Assembly (NCBI GenBank): GCA_963708295.1
Contig: CAVPSJ010000014.1
Span: 192,001-256,000 of the forward strand
DNA from: an uncultured delta proteobacterium
GTDB taxonomy: Bacteria; Desulfobacterota; BSN033; UBA1163
DNA: 64,000 nucleotides
Direction: 5' to 3'
Shown here: in pieces, positions 1-64,000 of the stretch
How positions within the stretch are numbered: position 1 is the first letter of the stretch
Layout of the letters: every line of letters starts with the position of its first letter
Position numbers and translations under genes: made by a program
Notes under the pieces: model-generated
The model's input: only the letters and a program-made list of their open reading frames with translations
Told to the model about the DNA's origin: nothing
Databases searched by the model: none

Positions 1-411
1 CTCACTTTCTCATGGTGATCATCAATGTATTACATCAATTGATTCCGGGGACTTGCGAAAGAAATAACCGAAGGGGACTCGGAAAAACTCCATTTTACGA
101 ATGCTCAATAGCTGCTATCTATCCTTCGTTTTTAGACCCCGTAAAATGTTTCGATACGATTCTTCTATTGAATCTGGATCCGTGATACCAGTAATCGTCG
201 ACGTCAAGAGTTGCCCAGAGGGAAGACTTCTGAAGCCCTTAGCCATCAAATTAGCCACCCCTTTCTCTTGAGGCGTCTAGAGGGTTCTTATTAATCTTTT
301 GACCCCCATCCTGCTTAGAAAATCTTCCAGAACTTCTCCGACGCCTCTTCTCGCCTTGACACCCATTTTATATTTTGTTATCCGTTGTATGTGAGAAAGG
401 TGAATGAGAGA

Positions 412-2115
412 ATGATGCGTGATCAAGCAGTTTCCGGCGACGCTTCTCCGAATACCGTTTTCAGCAATGCCACCCTTTTCAACGCTTTCACCAGAGAGTT
501 TATCAAAGGCCAATCCCTCTGGGTCAAAGACGGCATCATTGCCTACGTGGGTCGTGCGGCCGAATTTCCCAAGAGTGAGAAGACCGTAACGATCGACGCA
601 GATGGAATGGTCCTTCTTCCCGGATTGATTGATGGCCACACCCACACCTTGAGTCACCGGTACAGTGTCGAGGAATTCATCAAGCACGCGATTCCATCCG
701 GTGTCACAACGGTGATTACAGAAACCATCGAACTTGCGACCATCGCGGGGAAAGATGGCATAGAATATTTTGCAAAAGGGTTGGAAGGACAACCGATCCG
801 ATTGTATTACACGGTCGCGCCTCTCTGCGGTCTCACCCCAACAGAAGAAATCATTGCCCCGACCCTTGAAGAATTTGAGTCCATCCTGAAAGACCCCAAA
901 TGTCTCGGCATCGGCGAGATCTATTGGGGGAACCTTTTCTTAGAGGGAAAACAGGGAGAGCGATTGAAGGAGCTTATTTCGACGGCTCTGGAGATGAAGA
1001 AAGTGGTGGAGGGCCATACCGCAGGTGCAAAAGGACAGAAACTTCAGACCTATGCCAGTTTTGGTATCTCCTCGTGCCATGAGCCCATTACGGAAAAGGA
1101 GGTATTGGAGAGACTTCGGTTGGGTTACTGGATCATGATTCGGGAAGGGGGGATCCGGAAGGAACTGGAGGGAGTCAAGGGAATTTTCAAGAAGAAGATT
1201 GACTTTAGAAGATTGGCCTTGGCAACGGATGGGGTCGATCCCGAGGGATTTTTCACCGAGGGCTATCTTGACGCCTCTCTGAGGAGTTTGCTGAAGTTGG
1301 GGGTTCCGCCGAAGCTGGCTTATCAGATGGTAACCATCAATGTCGCAGAGCATTTCCGCCTTGACCCTCTCCTCGGGTCTCTTTCACCCGGGAGAATGGC
1401 TGATCTTCTAATCATTCCCAGCCCGAATGAATTTTCGCCCCAGCTGGTGATGTGCGACGGCAAGATTATTTTCAAGGATGGCAAATCCCTGGCGGGGCCA
1501 CAAAAGGTCTTTTTTCCGGAAGCCATGTTTAACACGGTAAGAATCAAGGACTACTGTTTTCCTCCTGTCCCCAAAAAAGGGAAGGTCAGGACAATGGAAC
1601 TGGTGACGAGACTGGTTACCCAGGAAAGAATCATCGATCTTGAAGATCCTGAGGAATCGAAAGATGTGGTCATGATCTTCGTCATCAACAGGCTGGGAAC
1701 TGGAAAGGCCTTTATGGGTCTTCTCAAGGGATTCGGCCTTCAACGAGGAGCTTACGGGACGACGACAAGCTGGGATATGCCTGATATGATTGTCGTGGGA
1801 TGTGATACTCAATCGATGGAAACAGTGATCGGAAGACTCGAAGAAATTGGAGGGGGATGTGCTTATGCAATCGGGAAAGAGATCGTTGCAGAATTACCCG
1901 CTCCTCTCTGTGGCGTCATTTCTTTAAAACCGATGGAGACGGTTGGAAGCGAGGTTAAGAAACTGGAAGAATCTCTGAAGAAGAACGGAGTCAAATGGGA
2001 AAAACCTATCCTCACGGTTGACACTTTCGGAACCCCCGCTATTCCAAGCTTAAGAATTACCGATCATGGATACGTCAGGCTAAAAGACCGGGAAATTCTT
2101 TCTCTGGAGATATGA
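412..2115 (+). CDS. Adenine deaminase-like amidohydrolase
   Basis: PGLIDGHTH metal motif, SSCHE, MIREG, G-l-PGRMADL and an Ade C-terminal-like domain. Start placed after AAAGGTGA. Several canonical Ade residues differ. Confidence 0.8.
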   Translation: MMRDQAVSGDASPNTVFSNATLFNAFTREFIKGQSLWVKDGIIAYVGRAAEFPKSEKTVTIDADGMVLLPGLIDGHTHTLSHRYSVEEFIKHAIPSGVTTVITETIELATIAGKDGIEYFAKGLEGQPIRLYYTVAPLCGLTPTEEIIAPTLEEFESILKDPKCLGIGEIYWGNLFLEGKQGERLKELISTALEMKKVVEGHTAGAKGQKLQTYASFGISSCHEPITEKEVLERLRLGYWIMIREGGIRKELEGVKGIFKKKIDFRRLALATDGVDPEGFFTEGYLDASLRSLLKLGVPPKLAYQMVTINVAEHFRLDPLLGSLSPGRMADLLIIPSPNEFSPQLVMCDGKIIFKDGKSLAGPQKVFFPEAMFNTVRIKDYCFPPVPKKGKVRTMELVTRLVTQERIIDLEDPEESKDVVMIFVINRLGTGKAFMGLLKGFGLQRGAYGTTTSWDMPDMIVVGCDTQSMETVIGRLEEIGGGCAYAIGKEIVAELPAPLCGVISLKPMETVGSEVKKLEESLKKNGVKWEKPILTVDTFGTPAIPSLRITDHGYVRLKDREILSLEI

Positions 2116-2449
2116 TGTTTTATTTCATGATCCATTCCAATAGATAAAAAACCTTGACAACCCGATCAATTATTGTTATTTGGAAATTTAGGCGTTAAGA
2201 ACCGAAGAACCGGGCCCACAGGGTGGGGCTCTGAAACCCATTTTCTCTAACCCAAAACCCAGATCGAGAATTCAATAGATTGGACAAAGGCTTTTCTGCC
2301 ATTGGCAAACACGTCTTTTACCTCCCCCATTCCCGTCAACCGCAGGCCCTGGTCCCGACCGAGGGCGGGGCAGGCAAAGGACGGGCTTTCTAACGGGGTA
2401 AACGTTGAAGGCAAAAAGCAAAAAGATGAAAGGAGGTGATCGGGGGGAC

Positions 2450-2512
2450 ATGGAACAGAGTTTTTTTGTAGTTTCATTTAACTCTTTTTCCGATAGAAGG
2501 AGGAGATTATGA
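2450..2512 (+). CDS. Putative leader peptide [20 protein letters not shown] (20 aa)
   Basis: SD AAAGGAGGTGAT at 2429-2440. The stop overlaps the trpB2 start (ATGA). Four TTT Phe codons. Confidence 0.5.
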
Positions 2513-3906
2513 AGGAGTACAAAGTTTTTCTTAGAGAGGATGAGATTCCGAAGCAATGGTACAATATCCAGGCAGACTTACCCAGCCCCCTGCAGCCGCC
2601 CCTCCACCCGGCAACAAAACAACCGATCGGTCCTCAAGACCTTGCCCCCGTTTTCCCCATGAATCTCATCGAGCAGGAGGTCAACACCAAGGATCGGTGG
2701 ATTGATATCCCCCAAGAGGTGATGGAAAAACTCCTCATCTGGAGGCCTACTCCTCTCCGTCGGGCTCATGGATTAGAAAAAGCCCTGGGAACACCCGCCA
2801 GGATTTATTACAAGGATGAAGGGGTGAGCCCTCCAGGAAGCCATAAGCCGAACACAGCCGTTGCACAGGCTTATTACAACAAGGTTTTTGGGATTAAACG
2901 GATTGCGACAGAAACCGGTGCAGGGCAATGGGGAAGCGCCCTTAGTTTTGCTTGCGGTCTCTTCGGCCTGGAGTGTAAGGTCTATATGGTCAGGATCAGT
3001 TATGACCAAAAACCTTATCGCCGCTTGATGATGAATACCTGGGGAGCCAACTGTGTTCCCAGTCCGAGCAAAGACACCAATGTGGGGAGAAAGATTCTGG
3101 AGGCGAACCCGGATTCTCCCGGAAGTCTCGGAATTGCCATCAGCGAGGCTGTTGAAGACGCGGTCACGTCAAAGGACACCCGATACTCCCTGGGAAGCGT
3201 TTTGAACCATGTCCTCATGCATCAAACCATCATCGGTCTTGAGGCGAAGAAGCAGTTGGAGAAATTTGGGGAGAAGAAAGTCGATATCGTCACCGGGTGT
3301 GCGGGCGGGGGAAGCAACTTTGGTGGCCTTGCCTTTCCTTTTGTCCTGGATAAGATCAATGGTGCCAAGATTACCATTATTCCCGCGGAACCCACTTCTT
3401 GCCCCACCATGACCCGGGCGCCGTTTGTCTATGACTTTGGGGATAACGTAGGAATGGCACCCATGGTTCCGATGCACAGTCTCGGACATTCCTTTATCCC
3501 GGCACCCATCCATGCGGGAGGACTTCGCTATCATGGGATGGCTCCCCTCGTCAGCCAATTGATCGTTGACGAACTCTTGGAGCCTCGGGCTTATAATCAA
3601 CTCGAGTGCTATGCCAATGCGGTCCTCTGGGCGAGGACCGAAGGGTTCATCCCCGCACCTGAGACCAGTCATGGTATCTCTGTCGTAGTTGAAGAAGCGA
3701 AGAAGGCGAAGCAAGAGGGAAAGGAAAAAGTCATCCTTCTCAACTGGAGCGGCCATGGCATCATGGACCTCGGTGGTTATGAATCTTATTTCAGCGGAAG
3801 GCTCGTTGACTACCCGCTACCACAGGAAGAGATGATGAAATCCCTGAAGGATATTGAAGGATGGCCGAAACCCAAGATTATGAAAATGGGTAAAGTCGTT
3901 GGATAA
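2509..3906 (+). CDS. trpB2: TrpB2, tryptophan synthase beta-like PLP enzyme
   Basis: [14 protein letters not shown] lysine, [25 protein letters not shown]. Confidence 0.95.
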
Positions 3907-3918
3907 GTGAGTGATGGG

Positions 3919-3953
3919 ATCCTACGGGCCTTTCGGGGCCCGTAGGATTTTTT
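3919..3953 (+). terminator. Intrinsic terminator after trpB2
   Basis: ATCCTACGGGCC/GGCCCGTAGGAT 12-bp stem followed by a T-run. Confidence 0.9.
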
Positions 3954-4065
3954 ATTAAATTCGCATCTGAAAACCCCTCCCTGTGCCTGCCTGCCGGTAG
4001 ACAGGGACGGGGGTTCTCTACTGAACGAGCTTGTACCCAATTCCTTAAAGCCTGCCGGAACACCG

Positions 4066-4335
4066 ATGATTGAAGAACATGATGCCCTGATCATCCGTTG
4101 CCCTCAGCTGGGTGGCGAGATTCCCTTCCGATATTGTCGAACCGTTAATGAACACCTGCCATGCCGGAGAATAATGGTCTGCTGGGAGTTTCGAATGGAG
4201 ATATCAAAATTCATAGGGGAACATTATTCCGTTGATCAAGTCCAATGCGCCTTGACACCTCCGACCAAGACAAGGCTTGATACCATTCTCGAACTCATCG
4301 AAAAGGCCAAGAAGATCAAAGAAGAAGGAGAGTGA
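4066..4335 (+). CDS. Small Cys-containing hypothetical protein
   Basis: 89 aa with RCPQLGG..YCR..LPCRRIMVCW; abuts the next gene. Confidence 0.75.
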   Translation: MIEEHDALIIRCPQLGGEIPFRYCRTVNEHLPCRRIMVCWEFRMEISKFIGEHYSVDQVQCALTPPTKTRLDTILELIEKAKKIKEEGE

Positions 4336-4339
4336 CAGG

Positions 4340-5434
4340 ATGCTGATCTCTGATCGATTAAGAAATATTAAGCCCTCGGGGGTGAGGCGAATCTTTGATT
4401 TGGCACGCCGGATGAAAGATCCGATCAATCTGAGCATCGGCGAACCCGATTTTGATATCCCGGAACCTCTTAAAGAGGAAGGCATTAAATGGATCAAAAA
4501 GGGGTTCAACAAATATACTCCCACCCAGGGCATCCCTGAATTGAGGGAAAAAATCGCCTCCCATTTAAAGAAGAAGGGGATCCATTTCGAGGAGGTCATG
4601 GTGACAGCGGGCGTGACCGGCGGTCTTCTCCTGGCCAGCCTTGCCCTGATCAACCCGGGGGATGAAGTCATCATCCCCGATCCGTTTTTTGTGATGTATG
4701 AGTATCAGGTTCTTCTTATGGGAGGGGTCCCTGTCTTCGTCGATACCTATCCTGATTTCCGACTGAAGGAGGAAGAATTCATCAAGAAATTATCGAAGAA
4801 GACGAAGTTCATTATCATCAACAGCCCGAATAACCCCACGGGGGCGATCTTTCCAAAGGAAGATCTGATGGGGGTGGTCCGGACCGCCCGGGAAAGAAAT
4901 CTTTTAATTCTCTCCGATGACATCTACGATAACTTTGTTTTCGACGCCCCTTCGTGCCCCTGTATCGGACAATTCTATGAGAACACGTTAACGTTGGGCG
5001 GATTCTCAAAGGGTTGGGGGATGACCGGTTGGAGACTGGGTTATGCGGCCGGCCCTAAGGAGATCCTCCAGCAGATGATCACCCTTCAGCAATATACATT
5101 CTCCAGTGTCAACTCCTTTGCTCAGAAAGCAGCGATCAAGGCCCTGGACTTCAATGTGGAGGATTACATTAAAGGCTATAAAAAGAAAAGAGATTTGATC
5201 TACCATGGGCTCAAAGAAAAGTTTAATGTCGAAAAGCCACAAGGCGCTTTTTATATCTTTCCGGAGGTCCCGGGAGGAAACGGAGAGGCCTTTGTAGAAA
5301 AAGCCATCGAACAGAATCTCTTTATTGTGCCGGGTAGCGTTTTTTCCAAGAGAAATACCCACGTCAGGATCTCATTTGCAGCATCGGATGAAACCCTTCA
5401 AAAAGGCATTGAGACCCTTAATCGAATCAGCTAA
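4340..5434 (+). CDS. Class I/II PLP aminotransferase (AspC-like)
   Basis: LSIGEPDF, NSPNNPTG, SDDIY, FSKGWGMTGWRLGY. Confidence 0.93.
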   Translation: MLISDRLRNIKPSGVRRIFDLARRMKDPINLSIGEPDFDIPEPLKEEGIKWIKKGFNKYTPTQGIPELREKIASHLKKKGIHFEEVMVTAGVTGGLLLASLALINPGDEVIIPDPFFVMYEYQVLLMGGVPVFVDTYPDFRLKEEEFIKKLSKKTKFIIINSPNNPTGAIFPKEDLMGVVRTARERNLLILSDDIYDNFVFDAPSCPCIGQFYENTLTLGGFSKGWGMTGWRLGYAAGPKEILQQMITLQQYTFSSVNSFAQKAAIKALDFNVEDYIKGYKKKRDLIYHGLKEKFNVEKPQGAFYIFPEVPGGNGEAFVEKAIEQNLFIVPGSVFSKRNTHVRISFAASDETLQKGIETLNRIS

Positions 5435-5460
5435 AATTAAGGCAATAGATAAAATTCAGG

Positions 5461-5689
5461 TTTACCGCGGAGGCGCAGAGAACGCAAAGCATGTTTTGAT
5501 GAACCAATCCCGCGAGATGCGGTATTGGTTCATCAACGCTTCCCCTTCGGGACCAGGCCTCATCTATGTTTCAAGGCTATAGCGCTGCAAGAATGTAGTT
5601 TGACTTAGGAGCAGACTTTTTATTTGGCGGCTCCTCACCGTCAAATAGAAAAATCACTCCTCCGCGTTCTCGGCGGCTCTGCGGTGAGA
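5461..5689. repeat. MITE-like element with 9-nt-periodic terminal inverted repeats (copy 1)
   Basis: ACCGCGGAGGCGCAGAGAACGCAAAG ... CTCCGCGTTCTCGGCGGCTCTGCGGT. Internal hairpins are shared with 36581-36812. Confidence 0.75.
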
Positions 5690-5717
5690 TTTCTGAGAAA
5701 GCGGAATAGAGGGATAG

Positions 5718-6257
5718 ATGCCAATCGATTTGCAGGCAGTGTGCGAAATCATTGAAAGGCACGGCTATCAAAAGGCTTCCCTGATCGGAATCCTCCAGGA
5801 TATTCAGGGGGAAATGAGCTACCTTCCTCGAAAGGCATTGGTTCAGGTAGGGAAAAGCCTCGATATTCCCCTGACTCACATTTACGAAGTTGCGACTTTC
5901 TATAAGGCCTTCAGTCTCGAGCCCAGGGGAAAACATACCATCCAGGTATGCCTGGGAACAGCCTGCCACGTCCGAGGAGGGTCCAGAGTTCTCGACTATC
6001 TTGAGAATCGACTGAAGGTAAAACCGGGAGGAACCACAAAAGACCTATCCTTTACCTTGGAAAGTGTCAACTGTCTGGGGGCCTGCGCGTTGGGACCCAT
6101 GATGGTGATTGATAAGAAATATTACGGAAAAATCAACACGAATAAGATTGAATCCATTCTGGAAAAATATCAGTCTCGAAATGAATCACCGCATCCAAAG
6201 TATCTCCGATCTTCGGAAGCTCCGCCAGTCCTTGAAAAAGTTAAGAGACAGGAATAG
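5718..6257 (+). CDS. NuoE/HydC-like [2Fe-2S] subunit
   Basis: [26 protein letters not shown]. Confidence 0.93.
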
Positions 6258-8036
6258 GCCGTCCGTCACAATCTGCGCAGGAACGGGCTGTCAGGCAACG
6301 GGTGCTTTAGAAGTGGTGGAGAAATTCAAACAAGAAATCTTAAGCCGGCATCTGGAGGAGAAAATTGATGTTCGCGCCAGCGGATGCCACGGTTTTTGCG
6401 AGCGAGGGCCCCTGGTGGTCATCCGGCCTGAGAAGATCTGCTACATGAATGTAGAGGCGACGGACGCGTCTCAGATTCTTGCGGACACGGTTCTCGATGG
6501 GAAAGTGATCGACCGCCTTCTCTACCAGGACCCCTTGACGAAGGAAAAGATCATTCACGAAGAGGAAATCCCATTTTACAAATTTCAGCAGAGGGTCGTT
6601 TTCGGGAGCAACGGAGAGATCGATCCAACTCGGATCGATGACTATATTGCGTTGGGCGGTTACCAGGGGTTGGAAAAGGTCTTATCCGAAAAAACCCCGG
6701 AAGAGGTTATTGAAACCATCAAACAATCCGGTCTGAGAGGCCGGGGGGGTGGAGGTTTTCCAACCGGCGCAAAATGGGAGTCTTGTCGAAAAGCACGGGG
6801 GAAGGAAAAGTTTGTCATCTGTAACGCCGATGAAGGAGACCCCGGCGCTTATATGGATCGGTCCCTGCTGGAGGGGAACCCGCACCGTGTGATTGAAGGA
6901 ATGCTCATCGGAGCTTATGCCATTGGTTCCGGGGAAGGGTACGTTTATGTGCGCAATGAGTATCCCCTCGCTGTTGCAAATCTCAGCCGCGCTATCGACC
7001 AGGCGAAGGATTACGGTCTGCTCGGAAAGAATATTCTGGGGTCGGGATTTACATTCGTCCTCAAGATCAGCCGCGGGGGAGGGGCCTTCGTGTGCGGCGA
7101 GTCAACCGCCCTCATGGCTTCTCTGGAGGGAAAAGTCGGAGAGCCTCGGGCCAAATATATTCACACCGTCGAGCACGGCCTCTGGGATCAACCCAGCAAC
7201 CTGAATAATGTTGAGACATGGGCCAATGTCCCCATCATCATCAACCGGGGTGTTGATTGGTATACCTCCATCGGGACAGAAGGGTCAAAGGGAACGAAGA
7301 TTTTCTCGCTGGTCGGAAAGATTAACAATACCGGTCTTGTCGAGGTCCCGATGGGAATCACGTTGCGCCAGATCGTTTACGATATCGGCGGTGGCATTCC
7401 GGGAAGCAAGCGCTTCAAGGCCATCCAGACAGGGGGGCCCTCCGGCGGCTGTATTCCGGAGACGCTTCTTGACCTTCCCATCGATTTCGATCGACTTCAG
7501 GATGCCGGATCCATGATGGGTTCGGGCGGCATGATCGTCATGGATGAAGACAATTGTATGGTGGACATGGCTCGATATTTTGTTGGGTTTCTTCAGGAGG
7601 AATCGTGCGGCAAATGTGTTCCCTGCCGGGAGGGACTTCAACAGATGGGCGAGATCCTTAACCGGATCTGCGAAGGGAACGGGGGGAGGGAGACATTCAA
7701 CTTCTGCAAAACCTCTCTCAGGTGATGGTTGACACATCGCTTTGCGGCCTCGGACTAACAGCACCCAACCCTGTCTTGTCAACCGTCCGATATTTCAGAG
7801 AGGAATACGAAGCCCATATTAGAGATAGAAAGTGCCCGGCCAAATACTGTAAAGGGCTTATCTCTCTTTCCATCGACCCTGAAAAGTGCACCGGCTGCGG
7901 AGCTTGTTTGAAGGTTTGTCCTGTGGATGCGATTGCCGGTGAGAAAAAGAAACCTCATCAGCTCGATGGAGATAAATGCGTAAAGTGCCGGGCCTGCTAC
8001 GAGGCCTGTATGTTTGATGCAGTACTAATTCAATAA
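6181..8036 (+). CDS. NuoF/HydB-like FMN/NADH-binding subunit (one frameshift near 7681-7690)
   Basis: N-terminal 2Fe-2S domain, [38 protein letters not shown]. The C-terminal 2x[4Fe-4S] part continues in ORF 7722-8036; the shift is in a G-run. Confidence 0.9.
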
Positions 8037-8148
8037 CGATAGAGGTTGGAGGAGCATCCCGCTTCGCGGGATTTGAGGATAGAGGTTAATAATGTTTTGC
8101 CTCAAGCCTCAAGCGAAGCGCTCCTCGAACATCATTTGTGGTTCCGTT

Positions 8149-9465
8149 ATGATCACTTTAACCATTAACGGCAAAAAAGTAAGAGCCAAAAAAGATACGA
8201 CCCTTTTGGAAATCTGCCGGAAGATGTCCATCTCGATTCCGACGCTCTGTTATCATCCGGATCTCGGACCTCATGGTTCCTGCCGGTTTTGCACCGTGGA
8301 AGTATTCGAAAATGGAAAGGCCCGAATGGTGACCTCCTGCAATTATCCAGCTCGGGAGGGGATCAAAGTGGAAACTCATTCTGACAAGGTCATTCAGGCA
8401 CGACGAGTTCTGGTCGAGCTTCTCCTGGCACGATGTCCTCAGGTTCCCTTCGTTCAGAATTTCGCCCGGAAACTGGGTGTTGAAAAAACTCCCTTCAAGA
8501 CTGAAAATCCGGAAAACGATTGCATCCTTTGCGGTCTTTGTGTTCGCACCTGCCATGAAATCGTGGGGGCCAATGCCATCGGGTTTTCCAACAGAGGAAC
8601 TCAGAAAAAGATTGGGACACCTTTTGAGATCGATTCCGAACAGTGTCTGGCCTGCGGGGCCTGTGAATATATCTGCCCCACCGGAGCCGTTAAAATGGAG
8701 ATGAACCGGATCAGGAAAATCAAGCGATCCGACACCGGGACGCTGCGGTATTGCCGGTATATGCGCCTCGGATTACTCGATTTTATGGTCTGTTCGAACG
8801 GCTTCGAATGCTGGCGTTGCGAGGTGGACCAGGGGATGGAAGACCGGTTTGGAACCCACCCCGCCTTTGCCGTAAAACCAGCGAAAGACAAGCACCCTTT
8901 GCAGGTGAATGGATTTACCTTCTACCCCGAACTTTTTTACAGCGAAGAACATCTCTGGGCCAGACCCATGGACCGGAATATCAAGGTAGGACTCAACGAC
9001 CTAGTTTGCACCTTTGCCATGGAAGCAGATTCCATCCGCCTTCCTCCAGCGGGCACCGTTCTGAAGAAGAGACAGGTCCTTGCGGAAATTACGGCAACGG
9101 GGAAAAAGGCAAGAGTCCGTTCTCCTTTTACGGGAACGATTTCTGTCATCAACCACGACGTGGAAGAATCTCCGAACCTGGCCTGGAGGGATCCCTATGG
9201 CCGGGGATGGCTGCTCATCTTGCATCCTGATCCTCCGGATCAGATTTTGCAGCTTTATTCGGGTGAACCCGCAAAGACCTGGTTTACAAAACAGGCCACG
9301 AATTTGGCCACGCTTTTTATAAAATGGGCTCCCAAGCCCTCTAAAAAAGAGTCCCAGGATGGGCAGTTGATTCGAAAGATCGTCCGTGATCGCTGGGATC
9401 AGCTGACCGAGATCCTGCTGCATTCCAACGTGAAAAAAAGAGATGCTGAAAGAAGTTCAGGTTGA
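8149..9465 (+). CDS. NuoG/HydA-N-like FeS protein fused to a Cys-rich motif and a GcvH-like domain
   Basis: IPTLC..GSCRFC..SC (2Fe-2S), CILCGLCVRTC and CLACGACEYICP, CRYMRLG..CSNGFECWRCEVDQ, then YSEEHLW..VGL..SPFTG..DPYGRGWL. Confidence 0.85.
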   Translation: MITLTINGKKVRAKKDTTLLEICRKMSISIPTLCYHPDLGPHGSCRFCTVEVFENGKARMVTSCNYPAREGIKVETHSDKVIQARRVLVELLLARCPQVPFVQNFARKLGVEKTPFKTENPENDCILCGLCVRTCHEIVGANAIGFSNRGTQKKIGTPFEIDSEQCLACGACEYICPTGAVKMEMNRIRKIKRSDTGTLRYCRYMRLGLLDFMVCSNGFECWRCEVDQGMEDRFGTHPAFAVKPAKDKHPLQVNGFTFYPELFYSEEHLWARPMDRNIKVGLNDLVCTFAMEADSIRLPPAGTVLKKRQVLAEITATGKKARVRSPFTGTISVINHDVEESPNLAWRDPYGRGWLLILHPDPPDQILQLYSGEPAKTWFTKQATNLATLFIKWAPKPSKKESQDGQLIRKIVRDRWDQLTEILLHSNVKKRDAERSSG

Positions 9466-9565
9466 CAAGTAGGGCGAGAAGTATCATTCATACCTTGGTT
9501 GTCATCCCGAACTCGTTTCGGGATCTGGATTTGCAGTGTGAGGGACCCTTAAGAAGGGATTAGTC

Positions 9566-12500
9566 ATGTCAGATAAAGAACAAAGAGTAGTTCTTGGAAA
9601 CGAAGCGATTGCCAGAGGCGTGGTGGAGAGCGGGTGTCAATTTTTTGCGGCCTATCCCGGCACTCCCAGCTCGGAGATCCTCCCCGCGATTGTTCGTTTC
9701 AAAAAGGAAAACAATCTGGAGATCTATGTTGAATGGTCTACGAATGAGAAAGTCGCTTTTGAGAATGCGTTGGTGGCCTCTTATACAGGGAAACGAGCTG
9801 CCGTGGCCATGAAGCAGGTGGGGTTGAATGTCGCGACGGATCCCCTGATGAGCTCCGCCTATATCGGAACGATCGGAGGGTTTGTCATCATCAGTTGTGA
9901 CGATCCTGGGCCCTATTCTTCCCAGACCGAACAGGACACCCGGTTTATGGCCATGTTTGCGAAGGTCCCGGTTTTTGATCCTGCCAGTCCGAAAGAGGCC
10001 CAAGAGATGTTACCCATTGCCTTTGAGCTTTCCGAAAAATATCAGATTCCCGTTATCCTCCGTCCCGTCATGAGGGTCTCCCATGCCCAGCAAACCATCA
10101 CGTTCAACCCTATTCACAGAGTTGAAAGGAAAGCCGATTTTCAGCGCAATCCCCAGCGATGGAGCGCCACACCCAGATTTCGGTTTTTGCTCCATAAGCA
10201 GCTCAACGTGAAGCTTCAAAAAATTGCCGAAGAGTTCAGTTCCATGACCTCTCTCAATTTCGTCGAGCATGATCGGGAAAGAGCTTCTCTCGGAATCATC
10301 GCCGGAGGGATCGGTTATGCGATTGCCCGGGATATCGTCAATGAAATGGGCCTCCGGGAAGCGATTCCGATTCTCAAGATCGGGACTCCTTTCCCCTTTC
10401 CGAAAGAGATCGTAGAGGCCTTTATTAAGAAATGTGATCATGTGCTGATTCTCGAAGAAACGGAGCCGGTGATCGAGCTTCAAATACGTGACAAGTCGAA
10501 AGTCACCGGGAGATTGGACGGAAGGATTCCCAACGAAGGAGAAATGCTTCCCGAAGTCATTACCCAGGTGATCTCGGACCTATGTAAAAAGTTCTCCATT
10601 CCCGTAGGGGAGGTTCCTTCTTCAGGACCTCTTGAGAAGCTGGTGGCCGGGCTGGGCTTGCCCATTCGTCGACCGACGCTTTGTTCGGGATGTCCCCATC
10701 GGGCTTCTTTCTTTGCCATCAAGAAAGCTTTCCCGAATGGGATTTTCCCGAGTGACATCGGGTGTTACACCCTGGGGATGAATATGGAGTCTGTCGATAC
10801 CTGCCACGACATGGGAGCAGCCATCACCTTCGCCAGCGGTCTCTACCAGACTTTTCATCAGGATGGCAAAGAGATTCCCATCATCTCCACGATCGGAGAT
10901 TCAACGTTCTATCATTCCGGAGCTCCAGGACTCCTGAATTCCGTCTATAATGGCTCCCGTTTCATTCTTGTGATCCTCGACAACTCCATTACAGCCATGA
11001 CGGGTATGCAGCCGACCCCGGAATCCGGAACCACGGCGGATGGCCATCCGGGCAAAACCCTTTCTCTCGAAGAACTGGTGAAAGGATGTGGCGTCAAATA
11101 CATTCGCGTCGTCAATCCTTACGACATCAAGGGCATGATTCTCGAGGCGAGAAAGGCCTACGAGTATACCAAACAGCACGAGGGGGGGATGGCCGTACTG
11201 ATTTCCCGTTATCCCTGCATCACCTATCAAAAAGAGATCCTCAAGGTTAAGCCTAACAAGGTTGATATCCGCCATATGCCTCCTCCGGAGAAAGATCTTT
11301 CCCAGGTGAAAAGCGGGGCCATGCCGCAATCGCTTTTGCCTGTGTATCAAGACAGAATCGCACCCTGCACCGGGGCCTGTCCAATCCAGGTCGATGCCAG
11401 GGGCTATATCGATCTCATATCAAAAGGAAAGTTTGATGAAGCGCTCGCTCTTGTTCGTCAGCAGAACCCATTCCCTGCCATCACGGGCAGACTCTGCGCC
11501 CGGCCGTGCGAGAAGATCTGCCGAAGGGGGGATGTGGATCAACCGATTGCAATCGACCTTTTGAAACGGTTCGTTGCAGAACGGGAAAACGCCCCTGTCA
11601 TTTAATATCACGCCAGGCCCTGAAAAGGCAGCAAAGGTGGCCATTGTGGGATCTGGCCCCACAGGGCTGATGGCTGCTTATGATTTGCGACGCCATGGCT
11701 ATCCGGTGACCGTCTTTGAGGCCCTTCCTCTACCCGGCGGGACCATGGCCGTGGGGACAGGGCGATTTCGACTGCCGGAGGAGGTACTCAATCGAGAGAT
11801 CGATATCGTCAAGAAACTTGGAGCGAATTTCAAATTCAATACGCGGATTGGTGGCGAGACCTCTCTCAACAGCCTCAGGGCTCAAGGGTTCAAGGCCATC
11901 CTTCTGGCCACAGGAGCTCACAAAGCCAAAAAGTTGAATCTTCCAGGACACGAGGCCAAAGGTGTCGTGGATACCCTGACGTTTCTTAAGAAAGTTACCC
12001 TGAAACAAAAACTTCCTGCTTTTTCGAGGGTGGTGGTGCTGGGTGGAAGTGACCGGGCCCTGGATGCAGCACGGACAGCGCTGAGACTTGGAGCGAAATC
12101 GGTGACGGTTCTATTCAGCCGTTCGCAAAGGGAAATGCCTGCCGAGGCTTCGGAAATCGCTGAGGCAGAGAGAGAGGGAGTGTCCTTTCAGTTTTTCTCG
12201 GTTCCGTCAAAGATTACAGCTTCCCAGGGTAAAGCGATCGGGATCTCCTTCAGAAAAGCCATTCTCAGCGCTCCCACAAGCCTCGGGAGAACAAGGGTGC
12301 AATCTTTACAAGGCCATGAGAAAAAATTGAAGGTTGATCTGGTCATTACCTCACCCACCCTATGTTCCGGATCTTTCTTACTTTGGAGAAGTCGTTCCGC
12401 AAACTGCCTGGAATACAATCCAGGTCGACCCGCTGACATTAGCTACGTCTGTGAAGGGAGTCTTTGCTGGAGGGGATGCAGTCACAGGCCCCAAGAATTT

Positions 12501-13092
12501 TATTGAAGGTCTGGCAGCAGGAAGAAAGGCGGCCCTCTCTATCCATCGTTATTTAAAAGGGGAAGCCCTGGGGAAAAACCGCGAGGTGGAAGGAGCTTCC
12601 ACAGAACTGGTCTCGGTCAATATCGACAGAGTGGAAACCCAGCCAAGAGTGGAGGAATCTGTTCTTCCCGTTGAATCCCGCAAGAAGAATTTTAAGGAGG
12701 TTCATCTTCTACCTTCCGAAGAGGCGTTGATCGCAGAGGCGAAGAGATGCCTCCACTGCGGGGCTTGCACTCAATGCGACACGTGTTCGATCCAGTGCCC
12801 GGAGGGAGCGATTTCCAAGACGGAAGGCGGCTATGTCATCGATTATAGCAAGTGCACAGGCTGCCGGGTTTGTGTCCAGGAGTGCCCGACCTCAGCGATC
12901 GAGATGCCGGCCGTGGGCGCCTGTATTGCCTGCGGGTTCTGTCTCAAGCGGTTCGAATGTCCCTCGTTGCTCAAGGGAGAGGACGGCCGCGTGGAAATCG
13001 ATCGATTAACCTGCGTGGACTGCGGCCTGTGCGCAGAGGTGTGCTGTCAGGAAGGAATCTATCAGGTCAGCTGGATGATGATACAAATGTGA
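9566..13092 (+). CDS. iorA: Indolepyruvate:ferredoxin oxidoreductase alpha with inserted GltD/NfnB-like FAD domain (frameshifts near 11600 and 12358)
   Basis: LGNEAIARG, YPGTPSSE, LCSGCPHR, DIGCY, IGDSTF; then PCTGACP..GRLCARPCEKICRR, VGSGPTG, FAGGD, EAKRCLHCG; terminal CIACGFC..ECP..CVDCGLC ferredoxin domain. Confidence 0.85.
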
Positions 13093-13333
13093 AGCTTCAC
13101 TGGCCATAGGCCAGTGCTTAGAAGTCCTAAACTCGAAATCGTAAACTCTGATAAAACTCAAATGATCCAAACTGCAAAGTCTCGAACTGAAAAATTACCT
13201 TTTGAGTTTCATATATTTTCGATTTGTTTAGGGTTTAGAGTTTGGTGTTTGAGAGTTTAAATAATTCGGATTGGTCCGAGGCGGACGCTGCGTCCCGATA
13301 TTCGGATTTCGGATTTGGCCAAAGGGCAGTACG

Positions 13334-13900
13334 ATGAATATCCAGATGATCATCTCCGGTGTGGGCGGGCAGGGCGTTCTCCTGGTGACACGGATCTTTT
13401 CAGCCTTTTCCCTTCAAGAAGGGTACCCCCTCATTGGTTCGGAAGACCACGGGATGAGCCAGCGGGGAGGATCGGTGATGACCCATTTGAAAATTGGAAA
13501 TTTCGATAGCCCCCTTGTGAAGAAGGGGAGCGCTGACATTCTCTTATCCCTCGAAAAAAATGAAGCCTACAAGACCCTTCACTATCTCCGAGACGGCGGT
13601 CTCTGTTTTATCAATGCCTCAGATCCGAACGATATGAACCGGGAGATCATGGGGTACCTGAAAGAAAGAGGGATGGAAGCTTATGTGGTTGGAGCGGACC
13701 AGCTTGCGAGGGGTATGGGATCGCCTCAATCGGCCAATATCGCTCTCATCGGGTTTGCCGCATCCCATCCCAGGTTTCCCTTTCCCCATGACAAACTCAG
13801 AGACGCCATCGACCGGGTGACCCCCCAGAGGTTTCGGGAAGCGAGTCTCAAAGTATTTGAGAAAGGGCTCGCTGAAGGCCGAAAATCTGTAAAACCGTAA
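13334..13900 (+). CDS. iorB: Indolepyruvate oxidoreductase beta subunit
   Basis: GVGGQG, HGMSQRGGSV. Confidence 0.93.
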   Translation: MNIQMIISGVGGQGVLLVTRIFSAFSLQEGYPLIGSEDHGMSQRGGSVMTHLKIGNFDSPLVKKGSADILLSLEKNEAYKTLHYLRDGGLCFINASDPNDMNREIMGYLKERGMEAYVVGADQLARGMGSPQSANIALIGFAASHPRFPFPHDKLRDAIDRVTPQRFREASLKVFEKGLAEGRKSVKP

Positions 13901-14140
13901 TTCTTATTTTCAGCCGTCTCTTTTGCAGGCCTGAATTACCTCCCCATCTTCGAATGAGCATTCTATCCTTTGCCTTAGGTCTGTGCGCGCAGGAGAATAC
14001 TCTCTCAATTTTAACCTCAAAATTGGGATTTCCAGCCTGAAACCAGCCTTCATCTTTCAGAGATGATCAAACCGATGAAGCGGTTATTTTGGTCCGACGC
14101 GAGTCCCCGGCTCAAGAACCTGTTCGGAGACGCTTTTTTT

Positions 14141-14440
14141 AGGGCTGATCAAAAATGGACCTGCCTCCGCCGAAACGGCTCCGCGCAGGCAGGCAGACAA
14201 AATTCTTTGAGGGAACGGTCTAGACCCGCTCCCTACCGCTCGACGCTCCAACAAAGCTGCCCCGTGCTTGATACGGGAAGGACGAGGGGTGCCGTTGCGA
14301 CGAATAAGGAGCAACTCTTGGCACGCCCGTGAGACGGTGAACGGGCCGGAAGCCGTTGCGACGAATAAGGAGCGACTCATCGCTACGTCCCCGAAGGGGA
14401 CCGGATAACGTCGTAGATGGGCGTTTTCCAGCAGCCTTGT
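14141..14440. repeat. Composite MITE-like element with nested REP-like palindromes
   Basis: Ends AGGGCTGATCAAAAATGG and GGGCGTTTTCCAGCAGCCTT. Two copies of GCCGTTGCGACGAATAAGGAGC. GTAG-type REP near 14210-14236. Related to 27316-27500. Confidence 0.65.
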
Positions 14441-14457
14441 CAAAATGCCGAAGTCAA

Positions 14458-15288
14458 TTATGATTTCTTCTTCTTGCTGGCCTTAGCTTTTGAAGGAGAC
14501 TGAGCCATTTCCTTAAAAGTATTCTCCCATTTATCGATCATGGTTTTCAGCTCGTCCAATTTAGCTTTCGCTTCAACGGGCGCGGAGACAAGCATCTTTT
14601 TTGACTTCTCCAAACCCTGGTTAATCGCTTTGGCATCGGTCGTCCAGGCCTGTTTCTTGTCTTTGAGTTTCTTCTCCATTTTTTTGGCCGTGGCCCGCAA
14701 TTTTTTCCAATCTGCCTCAACGGTTTTCAGGGCCGCCTTCGCGTGATTGACAACGGCCTTTTTCCCGGCTTCCACGCCTTCTGCGGCCTTTTCAAAAGCA
14801 GCTTTTGCCCCGATATAACTTTCCTTCGCCCCTCTGTACTTCTCCTCCTTCATCTGGGATTCTGCTCCATCCCATGCCTTCCTGGCGGCTTCGAGATCGG
14901 CAGAGGCGTACTTATCCGCTCCGGCCGACATCGCGGCATCCATCGCTTTCTTGGCAGCCTCTTTTTCCGCATTCGCCTGGTCGGCAGCCGCTTTCTTCCC
15001 GGCTTCAACGGATGCAGCCGCTTTTTCGAAAGCAGCCTTCGCTCCGATATAACTCTCTTTCGCTTCCTTGTACTTTTCCTCTTTCATCTGGGATTCTGCG
15101 GTATCCCATAGCTTATTGGCAGCGTCCAGATCGGCAGAGGCGTATTGATCTGCGCCGGCTGAAAAGGCGGCATTCATCGCTTTCTTGGCAGCTTCTTTCT
15201 CTGCTTCGGGCGGTTTTGAACAACCCACCAATATCATTCCCAGTACAAGAACCACCCATACGAATACGGATAACTTGGTCATTCTCAT
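14458..15288 (-). CDS. Helical lipoprotein with two tandem DUF4398-like repeats
   Basis: Lipobox LVGC; two near-identical units AEKEAAKKAM..GAKAAFEKAA..EAGKKA with a 78-aa period. Confidence 0.85.
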   Translation of the reverse strand: MRMTKLSVFVWVVLVLGMILVGCSKPPEAEKEAAKKAMNAAFSAGADQYASADLDAANKLWDTAESQMKEEKYKEAKESYIGAKAAFEKAAASVEAGKKAAADQANAEKEAAKKAMDAAMSAGADKYASADLEAARKAWDGAESQMKEEKYRGAKESYIGAKAAFEKAAEGVEAGKKAVVNHAKAALKTVEADWKKLRATAKKMEKKLKDKKQAWTTDAKAINQGLEKSKKMLVSAPVEAKAKLDELKTMIDKWENTFKEMAQSPSKAKASKKKKS

Positions 15289-15598
15289 AAACCCATTCCC
15301 TCCTCCGATGATATTTGGTAAAACGTGAAAACTATAAATCAAGTTCTCCTATATCGCAATAGCTGAGCCCGGGAGCAGAACATGGCTTCGTCATAAGGGC
15401 GAATCTCTCCGTAAATGAAATGACGCCAGCCTCAGAAGATAAAATTTTATTGGCGGTCAGGGCACATCAAGGTCAATTTTGGATAGGCGTGTCACAAACC
15501 CGTCACACGTGAAAAGACCCGTCGGCGTTGAATATGATTATTGGTGTTAAGATTCACGTTCTGACCCTAAAATGATATGACCCGAATACTGGTAACTC

Positions 15599-17893
15599 TC
15601 AACCTTGTTTTTCTTTCAGTGCGGCCAATACCTTTTCCGGGGTGATAGGAAGATCTTTGATCCTCACCCCTACGGCATCATAAATGGCATTGGCGATGGC
15701 CGGTGCGGTCGGGACTGATCCCGGTTCACCGATTCCCTTGGCCCCAAAGGGACCGAAGGGATCATTCGTTTCGATCACAATCGGCTCAATATTCGGAACA
15801 TCCTTTGCGGTGAGCATCTTATAGTCGAGGAAGTTTGAATTCATTACCTTGCCATCCTTCAGGATGAGTCTTTCAGTCAGAGCATAACCGATTCCCATGG
15901 TCGCCCCGCCATAAACCTGACCTTCCAGGAGCATGGGATTGATCGCTTTCCCTACGTCGTGGGCAGCAATATATTTGAGGATCTTCACCTGACCGGTTTC
16001 CTTATCCACCTCGACCTCTACGCCGTGTGTCCCATAGGCATAGGTGACCGAGAGATTCCCTTTAAATTCTCTGTCCAAATTCTCGTTGGGGGGATCGTAA
16101 AAGTAGTCTGCCATGATCATGCTTCCACCGGCGGTATAGTGGGCCGCTCTCAGGACCTTTCCCAGGGGAGACTTCTTTTCGAGGTCCTTCTTTGAAAAGA
16201 CCGTTCTATCCCGGATATCTAAATCCTCAGGGTTTTCACCCAATGACTTGGCGGCCACTTCGAGGAGTTGGTTCTTTACTTTCTTCGCTGCCCCCCGGGC
16301 AGAATTTCCAGCCACAAAGGTGGTTCGACTCGCGTGGGCCCCGACATCCCAGGGACAGATATCCGTATCCGTATGGGTGACGACGATATCTTCCACTCTA
16401 ACTCCGAGTTCTTCAGCGGTGATTTGAGCGATCACCGTATCCGAGCCCTGTCCCATATCGGTCGCACCGGTGATCACGTTGACCGTTCCGAAATCGTCGA
16501 TTTTGATGATGGTCCCGCACCCGTCCGATTTATAGACCCGGGCGCCTCCGCCCACATGGATCATCGAAGCCATCCCGATTCCTCTCCCGTCTCCTCTTCC
16601 CCGGTTCTGGCGCCAATCCAACTTTTCTGCCACGACATCGATGCACTCCCTCAGGCCGCAGGTATTGATCTTGAAACTCTGGGGCGTCACTTCACCGGGG
16701 GTGTTGGCATTTCTCATTCTGAAGTCAAGAGGGTCGATCCCGGCCATCTCCGCTAAGATATCAATCTGGGAATCGATCGCAAAGGTCGCTTGAGGGTTTC
16801 CATACCCCCGCATGGCCTGAGAATAGGTATTGTTGGTATAAACACATTTGGCGACATACCGGATATTGGGCACTTTATAGAGGGAGGAGATGGGCATCAT
16901 CATCACCGAAGGCGTGGTGGCGCCCCAGGAAGTATAGGCCCCATTGTCGAGGATCATTCGGATATCGCGAAAGGTCAGTCTTCCATCCTTGGTACAACCC
17001 TGAGCAATATCGATAATCGCAGGCTGTCTGGGAGAGGTGGCAAAAAACTCCTCTTCCCGATTAAAGAGGATCTTGACAGGTTTCCGGGTCTTGTGAGCTA
17101 ATAAGATAGCGACATACTCGAAGGCATAGGTATCGAGTTTGCTTCCAAATCCGCCGCCGATCATCGTTTTGATCACGCGAACCTTCCTGTCCTTCAATCC
17201 CATCGTAGCGAGGGCGTCCATGTAATCCCGCTGAGCGAGAGACGGAATCTGAGTGATGCTGTACATCGTGAGATTATTCTTCTGGTCGAACTGAGCCACA
17301 CAGCCACTCGTTCCCAGGCAACAGTGAGCCACCCAGGTCACTCTAAAACGATCCTCAGCGATGTGAGCAGAGTTTTTTCTTGCTTCATCCACATCTCCCG
17401 CCATTAGCCTCCAGGGGAGGTTGAGGACGTTGGTCGGCTTTTTCTCTTTGCCGCCCACATGTTCTTCGTGGATCAGGACGGCCCCTTCTTTCATGGCTTC
17501 CTCAGGGTCGAAGATGGCAGGAAGAATTTCATATTCGACCTTGATCAGATGGAGCGCCTCCTCGGCGATCTCGGGATCTGCGGCAGCGACCGCAGCGATC
17601 TCATCCCTAAACGAGCAGACCTTATTTGCCTTGAGAGGAACATTGTCTTTATAAACACCAAACTTAATGGGAGGGATGTTGTAACCCGTTAAGACGGCCT
17701 TCACCCCGGGAAGCTTTTCCGCTTTAGAGGTATCGATGCTTTTTATCTTTGCATGGGCATGGGAACTGTAAAGAATTTTTCCATAAAGCATCCCCGGAAT
17801 CTTCAGGTCGTGAATATAAACCGCCTTGCCCGTGACCTTTTCCTCCGCATCCATCTTGGGGATTCGTTTTCCAACGTTGATAAACTCTTCCAT
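15599..17893 (-). CDS. Xanthine dehydrogenase family molybdopterin-binding subunit
   Basis: KVTGKAVY, GGGFGSK, AMRGYGNPQ, DMGQG, GAKGIGEP. Confidence 0.93.
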   Translation of the reverse strand: MEEFINVGKRIPKMDAEEKVTGKAVYIHDLKIPGMLYGKILYSSHAHAKIKSIDTSKAEKLPGVKAVLTGYNIPPIKFGVYKDNVPLKANKVCSFRDEIAAVAAADPEIAEEALHLIKVEYEILPAIFDPEEAMKEGAVLIHEEHVGGKEKKPTNVLNLPWRLMAGDVDEARKNSAHIAEDRFRVTWVAHCCLGTSGCVAQFDQKNNLTMYSITQIPSLAQRDYMDALATMGLKDRKVRVIKTMIGGGFGSKLDTYAFEYVAILLAHKTRKPVKILFNREEEFFATSPRQPAIIDIAQGCTKDGRLTFRDIRMILDNGAYTSWGATTPSVMMMPISSLYKVPNIRYVAKCVYTNNTYSQAMRGYGNPQATFAIDSQIDILAEMAGIDPLDFRMRNANTPGEVTPQSFKINTCGLRECIDVVAEKLDWRQNRGRGDGRGIGMASMIHVGGGARVYKSDGCGTIIKIDDFGTVNVITGATDMGQGSDTVIAQITAEELGVRVEDIVVTHTDTDICPWDVGAHASRTTFVAGNSARGAAKKVKNQLLEVAAKSLGENPEDLDIRDRTVFSKKDLEKKSPLGKVLRAAHYTAGGSMIMADYFYDPPNENLDREFKGNLSVTYAYGTHGVEVEVDKETGQVKILKYIAAHDVGKAINPMLLEGQVYGGATMGIGYALTERLILKDGKVMNSNFLDYKMLTAKDVPNIEPIVIETNDPFGPFGAKGIGEPGSVPTAPAIANAIYDAVGVRIKDLPITPEKVLAALKEKQG

Positions 17894-17979
17894 TATGGCC
17901 TCCATGCTTCTAAATCCGAAATTCGAATATCGAATCCAGGAAACAAATCCTAAATTCAAATGATCAAATTTCCAAAACT

Positions 17980-18341
17980 TTATTCGCTTTTTCTTAAAAT
18001 AGATCCAAAAATATTCGTAAGTTCTGAAGCTTCGTTCTCTAAATCTTTTCGATCACTTTCCTGCTCCAGTTCATCACAAGGGTCGATTAACCTTAACCAA
18101 TATCGGCTTTCCTTGGCTTCTTTACAGCAGATCTTTATCCTCATAATAAAATCTTGCTTAGCGCTTCATTAGCTTCAATATAATTCGAACCGACAGAGCC
18201 AGAGGCCCTGATAAGCTGCTTGCCATCTTCAATATTCCCTGTTGTTTTGGATAATTTTTTTATGAAAGTTCTAACCTTTCTTGCGAAATTAAGTGTACGA
18301 TCTTCTAAGTCATATGTTTTTGAATTTTGAGTTTTGGTCAT
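17980..18341 (-). CDS. Four-helix-bundle (23S rRNA IVP-like) protein, frameshift near 18153
   Basis: YDLEDRT..KQLIRASGSVGSNYIEANEALSK; the shifted frame continues DFIMRIKICCKEAKESRYWLRL..IFGSILRKSE*. Confidence 0.85.
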
Positions 18342-18413
18342 TTGAAATTGGGTTTCGAGTTGATCCCTGCTGGGATGCTTCGCCCGGATTTCGTGCTTCG
18401 AATTTATATTTTT

Positions 18414-18878
18414 TCACTGACCACTGGCTGCTTTGATGGCCTGGACGATTTGCAGATAACCCGTGCAGCGGCACAGATTCCCGGCAATTCCTGTTCGAAT
18501 CTCCGCCTCGGTTGGTTTTGGATTCTCGTCCAGGAGCGCTTTAGCAGAGAGAACCATGCCCGGGGTGCAGAAACCGCATTGGATGGCTCCGTATTCGATG
18601 AAAGCCTTCTGGATGGGGTGGAGTTTTCCCTGGGCATCGGTGAGGCCTTCAATGGTGACCACACTCTTCCCATCCACCTCCATGGCAGGGAAGATGCAGG
18701 AGTTGACGGACTTTCCATCCAAAAGGACGGTGCAGGCGCCGCATTCTCCCATGCCACATCCTTCTTTCGTTCCTGTCAGTTCCAATTGGTTTCTCAATAA
18801 TTGCAGAAGAGTGAGATGAGGTTCGATCTCCACCTCCGCAGACTCACCATTTAACGTGAAACGCAACGACTTCTTCAT
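18414..18878 (-). CDS. XDH family small 2x[2Fe-2S] subunit
   Basis: GTKEGCGMGECGACTV, QCGFCTPG, GNLCRCTGY. Confidence 0.95.
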   Translation of the reverse strand: MKKSLRFTLNGESAEVEIEPHLTLLQLLRNQLELTGTKEGCGMGECGACTVLLDGKSVNSCIFPAMEVDGKSVVTIEGLTDAQGKLHPIQKAFIEYGAIQCGFCTPGMVLSAKALLDENPKPTEAEIRTGIAGNLCRCTGYLQIVQAIKAASGQ

Positions 18879-18900
18879 TGTTTAAGCTCCTTTATTGCTA

Positions 18901-19061
18901 AAAATCCGAAATCCGAATATCGGGCGAAGCGTCCGCCTCGGACCAATTCGAAACAAATCCAAATTTCCAATTTTCAAAATTCAAAACTTGTTCGTTTGGG
19001 TCATTTGTATTTCGAAAATTCGTGCTTGTTTCGAACTTCGGATTTCGTGCTTCGAATTTTG
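18901..19061. repeat. Empty heptamer-periodic inverted repeat
   Basis: AAATCCGAAATCCGAATATCG..TTCGGATTTCGTGCTTCGAATTT. About 45 bp are near-identical to the reverse complement of 13271-13317. Confidence 0.8.
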
Positions 19062-19075
19062 TCTTTAAACCATGG

Positions 19076-20047
19076 TTACCACAGCCTTTCCGGGAAGAGG
19101 GTCTCTTCAGGCTGAACCACTCTCTCGATGGATTTCATCGCCATTCGCTTGACCAGGACTCGAACCATATCTTTGCGGTACCACGCCTCTCCCCGAAGAG
19201 TGTCCCTCGGTTGGGCTTCCCGGGAGGCGGTATCGGCCGCCTCCTCCAGGAGTTCGTCACTCAGTTTTCTACCCTTGAGAAGGGCTTCGGCCTTCAATGC
19301 CCTCATCGGCGTCGGCGCTGCCACTCCCAAAGCGATCCTCACGTCCTTGCAGAGGATTTCATCTTCCTCCATCTGATGGAGGATGGTAGAAATAGGGGAA
19401 GCCGTACAGAGCAGGTCTGAACAGGTGACTTTGTTCTTATCGAGTGATAGGAGAACGGAGACCCCTAAGATAGGAAGGTCCAACGCAAGTCGCCTCTGAA
19501 GTTTATGGTAAGCGGAACCGGTATTCGGCAAAAGCTTAGGGACCCATAGCTCTTTAACCATTTCCCCTGTTTTCAAAACGGTTTCCCCCGGCCCCGTGAA
19601 GAACTCCTCAATGGGAACGATTCTTTCTTCCTTAACGCTTTTGATCCTGACCTGCGTTCCGAGAACCAGAAGGGGAGTGGCCGTATCCGCCGAGGGGGCA
19701 GCGGTACAGATGTTCCCGCCAATGGTTGCCACATTACGGATCTGGATAGAGCCGAGATAATCCACCGCATCGGCTAAGGCGGAGAAATCTTTTTTGATGA
19801 TTTCGGATTTCTCAATCGCCCGGTGAGTGACCATCGGTCCGATACTCAAAGATCCATTGTATTGAATCCGGTCCAGACCCGGGATTCCCTGCAGAGAGAT
19901 AAGGATATCTGGAACGATCGTTTTCTGTTTGATCATGACGATGACATCCGTCCCCCCCGCAATCCATTTTGCTTTCTCGCCATATTGATCAAAAAGGCTG
20001 AGAGCTTCGTCGAAGGTCTTTGGTTTAAAATAATCAAACGTTTTCAT
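19076..20047 (-). CDS. XDH family FAD-binding subunit
   Basis: IAGGTD, IGSIQIRNVATIGGN, SAD. Confidence 0.93.
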   Translation of the reverse strand: MKTFDYFKPKTFDEALSLFDQYGEKAKWIAGGTDVIVMIKQKTIVPDILISLQGIPGLDRIQYNGSLSIGPMVTHRAIEKSEIIKKDFSALADAVDYLGSIQIRNVATIGGNICTAAPSADTATPLLVLGTQVRIKSVKEERIVPIEEFFTGPGETVLKTGEMVKELWVPKLLPNTGSAYHKLQRRLALDLPILGVSVLLSLDKNKVTCSDLLCTASPISTILHQMEEDEILCKDVRIALGVAAPTPMRALKAEALLKGRKLSDELLEEAADTASREAQPRDTLRGEAWYRKDMVRVLVKRMAMKSIERVVQPEETLFPERLW

Positions 20048-20110
20048 AGAAGCCTCCGATATCCCCTTTCGACAAATTCCCCATCGGGGAGGATGAATAT
20101 TGGCCGAGTT

Positions 20111-21418
20111 CTATCTCACAAGATCTGACAAAACCAAAACGGTCCAGTAGGGGGAGAGACATAGGAGAATATTTGCAATGATGTAAGTCGGTATGTAGTA
20201 TACGGCGCCTCTGAAGACAGTTCCGATGGGAATATCCTTGGCCATCCCGGCGACGACATAACAACAGATCCCGATCGGTGGCATAAGGGCTCCCATGGTG
20301 GTGGTGATCGTAATGATCTGCCCATACCAGATCGGGTCATAACCCATTCCCTGGACGATCGGGTAGAAGATGGGGAGGGAGATTAAGAGAAAAGCCAACG
20401 CATCCATGACGCAACCGCCGATCATATAGCAGAAGAGGATGATCCAGAGGAGCATCCAATTTGGCAACGCGAGCGTACTGATCCACGATGCGGCTTCGAA
20501 GGGGAGCCGGGTCACGGCAAGAAAACGGCCAAAAATCGTAGCGCCAGCAACAATCATAAAAACCAGGCATGAAATACGAAGCGTGTCAACACAGGAAGCA
20601 ACAAATCCCTTCCATGTCAGTTTTTTTCTTATAATACAGATAATCAGGCCCACAGCGCTGCTTGCGGCCGCAGCCTCTGTCGCGGTTACCATCCCCGTAA
20701 AGAGAGCAACCATGATGATAAGAAATAGGATGACGATATCGATCGCATCGGGAAGGGACCTCCATCTTTCTTTCCAGGTACTTTTAGGCCCTTTTGGACC
20801 CCAGTCCGGATGTCGATAACAGATGTAGACGACGGTGGCTGCAATTAAAATGGTCAGGATGGCACTGGGGATCACATTTCCGAAAAATAGTTTACCAATG
20901 GACTGTCCGGTGTAGATTGCATAAACAACCAGTACAATACTCGGAGGGATCATGACGCCGAGGGTGGAGCCAGCCACGACCGACCCTGCACTGAGCATCG
21001 GATGGTAGTTATACTTTTTCATTTCCGGGATGGCCACGGTACTCATGGTTGCCGCCGTTGCCGTATTTGAGCCGCTGATGGCCGAAAAAGCAGCACAGGC
21101 CATAATCGTGGTGATCGCTAAACCGCCTTTATAATGGCCGAACCATTTGTAGGTCGTAAAATAGAGCGTATTATTATAGCCTCCGTAGTGGGCAAATTCT
21201 CCCACCAGGATGAACATCGGAATGACCGTCAGGCCATAATTCGAGAAGATATTCCACATATCGGTGCCGATCATTCCAAAGGCTGCTTTGAAACCGGCCA
21301 CATAACTAAACCCTAAGAACCCAACCAATGCCATCGTAAACCCGACGGGGATCCTGAGCAGGAAAAGAACGACGAACATGAGTAGAATTCCGTAGACTCC
21401 AACGATCGGACCTTCCAT
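20111..21418 (-). CDS. dctM: TRAP transporter large permease
   Basis: Polytopic membrane protein with SGSNTATAA, GSTLGVMIPPSI, MPPIG. Confidence 0.92.
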   Translation of the reverse strand: MEGPIVGVYGILLMFVVLFLLRIPVGFTMALVGFLGFSYVAGFKAAFGMIGTDMWNIFSNYGLTVIPMFILVGEFAHYGGYNNTLYFTTYKWFGHYKGGLAITTIMACAAFSAISGSNTATAATMSTVAIPEMKKYNYHPMLSAGSVVAGSTLGVMIPPSIVLVVYAIYTGQSIGKLFFGNVIPSAILTILIAATVVYICYRHPDWGPKGPKSTWKERWRSLPDAIDIVILFLIIMVALFTGMVTATEAAAASSAVGLIICIIRKKLTWKGFVASCVDTLRISCLVFMIVAGATIFGRFLAVTRLPFEAASWISTLALPNWMLLWIILFCYMIGGCVMDALAFLLISLPIFYPIVQGMGYDPIWYGQIITITTTMGALMPPIGICCYVVAGMAKDIPIGTVFRGAVYYIPTYIIANILLCLSPYWTVLVLSDLVR

Positions 21419-21497
21419 CTCCTATTCAGTCCTCCTTGCTCTTGAAGTTAATCCGCAATTCGCAATCCGCATTCCGCAATTGACTTCCATCCTTCAG

Positions 21498-21986
21498 TCA
21501 GTCCTCCTTGCTTTTCAAGTTCTTGACAAAATCGATAATCAGTGTGAGGGAGAAGACTGCGAATCCGAAGGAAACGCTGTAGATAAAAGGATGGAAAATG
21601 ATTTTCAATGTTTCCGAAACCTCTCCTGATTTCGATATCTTCATGCCCCAGACGAATACCTGCCAGGAGATGATGGCAAAGAAAATCATCGTAATGAAAT
21701 AATTGATCCCGTCGAGAACGCGATTGACCCGCTTCGGAAACTTTTCTGTCAAGATGTCGACAACGATATGATCTTTTCTTTTCTGGGTGTAGCCGAGTGC
21801 AAAGGCGATGACGATGGCTCCTAAGAACCCAACGGTTTCATAAGCTCCTCGCCAGGTCGATTTAATAAAGGGGACTCTCAAGAAGGCATTCGTTGTGGCG
21901 ATGGCCATAAGGAGGAGTACGGCGACACTGCCTAAGACCATCAGGATTTTGTTGAGGAAATCATTTATCCTTTCGAGAGTATGCAT
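21498..21986 (-). CDS. dctQ: TRAP transporter small permease
   Basis: Four TM segments, HIVVDIL motif, lies between dctP and dctM. Confidence 0.9.
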   Translation of the reverse strand: MHTLERINDFLNKILMVLGSVAVLLLMAIATTNAFLRVPFIKSTWRGAYETVGFLGAIVIAFALGYTQKRKDHIVVDILTEKFPKRVNRVLDGINYFITMIFFAIISWQVFVWGMKISKSGEVSETLKIIFHPFIYSVSFGFAVFSLTLIIDFVKNLKSKED

Positions 21987-22023
21987 TCTTTTCCCTCGCC
22001 CCAATCTCCACAGACTCATCGGT

Positions 22024-22239
22024 AAGGCGGTTGGGTGTGCTTAGGCGGCCCAAAATAAAATAGACAATTACCATTGCCGGGCGATTTATCGCTCATACCT
22101 TTACAGCGGTACCTTTAAACGTTTGGCCCTCCTCATTTTCAGACACATCCTAGGCCCCCTCCAGCTGACATCGCGTGTTACCCATAAAACATCGTAAAAA
22201 ACCGCTTGGTAAAGATTGGAAAGCATACTCAACCGCCTT
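22024..22239. mobile_element. MITE-like element with 19-bp terminal inverted repeats
   Basis: AAGGCGGTTGGGTGTGCTT / AAGCATACTCAACCGCCTT (2 mismatches). A partial relative lies at about 27567-27620. Confidence 0.65.
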
Positions 22240-22300
22240 TTTCATAACAATATCTGGATAAATAGGGTGCACGGAGAATCCCCGGGCACCCTATGGTTCT

Positions 22301-23323
22301 TTACTTGTACTGCTTTTCGTACTTTTCTTTCAACGCGTAGACATCCTTCATGATCTGACTGCCTGGCAGCCCCGCTTTCGTCACTCTCTCGACGTAGGTG
22401 TCGATCAGGGGTTTAATGAGTTTGGATACCTCTGCGTTTTCGCCGGCAGGAAGTTCAAAGATCTGAAGGTTATATTTTTCTTTTGACCACTTGAGGGACT
22501 CCTGGACATGGTTGTCGACATAGTTCCCTGTCCAGAGCGCCCATTCCTTTTTCATGTCATCGATCACTTTCTTTACGTCGGCAGGCAGTGCGTCCCACTT
22601 CCCCTTATTCATCACCACGCTGAAGGTGACCACCCACAGGTTTGCGATGGTTGCATTCGCTGTGTAGGAAGCGTAGTTAAAGTCTTTGAGGACTTCCATG
22701 GAAGAGACATGGCCCTTTACTGTCCCCTTCTGGAGCGCCTCGGGTGTGTCGGACTGCGGCATGGCGACCGGTATCCCACCCAGATTCTTTATGATGTCTG
22801 CTTGAGTTCCCCCCACCCTCAATTCGAGTCCCTTTAGGTCCTTAAGGGATTTCACCGGCTTGATGGTCATGATATTCGCCGGGGGGCATGTGAACAAGGT
22901 GATGATCTTCACCTGTTCAAACTCTTTGGGCTTATATTTTTCGATAAGATCATAAAGGGCGAGGCTTGCGGCTTTTGCACTTGAGAATCCGACAGGTTGA
23001 TCAATCGCCTCCGAGACAGGGAAACGGCCGGGTTGGTAGCTCATCGCCAAACAACCGATGTCCGCTGTTCCGGAGATGACCCCTTCGAACATGTTTTTCG
23101 GATTGAGCAGCGTGCTGCCGGGGAAGGTTTGGATGGCCACCTTTCCGCCGGTCCTCTTCTCAACCTCTTTTTTCCATTCCTCCATTTGGACACATGGGAA
23201 AGTTGGAGCTGGGGGGAAGTTTGCATAAGTCAATTTAATCTGGGCCTGGACAGGGACGGATAATACACTGATCCCCAACAAGAAGGCCGCTAATACCATC
23301 ATGGACATGCTCTTTTGTTTCAT
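22301..23323 (-). CDS. dctP: TRAP substrate-binding protein
   Basis: Signal peptide, EKRTGGKV..FPGSTL, DLKGLELR, LGGIPVAMP..EALQKG. Confidence 0.92.
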   Translation of the reverse strand: MKQKSMSMMVLAAFLLGISVLSVPVQAQIKLTYANFPPAPTFPCVQMEEWKKEVEKRTGGKVAIQTFPGSTLLNPKNMFEGVISGTADIGCLAMSYQPGRFPVSEAIDQPVGFSSAKAASLALYDLIEKYKPKEFEQVKIITLFTCPPANIMTIKPVKSLKDLKGLELRVGGTQADIIKNLGGIPVAMPQSDTPEALQKGTVKGHVSSMEVLKDFNYASYTANATIANLWVVTFSVVMNKGKWDALPADVKKVIDDMKKEWALWTGNYVDNHVQESLKWSKEKYNLQIFELPAGENAEVSKLIKPLIDTYVERVTKAGLPGSQIMKDVYALKEKYEKQYK

Positions 23324-23364
23324 TTTCTCTAGACCTCCTTTCTAAGTCTGATGAGCCATTCGCC

Positions 23365-23396
23365 GTATACTGTATACAATAAACCCGATTTGTCAA
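23365..23396 (-). promoter_or_regulatory. dctP promoter with GntR-type operator
   Basis: TTGACA-16-TACAGT overlapped by TGTATACAGTATAC. Confidence 0.7.
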
Positions 23397-23442
23397 GCTT
23401 TTTCTTGAGTGCTCCCACCTCCTTTTTTTGATTTAAATCGCA

Positions 23443-23961
23443 TCATATTTCTCCGATGGTTCGTTCGGTTTCCCCGTAAGGAAGCGGAACGATAAACACC
23501 GGTCTTCTGGCTCGATCCAATACCGAGCGGGCTACACTCCCCAGAAAGGTCTGTTTCAAGAACCCCTTTCCATGGGTTCCGAGAACGATCATGCTGCAGT
23601 CCTCATCGTCCGCTGCCTTCAATATCTCCTCAACAGGATATCCCGGACGGACCAGGATGCTCGAAACCTGGGCAAGGCATTGAGGAGCCTCTTGGGTTTC
23701 TTGCTTACAAAATTCCTGTAACCGTTTTTTAATCCGTTCAATGGCTATATCTTGCTCATATTTGATCTTTTCTTCCCATTTAGACTCATCCACATAAATT
23801 TTCATATAATGTTTTGCCATGGAGGGAATGGGCTCAATAACATGTAAAATGACAATCGCTGCATCATATTTTTCCGCCATCTTTGTGGCATATCGAAATG
23901 CATAGACAGAGTTCTTACTCAGGTCGGTCGCATAGAGGATTTTCGTTATTTGTGGGACCAT
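23443..23961 (-). CDS. Universal stress protein
   Basis: KILYATDLS, IVLGTHGKG..FLGSVA..VL..PV. Confidence 0.92.
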   Translation of the reverse strand: MVPQITKILYATDLSKNSVYAFRYATKMAEKYDAAIVILHVIEPIPSMAKHYMKIYVDESKWEEKIKYEQDIAIERIKKRLQEFCKQETQEAPQCLAQVSSILVRPGYPVEEILKAADDEDCSMIVLGTHGKGFLKQTFLGSVARSVLDRARRPVFIVPLPYGETERTIGEI

Positions 23962-24052
23962 CTGTCACTCCAAAGAAAATGGCTAAGGGTTCAAGGGTTA
24001 CGGGCCAAATCTCTTCTGTTCCGCATTCCACATTCTGCATTCCGCATTCGAT

Positions 24053-25345
24053 TCAGATGCCCCGGTTGTCAAAAACTCGTTTGCTCTTCCGCTCCGATCT
24101 CGGAAGGCTTCCGTAGTTCACGATCTCCACTTTGCCGCTGACCAGAATCTGTTTCTTAATTTCCTCTTCAATCGATCTGACCAGGACGGGATCTTCCGCC
24201 GAAAGACCCCCTTCCGTCCTTTCGACCTTGATCGTCATGTAGTCCTTACCGTCTTCTTTCTGGTCAAGGTGAATCTGGTATTCACTCCCCACGCCCTTGG
24301 TGTTGGATAGGATATGATCAATCTGGCCGGGGTAGATGTTGACGGCCCGGATAATAAACATATCGTCCGAACGGCCCAACAATCGGTCATGCATCGGAAG
24401 TACGGAGCCACAAGAGCACCGCTTCGGAATGAGTCTGGTGAGGTCCCGGGTCCGGTAGCGGACAAGAGGGGCAGCTTCTTTCCGAAGGGTCGTGATCACC
24501 ATTTCTCCCGTCTCTCCGGGTGGAACGGGAAGAAGCGTTTCAGGGTCGAGAAGTTCAAGAATGTAGTAGTCTGCCCAGTAATGGATGCCCTCATGATAGA
24601 TGCAATCAAGGCCGGTGCCGGGGCCGTAGAGTTCGGTCAATCCGGGAATATCGAAGACGTGCTCCACGCCCAGAAGCTCCTTCATCTTCTTTCTCTGGGA
24701 ATCGCTCGAACGCTCAGAGCCCATGATCACTTTTTTGAGAGCGATCTTATTCCTCAGGCTCCTCTTTTCGATTTCCTCTGCCATGAGGATGCCCATCGAG
24801 GCGGTGCAGCATAAGACGGTCGATTGGAAGTCTTCCAGGAACTGACATTGCATGTCGATATTGCCCGGACCCACGGGAATGGCCATCGCCCCCAAACGTT
24901 CTACCCCTAGCTGAAAACCAACTCCCGCCGTCCATACGCCGTATCCTACTGCAATCTGGACCCGGTCCTTGGTCGTCAATCCAGCCATTTCATAACAGCG
25001 GGCAAACATGTTGGCCCAGTCCTGAATATCCTTCTGTGTGTAGCAGAGGACCTTTCGTTTTCCGGTCGTTCCCGAGGAAGCATGGATTCGAACAATCTTC
25101 TCAAAAGGGATGGATCTCAGCGGAAAAGGGTATCCCTCCTGAAGGTCTTTCGAGGTGGTGAAGGGAAGTCTAGAGATATCCTTGAGAGATTTGACTTGAC
25201 GGGGCTTCACTCCCGCCTCCTCAAATCGTTTTCGATAGAATTCGGAATTCTTATAAACATGGTTTATCGTCCATTGAAGCCCTTCCGTCTGAACCCGCTT
25301 CAGCTCCCTCTCTGTCCTGATTTTAGGCATGAAGGTTCGTCCCAT
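24053..25345 (-). CDS. paaK: Phenylacetate-CoA ligase family protein
   Basis: RIHASSGTTGK, GLTELYGPG, RYRTRD, GRSDDM, KSKRVFD. Confidence 0.88.
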   Translation of the reverse strand: MGRTFMPKIRTERELKRVQTEGLQWTINHVYKNSEFYRKRFEEAGVKPRQVKSLKDISRLPFTTSKDLQEGYPFPLRSIPFEKIVRIHASSGTTGKRKVLCYTQKDIQDWANMFARCYEMAGLTTKDRVQIAVGYGVWTAGVGFQLGVERLGAMAIPVGPGNIDMQCQFLEDFQSTVLCCTASMGILMAEEIEKRSLRNKIALKKVIMGSERSSDSQRKKMKELLGVEHVFDIPGLTELYGPGTGLDCIYHEGIHYWADYYILELLDPETLLPVPPGETGEMVITTLRKEAAPLVRYRTRDLTRLIPKRCSCGSVLPMHDRLLGRSDDMFIIRAVNIYPGQIDHILSNTKGVGSEYQIHLDQKEDGKDYMTIKVERTEGGLSAEDPVLVRSIEEEIKKQILVSGKVEIVNYGSLPRSERKSKRVFDNRGI

Positions 25346-25429
25346 GAGTTATCCCCCGACTGTCTTATTCTTCGAACGCTTATGAATGTGCTTATAAAAA
25401 ATATCGGTTATTGACGATGGCCATAATAC

Positions 25430-25508
25430 CGTCATTCCGGTGGAAACCGGAATCCAGAACGTGATGAAAGATGAAGTCTCCTGGACTCCGGCTTTCGCCG
25501 GAGTGACG
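25430..25508. repeat. REP-like palindrome (GTCATTCCGG..GGAATCCA type)
   Basis: CGTCATTCCGGTGGAAACCGGAATCCAG..CTGGACTCCGGCTTTCGCCGGAGTGACG. Relatives at about 9500-9527 and 31962-32067. Confidence 0.75.
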
Positions 25509-25568
25509 AGTGAATGCTCTCGTGGATTTATATTTTATAGGAAACCCTTCTTATCCTCTATGACCTGT

Positions 25569-27302
25569 TTATACCCTCCTCAAAGACTCTCTGAGCTTTC
25601 GGGTTGCCTCCTCGTCAAGCGCCAGGGTTTTGGGATGGAGGATGACCCCATAATCCTCCATGGCCTTTTCAAGAGTCACATATCCTTCGACCACATCGCG
25701 CTTTACCCCTTCAGGTTCACGGTCCAGCGGATTTCCATAGCCTCCTCCACCGGCGGCATCGATGGTCACGACATCACCGGGTTTGAGCTGCGTTAGCCCG
25801 AAAGGATTTCCGGGCGCCCCGTTTACCAGAAACTGTGCTCTCGCTCCGGGTTTGCCGCCGTAGAGTCCCTCCGGAGGATGGATGTGCCTTCCCGCCTGTA
25901 TCCCTAAGTTTACAGGCGGAAGAGGGGCATACTGGTCATCGGGCACTCTAAAAACTTCTCTTTGCCCAATTCCTCCTTTCATCCTGCCCGGGCCCCCCGA
26001 ATCGGGAAGGAGTTCCCTGTTTTCCACAAGGAGGGGCGTGTCGCTTTCGAAAATCTCGATCGGCGTATTCGCACCGTTCGCAGGGAAGATGTAGACGTAA
26101 TTTCCATCGCTGACGGAGCTCGCTCCCATTCCGCCGCCCCGGATGACCACGGAATGCCATGGCCTTCCGTCATTCCTTCTCCCGTAGAAGACGTTCATCT
26201 GGGCAGGCGTGCCCCCGCTTGCAGCAATCACCTTGTTCGGTGCGACGTTGGAGAGGGCTCTGTAAATGATCTCCGTGATGTAATGCCCGATCACGAGCCG
26301 GGCCGCCACGGCCGCAGGAAATTTGCAGTGGACCACCGTCCCCTCCGGGGCCTTCAATGTGACGGGTCTTGCGCAGCCGTCATTGTTGGGGATATCCGGC
26401 CCAAACATGCTCTTGACGCCATGAACACATACGCATAGGTGAAGTTGTAGACCACGTTGCCGCCCCAGTGGACCTGAGGAGAAGACCCGTCGAGGTCCAC
26501 CGATGATATCGCTTCCTTTTACTTCAACGGCGGCTTTAATCAGCACATCCTGCTTGCCCCTTCATCTGTTCGATGATGCCTTCCGCGCGGTAAATGCCGT
26601 CGGGAATCTTCTCGATCTCCTCTCTCATGCTCTTCTCTGTTCTGCCGATGACCTCATCTGCGAGGTCATCCAGGTTCTCCAAATCGTTTTCCTGAGCATC
26701 TGGCCAATCTTCTCCGAGCACACATGATTGGCTGCGATCTGGGAGCGGATATCTCCGATCACCTCATCGGGCGTGCGCACATTCCAGCGAATCATGTCCA
26801 GCACTGAATGATTGAGCACCCCTCCGTCATAGAGCTTCACGAGGGGAATGAAGAGTCCTTCCTCGAAGACATCATGGTTGTCCGAGGAGACGCGACCGCC
26901 GATATCCGAATGATGAAACACGCAGGCCGTGAAGGCCACTACCTTATTTTTGTAGAAGATCGGGCTCATCACGCAGACATCGTTCAGATGGCCGGCCAGG
27001 GCCCAGGGGTCGTTGGTGATGAAGATATCGCCGGGTTTGTAAGCTTCCAAAGGGAGTTTGGCGACGAGATTCTTGATTCCGAGGGCCATGGCTCCGGATT
27101 GGCCGGGAGTTGCAAATGACCCTTGTGCAAGTTCCCGACCTTTCTGATCCGTGAACATGCAGGTGTAGTCGTGGGCGTCCCTCAACAGGCTTGAAAAGGC
27201 CGTTCGGGCAACGGAGCTATCGGACTCATCCACGATGGAGATCAATCTTCGCCAGAGTATTTCCAATGTGATTGGATCGAATACGCGTCCCCTCCGTCCC
27301 AT
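25569..27302 (-). CDS. Hydantoinase B/oxoprolinase family protein (several frameshifts around 26400-26700)
   Basis: DPITLEILW, NDPWALAGHLND, HHSDIGG, NTPIEIFE, DSGGPGR, GGGGYGNP across consecutive frames. Confidence 0.85.
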
Positions 27303-27315
27303 CTCATTCCTCCTG

Positions 27316-27500
27316 TCAGGTTGTTAAGAAACGCCCATCTGCGGCGTATCTCTCATCCTTCGTCGTTGCGGAGTACTGCTTAGTACACCTCAAGCCGGCT
27401 CACCCACTCACCGGCGTGGCAAGAAGTCGCTCCTTATTCGTTGCGACGCCACTCTCAGGATTTCGAGAGCCTTGCATCTGGGCATTTCTTAGCAACCTGA
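27316..27500. mobile_element. MITE with about 27-bp terminal inverted repeats
   Basis: TCAGGTTGTTAAGAAACGCCCATCTGC versus reverse-complemented right end TCAGGTTGCTAAGAAATGCCCAGATGC; contains GTCGCTCCTTATTCGTTGCGAC. Confidence 0.75.
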
Positions 27501-27637
27501 AGAAATTGTTTTCTCAACACCGCATCCAAACCAGCACACTCGGTGAACAAAAATCGTTCCCAGAATAAAACACTTCAAGATGCGCTTCGTAAAGGTCTGG
27601 AAGTGCCCTCAACCGCCTTTCCACTGCAGTCACTGGG

Positions 27638-29835
27638 TTAACGCTTCGATTTTCCCCGGGCCGAAGTCTTGGGTTTTTCCCTCGTGGATGGGGGCCGACT
27701 TTTTTGACCTTGCCCCATGGGAGCGGGCTCTGGTGTTCTCGAAATATCAATCCACAGAAATCCAAAGTCATCCACTGAAACCGAGGCGTTCTCGCCGACG
27801 ATGACGGTCGATTCTTTCTCTTCAATGATCGCAGGGCCTTTAAACTTTGCTTTCGGAAAAAGTTTGTATCGATCGTAGACCGTGTAGGGGATGAAATCCC
27901 TGGCCACAGGAGAGTAAGCCTTGCGCTTTCCTTTGATCGCCCGATCAGGAGACTTCCCCTTGCTTTCAAGTTTCGGGAACTTGAATCAAGCCGTTCAGGA
28001 AGACTCGCTCTCACCTTGAAGTTGATGAATTCCACTTCCGAGTCAGGATAGGTTCTTCCGTAGAGCTTTTCATAGACTTGATCAAAGCGCCGGCCGGACT
28101 CCTTCTTTCTTCATCCTGGCGAAGTCTCCTCCGGCGACCGGGACGTTGGTTTCCGATCCCTGCCCGACAAACCGCATATCCAGGGATCTCTCGAATCTGA
28201 ATCTCTTTTTCGCTGCCTGCTTTCTTGAGAGATTCTTGTCGCCTCCGCTTCCAGCCCCGGAAGATCTTTTCAACTTCATTAAAATGGGCAGCCGCCAGGG
28301 ACACCTTATGGCTCCTCACAAGGTCAAAGGCTCGAGGAGCAGTGAAGAAGCCGAGGGCCGAATCCGACTCCTGCATTCGGCGGAACGAGCAAGCTCGGCG
28401 CTCCCAGTTTCTTGCGCAAGGCCATAAGCATGCACCGGCCCTGCTCCGCCGAAAGCCACGACCGTGACGATCTTGGGGTTTCCGCCCTTTTCGGCAATGT
28501 GCGTTTTCGCTGCAGCGGCCATGGTCTCGTTGATGAGATCATGGATTCCCCAGATGGCCTGAATAAAGGAGACCCCCAGAGGCTTGGCGATCTTTTCCGT
28601 CGACGCCACGTCTGGCAGCCTCCTTGTCGAGCTTCATTTCGCCGCCCAGGAAGTAGTTCTCGTCGAGATAGCCCAATAAGAGGTCGGCATCGGTGACGCA
28701 TGGGTCTTGTCCCTCCATCTCGCGTAACAGATGGGCCCGGGGTCTGCGCCCGAGCTTTCCGGCCCCACCTGAAGTGTTCCCAGTTCTGCTCACTTTGGCA
28801 ATGCTCCCGCCTCCCGCTCCGATCTCCATCAAGTCAACCACGGGCACCTGAATGGTCAGGCCGCTCCCCTTCATGAACCGTTGGACCCGGCCGACCTCGA
28901 AGGTCGGGCACGACACCGGCCACCCCTCGTTGAATCAGGCAGGACTTGGCGGTTGTCCCTCCCATGTCAAAACAGAACATTTCTGAAAGGCTGAAGAGTT
29001 TGCCATAGTACTGGCCCGCGATCACTGCCGCGGTCGGACCGGATTCGATGATCCTAACGGGAAACTGGGCGGCCGTATCAACGGACGTCACCCCGCCGCT
29101 TGAAAGCATGATGAAAAGCTTTCCTTTGCAACCAACGGACTCCAGCCTACCGGACAACTTGGAAAGGTATCTTTCGGTCAGAGGCTTGACATAGGCGTTG
29201 GTCACTGTGGTGCTGGTCCTCTCATACTCCCTGATCTGCGGTAAAACCTGATAGGAGATGGAGATCGATATTCCGGGAGCCTCCTTCTCGATGATCTCTT
29301 TGATCATGAGTTCGTGGGTTGGGTTTTCAAAGGAATTGATGAGACAGACGGCGATCGATTCTACGCCCATGTTGAGGAGAGACCGGACCCGTTGACTCGC
29401 CTCCCCGGGATCGAGGGGCTTTAGGACCGTCCCGTCGCTCCGAATCCGTTCGTCCACTTCGACGCGGAATTGTCTCGGGATCAAGGGTTTGGGGAATTCA
29501 GCGAAAACATCGTAAGGCGCATACCGTATCCCCCTCCCGATTTCCAAAACATCCTTGAAGCCCTTTGTGGTGATGAGACCTGTTTTGGCGCCCTTTCTCT
29601 CGATAATAGAGTTGATGACGAGGGTTGTCCCATGGATCACTTCGTCCATCTTTTCTACAAAGGCCGGTGTGTTTTTCTCCATTTCTCTGATGCCATGCTC
29701 CACGGCATCGGAGGGATCTTTAGGAGTGGTCAGACACTTGTAGATCTTCAGCTCTCCGGTTTGATCGTTCAGCAGGACGAAGTCGGTGAAGGTGCCGCCG
29801 ATGTCGCAGCCTAATCGATAGAGGTTTCCAGCCAT
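27638..29835 (-). CDS. Hydantoinase A/oxoprolinase family protein (many frameshifts between about 27900 and 28920)
   Basis: DIGGTFTD, HGTT, SGPTAA, DMGGTT, IGAGGGSIA, VTDADL, FGGAGPVHA, LDMRFVGQ, GPAIIEE across consecutive frames. Confidence 0.85.
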
Positions 29836-29904
29836 GGATGCCTCCTGAATTCAAATTCGAAATCCGAATATTGACACCCCTGCCTTCGCGCAGGGTTCCT
29901 CCTT

Positions 29905-30161
29905 CTTGGATCCCTGGAGGTGAGATTATAGAACAGACCTGCATTCAAGGCATTAGAAAAAGTTTTTCGACGAGAGAGGATAGCCCGTTTGGGGAGTCCT
30001 GTTGTTCCTGAAGTATACCCGCGGTCAAGAAGGCGAGGGCAGAGTCGATTGGCGCGGAGGGTTAACTGCCGGTAGGTGAATGGACGATCTTCAAAGATTA
30101 GAGTTCTCTTGCGAGGTTGAAGAGAGTTCCATTTTCTTATCCAATCACCGACGTTGATCAC
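29905..30161 (-). pseudogene. Internally deleted acyl-CoA synthetase remnant
   Basis: The N-terminus (LIFEDRPFTYRQL..RANRL) is joined directly to the P-loop YTSGTTGLPK and then truncated. Confidence 0.75.
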
Positions 30162-30268
30162 GGGACCATTCAAGTATGGAATGCTGGAATACCGGGGAGA
30201 TGGGATAAGGGGTTTAAAGAATTTCCTCATTTATGGTCCAATCATCCGTCGTTCCGATATTCCGTGTT

Positions 30269-31897
30269 TTAAAATATGGAGGGTTCTTTAAATTCTCCGT
30301 AGATACCCTTAAAGACCTTCGTCATCTCGCCCACCGTTGCATAGGCCTTACAGCATTCCAGGAGATAGGGCATGACGTTCTTTTCAGCTCTTGCAGCGCT
30401 CTCGAGGTCTTTCAGCAACTGTGAAACCTTTCGATTGTCCCTTTCGCGCTTCACCTCCCGGAGCCGCCGGACTTGCTCTTCTGCAGATCCCAATCGGTAT
30501 TCATGGAGATCAACCTCCATCTCCTCTCCTTCGGTGTATTTGTTTACTCCGACTTTGATCAGCTCTCCCTTTTGGACCCCTTTCTCAAACTCGTAGGCCT
30601 GCCTTGCAACTTCTTTCTGAACGTAGCCGGTCTCTACGGCCTTGATCATCCCTCCCAGGTCATCGACCCGCTTCATTTCCTCAACGATTTTTTCCTCCAT
30701 CTGCTTCGTCAAGGTTTCGATAAAGTAGGAACCCGCCAGAGGATCGACCGTGTCCCTTAACCCGATCTCTTCCATCAGAATCTGGAATGTCCTGAGGGAG
30801 AGGAGGGCTGCCCGGGGGGTTGGAATCGTATAAGCTTCGTCAAAGGAGCACAGGGCCGTCGTTTGAGCGCCCCCTAAAGCCGCCGCCAGGGCATAGCAAG
30901 CACCTCGAATGATATTGTTTTCGGGCTGCGCTTTGGTCATCCCATATCCGCCGCCTCCGAAGATTCCCCGCAAGAGAAGGGAGCGATTGTCCTTGGCCCC
31001 GTAGCGCTCCTTCAGATTGCTTGCCCAGAGTTTCCTTGCCGCGCGGAACTTAGCCACCTGTTCCCAAAGGTTTCCGAAGACATTAAGGTTAAAAGTAAAG
31101 CCCCGGACAAAATCGTCAATGCGATGGCCCCGGCGCAAAACTTCCTCGATATAGGCATTGGCTATCTGGAAGGCGTAGGCAATTTCCTGAGCTGGAGAAC
31201 AACCCGATTCGCGAATGTGATAACCACAAACACTGACAGGGTTGGTTCGGGGGAGTTCCTTCATCGCATATTCGATCGTATCGCCGATGAGCCGCACGGC
31301 GGGTTTTGCTGGAAAGATCCACGCCCCCCGTCCGATCATCTCTTTGAGAATATCATTCTGAGGAGTCGCGCTCACCCGGTCTTTCTTGAATCCGTATTTT
31401 TCGGCGGTCGCCTGGAACATGGCCAGCATGATGCTCGCTACCGCATTGATCGTCAGCCCGGCGCCAATTCGGTCCAGAGGGATGTCCTGGAAAGCGACTT
31501 CAAAGTCTCTCAGCGAATCCACCGCCATCCCCACTCTTCCCACTTCCCCTTCCGCCAGCGGGTCGTCGGAATCGAGACCCATTTGTGTGGGAAGATCGAA
31601 GGCGACATTCAGACCGGTCTGGCCGTGGGAGATCATCAGTTTGAAACGCTCGTTGGTCTCTTCGGGTGTTCCGAAACCCGTATACTGCCGAGTGGTCCAC
31701 TCCCGACTCCGGTACCCGAGAGAATGGATTCCCCGGGTGTAAGGATACTCGCCTGGAAGAGCCAAGTCCTTGTCTGGGTCAAAACCGATCGCTTCTAAGT
31801 CCTTCCTCGTATAGAGAGGCTTGACGTGGATGCCGGACTGGAGGATCACATCCTGAACCTCATCTTTTTCATTTTTTATATATTTTGCAACACCCAT
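30269..31897 (-). CDS. B12-dependent acyl-CoA mutase large subunit (methylmalonyl-CoA mutase family)
   Basis: PGEYPYTRG, RQYTGFG, AFDLPTQMG, QNDILKE, GYHIRE, DPLAGSY. Confidence 0.93.
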   Translation of the reverse strand: MGVAKYIKNEKDEVQDVILQSGIHVKPLYTRKDLEAIGFDPDKDLALPGEYPYTRGIHSLGYRSREWTTRQYTGFGTPEETNERFKLMISHGQTGLNVAFDLPTQMGLDSDDPLAEGEVGRVGMAVDSLRDFEVAFQDIPLDRIGAGLTINAVASIMLAMFQATAEKYGFKKDRVSATPQNDILKEMIGRGAWIFPAKPAVRLIGDTIEYAMKELPRTNPVSVCGYHIRESGCSPAQEIAYAFQIANAYIEEVLRRGHRIDDFVRGFTFNLNVFGNLWEQVAKFRAARKLWASNLKERYGAKDNRSLLLRGIFGGGGYGMTKAQPENNIIRGACYALAAALGGAQTTALCSFDEAYTIPTPRAALLSLRTFQILMEEIGLRDTVDPLAGSYFIETLTKQMEEKIVEEMKRVDDLGGMIKAVETGYVQKEVARQAYEFEKGVQKGELIKVGVNKYTEGEEMEVDLHEYRLGSAEEQVRRLREVKRERDNRKVSQLLKDLESAARAEKNVMPYLLECCKAYATVGEMTKVFKGIYGEFKEPSIF

Positions 31898-32220
31898 GAT
31901 AGACTCCCAAAATCCGAATATCGAAATTCTGAATAAATCCTCCGATGATGGTTTTGCTCATAGTCGTCTCACCGGTGAAAACCGGTGCCCAGTATTCTCA
32001 TCGTTATCTGACATGACTGGATTCCGGCTGGAGTTTACCCCGTACTTGATACGGGGCCGGAATGACGATCCTCAGGCTTATTCTACCTTTTATATCTTCA
32101 TCCAGATATAAAATTCAAAAGGCCTTCACCAGAGAAATTGGTTTCTTGGGCATTTGTATTTGTTTCGGATTGATTCCTACGGAATGCTCCGCGCGTGCTT
32201 CGAGTTTGGAGTTTTCCCGA

Positions 32221-32622
32221 TCAAGGTCGGGAGTTAACGTGTTCTTTGATCCATCGGATCGATTCGTCGAAAGGAGTTCCTCCGGGGAAGATGCCCTGGA
32301 TCCCGATCTTTTGGAGAGGAGGAATATCCCGTTTGGGAATGACACCGCCGATGATGACCAGGATGTCATCAATCTTCTTTTTTTTCATCTCCTTCATCAA
32401 TTTTTCGCAGATCGGCAGGTGGGCTCCGGACATAATCGATAGGCCGATGATGTCCACCCCCTCCTGGATGGCCGTATGGGTGATTTGATCCACGGTCTGA
32501 TGAAGGCCGGTGTAAATCACCTCCATCCCCGCGTCGCGGAGGGCTTGCGCCACTACTTTCGCCCCCCGATCGTGGCCGTCCAGCCCGGGTTTTGCGACCA
32601 GGATACGAATTTTTTTCTCCAC
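32221..32622 (-). CDS. Cobalamin-binding mutase small subunit
   Basis: KPGLDGHDRGAK, GLSIMSGAH, GGVIP. Confidence 0.95.
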   Translation of the reverse strand: MEKKIRILVAKPGLDGHDRGAKVVAQALRDAGMEVIYTGLHQTVDQITHTAIQEGVDIIGLSIMSGAHLPICEKLMKEMKKKKIDDILVIIGGVIPKRDIPPLQKIGIQGIFPGGTPFDESIRWIKEHVNSRP

Positions 32623-32629
32623 CTCTTTA

Positions 32630-32722
32630 CCCCGTTAGAAAGCCCCGCTGCTAACAGCGGGGATGAATACTATTTGTTTTTCAGCGAGCCCCGTTAGAAA
32701 GTAGAAGGCTTTCTAACAGGTT
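32630..32722. repeat. CCCGTTAGAAAG/CTTTCTAAC palindromic repeat
   Basis: Two CCCGTTAGAAAG copies plus a CTTTCTAACAGG arm. A related arm GGGCTTTCTAACGGGGT is at about 2383-2399. Confidence 0.6.
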
Positions 32723-32728
32723 TACCCC

Positions 32729-33415
32729 TTAAGGGATCATTCTTCCCTCATCGATTTCCCTTAAAACGAGCTCCTTGCCTTTCGCGAGATGCTTTCGGAC
32801 AAGCCTTTCTGCCAACCTTGGGTTCTTCTTCCTCATCGCCTCCAGCATCTGACGATGGTCTTTATTGGAGGAACTGATGCCGTCCTGGGTCCGGAGCAGG
32901 GCGGACCGGTACCGATAAAAATAGTCGCGAAAGGTATTGATCATGTCGACCAGTTTCTTGCTTTTACAAGACTTGTAGAGAAGGTCATGGAATTCGGTGT
33001 TGAGCTGGACAGCCTTATCCGGTTCTCCCTTTTCCAGGGCCTCTTCCGATTCCTTCACTTTATTCTCCAGAATGGAAATCTTATCAGGAGCCGTATGAAG
33101 GGTGGCCAAATAAGCGGCATAACTTTCGAGGGCACTCCGGATTCCGAAGATTTCCTCTACATCCTCTTTTGTGAATTCCGTCACCGCATAACCTCCTTTG
33201 GGAAGCCGGGTGACCAATTCATCCTTTTCAAGTTTGTGAAAAGCCTCTCTGACGGGGGTGCGGCTGATTCCAACGTGATCGGCCAATTGCTCCTCGATAA
33301 GATGCTGGCCGGGTTTCAATTTCCCGTGAAGAATAGATTTTCTGAGTGATTCATAGACTTCTTCCCGTAGAGATTTCTTTTTGCGGATCCGAAGGCCTCC
33401 TAAAGTCGTTTCCAT
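32729..33415 (-). CDS. GntR (FadR/FCD) transcriptional regulator
   Basis: LKPGQHL..GISRTPVREA, EEIFGIRSALE, NTEFH. Confidence 0.93.
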   Translation of the reverse strand: METTLGGLRIRKKKSLREEVYESLRKSILHGKLKPGQHLIEEQLADHVGISRTPVREAFHKLEKDELVTRLPKGGYAVTEFTKEDVEEIFGIRSALESYAAYLATLHTAPDKISILENKVKESEEALEKGEPDKAVQLNTEFHDLLYKSCKSKKLVDMINTFRDYFYRYRSALLRTQDGISSSNKDHRQMLEAMRKKNPRLAERLVRKHLAKGKELVLREIDEGRMIP

Positions 33416-33442
33416 GGAATCCTCCTTTTTCGGTATAAATTC

Positions 33443-33498
33443 TGTATACTGTATCCAGAATATCATCTTTTTATATGCCAAGGGTCTTGGCTTGTCAA
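33443..33498 (-). promoter_or_regulatory. gntR promoter and operator
   Basis: TTGACA-17-TATAAA with TGGATACAGTATACA downstream. Confidence 0.75.
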
Positions 33499-33553
33499 GG
33501 ATTTTTTGAAAGGTGTTTTTTGAAAGGTTTTTTTGAAAGGGGAAGGAAAAGGC

Positions 33554-33603
33554 TTGACACCATCAGGATTTTGGGTATATATAATTTTTTGTATACAGTA
33601 TCC
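33554..33603 (+). promoter_or_regulatory. CoA-transferase promoter and operator
   Basis: TTGACA..TATATA(AT) followed by TGTATACAGTATCC. Confidence 0.7.
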
Positions 33604-33628
33604 CAATAGGAATCAGGAGGTGGTTTTT

Positions 33629-34828
33629 ATGGACGAAGTCCAACTCTTTAAAGATATTACTGTTTTGAGTCTCGAACAGGCAACTGTTCTCCCCTACTTA
33701 ACCCTCCGTTTGGCTGAAGAAGGAGCTAATATCATTCGCTTGGAACATCCCATTTACGGGGATCCCAATCGAAGAGTGGGGGACGATGTGTTGAAGGAAG
33801 ATCGAATGTTCTCCTATTATCTCTCCATCAATGCAGGGAAGAAAGCGCTCACCCTTGACATCGGGGCTCCTGAAGGGCAGGAAATTTTTAAAAATCTCAT
33901 CACCAAACTAAGCGTGGATATCTTTGCGACGAATCAACTTCCGAGAAATTACGCAAAACTCGGGATCGAGTATGAGATGCTCAAGAAGATCAAGGAGGAC
34001 ATCATCTGGCTGGGGATGACCGGTTTTGGCCCCCAGATCAATGAGGCAGCATATGATCCCGTGCTTCAAGCGAGGGGGGGGTTAATGGAGCTGACCGGAG
34101 AAAAGGGAGGGACGCCTCAAGTGATGGGGGTCCCCCTTCCCGATATGGGAGCCAGCGAGCATGGCTATGGCCTTCTGATGAAGGCCCTTTTCAAAAGGGC
34201 AGTGACAGGCCAAGGAAGCCGGATCGATCTCTCGATGTTCGAAAGCACGGTCTCCTGGCTCACTCAGGCCATTACCCACACGGTCTCGTTCAACAAGAAG
34301 GTTTCTCGAAGGGGGAATACTCACGAATTCTTTGCCCCGGTTTCTGTCTATGAGACGAAGGATGGCTATGCCTATATCGCTGTCGGAAATGATAAGCAGT
34401 GGGAGACGATGACAAAGATTCCGGGTTTTGAATCCCTTTATAAAAAAGAGTATGAAAGAAATGCCGGCCGCATTGCGGATGTGGACAACCTGAATCGTGC
34501 GATCAGAGCCGTTACCAAGAAATTTTCGACCGATGCATTGATCGACATCTTCAATAAGGCGACGCTTGCCATTTCAAAAGTCAACACCATTGAAGATGTG
34601 GTTCGAGATCCCCTGGTCAAACCGAATCTCATCCGAAGCAAAGACCCCAAGACGGGAATGGAAATTACTCTTGCCCCTCCTCCCGCGAATAACCTCAATC
34701 TCAAATCCATCGACCGAATGATGAGCTTCCCTCCCCGATTCGGTGAACACAACGAGGAGATTTACGGTGGGCTCTTGGGATACAGTCGTGCCCGGCTGAA
34801 GGAGTACAAGGAGAAAAATATCATTTAA
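33629..34828 (+). CDS. Family III (CaiB/BaiF) CoA transferase
   Basis: NAGKKALTLD, TGFGP..AYD..QARGGLM, RRGN, PPRFGEHN. Confidence 0.92.
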   Translation: MDEVQLFKDITVLSLEQATVLPYLTLRLAEEGANIIRLEHPIYGDPNRRVGDDVLKEDRMFSYYLSINAGKKALTLDIGAPEGQEIFKNLITKLSVDIFATNQLPRNYAKLGIEYEMLKKIKEDIIWLGMTGFGPQINEAAYDPVLQARGGLMELTGEKGGTPQVMGVPLPDMGASEHGYGLLMKALFKRAVTGQGSRIDLSMFESTVSWLTQAITHTVSFNKKVSRRGNTHEFFAPVSVYETKDGYAYIAVGNDKQWETMTKIPGFESLYKKEYERNAGRIADVDNLNRAIRAVTKKFSTDALIDIFNKATLAISKVNTIEDVVRDPLVKPNLIRSKDPKTGMEITLAPPPANNLNLKSIDRMMSFPPRFGEHNEEIYGGLLGYSRARLKEYKEKNII

Positions 34829-34884
34829 GAAATGGTTCGGAGTCATGCGTTATCTCCCCATAGCGACGAAAGGAGGAACCCTCC

Positions 34885-36045
34885 ATGGCACTCGACTTCA
34901 GTTTTACAGAAGATCACGAGTTCTTCAGGCAGACCGTCCGGGGTGCTGTGAAGCGTTTAATCTTACCCCGGGTCAAGGAACTGGACGAAAAAGAGGAATT
35001 CCCCTGGGACCTCTGGAAGGAATTTGCTGCCCTGGGGTATCTCGGCCTAAAACACGAAGAAAAATACGGGGGCATGTCAACCGATACCATCAGTCAGATG
35101 ATCTTCTACGAAGAACTCGCAAGGGGGTCTTGCGGCTTTGCTATGTCAGCGATTATGCAGATCCTGATGGGAACTTATTTCATCGCCCGTTTCGGAAACG
35201 AGGATATTAAGCAGAGGATTCTTGTTCCCGCCATCAAAGGCGAAAAGATTGGCACGATCTGTTTTACTGAGGACCAATCTGGTTCGGATCTCGCCGGAAC
35301 AAAAACGCTAGCAACGAAGGTGGATGGAGGTTGGAGGATCAACGGTCAAAAACAGTGGATCACCAACGGTCCCATTGCTGAATTCGCTACGGTGATGGCA
35401 ACGGTGGATCGGAAAATGGGTCTGAAGGGTCTTAATTTTTACCTCGTAGAAAAGAAGACGAAGAATCGTGATGGGTTCGTCCCCGGCCAGAAGATCCATA
35501 AATTGGGCTCTCGCTGCTCGGTAACAGGTGAGCTGGTGTTTGACAATGTCTTTGTTCCTGATGAGAATTTCCTGGGAGAGGAAATCGGCAAAGGGGTTCA
35601 GTATGCCGGAAACATTCTCAACGAAGTGCGTGTCATGACAGGCATGTGCGCTTTGTCGATTGCAAAAGAAGCCATGGAAGATGCGAGGCAATATGCCAAT
35701 AACCGAATTGCTTTTGGAAACGCCATCAGCAAGTATCAACTCATTCGCGAAAAATTTGCCAAATTCTGGGCCTGGTATGAGGCTTCTCGAACCTTCCTCT
35801 ACAGGTGCGCATGGATGATTCAAAACAACATCCCTTGTACGAACGAATGCATGATGGCCAAATATCACTCTGCAGAGATGTGTATGTACGCGGTGGAAGA
35901 GGCCATGAGGATTTACGGTGGAAACGCCTTCTGCACCGACATTTCTGTCCAGCGATTCTGGAGAGATGCGAAATTCCTGCTCTATGGGGGTGGCACCCAT
36001 GAAGTTCTGTGTGATTATCTGGGAAGGGTTTACTGTAAAGATTAA
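34885..36045 (+). CDS. Acyl-CoA dehydrogenase
   Basis: TEDQSGSD, INGQKQWITNG, KLGSR, RIAFG, RFWRDAK..GGGTHE. Confidence 0.93.
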   Translation: MALDFSFTEDHEFFRQTVRGAVKRLILPRVKELDEKEEFPWDLWKEFAALGYLGLKHEEKYGGMSTDTISQMIFYEELARGSCGFAMSAIMQILMGTYFIARFGNEDIKQRILVPAIKGEKIGTICFTEDQSGSDLAGTKTLATKVDGGWRINGQKQWITNGPIAEFATVMATVDRKMGLKGLNFYLVEKKTKNRDGFVPGQKIHKLGSRCSVTGELVFDNVFVPDENFLGEEIGKGVQYAGNILNEVRVMTGMCALSIAKEAMEDARQYANNRIAFGNAISKYQLIREKFAKFWAWYEASRTFLYRCAWMIQNNIPCTNECMMAKYHSAEMCMYAVEEAMRIYGGNAFCTDISVQRFWRDAKFLLYGGGTHEVLCDYLGRVYCKD

Positions 36046-36193
36046 CCTAACCGCCTTGCGCCCCTGCCTGCCGGGAGGCAGGCTCTTGGAAAATGGATTG
36101 AGATTTAGAAAACTGGATTGCTTTCCCACCACAGAGTCATGGGGAGCCTAGGGCATCTGAGGTGATACGGGTTATGAACGAGGGTTGCCTTCG

Positions 36194-36454
36194 ATGAAGA
36201 TCACCGAAAAGCTACCTCTCGATACCTTTATAAACGACGAAGAGTCCCGCATCCTTCTTGAGCAACAAATCTGTCACACGATCAAGAACAATTCTGCGTT
36301 TATGCCTGCCCCGCAAACCTGTACTCCCTCAACGAAAAAGGAGAGAGGACCGTCGAATTTGCCGGATGGCACCTGCAGGATTGCCTGCGTATAGGGTTCC
36401 GTGAAATGGAAATATCCCAAGAGCGGATTGGGTGTCCAGTATCGGTTTGGATGA
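36194..36454 (+). pseudogene. FixX-like ferredoxin remnant
   Basis: Fragments FCVYACPANLY and GTCRIACV*GSVKWKYPKSGLGVQYRFG*. CLEC is missing; there are frameshifts and an internal TAG. Confidence 0.75.
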
Positions 36455-36580
36455 GGGAACCCAAATCCATTTTCGACAATCCTCCGGCAGCACTGCTGTC
36501 CAAATTAAGTGGAATTCTCGGGAAGTAACGTTGATTTCATTCAGCTTTTGGATTGATATTCGCCTCTTTCAACGCCAGGT

Positions 36581-36812
36581 TTCACCGCAGAGGCGCGGAG
36601 ATCGCAGAGGGAGATTTTTCTTCTGCTCCAATCGGGAGACGGCGATTGGAGCAGAAACTTCGTCCCTTCGGGATCAGGATCGATCCGTTTGATGGCGGTG
36701 GTACTATCATGAGCCTTGTCTTTTTTTAGAATGACAAACCTTTTTATTTGGCGGTATCTCTCCGCCAAACAAAAAACCTTTTCTCCGCGTTCTCTGCGAC
36801 TCTGCGGTGAAA
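36581..36812. repeat. MITE-like element with 9-nt-periodic terminal inverted repeats (copy 2)
   Basis: TTCACCGCAGAGGCGCGGAGATCGCAGAG ... CTCCGCGTTCTCTGCGACTCTGCGGTGAA. Confidence 0.78.
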
Positions 36813-36871
36813 AGTCTATTTTGGACAGGTTTGCTCCGGCAGGGATTGATTGACATCCTGAGGCGAACTCC

Positions 36872-37042
36872 CTAACTCACTTTTTTCCACGTTTCCAAGC
36901 TTTCTTGGGACGTTAGAATTTGGCGGTCGCCCTCTTCTTCTTTTAGAACGACCCAGTCCCCGTCCATAACCACTCTTGCTACTCCGTAGATTTTACGAGT
37001 ATCGGGCTTAATAAACCTGTCACCCTCCTTGGCCCTTTCCAT
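36872..37042 (-). CDS. Small hypothetical protein, 56 aa (MERAKEGDRFIKPDTRKIYGVARVVMDGDWVVLKEEEG...)
   Basis: ATG to TAG ORF below the track cut-off, G-rich RBS, protein-like composition. Confidence 0.55.
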   Translation of the reverse strand: MERAKEGDRFIKPDTRKIYGVARVVMDGDWVVLKEEEGDRQILTSQESLETWKKVS

Positions 37043-37246
37043 AGTTCCCCACCCCTGGTTTAAAGTCTAAGTGAATATCCTTCCTCTCGAGGGAGAGTTT
37101 ATTAAATTAGGGACGGGGTGTCAATTAAAGAATTAGAAGAATTAGAAGAATGTCCTGGTGGTCCATCCATCGAGTAAACCTCTCTTAAAGACAGCAAAAG
37201 TTGACACGCTTAATCATACATTGTAAATTCCCTTTGAAAATAAGCG

Positions 37247-37429
37247 GTTCCCTCAAAAAGGAAAACATTTTTCTGGCGAGAGCTCCGTCTTTTGGGGAAA
37301 GGATTCACTTCCCCTCACTGCCTCGGGGTGGTCGCCTGAAAAGCCGCGAGCAGTATGGATTGATTGAACATGGCAAAGATCTGCCCTCCCCGGGTTCAAG
37401 AAAGATTTTTAGCACTTTCAGGTGAGGAA
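37247..37429 (+). ncRNA. Candidate 6S-like rod-shaped ncRNA
   Basis: Upstream TTGACA-17-TAAATT. The ends pair (TTCCCTCA/TGAGGAA), as do GTCTTTG/CAAAGAT. Apical ACTGCCTCG/CGAGCAGT hairpin and a central bubble. Confidence 0.4.
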
Positions 37430-37534
37430 TTCAGTACTTATGTGAAAATTCTTTCCACTTTTGGTTTTCGCTGAAATCGTTTGGATTCGAGAGAAGATCT
37501 TAATTATCGATAAGTTGCATCAAATGACAAAAAT

Positions 37535-37550
37535 TGGCACTAAACTTGCT
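37535..37550 (+). promoter_or_regulatory. Sigma-54 promoter
   Basis: TGGCAC-N5-TTGCT with exact -24/-12 spacing. Confidence 0.8.
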
Positions 37551-37601
37551 TTATTTCTCTATTGTTTCTATCTTACTTCTTATTAAGGACGGTCTTCCGA
37601 T

Positions 37602-37784
37602 ATGATAGCCTATGAATTTTACTGGCGCGATGAAATTGGGAAGGAACATCTTGTTGGAATACTTCCGGAGAGAAGAAGAAACTCATTGAGAATAACCAAG
37701 GAGTCTATTCTGAATTGGGTTTCGATGGTGATTGGAAATAATTTGGAAAGTAACAATATCTATTTCGTTCAAGTGGAATTATAG
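37602..37784 (+). CDS. Small hypothetical protein (60 aa)
   Basis: AAGGA RBS, own sigma-54 promoter and terminator. Confidence 0.75.
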   Translation: MIAYEFYWRDEIGKEHLVGILPERRRNSLRITKESILNWVSMVIGNNLESNNIYFVQVEL

Positions 37785-37858
37785 GTTAAATCTGGGACAG
37801 AGATGATCTGAATTGGGAAGCATCCCAATCGTGATTCGATATTCGATTATCAAAAGCG

Positions 37859-37891
37859 AAAGCAGAGTCGGAGATGACTCTGCTTTTTTTA
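37859..37891 (+). terminator. Intrinsic terminator
   Basis: AAAGCAGAGTC/GACTCTGCTTT stem followed by a T-run. Confidence 0.85.
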
Positions 37892-38085
37892 TCCCTTTGG
37901 GCGAGCTTTTCCTTGCTTCATCCAATATTTCTTGTTAGAATTCCACTACAAACCGCTGATCAGAGGGGAATCCCCCAGCCGTTTCATGGATTCTACCCGC
38001 TCCATTATAGGGCGGAAGCTTACAGGGTCCGTGACGTCCGTCAGCATGCCGTTTATCTAGAGTGAACACCCGCAAATCAAAGAAG

Positions 38086-38607
38086 ATGGCTAAAGAATTT
38101 GATGAGGCGTACATGAAGATGGCTCTGGAAGAGGCAGAGAAGGCTGGCGCGAGAGGGGAAGTTCCGGTGGGAGCCGTTTTATTAAAGGGAGGTCAGGTGC
38201 TGGCAAGAGATCACAATCGTTGCATCGAGCTCAGCGACCCGACTGCCCACGCAGAAATCCTCGTCCTGCGAAAAGGGGGGGAGATTTTAAGAAACTACCG
38301 ATTGAATGGAACTGCGATGTATGTGACGGCAGAGCCTTGCCCCATGTGCGTTTCCGCAATGGTTCACGGCAGGATATCGAGATTGGTCTTTGGGGCATCG
38401 GAGCCGAAATTTGGGGCGGTCGAATCAAAATTTAGATTGTTGAGCGATCAGGGCATGAATCACAAAGTAAAGGTTGAGCGGGGGATTCTCGAAAAAGAAT
38501 GCGGTGAAATCTTAAAGGTTTTCTTTAGAGGACGAAGAGGAAGAGAAAGTAACAAGTTAAGAGTTATGAGTTCAGAGTTAGCGGGTACGGGAATTAGACA
38601 AGAATGA
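38086..38607 (+). CDS. tadA: tRNA adenosine(34) deaminase
   Basis: EVPVGAV, DPTAHAE, EPCPMC. Confidence 0.95.
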   Translation: MAKEFDEAYMKMALEEAEKAGARGEVPVGAVLLKGGQVLARDHNRCIELSDPTAHAEILVLRKGGEILRNYRLNGTAMYVTAEPCPMCVSAMVHGRISRLVFGASEPKFGAVESKFRLLSDQGMNHKVKVERGILEKECGEILKVFFRGRRGRESNKLRVMSSELAGTGIRQE

Positions 38608-38655
38608 AAATAACTCAAAACTTGGAACTCAAAACTCATAACCGTAATTCAGCCA

Positions 38656-38744
38656 GGAGAGGTTGCCGAGTGGCTTAAGGCGCCGCTCTCGAAAAGCGGT
38701 TCTCCCGAAAGGAGACGTGGGTTCAAATCCCACCCTCTCCGCCA
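38656..38744 (+). tRNA. tRNA-Ser (CGA)
   Basis: GGAGAGG/CTCTCC acceptor stem, CCGCT-CTCGAAA-AGCGG anticodon arm, long variable arm, GCCA end. Confidence 0.95.
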
Positions 38745-38885
38745 TCCTACGCTAAAGCTTCGGCTGGCGAACCATGCACCCTGTAAGTTATAAAATCAGA
38801 GTTCAGAAAAATAAATACTCCTTAGAAATTTGATTAAGAATTACTCCGAACTCCGAGCTAAGAACTCTGAACTAATTTTTGAAAC

Positions 38886-38978
38886 GGAGAGATGCCCGAG
38901 AGGCCGAAGGGGCACGATTGGAAATCGTGTATTCCGCTAATAACGGGATCGTGGGTTCGACTCCCACTCTCTCCGCCA
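38886..38978 (+). tRNA. tRNA-Ser (GGA)
   Basis: CACGA-TTGGAAA-TCGTG anticodon arm, long variable arm, GGTTCGA, GCCA end. Confidence 0.95.
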
Positions 38979-38993
38979 TGCACCACGTAGGGT

Positions 38994-39178
38994 TCTGGCA
39001 GCCGTGCACCTTAAGGGCGCGGTATGCAACGCTGACCATGAGGTTCAGGATAGTCGCCATAGTTATAGCACCGCGTATGGTGCAGCTTGCCCTGAACCTG
39101 ACATGGTTTAGGGCGCCATAGGCCATGAACCGCGTAGTTCGTGGCAGCCGCGCACCTCACAGGGTACACGGCGCCAGA
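38994..39178 (+). ncRNA. Unidentified multi-stem structured element upstream of the GIY-YIG gene
   Basis: Three nested long stems and two hairpins, each carrying CGCCATAG-N7-ACCGCGTA. Confidence 0.6.
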
Positions 39179-39190
39179 TGACAGACTGAT

Positions 39191-39454
39191 ATGTATTATG
39201 TTTATGTGCTGAGAAGTCAGCTTGATGGAAGGCTCTACATCGGTTACACAGCGAACCTTAGGAATAGAATTCAAGAACACAATAGCGGGGAAGTGACATC
39301 AACAAAACCACGTAGGCCGTTAGAGTTAATTTTCTATGAAGGGTATAGGAGCATGGAAGATGCGAAACGTAGGGAACGTTATCTGAAGACTACTAAGGGT
39401 AAATCTTCATTGAACATAATGCTCCGAAATTCATTGAACCCATCGGCAAGATAG
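39191..39454 (+). CDS. Stand-alone GIY-YIG nuclease (87 aa)
   Basis: YYVYVL..LYIGYT..RIQEHN..RRERYLK. Confidence 0.92.
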   Translation: MYYVYVLRSQLDGRLYIGYTANLRNRIQEHNSGEVTSTKPRRPLELIFYEGYRSMEDAKRRERYLKTTKGKSSLNIMLRNSLNPSAR

Positions 39455-39484
39455 GGTCTACGAACAGGCGACGCAAGGAAGATC

Positions 39485-39596
39485 TTGTTGATAGCCGGGT
39501 CCTGCGCAACAAATGATTACAAACCCCGTCAGGTCCGGAAGGAAGCAGCGGTAGTAATCCCCTTTGTGTGCCGCAGGGGAGCCTGGCTATCAACAA
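39485..39596 (+). ncRNA. ffs: SRP RNA (4.5S core; possibly extends to 39451-39655)
   Basis: CCCCGTCAGGTCCGGAAGGAAGCAGCGG helix 8, long flanking stem TTGTTGATAGCC/GGCTATCAACAA, located upstream of dnaX. Confidence 0.95.
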
Positions 39597-39679
39597 ATGA
39601 TATACGGAACGAGAGCTGATGGGTGTCGGCTGGCAGTCGGCCGTTCTGAGACTATATTTCATTCATAACGGTGCATCCT

Positions 39680-41428
39680 ATGGCAAAAGAAGACACATCC
39701 TATCTCGTGCTGGCAAGAAAGTGGAGACCCCAGCTTTTCGAAGAGGTGATTGGGCAGCGGCACATCACCCAAACATTACAAAACGCCATTTCACAGAAAC
39801 GGGTAGCTCACGCCTTTTTGTTTACCGGAGCCAGAGGGGTGGGCAAGACTTCTTCAGCTCGCATTTTGGCAAAGGCCTTAAACTGCGAAAAGGGTTCCGG
39901 GACGAATCCCTGTAATCAATGTACGACCTGTCAAGAGGTGACCCACGGAACCTCGATGGATGTGATTGAGATTGATGGAGCCTCCAACCGCGGGATCGAT
40001 GAGATTCGGGAGTTGAGGGAGAATGTCCGTTATACTCCCGCCAAGAATCGGTATAAGATCTATATCATCGATGAGGTCCACATGCTGACCAAGGAGGCTT
40101 TCAATGCCTTGTTGAAGACCCTCGAAGAGCCACCTCCACACATCATCTTTATCTTGGCCACCACCGAACCCCATAAAATTCCTGCCACGATTCTTTCGCG
40201 TTGCCAGCGGTACGATTTCAAGAGGATTCCGTTTAAGGAGGTCATCGGAAGCCTGAAACGGATCGTGGGAGAAGAAGAGATCCAGATCAGTCCGAGAGGG
40301 CTTCTTTCGATTGCCCAGGAATCAGAGGGGAGCCTGAGGGATGCTGAAAGTCTCCTCGACCAGGTGATCGCTTATTCCGGGAAAAATATTCGTGATGAAG
40401 ATATTGCCGAAGTCCTCGGGCTCATCGATCGAAAAATGCTCAGCGATACCATCGAAGCGATTGCCGACAGGGATGTTGAAAGTTGTATGAAGGTCATCGA
40501 ACGCGTCTATCACTTTGGAGTCGACCTCCAGCATTTCAGCCGAGAGCTTCTTCAATATCTTCGCAATTTAATCCTCATCAAAGTCAGCCAGCATCCGGAA
40601 GGGTTAATGGAATTGCCGGAAGAGGAATTCATGCTCGTTAAGAAACAGGCAGAGAGGTTCGAATTCGAACAATTGAATTACCTTTTCACCCTTCTTTTGA
40701 AAGGAGAGCAAGAAACGGCGCAGTCTACTTTTCCTCGAACCATGCTCGAGGTGACATTGGTTCGAATGGCCACATTGCGTCCCCTCCTTCCTATCGATGA
40801 GATGCTGAAGAAACTGGAGGCGATGGAAAGCAAGGGACGGACCGGAGGGGACAGGGAGGGAAAAGCATCTCCTGCTTCAGGAAGAGTGGTCCGGTCAGAG
40901 GATCCGGTTAGAGATAGAAAAAAGGGAGAAGGGTCGCCGGAGAGGCGAGAGCCAACCAGGGAAGAAAAGGTTTGTGAGGAAAGTGAGAGTTTGGGGGATT
41001 TAAAAAAGGAGGAAGAGTCCAGTGGCGTCCTCCCGCAACGTCCGGAAGAGGCATGGAAAGGCCTGGTTGAATTTACACGGGCAAAGAATCCTATCTTGGG
41101 GGCATTCTTAGTCCTGGGAAATCTCGTTCATCTCGATGACGAAAGGATTGAGATCGGGTTTGAAAAAGATTCGTTTCACTACGATCGAATGCTGGAAAAG
41201 GAGAATCGGAGCCAATTAGAATCCATCTGTTTTGAATATTTTCAAAAGAAGGCGAAGGTGGTGATCTCGCCGTTGGCCCAGGGGGTAGGGTCCAAAGGAC
41301 GGGGGATGTTCAGCGAAGGAAAGGCAACCCCCGATGAAGAGGATGGGCGGTTGGGCCATCGGGCAGAGGAGAACCCTCTGATTCAGGAGGCGCTCCGTCT
41401 TTTTGACGGAAAGATTGTAGAAAGGTAA
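39680..41428 (+). CDS. dnaX: DNA polymerase III tau/gamma
   Basis: LARKWRP, GARGVGKT, EIDGASN, IIDEVHML, LSRCQ. Confidence 0.97.
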   Translation: MAKEDTSYLVLARKWRPQLFEEVIGQRHITQTLQNAISQKRVAHAFLFTGARGVGKTSSARILAKALNCEKGSGTNPCNQCTTCQEVTHGTSMDVIEIDGASNRGIDEIRELRENVRYTPAKNRYKIYIIDEVHMLTKEAFNALLKTLEEPPPHIIFILATTEPHKIPATILSRCQRYDFKRIPFKEVIGSLKRIVGEEEIQISPRGLLSIAQESEGSLRDAESLLDQVIAYSGKNIRDEDIAEVLGLIDRKMLSDTIEAIADRDVESCMKVIERVYHFGVDLQHFSRELLQYLRNLILIKVSQHPEGLMELPEEEFMLVKKQAERFEFEQLNYLFTLLLKGEQETAQSTFPRTMLEVTLVRMATLRPLLPIDEMLKKLEAMESKGRTGGDREGKASPASGRVVRSEDPVRDRKKGEGSPERREPTREEKVCEESESLGDLKKEEESSGVLPQRPEEAWKGLVEFTRAKNPILGAFLVLGNLVHLDDERIEIGFEKDSFHYDRMLEKENRSQLESICFEYFQKKAKVVISPLAQGVGSKGRGMFSEGKATPDEEDGRLGHRAEENPLIQEALRLFDGKIVER

Positions 41429-41482
41429 CTCTTCGTTAGAAATTCGAGGAGGCCGGATTCTAACGGAATAAAGGAGAGGCGC

Positions 41483-41797
41483 ATGGTAAAAGGCTTCGGG
41501 AACATACTAAAGCAGGCTCAGGAGATGCACGCTAAGATCGCCCAGCTCCAGGAGGAGATGGCAGGGAGAACGGTGGAAGCGAGTTCCGGGGGGGGCATGG
41601 TGAACATCGTGATGAACGGGAGACAGGAAGTCGTGAGCATCCGGATCGATCCGGAAGTGGTCAGTCGAGAAGACGTTGAGATGTTGCAAGATTTAATTGT
41701 AGCCGCCGTCAATGAGGCTATCCGGAAATCCCAGGAGATGATGACCGAAGAAATGAAAAAGGTTACGGGCGGACTCAATATTCCAGGATTGTTCTAA
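41483..41797 (+). CDS. ybaB: YbaB/EbfC nucleoid-associated protein
   Basis: SGGGMV, MLQDLIVAAVNEA; dnaX-recR synteny. Confidence 0.95.
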   Translation: MVKGFGNILKQAQEMHAKIAQLQEEMAGRTVEASSGGGMVNIVMNGRQEVVSIRIDPEVVSREDVEMLQDLIVAAVNEAIRKSQEMMTEEMKKVTGGLNIPGLF

Positions 41798-41946
41798 AGA
41801 GATTATTGTAAATTGTAAAATTACCAGTGCAAAATGCAAAATGAGGAACTCAACGGCACACTATAGAATGGAACAGAGCGTTGGGATCTTTCCAACTATT
41901 TTGCATTGCTAACTTTGCAATTTCCATTTTGTATTGAGGTCTTACG

Positions 41947-42546
41947 ATGGCTGCTTATCCCAAACCCATTGATCATCTGATAGAAGCCCTGGCAAGACTT
42001 CCGGGGATAGGGAAAAAGACGGCGTCCAGACTTGCCTTCCACGTCTTGCGGAGCAGTTCATCCGAGGCTCAAGAGCTGGCGAGAGCGATTTTGGACGTCA
42101 AAGAAAAGATCCGGCTTTGTTCAACCTGCTTCAACTTGACAGATGAAGATCCGTGTCGAATCTGCCAAGACGAACGCCGAGCCGGCGAGACTCTCTGTGT
42201 GGTCGAGGGGCCGAATGACCTGATCGCCATCGAGAACACGGGCGTTTTTGATGGAAGATACCACGTGTTGCACGGTACGATCTCTCCTCTGGAAGGTATT
42301 GGTCCAGACCACCTGAAAATGAAGGAACTGCTGGAAAGGCTTCAAAAGGAAAAGATTTCGGAAGTGATTCTGGCCAGCAATCCCACGGTCGAAGGGGGAG
42401 CCACGGCTCTTTATCTGGTTGATCTGATTAAGCCTTTAGGCATAAAAGTAACAAGAATCGCCTACGGAATCCCGATGGGAAGCGAAATTGAATACTCAGA
42501 CGGGATGACCTTATCCAAAGCCCTTGAGGGCCGCAGGGAAATTTGA
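41947..42546 (+). CDS. recR: Recombination mediator RecR
   Basis: LPGIGKKTA, C4 zinc finger, YHVLHG, NPTVEG. Confidence 0.97.
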   Translation: MAAYPKPIDHLIEALARLPGIGKKTASRLAFHVLRSSSSEAQELARAILDVKEKIRLCSTCFNLTDEDPCRICQDERRAGETLCVVEGPNDLIAIENTGVFDGRYHVLHGTISPLEGIGPDHLKMKELLERLQKEKISEVILASNPTVEGGATALYLVDLIKPLGIKVTRIAYGIPMGSEIEYSDGMTLSKALEGRREI

Positions 42547-42708
42547 TAAAAAATTCTTGACAAATAAGCAAATAAGTTTTAACGTTAACGCGATCGAAGC
42601 GGCCTTAAATAAAATACAATAGTTTCGGGTAGATATGCAGGAGAGGACGTGTTGATAACTTTTACAAAATATATTATATTTTTGATTATAGCAACACAGG
42701 AGAGTTAG

Positions 42709-43257
42709 ATGATTGAGATTCGATTTCATGGAAGAGGCGGTCAAGGGGCGGTGACTTCGGCGGAATTGTTGGCTCTGGCAGCCATCGGGGAAGGAAAGTA
42801 TGCCCAGGCATTTCCAAGTTTCGGTCCAGAACGAAGAGGAGCACCGGTCGTGGCCTTCTGTCGAATTGACGAAGAACGGATCCGTATCAGGGCCAATGTT
42901 TCCGAGCCGGATATTGTCGTTGTCCTCGATTCTTCTCTTTTGAAAATCGTCAATGTTGCTGCTGGATTGAAGTCCAACGGCGTCCTGGTCACGACGAGTC
43001 CTGATTCTGCAGAGAGCGTGCGGCAGGATTTGAAAATCAAGAATCGAATGGCCGTTGTGGACGCGCTCAAAATTGCAAGGGAGGTTCTGGGTGTCCCCAT
43101 TACCAATACTACGATGCTGGGATCTTTGATCAGAGCCCAGGGATTGGTCAAGAAAGAGTCGTTTCTCTCCCCTTTGCGGGAACGGTTTGGCCGGATTGCT
43201 GAAAAGAATATTTCTGCTTTTGAGCGAGCCTACCAAGACACTATCCTCCTTCAATAA
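42709..43257 (+). CDS. porC: 2-oxoacid:ferredoxin oxidoreductase gamma subunit
   Basis: [20 protein letters not shown]. Confidence 0.92.
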
Positions 43258-43339
43258 TTTTTTGATGGTCCCTTCTCTTCCCTAATGATCAAGGGGAGGA
43301 AGAGGGAATTAAAGTTATTCCAAGAGAGAGGTATTCGGT

Positions 43340-43640
43340 ATGACCAAACCAGAAAATGAATGGACGTGGAAAGAGATACCCGTCGGGAATGTGATCCTGG
43401 AACCCGGAAATGCCAGTCAATATCGGACAGGAGACTGGAAGAGTCTCAAGCCGGTTCTCAAAAAAGAACTCTGTATCCATTGTGGTTTGTGCTACATCTT
43501 CTGCCCCGATATGGCCTACAACCTGGATTCGGAGAGCTATTTTATTGCCGACCTTTTTTATTGCAAAGGGCTGCGGTATCTGCGCAAAGGAGTGTCCCAC
43601 CGGGGCGATTACCATGGTGATGGAAGAGGAGGGGAAATAA
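43340..43640 (+). CDS. porD: 2-oxoacid:ferredoxin oxidoreductase delta subunit (frameshift near 43570)
   Basis: TGDWKS..CIHCGLCYIFCP, then CKGCGICAKECP in the shifted frame. Confidence 0.88.
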
Positions 43641-44815
43641 TGGGAAAAAGGATTGGAATGGAAGTCTCCATCGCAGCGGCCGAGGCGGTCAAACAGGCCA
43701 ACGTGGATGTGATCTCGGCCTATCCCATTACTCCGCAGACACATATCGTTGAGCATCTTTCTGAGCTGGTGGCCAACGGAGAAATGGATGCGGAGTTTTT
43801 CTGCGTGGAATCGGAGCATTCCGCATTGAGTGTCTGCGTGGGAAGCCAGGCGACGGGAGCCAGGTCCTTCACCTGCACCAGCGCTCAGGGGCTGGCCCTG
43901 CTGAGTGAGATCACGTTTATTGCCTCGGGCTTGAGGTTGCCCATTGTCATGATTCTTGCGAATCGGACCCTCTCGGCGCCTCTCAGTATCTGGAATGACC
44001 ACAGTGATGCCATGATGGTCCGGGACTGTGGTTGGATTCAATTTTTTACGGAGAATGGTCAGGAAGTCTATGACCATGTCTTTATTTCCTACCGGGTCGC
44101 AGAAGATCGTCAGGTTCTTTTCCCGGTGATTATTAACATGGATGGGTTTATATTAAGCCATGTGATTGAACCCATCGAGATGATCGATCAGGAGAAGATC
44201 GATCAGTTTCTGCCTCCTTATGAACCCCTTCACCGCCTCCATCCGGATCAGCCCATAACGATGGGGGCCTTCGCATTGCCCGCCATCTTTGCAGAGACCA
44301 AGAAGGCCCAGGAAGTGGCGCTTCAGTCCTCTCTTCCAAGAATCCTAGAGGTATGGAAGACGTTCGGAGACATGACGGGGAGATACTATCACCCGATCGA
44401 AACTTATCGGACAGAGGATGCGGAGACGCTCCTGGTCACCATGGGGTGCTTTGGTGAGACGGCCTCGGTGGCCGTGGATCAGATGAGGGCTGAAGGAAGG
44501 TCGGTGGGTTTGGTCAAGATCCGGCTGTGGCGGCCTTTTCCTTTCGACGATTTCAAGAAGGCGGTCCAGGGAGCAAAGAACCTGGTGGTCATTGATCGAG
44601 CGGTTTCCCCGGGAGGTCCCAAAGGGCCTGTGGGGTCCGAAGTGAGATCGGCTCTGTTTGGAGAACCGGTCCATCCAGCCGTCTATGATTTTGTCGCGGG
44701 AATTTCCGGCAGAGATGTGGCCCCCTCCGATTTCGTCAAAATGGTGGGTAAGGCTGAAATTGAGATCGAGGAAGGAAATAAGGAAGGATACGAACTGTAC
44801 GGGGTGAGAGAATGA
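43640..44815 (+). CDS. porA: 2-oxoacid:ferredoxin oxidoreductase alpha subunit
   Basis: [28 protein letters not shown]; TAATG overlap with porD. Confidence 0.93.
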
Positions 44816-45745
44816 CTGAAAATCTGAACGTTTTTGCTGTTAGGACATTGACACAAAAGGAATATTTTGCGCCCGGCCATCGATCTTGCCAGGGTTGCGC
44901 CGAGGCATTGGCGGTAAGGTTGGTCGCCAAGGCCGTGGGAAGGAACGTCATCATTGCCAATGCGACGGGCTGTATGGAAATCGTTTCCTCTCCGCTGCCT
45001 TACACTTCCTGGAGGGTGCCCTGGATCCACGTTGCGTTTGAGAATACGTCCGCGGTTGCCTCCGGCATTGAGTCAGCCCTGAAGGTCTTGATGAGAAAGG
45101 GGAGAATTCCCCACAAGAAGATCGTCACCCTTGCCATGGGCGGGGACGGAGGGACGGCGGACATCGGCCTTCAGTCACTTTCGGGTGCTCTGGAGAGAGG
45201 TCACAACTTTCTCTACGTGTGCACTGACAATGAGGCCTATATGAACACCGGCATCCAGCGATCTTCCTCTACGCCTTTCGGTGCATCGACCACCACTTCT
45301 CCGGCCGGAAAAGTCCAGACAGGACAGGTCACCTGGAAGAAGAATATGGCGGCCATTGCAGCTGCTCATAATATCCCTTATGTTGCCACGGCCTGCCCGA
45401 GTTATCCCATCGATCTGGTGCAGAAGGTGAAGAAAGGCGGCTGATGTCGATGGCCCTGCTTATATCCATATCCTCTCTGTCTGCCCGACGGGATGGAGGT
45501 CTGCGCCGGAGCTCTCTATCAAACTGGGCCGGTTGGCCGTAGAGACGGGGATCTTTCCCCTGTATGAGGTGGAGAGGGGACAGTATCATTTAAGCATCGA
45601 TTTTCCGAAATTGAAACCGATTAAGGAATATATCAAGCTCCAGGGGAGATTCCGGCATCTGACGGAAGAGATGATCGAGGGGATTCAGAAACGCGTTGAA
45701 AAGGAATACGAACAGTTAAGAGAAAGAGCGAAAAGGGGATTTTGA
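44812..45745 (+). CDS. porB: 2-oxoacid:ferredoxin oxidoreductase beta subunit (frameshift near 45437)
   Basis: [22 protein letters not shown]; continues [23 protein letters not shown]. Confidence 0.9.
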
Positions 45746-45746
45746 A

Positions 45747-46226
45747 ATGACTCACTCACAGATTGATACCATCATCGATCAAAACGGAGACAAGGAATCC
45801 GCTATCCTATCCATTCTTCAGGATGTTCAGGCCAAGGAGAAATACCTTCCCAAAGAGGCCCTTGAGTATATCGGGGAAAAGCTCCATATCCCGTTGAACA
45901 AGATCTACCGGATCGCCACATTTTACCGGGCCTTCAGTCTCTCGCCGCGGGGAAAGCATGAGGTCTGTGTCTGCATGGGAACCGCATGCCATGTCCGTGG
46001 AGCGCAGCGAATTATCGATCAGGTCAAGCTGGCATTGGACATCCGGCCGGGAGAGACGACCAAGGATCGGAATTTTACGCTGGAGACGGTCAACTGTCTG
46101 GGTGTCTGTGCGGCCGGACCGGTGGTCGCCATCGACGGTCAGTACTTCGGAAAGATGAGCTCGGCCAAGGTTGCCGGGACCCTTAAGAAGTTTCGTTCTG
46201 ATAAGAAAAAAGGAGGGGACGAATGA
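45747..46226 (+). CDS. NuoE/HydC-like subunit (copy 2)
   Basis: [21 protein letters not shown]. Confidence 0.93.
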   Translation: MTHSQIDTIIDQNGDKESAILSILQDVQAKEKYLPKEALEYIGEKLHIPLNKIYRIATFYRAFSLSPRGKHEVCVCMGTACHVRGAQRIIDQVKLALDIRPGETTKDRNFTLETVNCLGVCAAGPVVAIDGQYFGKMSSAKVAGTLKKFRSDKKKGGDE

Positions 46227-48094
46227 GAAGGCTTGGTTCTCCTCAAGAGTTGGAAAAATACAGGGAAGAAATCCTCAGCACGAGGGATCCTAACCAACCC
46301 TTGATCACGGTTTGCGGCGGGACAGGATGTCACGCCTCAGGATGTCATGCGGTGGTAGACGCCTTCAGGAAGGTTCTCGACGAGAAGGGGAAAGGGAATG
46401 GCGTCGGCCTCCGGGTGACGGGGTGTCATGGCTTCTGTGAAAGGGGGCCGCTGGTCGTCATTCATCCGAAGAAGGTCATGTATCAACGGGTGAAACCCGA
46501 GGATGTCCCGGCGATCTTTCAGGAGACGGTCCTCAACGGAAAAATCCTCGAACCCCTGCTTTACGAACATCCGACGACACAGGAGAAGATTGTCGCCGAG
46601 GAGGATGTGCCGTTTTACAAGAAACAGATGCGAATCATCTTCGGAAATAACGGGAGCATCGATCCGACCCGGATTGAAGACTATATTGCAGTCGGTGGCT
46701 ACCGAGCCTTGCCCAAGGCGTTGTTATCCATGACGCCCGAGCAGATTATCGGCGAGGTGAAAAAGGCCAATTTGAGAGGCCGTGGAGGCGGAGGGTTTCC
46801 CGCTGGCCTGAAATGGGAGCAGTGCCGGAACGCGCCCGAAAGGATTAAATACGTGATCTGCAACGCGGACGAGGGAGATCCGGGCGCTTACATGGACCGG
46901 AGTCTCCTGGAGGGGAACCCGCACAGCGTTCTCGAAGGGATGATCATCGGGGCCTTCGCGATCGGGTCTCACGAGGGCTATGTCTACGTCCGTAACGAAT
47001 ATCCTCTGGCCGTCGAGAATATCGGGATCGCTGTCAGACGAGCGGAAGAACTGGGCCTGATCGGCAAGAATATTCTCGGATCGGGGTTTGACTTCGAGGT
47101 TAAGGTGAGCCGGGGAGGAGGTGCCTTTGTTTGTGGGGAATCGACCGCACTCATGGCATCCATCGAAGGGAATGTGGGAGAACCCAGGGCAAAACATATT
47201 CACACCGTCATCAGCGGCCTCTGGGACCGTCCGAGCAATCTCAACAACGTGGAGACATGGGCCAACGTACCGGTGATCATCAATCAAGGCGCCGATTGGT
47301 ACGGGAGGATCGGCACCGAGGGCAGCAAGGGGACCAAGATCTTTTCACTGGTCGGGAAGGTGAACAATACGGGTCTGGTGGAAGTTCCCATGGGGATCTC
47401 GCTAAAGGAGATCGTCTATGATATTGGGGGGGGAATCCCTGGAGGCAAGAAACTGAAAGCGGTCCAGACCGGAGGGCCTTCCGGAGGCTGCATTCCCGAG
47501 TCGCTCATTGACCTGCCCGTGGATTTTGATCGTTTGACAGAAGTAGGTTCGATGATGGGTTCGGGCGGAATGATCGTGATGGATGAGTCGACCTGCATGG
47601 TGGATGTGGCCAAGTACTTCATGAACTTCCTCAAGGATGAATCCTGCGGAAAGTGTACTTCTTGCCGGGAGGGGACGAAACGGATGCACGAAGTCCTGAC
47701 GGAGATTACGGAGGGGAGGGGAAGAACGGACCACCTCGATCTCCTTGAAGAGATCGGTTGGGTTACGGCAGAAGCCTCTTTGTGCGCGTTGGGAGGCACG
47801 GCTTCCAATCCCGTCCTCTCCACCGTTCGCTACTTCCGGGACGAATACAAGGAACATATTATTAATAAACGGTGTCCGGCAAAGGTTTGTCGGGCCCTTC
47901 TCGAATATCGAGTGATCTCCGAAGTCTGCAAGATGTGCGGCGCCTGTTCAAAAGTCTGCCCTTCAGAGGCCATCAGCGGCAAGCCAAAGACGAAAAAAGA
48001 GAAGGGAAAGCCTTTTAAGATCGATGTGGAGAAATGCATCCGGTGTGGAATGTGTTTTGAGGCCTGTAAATTTGAGGCGATCGAGGTCCAGTAA
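46223..48094 (+). CDS. NuoF/HydB-like subunit (copy 2)
   Basis: Same motifs as 6181-8036; intact, with C-terminal 2x[4Fe-4S]. Confidence 0.95.
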   Translation: MRRLGSPQELEKYREEILSTRDPNQPLITVCGGTGCHASGCHAVVDAFRKVLDEKGKGNGVGLRVTGCHGFCERGPLVVIHPKKVMYQRVKPEDVPAIFQETVLNGKILEPLLYEHPTTQEKIVAEEDVPFYKKQMRIIFGNNGSIDPTRIEDYIAVGGYRALPKALLSMTPEQIIGEVKKANLRGRGGGGFPAGLKWEQCRNAPERIKYVICNADEGDPGAYMDRSLLEGNPHSVLEGMIIGAFAIGSHEGYVYVRNEYPLAVENIGIAVRRAEELGLIGKNILGSGFDFEVKVSRGGGAFVCGESTALMASIEGNVGEPRAKHIHTVISGLWDRPSNLNNVETWANVPVIINQGADWYGRIGTEGSKGTKIFSLVGKVNNTGLVEVPMGISLKEIVYDIGGGIPGGKKLKAVQTGGPSGGCIPESLIDLPVDFDRLTEVGSMMGSGGMIVMDESTCMVDVAKYFMNFLKDESCGKCTSCREGTKRMHEVLTEITEGRGRTDHLDLLEEIGWVTAEASLCALGGTASNPVLSTVRYFRDEYKEHIINKRCPAKVCRALLEYRVISEVCKMCGACSKVCPSEAISGKPKTKKEKGKPFKIDVEKCIRCGMCFEACKFEAIEVQ

Positions 48095-48223
48095 AATATA
48101 AGGAATAAGTTAGTGAGTTATTAAGTTAATAAATTATCAGGAATCATCGCAAGTGAACGGTCCATGCTCATTCACTTATTCACTCTATTACCTCATTAAC
48201 CTGTATTAACTTGGAGGAGCATT

Positions 48224-48940
48224 ATGACGATTCCCTTTGTGATTGACGGGCAATCCGTTGAAGGAAAAGAAGGCGAAAATATTCTGAGTGTGGCTTTGGA
48301 CGCGGGGTTTGATATTCCCCATCTCTGTTACAATGAGTCCGTGAAGCCTTATGGTGCCTGTCGCCTCTGTCTGGTAGAAGTGAAGAGGCGAGGGAGGACC
48401 AACATGACGACCTCTTGCACCTACCCTGTTTTAGAAGGGGTCGAGGTGTTCACGCAAACGGAGAAAGTATTGCGCGCCCGCCGGATGATGATCGAACTGA
48501 TTTTGGCCATGTGTCCGGGAGACAAGTTGATTCAGGATATGGCCAGGGAGATGGGGGTCCAGGAGGTCCGATTCAAACAGGAGGATAAGGATTGCATTCT
48601 CTGCGGTCTCTGCGCCAGAGTCTGCGAGGAGGTCGTCGGGGCCAACGCCATTCATTTTGCTTTCAGGGGAGATCGGCGGGAGATGATTCCTCCGTTCCAG
48701 GCGGAGGCGACGAGTTGCATTGCGTGCGGAGCCTGTGTGGTCGCCTGTCCGGTCGATGTCATTCGGATGAAGGAAGAAAAGGATGAGCGGACGATCGTTC
48801 GGTGGAAGCGAACGTTGAAAATGAAGCAATGCAAGATCTGCGGAAATTATTTCGCCCCCTGGTTTCAGCTAGAGAAGTTCAAGGAGCAGGCCAAGCTCCA
48901 GAAAGATTTTTTTGATGTCTGTTATACGTGCCGGACTTGA
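48224..48940 (+). CDS. Short NuoG/HoxU-like FeS subunit
   Basis: 2Fe-2S, 2x[4Fe-4S], C-terminal CKICG..CYTC; no H-cluster or Mo domain. Confidence 0.9.
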   Translation: MTIPFVIDGQSVEGKEGENILSVALDAGFDIPHLCYNESVKPYGACRLCLVEVKRRGRTNMTTSCTYPVLEGVEVFTQTEKVLRARRMMIELILAMCPGDKLIQDMAREMGVQEVRFKQEDKDCILCGLCARVCEEVVGANAIHFAFRGDRREMIPPFQAEATSCIACGACVVACPVDVIRMKEEKDERTIVRWKRTLKMKQCKICGNYFAPWFQLEKFKEQAKLQKDFFDVCYTCRT

Positions 48941-49001
48941 AATCTCTCCCCAATTCGAGTATATTGGAAACAAGAAGCATGTTCAACAGGAGGTGACGGG
49001 T

Positions 49002-49445
49002 ATGACCCTTGTCAAATGGGAACCCTTCCGAGATCTCATGACCATGCAAGACCGAATGACCCGGCTGATCGATGAAACTCTTTCTCGAATCTGGAAAGAG
49101 GAAGTTCATCACGAAGCCTGGTCCCCTCCTGTGGATATTCTGGAGAAAGGCGACGAAGTGATCCTGAAAGTGGACCTGCCCGAAGTGAATCAAAATGAGA
49201 TCGATATTAGAGCAGAAGAAAGCACTCTGATCATTCAGGGGGAGAGAAGGTTTATCAAAGAGTCCTCCGAAGAAAACTATGTTCAGATTGAAAGACCTTA
49301 TGGGACCTTTCGCCGGACCTTCAGCATCCCTAAAACGATCGATCAGGAGGGAATCAAGGCTTCCTACAAGGATGGAGTGCTTCGAGTGGTTCTTCCCAGA
49401 AAGCAGGAAATCCAACCGAAACAGATTGTCGTCGAACCCATGTAA
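49002..49445 (+). CDS. Hsp20/alpha-crystallin family protein
   Basis: PPVDI, ERPYGTFRRTF, ASYKDGVLRV. Confidence 0.95.
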   Translation: MTLVKWEPFRDLMTMQDRMTRLIDETLSRIWKEEVHHEAWSPPVDILEKGDEVILKVDLPEVNQNEIDIRAEESTLIIQGERRFIKESSEENYVQIERPYGTFRRTFSIPKTIDQEGIKASYKDGVLRVVLPRKQEIQPKQIVVEPM

Positions 49446-49458
49446 TGGATGAGAGCCG

Positions 49459-49492
49459 AAGGGGGCCCTTTTCCAAAGGGCCCCCTTTTTTC
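49459..49492 (+). terminator. Intrinsic terminator after hsp20
   Basis: GGGGGCCCTTT/AAAGGGCCCCC stem followed by a T-run. Confidence 0.9.
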
Positions 49493-49650
49493 TATTTCTC
49501 AATACCCTACTTTTAGTCTGCCCAAGGGCTTTTCAATACGAATACCGATATCTGTCAGAACGTGCCGTACCCCTCTCCGTCGCTAACTCCCGTCTCGTGG
49601 GCCTTCCTCCGGCGCTATCAACCAAGGGTATGATTCCGATCCTGATCGCC

Positions 49651-49688
49651 AAAAAAATGGGTGGCAGGACAAAATGCCTGCCACCCAT
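49651..49688 (-). terminator. Intrinsic terminator after the OmpA-family gene
   Basis: ATGGGTGGCAGG/CCTGCCACCCAT stem with an A-run on the plus strand. Confidence 0.85.
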
Positions 49689-49723
49689 GCCTTACCTCCA
49701 TACTTTCCGATTAATCCGTCTGG

Positions 49724-50485
49724 TTACGGAATCACTCTAAATTCCACTCTCCTGTTTTTGGCGCGACCCTCTGTGGTCTTATTATCAGCAATGGGCTTTT
49801 GGCTTCCATACCCCTTGATGGTCATTCGGTCGCCTTGAATGTTGAATTTATCCATGAGATACTTCTTCACACTTTGTGCTCTCTTCTCTGAAATCTTTTG
49901 TCTCGCTACCTCCGATCCCGAAAAATCCGTGTGACCTCCGATTTCAACTTTGGTGTCCGGATTGTCCTTCAGGATGGCCGCGTCTCGGTCTAAAACCTTG
50001 GCAGCTACAGGATCGATATTCGTCTTGTTCTCGTTAAAGTAGACGTTTTCGAATATCGGCACTGGCTTCGGTGGTGGAGGCGCAGGTGCCGGTGCAGGCG
50101 GCGGTGGTGGCGGTGGTTCAGGTGCCGGTGCAGGTGGTGGCGGTGGCGGTGGAGGTGGAGGTGGAGGTGGCGCCGGCTTCGCCTCTTCGCAAGGCGTTCG
50201 CTTGAGAGCCTCTAATGACTTCTCCTTGACAATCCTGGAGTGGGTATCAAGATCCTCCATTTCTCTCCAATAGTATTTCATCTCATGATCGGCCAATGCA
50301 AGGTTGGCCTCCGCGGTCGCATATTCACAGGGTGCACATTTCTTAGCTCCAGCAATGGTGGCCCGCTGGAAGGCATCCTTTGCCTCGTTATAGGACATGA
50401 CCGTTGCTTTGGGTGCACATCCTGAGGCCATGACTGCTCCTAGAATGAGGAGCAATAAGATCATCCATTTTCTGTTCATCTTCAT
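49724..50485 (-). CDS. OmpA-family lipoprotein with DUF4398-like N-terminus and poly-Pro linker
   Basis: Lipobox ASGC, GGHTD, SEKRA, GYG..P, NRRVE. Confidence 0.92.
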   Translation of the reverse strand: MKMNRKWMILLLLILGAVMASGCAPKATVMSYNEAKDAFQRATIAGAKKCAPCEYATAEANLALADHEMKYYWREMEDLDTHSRIVKEKSLEALKRTPCEEAKPAPPPPPPPPPPPPPAPAPEPPPPPPPAPAPAPPPPKPVPIFENVYFNENKTNIDPVAAKVLDRDAAILKDNPDTKVEIGGHTDFSGSEVARQKISEKRAQSVKKYLMDKFNIQGDRMTIKGYGSQKPIADNKTTEGRAKNRRVEFRVIP

Positions 50486-50504
50486 AATTCACCCCCTCTC
50501 TCGA

Positions 50505-50798
50505 CTATTTTTTCCTGGTTTCAGCCAATCCAGCTTGAGCGGCGGATGTGGACCGTTGCGCAAGTCCCAGGGCTGGCCCAAAATCATTCTGGCTGAATTC
50601 AACTTTAGAAGCTTCTAAGAACTTCTCGGCGCTACAGTATTCATACGGAGCTTTTTTCTCTCCTCCTGCTCCCTTCAGTTCGGAAATCAGCTTTCCAGCA
50701 TTCCCGATCTCCTTTTTTGCGCTGAAATAATTGCAGCCAGAAAGAGAGAAGGCGAAGAAAACCAAAATAAAAAATAGCGTGAAATATCCTTTTTTCAT
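50505..50798 (-). CDS. DUF4398-like lipoprotein
   Basis: LSGC lipobox, APYEYCSAE; upstream of the OmpA gene. Confidence 0.8.
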   Translation of the reverse strand: MKKGYFTLFFILVFFAFSLSGCNYFSAKKEIGNAGKLISELKGAGGEKKAPYEYCSAEKFLEASKVEFSQNDFGPALGLAQRSTSAAQAGLAETRKK

Positions 50799-50979
50799 AT
50801 TGTCACCCCCTTTCGAATTTCTTGGAAAACCACTCATATCTTTTAACATATCGAACCTGTTCAGACTTGTCAAGACTTTTGTGATTTTACTTGATCTTCA
50901 CTCGTCACGAATAAATGGCCGCTCGTGAGGCTTGAGGAATAAATAAGATCAATTCTGTATTGGGGAGGGGAAAACTGTG

Positions 50980-51261
50980 TTAGGGGCCGGACGCTCGACC
51001 CTTTGGATTTTGAGACTTCTTTTCAGCGAGGAATCTCTTCGCACAGTCTTTACCGCAGAAATAATAATCTCTCCCCGCTATCCTTTTCCTCACGGCGGTC
51101 CCCGCTGGGATATAGACTTGGCAACAAGGGTCTTGAAGAAGTTCTTCGGGTTCAGACTCGCTGTTCAACCTTTTCTTTCGTGTGAATATTTCTTTCACGA
51201 GGAAGTGAAGGCTCCTAGAGAGGAGGAGGAGAAGAAGAATGAATAGAAAAAGCCTGATCAT
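50980..51261 (-). CDS. YHS/TRASH-like metal-binding membrane-anchored protein
   Basis: QDPCCQVYIP..YYFCGKDC. Confidence 0.8.
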   Translation of the reverse strand: MIRLFLFILLLLLLSRSLHFLVKEIFTRKKRLNSESEPEELLQDPCCQVYIPAGTAVRKRIAGRDYYFCGKDCAKRFLAEKKSQNPKGRASGP

Positions 51262-51332
51262 GATTCAGCCCTATCCGAGAAGCACCCCATCCCAGCCTCA
51301 AATAACAAGCCCTTTCCCATCATCCAAATTCG

Positions 51333-51469
51333 AAATGTGAAGCTCCCCGCCCACAGGGCGGGGCTTCCGGGCACGCAGTGGCGAGCAGGATGCGAGCAAA
51401 GGAAGTTTCGTTCATAGGGTACCTCTTAACCCCGCCTCCAAGGCGGGGTCAAGAGGCACGTTCCGGCCA
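51333..51469. repeat. Twin-hairpin repeat element (reminiscent of IS200/IS605 ends)
   Basis: AATGTGAAGCTCCCCGCCCACAGGGCGGGGCTTC and ACCCCGCCTCCAAGGCGGGGT hairpins. A similar start AATGTGAAGCT plus hairpin occurs near 13086. Confidence 0.55.
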
Positions 51470-51496
51470 AATAGGATCGTCTTGGTGGTTTTGGAT

Positions 51497-51982
51497 TTAG
51501 AGCCTTTCCACCCCCTGATCCTCCTTGAGGTTGTTCAAGAGCTCTTGAATGGTCTTTTTCAAAACGGGATGGACAAGGCTTCGATCGATCTCAGCCAATG
51601 GGATGAGGACAAATTTGCGATTTTGGATGAGGGGGTGTGGAATGTGGAGTTCCTCGGTGTGAATTTCAATGTCGTCGAAGAAAAGAATGTCCAGATCAAT
51701 GGTTCGGGGTCCCCATCGAAAAGTCTGTGTGCGGCCCAACTGGGATTCAATGGCCTTCAATGTTCGGAGGAGTTCAGGAGCTTCCAGATCGGTCTCGATT
51801 TTTATGACTCCGTTCACAAACCAATCCTGGGAGGTGTAACCAACGGGTTTCGTTTTAAAGAAGGAAGATTTTGCTAAAAGTTTGTGGCGGTCCGCTTTTA
51901 GGATTTCTGAAACAGCTTTTTCACAGTTGTCTAACTTGTCGCCGATGTTCGAGCCGATTCCAATAGAGGCAATGTGTCCCAT
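51497..51982 (-). CDS. folK: HPPK (dihydropteridine diphosphokinase)
   Basis: IGIGSNIG, RWGPRTIDLDIL, IPHP, FVLIPL. Confidence 0.95.
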   Translation of the reverse strand: MGHIASIGIGSNIGDKLDNCEKAVSEILKADRHKLLAKSSFFKTKPVGYTSQDWFVNGVIKIETDLEAPELLRTLKAIESQLGRTQTFRWGPRTIDLDILFFDDIEIHTEELHIPHPLIQNRKFVLIPLAEIDRSLVHPVLKKTIQELLNNLKEDQGVERL

Positions 51983-52013
51983 TCCGATCGGATCAAAAAA
52001 AACCCTCTGCTTT

Positions 52014-52202
52014 TCACTTTTTTTCTGAAATCTCTTCGGGTTTCTTGGGAGTGACGTCGATCTCTTCATCCTTAGTCGACTTTTTGAAATTTCTGATCCC
52101 TTTTCCGAGTCCCTCACCGATCTGAGGGAGTTTTCCCGCACCAAAAATAATCAGCACAATGACTAAAATAACGACCAACTCAGGCATCCCTATCCCAAAC
52201 AT
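52014..52202 (-). CDS. tatA: Twin-arginine translocase TatA/E
   Basis: [26 protein letters not shown]. Confidence 0.95.
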
Positions 52203-52267
52203 TTTTCTCTCCTTTTCAATCTTAACTTGATCAGAGCCTGTCACTGGCAGGCCTGTCAGTGACAATT

Positions 52268-52361
52268 TGGCGGAAGTGCATGGGAATCGAACCCACCACG
52301 GACATCTCTGCCCGTCACTGGATTTGAAGTCCAGGAGGCCCACCAGAACCTGTCCACTTCC
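52268..52361 (-). tRNA. selC: tRNA-Sec (UCA)
   Basis: 94 nt, GGAAGTG acceptor, CTGGA-CTTCAAA-TCCAG anticodon arm, long variable arm, GCCA end. Confidence 0.95.
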
Positions 52362-52760
52362 AAATTATAACCTAATGGATTCTCTTTTCAAAGTCAAGAT
52401 TCTTGCATGCTTCGCCCTTTCCTTAGTTTTTTTCTCCCAGGGGCAGAAGATCGTCGTACCTAAGGGAGGGTTGGAAAACTTCCTGGCAATGGTGTCAAAC
52501 TCGGACTGAATAGAATTTTGCCATCCCGACAGACAAAAATGGACGCCGAGACGTCCACCGGAAGAATAGATAAAGCCACATTTTACAGGAGTTATCATGA
52601 TTAAATATCAACCCTATGGATACCGCGCCTCGAATTTGAATGAACCCCGGCATATTTCTTGAATAGACCATATCCAGAAAATCTTTCTTGAATCTTTAAA
52701 TTGTTTTAGAATTTACACGTAGACAGCTGGATCGCTGTAAAAACAAAAAAGGAGGTAAGT

Positions 52761-53288
52761 ATGAAAAGGCTTGTTGGTATTTTTATTTTTTTCGCTCTGG
52801 TAACGGCCATGGGTTGTGCCAGTTACACTCCGACCCCAGTCTACACACCGAATGAAAATTGCAAGCTCGTCGGTTTCAAGCCTGGTTTAGAGCCGAGGGG
52901 AGTGAACGGGATCGGGTGGGAAGCAGACGTGGCAACTTTCAAGGAGATGAAATCTTACAGAAAAGACTCGAGTCACGGCGGGATTCATTTCTATTTGAGA
53001 GCGGGGGATGGATACAAATTAAGAAGTGGTAAGCTGATCCCCATTCAATATGGTTTTTGGAGGGGGAAATTCTATATTGGGATGGTTATGACGGAGCAGG
53101 TTTCGGATTGGGACGCCCTAAAGGATTCCGTTTTTGAGAAATTTGGGGCGGGAGCAAAGCCATTTAGTAACAAAGAGGAATATCTGTGGATTGGTAAGGA
53201 TGTAACGATGGCATTACGATATGATGAGAATTTAAAGAAAGGCACTTACTATATCAGGTCCCACTCGATGGAAAAACAGATGCCGTAA
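52761..53288 (+). CDS. Hypothetical lipoprotein
   Basis: AAGGAGG RBS and AMGC lipobox. Confidence 0.8.
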   Translation: MKRLVGIFIFFALVTAMGCASYTPTPVYTPNENCKLVGFKPGLEPRGVNGIGWEADVATFKEMKSYRKDSSHGGIHFYLRAGDGYKLRSGKLIPIQYGFWRGKFYIGMVMTEQVSDWDALKDSVFEKFGAGAKPFSNKEEYLWIGKDVTMALRYDENLKKGTYYIRSHSMEKQMP

Positions 53289-53763
53289 GGCAAGGTGTGC
53301 TTCCAGACCACCCCCAATGGGTATGGGAGAGGAAAGGTTTCGCCTGACAAAGATGAGGTCTGGCAGGATAAAAGAAATAATCTTTTAGAAATGTCTGACC
53401 TCATCTTTTTTCTTCAAGCCTCTTGTGCTTACCAGAATTGAGAGCGCAGCTTAGGGTTCGAGTCTTAGACCCTGCTTTTCCCGGTCCACATTCCGCAATG
53501 AAGTCAGAAATACCGTTTTTCTTCCAAGAAAATACATACTTTATCCCATGCCTCTCTTAAGGGTTTTGAATCTATTGTAATAGAGTATGGATGCCTTCTC
53601 CCATGCTTTCAGGGAAAAACTCGTTCCGTCATGGGCGAGGTACGAAGAGCCCCCTCTTGCTTAGAGGGAAGGAAAAAGATAACATGAGAAAGTTCAAAGA
53701 GGGTGCATTCGAAAGTTGAGCATCGGCCATTTTTGTGAGCGCCAAAGGGAGGGAATCTTAGTG

Positions 53764-55194
53764 ATGGGAGAGTCAAACCACGAAACCGAGCTTCTTGTCA
53801 TTGGGGCGGGGCCCGGAGGCTATTCGGCCGCGTTCCGGGCAGCGGATCTGGGAATGGAAGTAACCCTGGTAGATTTGGAGAAACGGCCGGGGGGCGAATG
53901 CCTGTTTCGGGGGTGTATTCCCTCCAAGGCGCTCCTTTACTTGGCCGAGCTTTTGTTCGATGCCCAACGCTCGGGAGAGATGGGGGTAAGGTTTGATAAG
54001 CCCCAGATCGACCTGGATCGAATACGGGCCTGGAAAGATCAGGTGGTCGACAAACTGACGAGCGGGCTGCTCACCTTGAGTAAGCGACGCAAGGTTCAAC
54101 TGGTACAGGGAAGAGCGATCTTTGAAGGGTCTGACCGGGTGCGATTGGAGGACTCGGAAATTGGCCAGATCCGGTTCCGTCATGCCATCATCGCTACCGG
54201 GTCTTACACAACCCCTTTTGGCGACATTCCCTTCGTGAGAGGGAGTCGCATCATGGATTCGGCGGGGGCACTGGAATTACCCGAGATCCCTCGGTCACTG
54301 CTCGTCCTGGGCGGCGGTTATATTGGTCTGGAGATGGGAACGTTCTACGCGGCCATGGGAAGTCGGGTCACCGTGGTGGTTCATGGCGATAGACTCCTAA
54401 GAGCTGCGGATCCGGATCTGACGAATGTATTGCTATTCAGGCTGAAGGAGGTTTTTGAAGCCATTCATTACAATACCCAGGTCTTATCCCTCAAAGAACA
54501 CAGTGAAGGAGTGGACGTCAAATTTGCGGGGGAGGTGAGTAAAACTGACCAAACCTTTGATCGAGTGCTCGTTGCTGTCGGCCGAAGGCCGAATCTGGGA
54601 AAGATCGGCCTGGAGAAAACCAGAGTGAAAGTGGACGACCAGGGTTTTGTGGTCGTGGATGAACAGCGCCGGACCACGGATGGCAACATCTTTGCCATCG
54701 GGGATGTTGCCGGAGAGCCTCTGCTCGCTCACAAAGCCTTTCGGGAAGGGAAGGTGGCAGCAGAAGTGATCAAAGGGAAGCCGTCGGCTTTTGACGTTCA
54801 GGCCATTCCGGCGGTCGTTTTTACAGATCCTCAAGTTGCCTGGACCGGTGTCACGGAGGAGCAGGCTCGAAAAGAGAACCGAAACATAAAGGTAGAGCGA
54901 TATCTATGGAAATTTTCGAGCCGTGCGACCACCATGGGTGTCTCGGACGGAGTCACCAAAATGATCCTCAATCCTGAGACAGGTCGAATCCTGGGAGTAG
55001 GAATCTGTGGTCGAAACGTTGAGGGGTTGATCTCAGAAGGCACCCTCGCCATAGAAATGGGAGCTGTCGCGCAGGATCTTGGACTCACCATTCATCCTCA
55101 TCCGACCCTTTCAGAAATGATGATGGAGACAGCGGAACTCTTCACGGGCACCGTGACCCACGTCTTGCCCGAAAAGCATTTGACCTCAGGTTGA
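53764..55194 (+). CDS. lpdA: Dihydrolipoyl dehydrogenase
   Basis: GAGPGG, GGECLFRGCIPSK, GGGYIGLE, HPHPTLSE. Confidence 0.95.
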   Translation: MGESNHETELLVIGAGPGGYSAAFRAADLGMEVTLVDLEKRPGGECLFRGCIPSKALLYLAELLFDAQRSGEMGVRFDKPQIDLDRIRAWKDQVVDKLTSGLLTLSKRRKVQLVQGRAIFEGSDRVRLEDSEIGQIRFRHAIIATGSYTTPFGDIPFVRGSRIMDSAGALELPEIPRSLLVLGGGYIGLEMGTFYAAMGSRVTVVVHGDRLLRAADPDLTNVLLFRLKEVFEAIHYNTQVLSLKEHSEGVDVKFAGEVSKTDQTFDRVLVAVGRRPNLGKIGLEKTRVKVDDQGFVVVDEQRRTTDGNIFAIGDVAGEPLLAHKAFREGKVAAEVIKGKPSAFDVQAIPAVVFTDPQVAWTGVTEEQARKENRNIKVERYLWKFSSRATTMGVSDGVTKMILNPETGRILGVGICGRNVEGLISEGTLAIEMGAVAQDLGLTIHPHPTLSEMMMETAELFTGTVTHVLPEKHLTSG

Positions 55195-55293
55195 AAAGGC
55201 GGGGATTGATCCCGGACGCTCATGGGGCAGGGATTCAAAGAGGTGTAAAGTGCCCGGGAGAGCACGCGCTGAGCTCTTCTGCCTTCGGGAGGT

Positions 55294-55557
55294 TTATTTG
55301 TTGAAGCCAATCCGTTTATTCGGAATGGCGCCCGAAATTTTCAGTGTTTTTTCTCGGGAATGAAGGCCCTTGATAATTTCAATACAGGATGGGGGAATTC
55401 CATATTCCTTAGCCAGAAAACGGATAAGAGCTTCGTTCGCCTTTCCCTCAACGGGGGGAGCAGTCACTTTCACCTTTATCCCGTCCCGGTAGGGGCCCGC
55501 CACCTCATTCTTGGAGGACTTGGGCTGAAGGTAGACTTTTAAAAGAATCTCTTCCAT
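55294..55557 (-). CDS. DUF167/YggU family protein
   Basis: APPVEGKAN, IIKGLHSREK. Confidence 0.92.
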   Translation of the reverse strand: MEEILLKVYLQPKSSKNEVAGPYRDGIKVKVTAPPVEGKANEALIRFLAKEYGIPPSCIEIIKGLHSREKTLKISGAIPNKRIGFNK

Positions 55558-55731
55558 TTCAACCAACCCCGATCGCCGAAGTGGGACCTCATTTGTGAAA
55601 CGGAAAAAACCTCAAAATTACAAGCACCCAATCCCCAATGGGTCCCAATTTCCAAGATCCGAAATCCCAAACAAATCAATTGGGTCATTCAGAATTGTCG
55701 CTTGGAGCTTGTTTGGAATTTGTCATTTGGC

Positions 55732-56559
55732 TTAGACCATTCCAATAAAAGAAAGCTGCCTTCCGGTTCGGCCTTCTTTGCGGTAAGAGAAATAAAGATC
55801 GCTATGGCAATGGGTGCACAGATCGACCCGGGAGATTTGTTCCTCCTGAATCCCCTCCTTTGTGATCTGATCAATATTGATTTTCGCGAGATCCACCATC
55901 CACTTTCCTGCCCCCTTTGAGACGGAAAAGGGCTTCCATTCCTGCTGGAAAACCTTTTCATCGATTTCATAACAGAAAGGCCCGATCGAGGGGCCGATGG
56001 CAATGAATAGGTTACGCGATTGGCATCCGAACTCTTCCTTCATCTTTCTCAACGCCTTTGTTGCGATGTGAAGGGCGGTTCCCTGCCTTCCAGCGTGAAT
56101 TGCCGCAATTACCTTCTTTTTTTGATCAACGACAAAGATGGGAAGGCAATCTGCCGTCAGAATGGCCAGGAAGAGGCCGGGGCAATCCGTGATCAGCCCG
56201 TCGTATTCTAAAACGGGGGGAAGGAGAGGGGTCGGTTTTTTCAGAAGAAGGATCTGGTCCTGATGCATTTGATCGAGTCGAACCAAACGGCCGAAATCAA
56301 ACCCAAACGTTTTGGCAATGAGATCTCCATTCCGACGGACAAATCCTTCTTGATCACCGTTCTTGTCGCTCAGGTTGAGGGAATCATAGGGGGGAAGGCT
56401 CGTCCCTCCCTGGCGGGTTAGAAAGGCATGGCGAACCCATCCGATTCCTGCGAAATCAGGAATTTCGAAATAAGAGAAGTTGTTCTTAGTTTTCAACGAG
56501 GGCCGATGAAGAATATTCAATTTATTCTCCAGACGGAATACTGGAATGCAGGATGCCAA
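55732..56559 (-). CDS. pgeF: PgeF/YfiH family protein
   Basis: QMH, TADCLP, IHAG, IGPSIG, FSYR. Confidence 0.92.
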   Translation of the reverse strand: MASCIPVFRLENKLNILHRPSLKTKNNFSYFEIPDFAGIGWVRHAFLTRQGGTSLPPYDSLNLSDKNGDQEGFVRRNGDLIAKTFGFDFGRLVRLDQMHQDQILLLKKPTPLLPPVLEYDGLITDCPGLFLAILTADCLPIFVVDQKKKVIAAIHAGRQGTALHIATKALRKMKEEFGCQSRNLFIAIGPSIGPFCYEIDEKVFQQEWKPFSVSKGAGKWMVDLAKINIDQITKEGIQEEQISRVDLCTHCHSDLYFSYRKEGRTGRQLSFIGMV

Positions 56560-56594
56560 AACCTTGGATAAGAGACATGGAAGACCCGTTTTTC

Positions 56595-57587
56595 TTATCC
56601 ATGTTTAGCCCGTAGCTGCAACCACTCCAGCAATTCGTTCATGTCATGAGGGATGGGTGAAACAAATTCCATTCGCTCCCCAGTTCGAGGGTGATCGAAT
56701 TTCAACCGATGGGCATGAAGCGCCTGACGGTCCATGCTCTTCACACACTCTCTCAAAATCGGGTCATGGATCGTCCCGGGTCTTCCTCTTCTTCCGTAGA
56801 GAGGGTCTCCCAGCAGAGGATGACCGACGGAGGAGAGGTGTACTCGGATCTGGTGGGTTCGGCCGGTCTTAGGAAAAATCTCAAGGAGCGTGCAGTTCTC
56901 AAACTCTTCGGCCTTTTTCCAGCGGGTGATGGCTGCCCTCCCTCTCCTGACCCGTGTGGACATCCGTTTTCTCTGGCTGGGGTGCCTTCCGATGGCCGAA
57001 TCGATCAAGCCTTCCTCCTGGCCGAATTTGCCGTAGACAATGGCCAGATAGACCTTTTCCACAGTCCGGTTTTTAAACTGTTTCGCGAGATGATGAAAAG
57101 CCCCGTCCTCTTTAGCGACGACCATCACACCGGAGGTGTCCTTGTCCAACCGATGCACAATCCCCGGCCTTAAGACCCCATTGATCCCGGAGAGGTCTTC
57201 GCAGTGATAGAGAAGGGCATTGACCAATGTGCCGGAAGGGTTTCCGTAAGCGGGATGAACGACCATTCCCGGAGGCTTGTCAATGACGATGATCGAGGGG
57301 TCTTCATAAAGGATGGTGAGGGGAAGGGGTTCCGGCTTGAGGGAAAGGGGCTCGGGCTCGGGAAGAGATCCAGAGACCCTGTCGCCAGCCTTCACGTGAG
57401 CACCGGGCTTTGTCGGCTTCTGATTGAGAAAGATCAGATGTTTCTCAATCAGGTTCTTTGCCTGGGAACGCGAGAGATTCAGGGTGGCTCCCGAGAGGAA
57501 TTGGTCAAGGCGCCTTCCGTGATACTTCTCGGAAACGAGAATCGAAAAGGACTTACCTCCGTCGTTGTCTTTGAGCAAATGGGTCAT
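56595..57587 (-). CDS. rluD: RluA/RluD pseudouridine synthase
   Basis: S4 domain, VHRLDKDTSG, TGRTHQIRVH. Confidence 0.93.
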   Translation of the reverse strand: MTHLLKDNDGGKSFSILVSEKYHGRRLDQFLSGATLNLSRSQAKNLIEKHLIFLNQKPTKPGAHVKAGDRVSGSLPEPEPLSLKPEPLPLTILYEDPSIIVIDKPPGMVVHPAYGNPSGTLVNALLYHCEDLSGINGVLRPGIVHRLDKDTSGVMVVAKEDGAFHHLAKQFKNRTVEKVYLAIVYGKFGQEEGLIDSAIGRHPSQRKRMSTRVRRGRAAITRWKKAEEFENCTLLEIFPKTGRTHQIRVHLSSVGHPLLGDPLYGRRGRPGTIHDPILRECVKSMDRQALHAHRLKFDHPRTGERMEFVSPIPHDMNELLEWLQLRAKHG

Positions 57588-57734
57588 TCCACGCAAGCAC
57601 CAAATTCCAAGCGCCAAACAACAAACAAATTCCAACGGTTCAAATTCGAAATTTCAAAGAAAACCGGTTGGGTGATGAAATGGGAATTTGGAGTTTATTT
57701 GGGATTTGGAATTTGTGGTTTGGGATTTCAGACG

Positions 57735-59183
57735 TTATGTCCTTTGTTCTTTGCGCTTCGCGATACGCGCGAGCGCGTTATCAATCCCGGCAGCCAAAAG
57801 GGGGATCTCTTCATCGAAGACGGTTCTCATGTCCAGGATCAATTCTTCTTTGCTGATTCTCGCAATGACAGGAGGATCGCCCTTTCTCAAAGTTTCTTCA
57901 AAGCTGTTTACGGAAAAGTCAAGCGGTTTGGCGGCGACGACCGTGGTTGGGAGTTCCTGAAGGGGAAGGGCGCCACCGCCCACCTGAGAGACATCTTCTC
58001 TCAATGAGAACGTCATCCTTTCATTCGTCCTCCCCGCCAGCCTTTTCAGCAACCGTTTTCCTCTCCTCGTCAGCTTCTTCGTGTCCAAACTCAGCATCCT
58101 GAGCGTGGGAATTTCTTCCATGGCCCTCTTCTCGTCGAGGTAAACGAGGAGCGTCGACTCGAGAGCAGCCAGGGTAAGCTTGTCGATGCGGAGGGCCCGG
58201 GCCAAGGGATTGACTTTGAAAAGGTCCAAAATGGTTTTCTTCCCCAGAATGATTCCCGCTTGAGGGCCTCCTAGGAGCTTGTCCCCGCTGATGGTGACCG
58301 CGTCCACGCCCGTTTTGATCGCCTCCTGGACGGTAGGCTCCTTCTCCAATCCGTACTGGGTGAGGTCGATGAGACAGCCACTTCCTAAATCATCCACGAC
58401 AGGAACGTGATGCTCCCTACCGAGCTGCACCAGGTCCTGAAGGGAGACTTCGGAGGTAAACCCCATCACCCTGAAATTACTGGTGTGGACTTTGAGAAGC
58501 AGAGCCGTGTGAGGGCCGATGGCCGTCTGGTAATCGTTGAAGTGCGTACGGTTGGTCGTGCCGACCTCCCTCAGCAAAGCCCCGCTTCGTTTCATGACAT
58601 CGGGGATGCGAAAAGCCCCCCCGATTTCGACGAGTTCTCCTCTGGAGACGATCACCTCCTTACCTTCTGCGAGAGTATTCAGAACGAGGAGGACAGCCGC
58701 GGCATTATTGTTCACCACCAGCGCCGATTCTGCTCCCGATAGACGGCAGAGACTCTCTTCCACCGGAGAGGATCGATCTCCCCGCTCGCCCCGCTCGAGG
58801 TCATATTCCAAATTGGAATAGGTTTTAGAGACCTCTATCAAATGATGGATCGCCGAAGGGTGAAGGGGAGCTCTTCCGAGATTGGTGTGGATGACGACTC
58901 CGGTCGCATTGATCACCCTGCGGAGCCGGGGTTGGATCTGAAGGTCGATCTCCTTCTGAAAAAGAGGGTAGAGGTTTTCGAAGGCAAAAACGGCCTCTCC
59001 GGGTTGAGGGAGGTCTTTTTCGCGGAGGATTTCATCACGCAGTCGTCCTAATCCCCTTCGGATGGCTTCGACCACGACCTTGCGAGGATAGACCTGTAAG
59101 AGATCAGCGACCTGCTGTTTTGAGAGGAGTTCATCAACACTGGGGATCTCACGGAGCACCTGTTGACGAAGGGATGGGGACAT
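57735..59183 (-). CDS. selA: L-seryl-tRNA(Sec) selenium transferase
   Basis: VINATGVVIHTNLGRA, VNNNAAA, EVGTTNRT, SGDKLLGGPQAG. Confidence 0.97.
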   Translation of the reverse strand: MSPSLRQQVLREIPSVDELLSKQQVADLLQVYPRKVVVEAIRRGLGRLRDEILREKDLPQPGEAVFAFENLYPLFQKEIDLQIQPRLRRVINATGVVIHTNLGRAPLHPSAIHHLIEVSKTYSNLEYDLERGERGDRSSPVEESLCRLSGAESALVVNNNAAAVLLVLNTLAEGKEVIVSRGELVEIGGAFRIPDVMKRSGALLREVGTTNRTHFNDYQTAIGPHTALLLKVHTSNFRVMGFTSEVSLQDLVQLGREHHVPVVDDLGSGCLIDLTQYGLEKEPTVQEAIKTGVDAVTISGDKLLGGPQAGIILGKKTILDLFKVNPLARALRIDKLTLAALESTLLVYLDEKRAMEEIPTLRMLSLDTKKLTRRGKRLLKRLAGRTNERMTFSLREDVSQVGGGALPLQELPTTVVAAKPLDFSVNSFEETLRKGDPPVIARISKEELILDMRTVFDEEIPLLAAGIDNALARIAKRKEQRT

Positions 59184-59392
59184 GACTTAAACCTCATTGA
59201 AAATTGCAAAGCGCAAAATGAAAAATGCAAAATTTAAGAAGATCCTAACAACCCATTCTAAGATTGAGGTTCAGGTTAAGGCTTGAAGCCAGGCAACCCC
59301 GGGTTTCAAGCGTTAAAGATGAATTCTTAAGTTAGGCTGTGTGAGATAGATTTTGTAATTTTCAATTTGCAATTTGCGTTTTGCAATGCAGT

Positions 59393-61159
59393 TTAGCCAT
59401 CGATAGAATGTCTAAACTGGTTTTTCTTACTCATCAGGAGTGTTTTAAAGATTTTAAGGAAGTTCATTCGGATGAATCGAGTCGGCCACTCCAGCTCTTT
59501 TTTCTCGCAAATCGTGGACATACTGTAATGACGGAGGGCGTCACTTCCGCTTGAGACAGACTCCAAGAGCCTCTCTCGCTCTCGGGGATCCGAAACGGCC
59601 ATGATCCGGTCGATCTCCTTCATCATCCGAACGGACCCTTCCAGCCTGGCCTCAACCGATGCTGCGGTCCTCGGATCGATCAAAGCGAATTGGGCCTTGA
59701 GCCGGTTGAGCCGTTTCCCGGCCTCATAGGTGCTGTAAACGATCTCATCCCGCGTCATCCACTCCGTTTCATAGTTGAGGATGTATTTCCAACTGGGAGA
59801 CAAGGAAGCCTGTCGGTGCTCTTCCACTGTCCGATAAAGCAGACGGTACCCATATTTTTCCGGAGTTTCAAAAACGGCACTCCCGGGATCCAAGAAAGGG
59901 GCGAGGGGGGAGATGAAGGGGATCAGTTTGTTATAGGAGCGAAATCGCTCCAAGAGAGAATGACAATAATCCACCGTCTTGAGAACGGATGAATAAGTCT
60001 GTTTTGGAAGGCCGGTCATAAAGAACAGGTCAATCCGTTTCGAGCCAAGGTCGATGGCATCTTCGAGCATGTTTTCCAGCGATCGATTGTTGTAAGGCCT
60101 TCCAAAGGCCTTCCGGACTTCTTCGTCGTGAGACTCGGGAGAGATTTCGATATTGAAGTTGAGAATGGAGTCAGCAATCCTTTCCAGTTGAGCCCTCGTC
60201 GGGGGAACAAAAAATTCAAAAGCGATATGGTTCTTGATGGGCTTCCGTTTCATCTCCCGAAGAAAAGTAAACCCATATTCCTCCCCCGGCTGAAAGATGT
60301 CGCCGATGATCATGACGGGGGCAAGCAGGTGATCCGAGACGTTGAAGATATCCTGCGCCAATGATTCGGGGTTTCGGTAGGCGGGTTTTCTCCGGTTAGC
60401 GATGTTTCGAAAGGTCTGGGCAGAGCCTCCGCACGTTCTGCAAGCGTAAGTGCATCCCCGGCAGGTGAAGACCGCCGTCACGGGATAGGTATACCAATCT
60501 TTAAAAGGCTGGTACCCTGTGGGATCAACATACCTTACCACCTTCTTCATGATGTGACTGTAGTCGATCGTTATCTCATCAAGATTTTCCGGAACATGGG
60601 TGAGGGGGTTGATTTGAATCTCATGGTTCGAGTCCCGGTAGGTGAGGTTCGGAACGTTTTTGGGGTCCCCTCCTTTTTTGATGATTTGAAGGAGCTGGAC
60701 CAGGGGGACCTCCGTAGAATCTCCTCGCATCACAAAATCGATGAATGGATATTGCCGGAGAATCTCTTGGTGAAAATAAGTGGCGGAGAGCCCGCCCAGG
60801 ATGACAGGGATGTCGGGATGAAACCGTTTGATGATCTCTGCGAGGGCCAATGCTCCCTGAACATGGGCCATCCAATGGAGATCGATCCCGAAGGCCGCGG
60901 GCTTGTGTTTCCGGATGAGCCGCTCCACATCAAATGTCTCGTCCTTCAGCATCTTCATGGCCACATTGATGATCCTGACGTTGAGGCCATGGCGCTCCAA
61001 ATATTCTGAGAGGCTGGCAAATCCGATGGGATACATTTCAAAGATGGGGGTGGAGGGAACGACATCGCTGATGGGACCATGGATTCCGGGCCGCTTTCGA
61101 AAGTCGTAAAGAGAAGGAGGATGGAAAAGGATGAGATCAATAGGTGCCATCGTCATCAC
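59393..61159 (-). CDS. B12-binding domain/radical SAM protein
   Basis: LHWMAH, ILGG, RGCTYACRTC (CxxxCxxC), PFLDPGS. Confidence 0.9.
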   Translation of the reverse strand: MMTMAPIDLILFHPPSLYDFRKRPGIHGPISDVVPSTPIFEMYPIGFASLSEYLERHGLNVRIINVAMKMLKDETFDVERLIRKHKPAAFGIDLHWMAHVQGALALAEIIKRFHPDIPVILGGLSATYFHQEILRQYPFIDFVMRGDSTEVPLVQLLQIIKKGGDPKNVPNLTYRDSNHEIQINPLTHVPENLDEITIDYSHIMKKVVRYVDPTGYQPFKDWYTYPVTAVFTCRGCTYACRTCGGSAQTFRNIANRRKPAYRNPESLAQDIFNVSDHLLAPVMIIGDIFQPGEEYGFTFLREMKRKPIKNHIAFEFFVPPTRAQLERIADSILNFNIEISPESHDEEVRKAFGRPYNNRSLENMLEDAIDLGSKRIDLFFMTGLPKQTYSSVLKTVDYCHSLLERFRSYNKLIPFISPLAPFLDPGSAVFETPEKYGYRLLYRTVEEHRQASLSPSWKYILNYETEWMTRDEIVYSTYEAGKRLNRLKAQFALIDPRTAASVEARLEGSVRMMKEIDRIMAVSDPRERERLLESVSSGSDALRHYSMSTICEKKELEWPTRFIRMNFLKIFKTLLMSKKNQFRHSIDG

Positions 61160-62307
61160 TTCGGAGGGGCTGGTTGATCCGTTGACTGAGTTTTTGTCTT
61201 ATAAGCTTCCATGATCTTCTTAATATCAGCATCTTCTTTCATCTGTTCCTGAAGCGAAAGGATGCGATTCGTAAACTGGTTTTTACCCCGGAACTGGTTC
61301 AGGGTGTGCTCCGACTCATCTTTGGCTTTCCGCAACTGAAGGCTTTCCGTCTCGGTGATCCCCTTCGAGTTTAATCGCTCGTTGTATCTCTTGACGTTGT
61401 TCTCCAGTGAAACTTTTGTTGCCGTGTTGTAAAAAACGGGATCATTGTTATAAAGGATGAGATCCAGTTTTCCTCCAAACATTCCTCGAGAAGCGGTCTG
61501 AAGGATAATGGCATTCTGGATGACCGGGGGGTAGGAGAGATTGATTCCGGTATGGCCACCCGAGATGACCTGGATGCCTTGGACCTTCTGGGCCAATTCC
61601 ATATCTTTCGCATAGCCAAGATGGCTCAGGAGAATGATCAGATCGGTTTTAGGTCTAAGCTCCCTGACCATGGCCTGTGCTGTTTCGACGGGTGGATGAA
61701 AACTCAATCCCTTCTTCCGGGGATCGGCAGGATTTGTAAACCAATCGGGTGAAAGAAGGCTAAACAGACCAATCCGAAGGCCGTTGACTTCTTTGATGAG
61801 AAAGGTCTGAAAAAGATTTTTGCCCGATCCTTCGTCGACCAGGTTGGAACAGAGGAACGGGAAATTGGCCTTCCTCGAAATTTCCAGCAGAAATTCCTTG
61901 CCTAAGGTTAAATCATCATCCCCAATTCCCATCGCATCGTAACCCATGAGATTGAAGCTTTCGATAATGAGGCGGGCCTTTTCGGCCATTGCCGGCAACT
62001 CGTTTTCTGGAACGGGATTCAGATATTTCTTAAAGAGAAGATCACCCGCATCAGAGACGAGTATTCCCTTTTCACTTACCCGTAAATCCTTTACCCATGC
62101 TCCTCGTCTGGCCAGACCGCCAGCTCGATTCTTTTCCCCTCAGGACGGGCAGGAGTCAATCTCCCCATTGATATTGTTGCTGTAGACCAGGGTAAGAGTC
62201 TTCGCTGATTTTTGGGCGTGGGATGGAGAAGCATTGAACAACAAAGAGAATCCCAGGGCCAAAAGGCCGATCACAAACCATTTTCCGTTCATCATGGGTT
62301 TTTCCAT
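61156..62307 (-). CDS. Secreted UshA/5'-nucleotidase-N-like selenoprotein (in-frame UGA at 62140-62142)
   Basis: The two track ORFs are in one frame: signal peptide, NNINGEIDSCPS-U-GEKNRAGGLARR, DAGD, MGYDAMGIG, LSHLG, GGHT. Confidence 0.88.
62104..62128 (-). promoter_or_regulatory. Bacterial SECIS element
   Basis: TCG-AG-CTGGC-GGTCTG-GCCAG-A-CGA hairpin starting 11 nt after the UGA. Confidence 0.8.
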
Positions 62308-62496
62308 AAAAATATTTATAGCCCATCCCCTCTCTGAAAACAAGTATCCCTTGACCGCTTGCCCGCCCCGGTTTTTTTCTTTTGTATCGAAGAGCGTGAT
62401 CGATCCAGTGGGAGCGAGCTTGAATCTTTTGAATGCGACCAGGGTCACATGTTGTGGCGAATCTCGTCGGTACCCATCGGCACTCACCTTTCCAGG

Positions 62497-62634
62497 TTAG
62501 GAATTACCAAGCGGATGAATTGATCCATCTGAACATTGATCGGGTCTGCGCAGGATGGCAGTCCCGCAGAATTTGAGAAACTCCCTGCGGGAAACGCCTC
62601 GTCCCCTATCCAGCCGTATTCTCTGAAAGGTCAC
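62497..62634 (-). pseudogene. Remnant of a [NiFe]-hydrogenase small-subunit-type Tat leader
   Basis: 45-aa ORF containing RGVSRREFLKFCG, divergent from hypB. Confidence 0.5.
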
Positions 62635-62708
62635 ACATCCCTTCCATTTAGAAATAGATTTCGTTATAATTCTTGACTGTATCCATTATGAAACCGAGGA
62701 GATGAGAG

Positions 62709-63383
62709 ATGAAGATCGTTAGACCGAAGGGACCTGAAATATTCGATATTGAATTGGAGAAAGATCTCCTGGCCAAAAACAGAGGGCTCGCCAAAGAGAA
62801 TCGGAAGAGGTTTGATCGTTCAAAGATATTGGCCGTTGATGTGATGGGCTCCATCGGATCGGGAAAGACTTCGTTGATCAAGGTCGTCTTGAAGAGGCTG
62901 GGAATGGGAAAGAGGGCGGCCGTCATTGCAGGGGACCTTACGACCACCATCGACGCTGAAAGAATCGAAGCGGAAGGCGCCCGTGTCATCCAGGTCAATA
63001 CCGGGAAGGAATGTCATCTCGATGCCCACCTGATTCACCAGGCCGTCGATCGGATGAAATTGGATGGCGTGGACGTCCTTTTCATTGAGAATGTGGGAAA
63101 TCTGATCTGTCCGGGAGAATTTCCTCTGGGCGCCCATAAGAGGCTGGTGGTGACCTCCGTGACCGAAGGGCCTTACACCGTCGTCAAACATCCCTATATC
63201 TTCAGAGAGGCGGATGTGATCGTTCTCAATAAAATGGACATGGCTAAACCCATGAGAGTAAGTCTTTCCAAACTGGAAAGGGATGCCCGGCAGATCAACC
63301 CGCGGGCCTTTTTGATCAAGACCAATGCGCTGAGTGGAAGGGGTATTCCTAAAGTCATTGAAGCTCTCGGGCTGAAACGCTAG
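62709..63383 (+). CDS. hypB: Hydrogenase nickel-incorporation GTPase
   Basis: GSIGSGKT, ECHLDA, ENVGNLICP, NKMD. Confidence 0.95.
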   Translation: MKIVRPKGPEIFDIELEKDLLAKNRGLAKENRKRFDRSKILAVDVMGSIGSGKTSLIKVVLKRLGMGKRAAVIAGDLTTTIDAERIEAEGARVIQVNTGKECHLDAHLIHQAVDRMKLDGVDVLFIENVGNLICPGEFPLGAHKRLVVTSVTEGPYTVVKHPYIFREADVIVLNKMDMAKPMRVSLSKLERDARQINPRAFLIKTNALSGRGIPKVIEALGLKR

Positions 63384-63492
63384 GAGTGTACCCCATAAAT
63401 AGAACGATGTCTGAAAATGATTATTTCCAGCAAGAAAGGCTATCCAAGTGCTTTTTGAGATATAGCGTTATTTCTGCGGTACACCCCTAGCC

Positions 63493-63865
63493 ATGCACGA
63501 ATTCTCCATCTCCGACGAAATCGTAAAAAATGTCCTGGGCGCCGTAAAAGAGAACAATGGCAAAAAGGTTCTCTCCATCCAGCTTAGAGATCGGAGAGTT
63601 GGCGCTTCTCAATGTGGAGCAGGTTACGTTCTGGATTCGAGAGATGTTCAAGGGATCGGTTGCCGAGGGAGCAAAAGTCAAAGTTAGAACGATCAAGGCT
63701 CGCATCAAATGTGAATCCTGCGGATACCGGGGGGGAATGAATCTGGATCAACGAGACCCTTTCCGACACGCTATTCCTTATTCCTGTCCGAAATGCCAGT
63801 CGTTCCAGATCGACGTCGAAAAGGGACGGGAGTGTCATCTCAAAAAAATTCAGGTACTCCGATAA
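63493..63865 (+). CDS. hypA: Hydrogenase nickel metallochaperone (frameshift near 63585)
   Basis: MHEFSI, then IGEL..CESCG..CPKCQS..GRE in the shifted frame. Confidence 0.9.
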
Positions 63866-64000
63866 GGCTGGAGAAAAACCCATTTCATGTCCTCCATAGA
63901 TTTTTCACTCCTCAGGGATCGAGAGGGGTTTTCCTCTCGCGTGATGGAAGCTTTGGCACGGGAGCCCGTCCGTTCCGGATCAGCGACGGGTGATCCGCAG

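Follow-up and report, generated by a model that had tools for sequence, protein, structure and literature searches.

The DNA at positions 38975-39176 of the window (the whole stretch of 64,000 nucleotides analyzed here), lying between a tRNA-Ser(GGA) gene and a small nuclease gene, is not a dedicated RNA gene but a REP/BIME-like cluster in which a 26-bp palindromic DNA repeat, which we term R1, recurs. The association of this hairpin array with the minimal GIY-YIG gene that follows it is real and, by analogy with the Ssn nucleases, we hold with about even confidence that the encoded enzyme acts on the R1 hairpins behind tRNA-Ser as single-stranded DNA. The locus is a pairing of hairpin repeats with a small nuclease of the kind first described in 2025, its R1- and tRNA-linked form differing from the published Ssn systems. 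The parts of the locus are as follows.

38656-38744, + strand: tRNA-Ser(CGA) (ARAGORN; Rfam tRNA, 58.1 bits)
38772-38787, no strand assigned: lone partial R1 left arm, CCATGCACCCTGTAAG, 28 nt past tRNA-Ser(CGA) (direct and inverted repeat scan)
38886-38978, + strand: tRNA-Ser(GGA) (ARAGORN; Rfam, 52.6 bits)
38975-39176, no strand assigned: array of R1 palindromic units and fragments (hairpin scans, R1 covariance model, homologous arrays in relatives)
38975-38999: R1 unit 1, right arm degenerate
39001-39023: R1 unit 2
39035-39050: inverted R1 half unit
39066-39085: R1 unit (hairpin scans)
39089-39114 (C14:231089-231114): R1 unit, covariance-model match
39122-39145 (C14:231122-231145): R1 unit, covariance-model match
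39147-39172 (C14:231147-231172): R1 unit, covariance-model match
39173-39176: closing GCCA of the array
39177-39190, + strand: 14-nt spacer from GCGCCA to ATG, without a Shine-Dalgarno-like motif by sequence inspection
39191-39454, + strand: 87-aa single-domain GIY-YIG nuclease gene, stop codon included (ORF list, Pfam PF01541)
39493-39591, + strand: SRP (4.5S) RNA gene ffs (Rfam RF00169, 80.4 bits), a downstream neighbor outside the element that marks the conserved site

The encoded 3' GCCA of tRNA-Ser(GGA) (38975-38978) doubles as the first four bases of palindromic unit 1 and, as an earlier note on this DNA had observed, CCATGCACC lies behind both tRNA-Ser genes, at 38772 and 38976. The partial arm at 38772-38787 may be the remnant of a full unit; full R1 units follow the homologous tRNA-Ser(CGA) in genomes G015 and G010. 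On the other side of the nuclease gene, ffs is the downstream neighbor also in G004, G012, G007 and G002. The earlier note had seen no clear Shine-Dalgarno sequence, and indeed no AGGAGG-like motif is present in the 14 nt from GCGCCA to the ATG. Moreover, no promoter-like or terminator-like site was found in the spacer of the locus and the ORF lies on the same strand as the tRNA, which makes the co-transcription of both, also proposed there, plausible. The weak inverted repeat CGTAGGGTTCT/AGGGTCTACG, supposed to bound the unit, is complementary over CGTAG/CTACG only, is absent from the inverted-repeat listing and has no counterpart downstream of the stop codons of the orthologues, and we judged it to be due to chance. 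When two DNA contig sets were aligned to the region, one contig proved to represent an allele whose array is shorter, 39118-39189 being skipped. The two RNA contig sets that were aligned as well cover only the tRNAs and ffs, conserved parts that possibly come from other organisms; none of the public sequencing runs contains half or more of the sampled words.

R1 is a palindrome of the form GCC-NNG-NAC-Y, 6-nt loop, R-GTN-CNN-GGC, which was found using a covariance model after the pattern GCC..G[AC]AC…GT[GT]C..GGC (9 sites) had proved too strict. The genome under study holds at least 74 matches, corresponding to at least 38 sites, among the 150 of 1153 candidates that were scored; this and all other per-genome counts are lower bounds, 140-150 candidates having been scored per genome. 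Of 55 genomes belonging to this Thermodesulfobacteriota family, 41 carry the repeat, as against 0 of 16 from other families. Its units lie between genes, 28 of the 38 sites in this genome being outside any stop-free frame of at least 100 codons, and immediately after tRNA genes, in which case they begin at the GCCA that the tRNA gene encodes. Arrays alternate two unit types, A and B; in G047 a block composed of unit A, unit B, GCCA and AATCA stands four times in tandem. Part of the array region also matches about 10 other places of the same genome with ~82% identity, these matches being twin hairpins within a longer dispersed repeat. The majority of the dispersed R1 copies have no GCCA, lie away from tRNA genes and show G-rich or C-rich hairpins at their flanks, and GCCA was rejected as a general target-site duplication of R1 because dispersed copies mostly lack it.

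R1 is independent of the GIY-YIG gene. Genome G008 has no GIY-YIG match at E 1e-10, yet it carries at least 75 R1 matches, with an R1 unit after four of five clustered tRNA genes; G024 and G066 have at least 82 and at least 74 matches, respectively, without a GIY-YIG orthologue, and in G010 (2 contigs) a complete array stands behind tRNA-Ser(CGA) and the gene is absent. In annotation, R1-type palindromes behind tRNA genes are not to be read as RNA genes.

The gene, on its part, was always found with the array: wherever the upstream DNA of an orthologous locus could be read (10 loci), an array ending in GCGCCA lies 9-19 nt 5' of the ATG, and this link is the part of the interpretation given in the earlier note that stood. 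A tRNA-Ser (GGA, CGA, TGA or GCT) is visible upstream in nine of these loci, while the contig of the tenth, from G002, begins within the array; the junction is constant over four tRNA-Ser isoacceptors and four genera. Array and gene lie behind tRNA-Ser(CGA) in G015, whose tRNA-Ser(GGA) has no array. R1 units were found on the 5' side of the gene only, with none 3' of it. Among the matches listed, and ignoring the kinship of the genomes, the median number of R1 matches per genome was 86.5 (27-139) where an orthologue is present (8 genomes) and 9 (0-82) where it is absent (47 genomes); several R1-rich genomes are without an orthologue. When relatives were checked for an empty tRNA-ffs site, the spacer between tRNA-Ser(GGA) and ffs proved to be empty in G009, G010 and G011. 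The same spacer of G003 carries a different GIY-YIG gene (48% identity), with an unrelated 74-nt tandem repeat before it and a duplicate of the tRNA 3' end after it.

The 87-aa ORF at 39191-39454 had been described as a minimal GIY-YIG nuclease, and Pfam agrees: PF01541 matches residues 1-73 (E 1.3e-18; 67.5 bits, cut-off 22.6) as a single domain without a DNA-binding extension. Orthologues of 83-87 aa share 72-88% identity, and by sequence inspection the motifs YVYVL and LYIGYT together with conserved R, H and E positions, which we take to be the GIY-YIG motif positions, are kept in 10 of 10. Purifying selection acts on the gene, with a dN/dS of 0.05-0.16 among those 19 of 45 orthologue pairs whose dS is unsaturated, and judged from its sequence it is a working single-domain GIY-YIG nuclease gene. 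A tree of 10 orthologues and 2 outgroups supported only the clade of the GGA-site copies (85/85) and gave no order of moves. Two paralogues in the same genome, 32-35% identical to the 87-aa protein, are both bracketed by inverted GTCAT-hairpin-ATCTCA repeats, that is, by the published Ssn layout. The protein is no closer to them than to the UPF0213 proteins of the PDB (E about 1e-6), which are its best relatives there (1zg2, BH0048, E 1.6e-6; 1ywl, EF2693, E 1.7e-6). The relatives found in the PDB were of the UPF0213 and SLX1 types, with no structure of an Ssn protein among them, the NCBIfam search gave no match above cut-off, and the ESM Atlas returned generic GIY-YIG clusters only.

Among 80 homologue loci from many phyla, a same-strand tRNA gene lies within 500 nt upstream in 25 and downstream in 20, and a nearby tRNA gene on the opposite strand was found in 0 of the 80. 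The ORF starts 0-31 nt past the tRNA in 5 of the 25 tRNA-linked loci, and in 7 of 34 tRNA-gene pairs at least 12 nt from the 3' half of the tRNA recur after the ORF. This pattern suggests that the family of these homologues is tied to tRNA genes, and the mobile element that the earlier note had offered as one option fits the wider family. Three loci of the Candidate Phyla Radiation (CPR; L082, L100 and L115) show unrelated hairpins ending in ...CGCCA just before the start codon; those of L100 and L082 occur only once in the respective genome, so that tRNA-linked homologues do not generally have a repeat family of their own. As a family-wide rule, a hairpin plus NCCA ahead of the start codon was rejected, the automatic scan having found it in 3 of 37 loci (hairpins of at least 7 bp), all of them close orthologues. 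We found no published report of a link between this family and tRNA genes, and the main text of PMC11893778 does not contain the word 'tRNA' (0 occurrences); this link may matter more than the R1 pairing itself.

The earlier note had read the segment before the ORF as a dedicated structured RNA, and much of what it described is there. The minimum-free-energy fold of 38979-39191 on the + strand (-97.8 kcal/mol, z -4.46, equalled by 0 of 200 shuffles) contains the stems and hairpins it had listed: 38994-39012/39161-39178 with 17 pairs, 39014-39023/39147-39157 with 10 and 39034-39049/39091-39108 with 16, in addition to predicted local hairpins at 39068-39072/39079-39083 and 39122-39130/39137-39145. 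The outer stem closes at 39178, 12 nt before the ATG. The twin modules appear as a direct repeat (39055-39077/39114-39136, 74% identity), and repeat scans and double changes at 6 of 10 R1 stem pairs, in units that had been selected for pairing, agree with stems that differ in sequence and keep their pairing. The stable fold, the retained pairing of variable stems and the place of the array right before the ORF, on the same strand, would suit a structured ncRNA whose two variable modules bind or guide the nuclease, in the style of IscB/TnpB or IS110, or an RNA antitoxin. However, the opposite strand, which the earlier note had left out of consideration, gives a fold of the same stability (-97.8 kcal/mol, z -5.37), and the non-Watson-Crick stem positions of 34 R1 units show no bias (G:T 10 vs A:C 10). 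An Rfam search over 36000-42000 with E up to 1 gave two tRNAs, the SRP RNA and sub-threshold noise only, with nothing on 38979-39190, and no known family matches the array. Beside homologous nucleases, RNAalifold on 8 orthologous spacers retained the local unit hairpins and the GCGCCA motif, but neither a conserved global fold nor conserved long-range stems were found in these 8 arrays; orthologous arrays vary from 2 to about 8 units in shuffled order. By these observations R1 is not RNA-specific. Moreover, the units belong to a generic REP-like dispersed family which also occurs behind tRNA genes without a nuclease gene, and the characterized relative SsnA has no RNA interaction (PMC11893778). 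An RNA guide for the GIY-YIG nuclease is not supported, nothing in the analysis supports a pairing with an RNA antitoxin, and the idea of a dedicated RNA, which fails by the terms that the earlier note itself had set for its refutation and which we regard as extremely improbable, is close to refuted.

The hairpins might instead act within the transcript, the stem with its GCCA mimicking a tRNA acceptor end and serving as a processing or punctuation signal (of the RNase P or 3'-end type), or damping read-through into a potentially harmful nuclease gene. RNase P accepts minihelix-RCCA substrates, and processing would release the tRNA and yield an mRNA with a short leader, from which an ORF lacking a Shine-Dalgarno sequence could be translated. 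Such a role would agree with unit 1 using the GCCA of the tRNA and a GCCA coming after the last unit in every case, 9-19 nt ahead of the ATG, with the fourfold block of G047, with a spacer lacking Shine-Dalgarno-like, promoter-like and terminator-like sites, with the CGCCA-ending hairpins of the three CPR loci, two of them single-copy, and with the ORFs that start 0-31 nt after a tRNA. We nevertheless consider it quite unlikely, given stem mismatches free of strand bias, dispersed copies mostly without GCCA and away from tRNA genes, and a hairpin with NCCA before the start in three close orthologues only. A serious possibility, although one on which we would not bet, is a mere hot spot where R1 and small GIY-YIG cassettes gather independently 3' of tRNA-Ser, the nuclease gene being a free-standing, homing-type selfish gene that targets the tRNA gene region and is functionally unrelated to the hairpins. 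The precedent would be T4 SegB, described as a GIY-YIG homing endonuclease within a tRNA gene cluster (PMC2330249). R1 arrays behind tRNA genes without the GIY-YIG gene (G008, G010), the different cassette of G003, the three empty spacers, the same-strand tRNA genes of the wider family and the tRNA 3'-half copies after the ORF all point in this direction. Against it stand the constant junction between gene and array in 10 of 10 orthologous loci, over four isoacceptors and four genera, and the R1 abundance that seems to go with gene presence. The protein also lacks a DNA-binding domain as used by homing GIY-YIG enzymes, the strong purifying selection and the saturated dS between sites argue for long-term retention rather than for the boom and decay of a selfish gene, and the single clade of GGA-site copies suggests vertical descent.

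In the reading that we prefer, an R1 cluster paired with an Ssn-like nuclease, hairpins would extrude where replication, DNA uptake or heavy transcription makes the DNA single-stranded, and the small nuclease would recognize the extruded R1 hairpins and cut beside them. The nuclease gene would adjoin the sites of its own product, and read-through from the tRNA promoter would give it weak expression. If this pairing is true, the candidate 'RNA-guided GIY-YIG' turns into a DNA-level system and a new hairpin specificity is added to the Ssn nucleases, which are tools of interest for cutting single-stranded DNA. A broader proposal, which we think unlikely, is that small Ssn-like GIY-YIG genes are residents of tRNA operons across bacterial phyla, as tiny mobile cassettes that make use of hairpins exposed where strong transcription of tRNA genes leaves DNA single-stranded. 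In the lineage studied here, the enzyme would cut beside an R1 hairpin next to GCCA, and repair would add blocks of unit and GCCA behind tRNA genes and set the ORF at its own cut site; the 9-19 nt junction after GCGCCA, the tandem blocks of A, B and GCCA and the partial tRNA duplicates in other phyla would follow from it. If so, the Ssn family would gain a genomic niche and a mode of spreading that are absent from the 2025 paper.

Several known systems share features with this locus. Like REP/BIME elements, R1 is a short imperfect palindrome whose stem variants are compensated; its copies lie mainly outside genes, number in the tens per genome and cluster in arrays where two unit types alternate, and the family is confined to one lineage. 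In E. coli and Pseudomonas, REP/BIME repeats go with RAYT (Y1) transposases, whereas the neighbor gene of R1 is a GIY-YIG nuclease; a RAYT link of R1 was rejected, since none of the 9 Pfam Y1_Tnp matches in the genome is flanked by R1, the nearest being about 3 kb away (C20). We know of no REP element for which a start at the GCCA of a tRNA gene is a trait. T4 SegB, as described in PMC2330249, is encoded by a phage, cleaves DNA at specific sites and favors its own inheritance. The likeness consists in a GIY-YIG gene among tRNA genes, the same-strand tRNA link being strong across the wider family, but here a bare catalytic domain is found in a bacterial chromosome. SegB is more than twice as long as the 87-aa protein and has a DNA-binding part. 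The UPF0213 proteins (1zg2, 1ywl) are also small stand-alone GIY-YIG proteins, with weak similarity and, to our knowledge, no repeat association. The omega RNA of IscB/TnpB and the bridge RNA of IS110 are structured RNAs adjacent to RNA-guided nucleases or recombinases; the layout alone is similar, a strongly folding segment beside a small nuclease gene, while the R1 array has no conserved RNA architecture, strand specificity or variable guide segment and its units are generic repeats.

The Ssn family (Chenal et al. 2025, PMC11893778) comprises nucleases that act site-specifically on single-stranded DNA and go with NTS/SRM hairpin repeats; they are single-domain proteins of about 94 aa that bind and cut single-stranded DNA in a strand-specific manner beside hairpin repeats flanking their own genes. 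SsnA of N. meningitidis, the sole member tested on RNA, is inactive on double-stranded DNA and on RNA (PMC11893778). The authors characterize the family by a single GIY-YIG domain of less than 150 aa with CDD cd10448 or a blast E < 1e-10 to SsnA, and by flanking hairpins that occur in many copies, the gene being commoner in repeat-rich genomes; they liken the layout to REP/BIME elements with RAYT transposases and to insertion sequences (PMC11893778). The Neisseria NTS, the hairpin repeat bound by Ssn, requires a conserved asymmetric flank (PMC11893778). R1 units show no oriented GTCAT-type flank and no conserved asymmetric flank besides GCCA, and they miss the published SRM pattern HGTCWY…RNCYNB, which has 0 matches in 38600-39700 of the window and no enrichment genome-wide (41 matches vs 38 and 32 in two shuffles); the same pattern does match canonical NTS-like repeats in L050, L047 and L086. 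R1 also differs in lying only 5' of the gene instead of on both sides, and in arrays tied to tRNA 3' ends, of which the main text of that paper makes no mention. Shared with Ssn are a single-domain GIY-YIG protein of similar size (87 aa, about 90 aa) without a DNA-binding extension and a gene directly adjoining hairpin-forming repeats of 20-50 nt with many further copies in the genome. Gene presence may likewise go with repeat abundance, to judge by medians that ignore kinship and rest on capped counts, several R1-rich genomes lacking the gene. In domain size and layout, the Ssn family is the closest known system to the R1 array and its GIY-YIG gene.

The nuclease gene lies on the plus strand of the window, between a pair of tRNA-Ser genes and the SRP RNA gene (ffs), in the following arrangement.

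Features of the locus (window coordinates)
38062-38607, plus strand: tadA-like deaminase gene (Pfam MafB19-deam and dCMP_cyt_deam_1)
38656-38744, plus strand: tRNA-Ser(CGA)
38886-38978, plus strand: tRNA-Ser(GGA)
38979-39190, plus strand: strongly folding stretch
39191-39454, plus strand: 87-aa ORF (Pfam GIY-YIG over residues 1-73, E 1.3e-18)
39493-39591, plus strand: SRP RNA gene (Rfam, 80.4 bits)
from 39671, plus strand: 585-aa ORF of the ORF list, which from its sequence we take to be a putative dnaX

An earlier note on this DNA had described nested stems in front of the ORF and read them as a dedicated structured RNA, possibly a guide, paired with the nuclease. The stems themselves were confirmed, since the predicted fold of 38979-39191 (-97.8 kcal/mol, z -4.46) reproduces them almost base for base; likewise, a Shine-Dalgarno motif is absent from the spacer 5' of the ORF, as the note had stated, and scanning this spacer revealed neither a promoter-like nor a terminator-like site. 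The fold of the reverse strand is just as stable (z -5.37), a first sign that we are dealing with palindromic DNA and not with an oriented RNA. Directly 3' of tRNA-Ser(CGA), at 38745-38771, there is also a hairpin, GCTAAAGCTTCGGCTGGCGAACCA, resembling the unit of a 74-nt tandem repeat of another genome (G003); both end in CCA.

The 212-nt stretch was used as query against its own genome (G000; 4.95 Mb, 20 contigs), and about ten further places matched its middle with ~82% identity. These are pairs of hairpins, the one having a CCTGCACC-type arm and the other a CCCTGAACC-type arm; they sit within a longer dispersed repeat and none of them adjoins a GIY-YIG gene. Most dispersed pairs constitute the core of a ~170-nt composite repeat (loci L002-L008; e.g. 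G000:C17:483400-483560), between CCTCCCCC…GGGGGAGG hairpins and GGGTGGGGGTGGGG; of this repeat there are at least eight near-identical copies. Parsing of the window and the orthologous loci defined the unit, termed R1, as a 26-bp palindrome (GCC-NNG-NAC-Y, 6-nt loop, R-GTN-CNN-GGC). Among 39 distinct units, pairing-preserving changes on both sides were found at 6 of the 10 stem positions; the 95% pairing figure of these units is circular, a minimum of 8 of 10 pairs having been the selection criterion. The covariance model derived from the distinct units gave at least 74 matches on both strands of the own genome, corresponding to at least 38 sites (150 of 1153 candidates scored), 28 of the 38 being outside every stop-free frame of 100 codons. 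The family has R1 in 41 of 55 genomes, and no R1 was found in 16 genomes of neighbouring families; the repeat nature of the 38979-39190 region is close to certain. Two R1-style hairpins that start at the GCCA of a tRNA-Trp (GCCATGTACCC…GGGGCACGGC, then CTGCCATGGGTC…; G000:C5:66500-66583, minus strand) scored under the threshold of the scan.

An RNA structure selected on the gene strand should favour G:U; the stem mismatches on that strand, counted over 34 units of tRNA-linked arrays, comprised 10 G:T and 10 A:C, both being treated alike. When 8 orthologous spacers were analyzed with RNAalifold, only an invariant GCGCCA and, at the first and the last unit, the local hairpins were retained and none of the long-range stems survived, which speaks against a structured RNA kept across the nuclease loci. 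The arrays range from 2 units (G015, L049) up to ~8; one of them (G047) displays four tandem copies of a block made of an A-type unit, a B-type unit, GCCA and AATCA, and several (G012, G010) have a split A-type unit with other units inside its loop. Nested stems in the window are thus the expected outcome, as similar palindromes stand side by side and within one another. The twin module CGCCATAG…ACCGCGTA…GCAGC is indeed repeated, but as an RNA module it dissolves into a recurring junction in which a spacer links GCGCCA to an A-type unit; the Rfam comparison proposed in the note returned no family matching the stretch. The RNA-guide reading is therefore not supported.

Close orthologues of the 87-aa protein (72-88% identity) are encoded in 8 of the 55 family genomes, belonging to four genera, and in one further public record, L049. 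Upstream DNA is readable in ten loci, namely those of G000, G004, G012 (two), G007 (second copy), G002, G015, L049, G047 and G053 (= L050); the first copy of G007, which begins at a contig end, was excluded. In all ten an R1 array ending …GGC-GCCA is located 9-19 nt before the ATG, and the upstream gene is a tRNA-Ser in the nine where it is visible, no tRNA being seen in G002 because the contig begins inside the array. Four anticodons are represented: GGA (G000, G004, G012, G007), CGA (G015), TGA (G012, L049, G047) and GCT (G053). G015 carries array and gene behind tRNA-Ser(CGA), its tRNA-Ser(GGA) having no array. The tRNA-Ser(TGA) preceding the second G012 copy comes directly after a long open frame (L035:1-855), which from its context we take to be a putative seryl-tRNA synthetase gene. 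Values of dN/dS between 0.05 and 0.16 (19 of 45 pairs, those with unsaturated dS) indicate purifying selection and the four GGA-site copies form one clade (85/85), pointing to a long retention of the gene. Moreover, the median number of R1 matches per genome, as a lower bound, was 86.5 (27-139) in the 8 genomes with the gene versus 9 (0-82) in the 47 without it, and within the genus 105 versus 36.5, again as lower bounds; the Mann-Whitney values (3.6e-5 and, for the genus, 0.004) are only suggestive, because kinship is ignored and the counts are lower bounds.

R1 units also occur where the nuclease gene is absent. Genome G008 (90% complete) has no homologue of the 87-aa protein at E 1e-10, and an R1 unit is placed directly 3' of four of its five clustered tRNA genes, Ser(GCT), Arg(ACG), Ser(CGA) and Ser(GGA), the first bases of each unit being the GCCA of that tRNA. 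On two contigs of G010 a full array follows tRNA-Ser(CGA) with no gene after it, and the next tRNA-Ser(GCT) of L049 and of G047 likewise bears units and no gene. In G009, G010 and G011 the empty tRNA-Ser(GGA)-ffs spacer, which the note had suggested to inspect, contains nothing but AT-rich hairpins. R1 is thus a generic repeat with a preference for tRNA 3' ends, the outcome that the earlier note had itself set against its RNA reading.

We infer a functional pairing of the nuclease with the R1 hairpins, and give about an even chance to a pair of the type described for Ssn, the single-domain GIY-YIG nucleases acting on single-stranded DNA. The protein would recognise R1 hairpins extruded from single-stranded DNA and would cut beside them, while its gene would sit at its own sites and be expressed by read-through from the tRNA promoter. 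It is possible, with a distinctly smaller probability, that the 3' flanks of tRNA-Ser genes are a hot spot only, collecting palindromes and small GIY-YIG cassettes independently; in favor of this, the tRNA-Ser(GGA)-ffs spacer of G003 (L128, contig C3) is occupied by another GIY-YIG gene (48% identity), which is accompanied by other repeats and by a duplication of the tRNA end. In front of that gene stand ~7 copies of the 74-nt tandem repeat, the hairpin of this repeat likewise closing with GCCA; after it comes the duplicated tRNA 3' end plus TGCACC. That the stem-GCCA units work in the transcript, either as processing signals that mimic the tRNA end or by damping read-through, seems improbable to us, and a dedicated guide or antitoxin RNA, whose long-range stems are lost among the orthologous spacers, highly improbable. 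The locus draws its interest mainly from its link to tRNA and from what may be a new specificity of single-stranded DNA cutting.

The association with tRNA genes extends to 80 homologue loci (L045-L124, 45-87% identity) from Candidate Phyla Radiation (CPR) groups, Bacteroidota, Gammaproteobacteria, Scalindua and others, which hold 75 tRNA genes in 430 kb. A same-strand tRNA gene lies within 500 nt upstream of the GIY-YIG ORF in 25 of the 80 and downstream in 20, and in none was an opposite-strand tRNA gene found near the ORF. Copies of the tRNA 3' half of at least 12 nt, sometimes with a hairpin within the T loop, follow the ORF in 7 of 34 tRNA-gene pairs; within 120 nt of the ORF, perfect hairpins of at least 8 bp were detected on the upstream side in 22 of 76 loci and on the downstream side in 6 of 76, versus 0 of 152 shuffled windows. 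In the own genome 3 of 8 GIY-YIG copies come directly after tRNA genes, which suggests that tRNA operons are the habitat of the whole minimal GIY-YIG family, whose genes may be small mobile cassettes; the bold version of this reading we consider improbable.

Several individual loci display rearranged tRNA sequences: the 3' part of a tRNA-Arg with a 56-nt hairpin in its T loop beside the ORF (L109), tRNA-Lys pieces on both sides of it (L077), a tandem tRNA-Leu T arm plus gene (L099), a tRNA-Leu(TAA) split around an intact copy and the GIY-YIG gene (L067) and, in the own genome, tRNA-Ala(GGC) followed by copies without the anticodon arm (L010, G000:C4:299562-299960). In three CPR loci (L100, L115, L082) the stretch from the tRNA to the GIY-YIG start holds two hairpins that are unrelated in sequence to R1; the 5' arm of the first is the tRNA 3' end and the second ends …CGCCA just before the start codon, these hairpins being single-copy in both genomes searched. 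Some tRNA-Ser copies (L136:515-643 in G000:C14, ~57 kb upstream of the window; L125, L127, L129, L035:1166-1300) carry between GGTTCG and ATCC of the T loop an insert of ~45-130 nt, with core GCGACCC…GGGGAGGCGGA…GAGCAC and delimited by a second copy of the final 18 nt of the tRNA, which looks like a tiny non-autonomous element targeting that loop. In more distant homologues (L022-L026, L036, L037, many of L069-L120) a short inverted repeat brackets the gene tightly, its CCCCGTTAGAGAT-like arm standing 5-25 nt ahead of the ATG and the complementary arm supplying the last codons (…TCTCTAACGGGG TGA); some are inserted, at different positions, in putative genes for ORF6N-like or four-helix-bundle (23S rRNA intervening-sequence) proteins, as read from the translated flanks, and they look like mini-transposons carrying the nuclease gene alone.

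The best solved relatives of the 87-aa protein are UPF0213 proteins (E ~1e-6), and searches of NCBIfam and the ESM Atlas with this protein added nothing. Full-text literature searches brought up nothing relevant that ties GIY-YIG to REP elements or bacterial tRNA operons, except phage T4 SegB. Chenal et al. 2025 (PMC11893778) describe Ssn as single-domain GIY-YIG proteins of ~94 aa (CDD cd10448); SsnA of N. meningitidis binds the NTS hairpin repeat and cleaves single-stranded DNA immediately upstream of this repeat, being inactive on double-stranded DNA and RNA, and three purified homologues cut their own repeats as single-stranded DNA. At least one hairpin of the related SRM motif lies within 5 kb for 71% of homologous genes, and insertion sequences and the RAYT/REP/BIME relation are the parallels that the authors draw for the NTS-ssnA-NTS layout (PMC11893778). 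Two paralogues of the own genome, 32-35% identical (L012, G000:C13:194876-195124; L013, G000:C19:36086-36313), have inverted GTCAT-hairpin-ATCTCA repeats on either flank, as in the canonical Ssn/SRM layout. Repeats near-identical to the Neisseria NTS consensus (TGTCATTCCCGCGAAAGCGGGAATCC…) were seen in the Thermodesulfobacteriota loci L050:2389-2452, L047:660-687 and L086:625-1222; in L086, five SRM matches lie ~1.8-2.4 kb upstream of the GIY-YIG gene.

Compared with the Ssn systems as presented there (PMC11893778), R1 units deviate from the published SRM pattern (0 matches in the region, no enrichment in the genome), have no oriented GTCAT-type flank, stand only 5' of the gene and are bound to tRNA 3' ends, tRNA never being mentioned in the main text of that paper. 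Shared by both are the bare GIY-YIG domain and the position of the gene beside multi-copy hairpin repeats (PMC11893778), and the R1 counts suggest that gene and repeat may co-occur here as well; on our analysis, the locus would be best filed as an Ssn-like nuclease accompanied by hairpin repeats that resemble REP/BIME and that, in this case, are linked to tRNA-Ser 3' ends.
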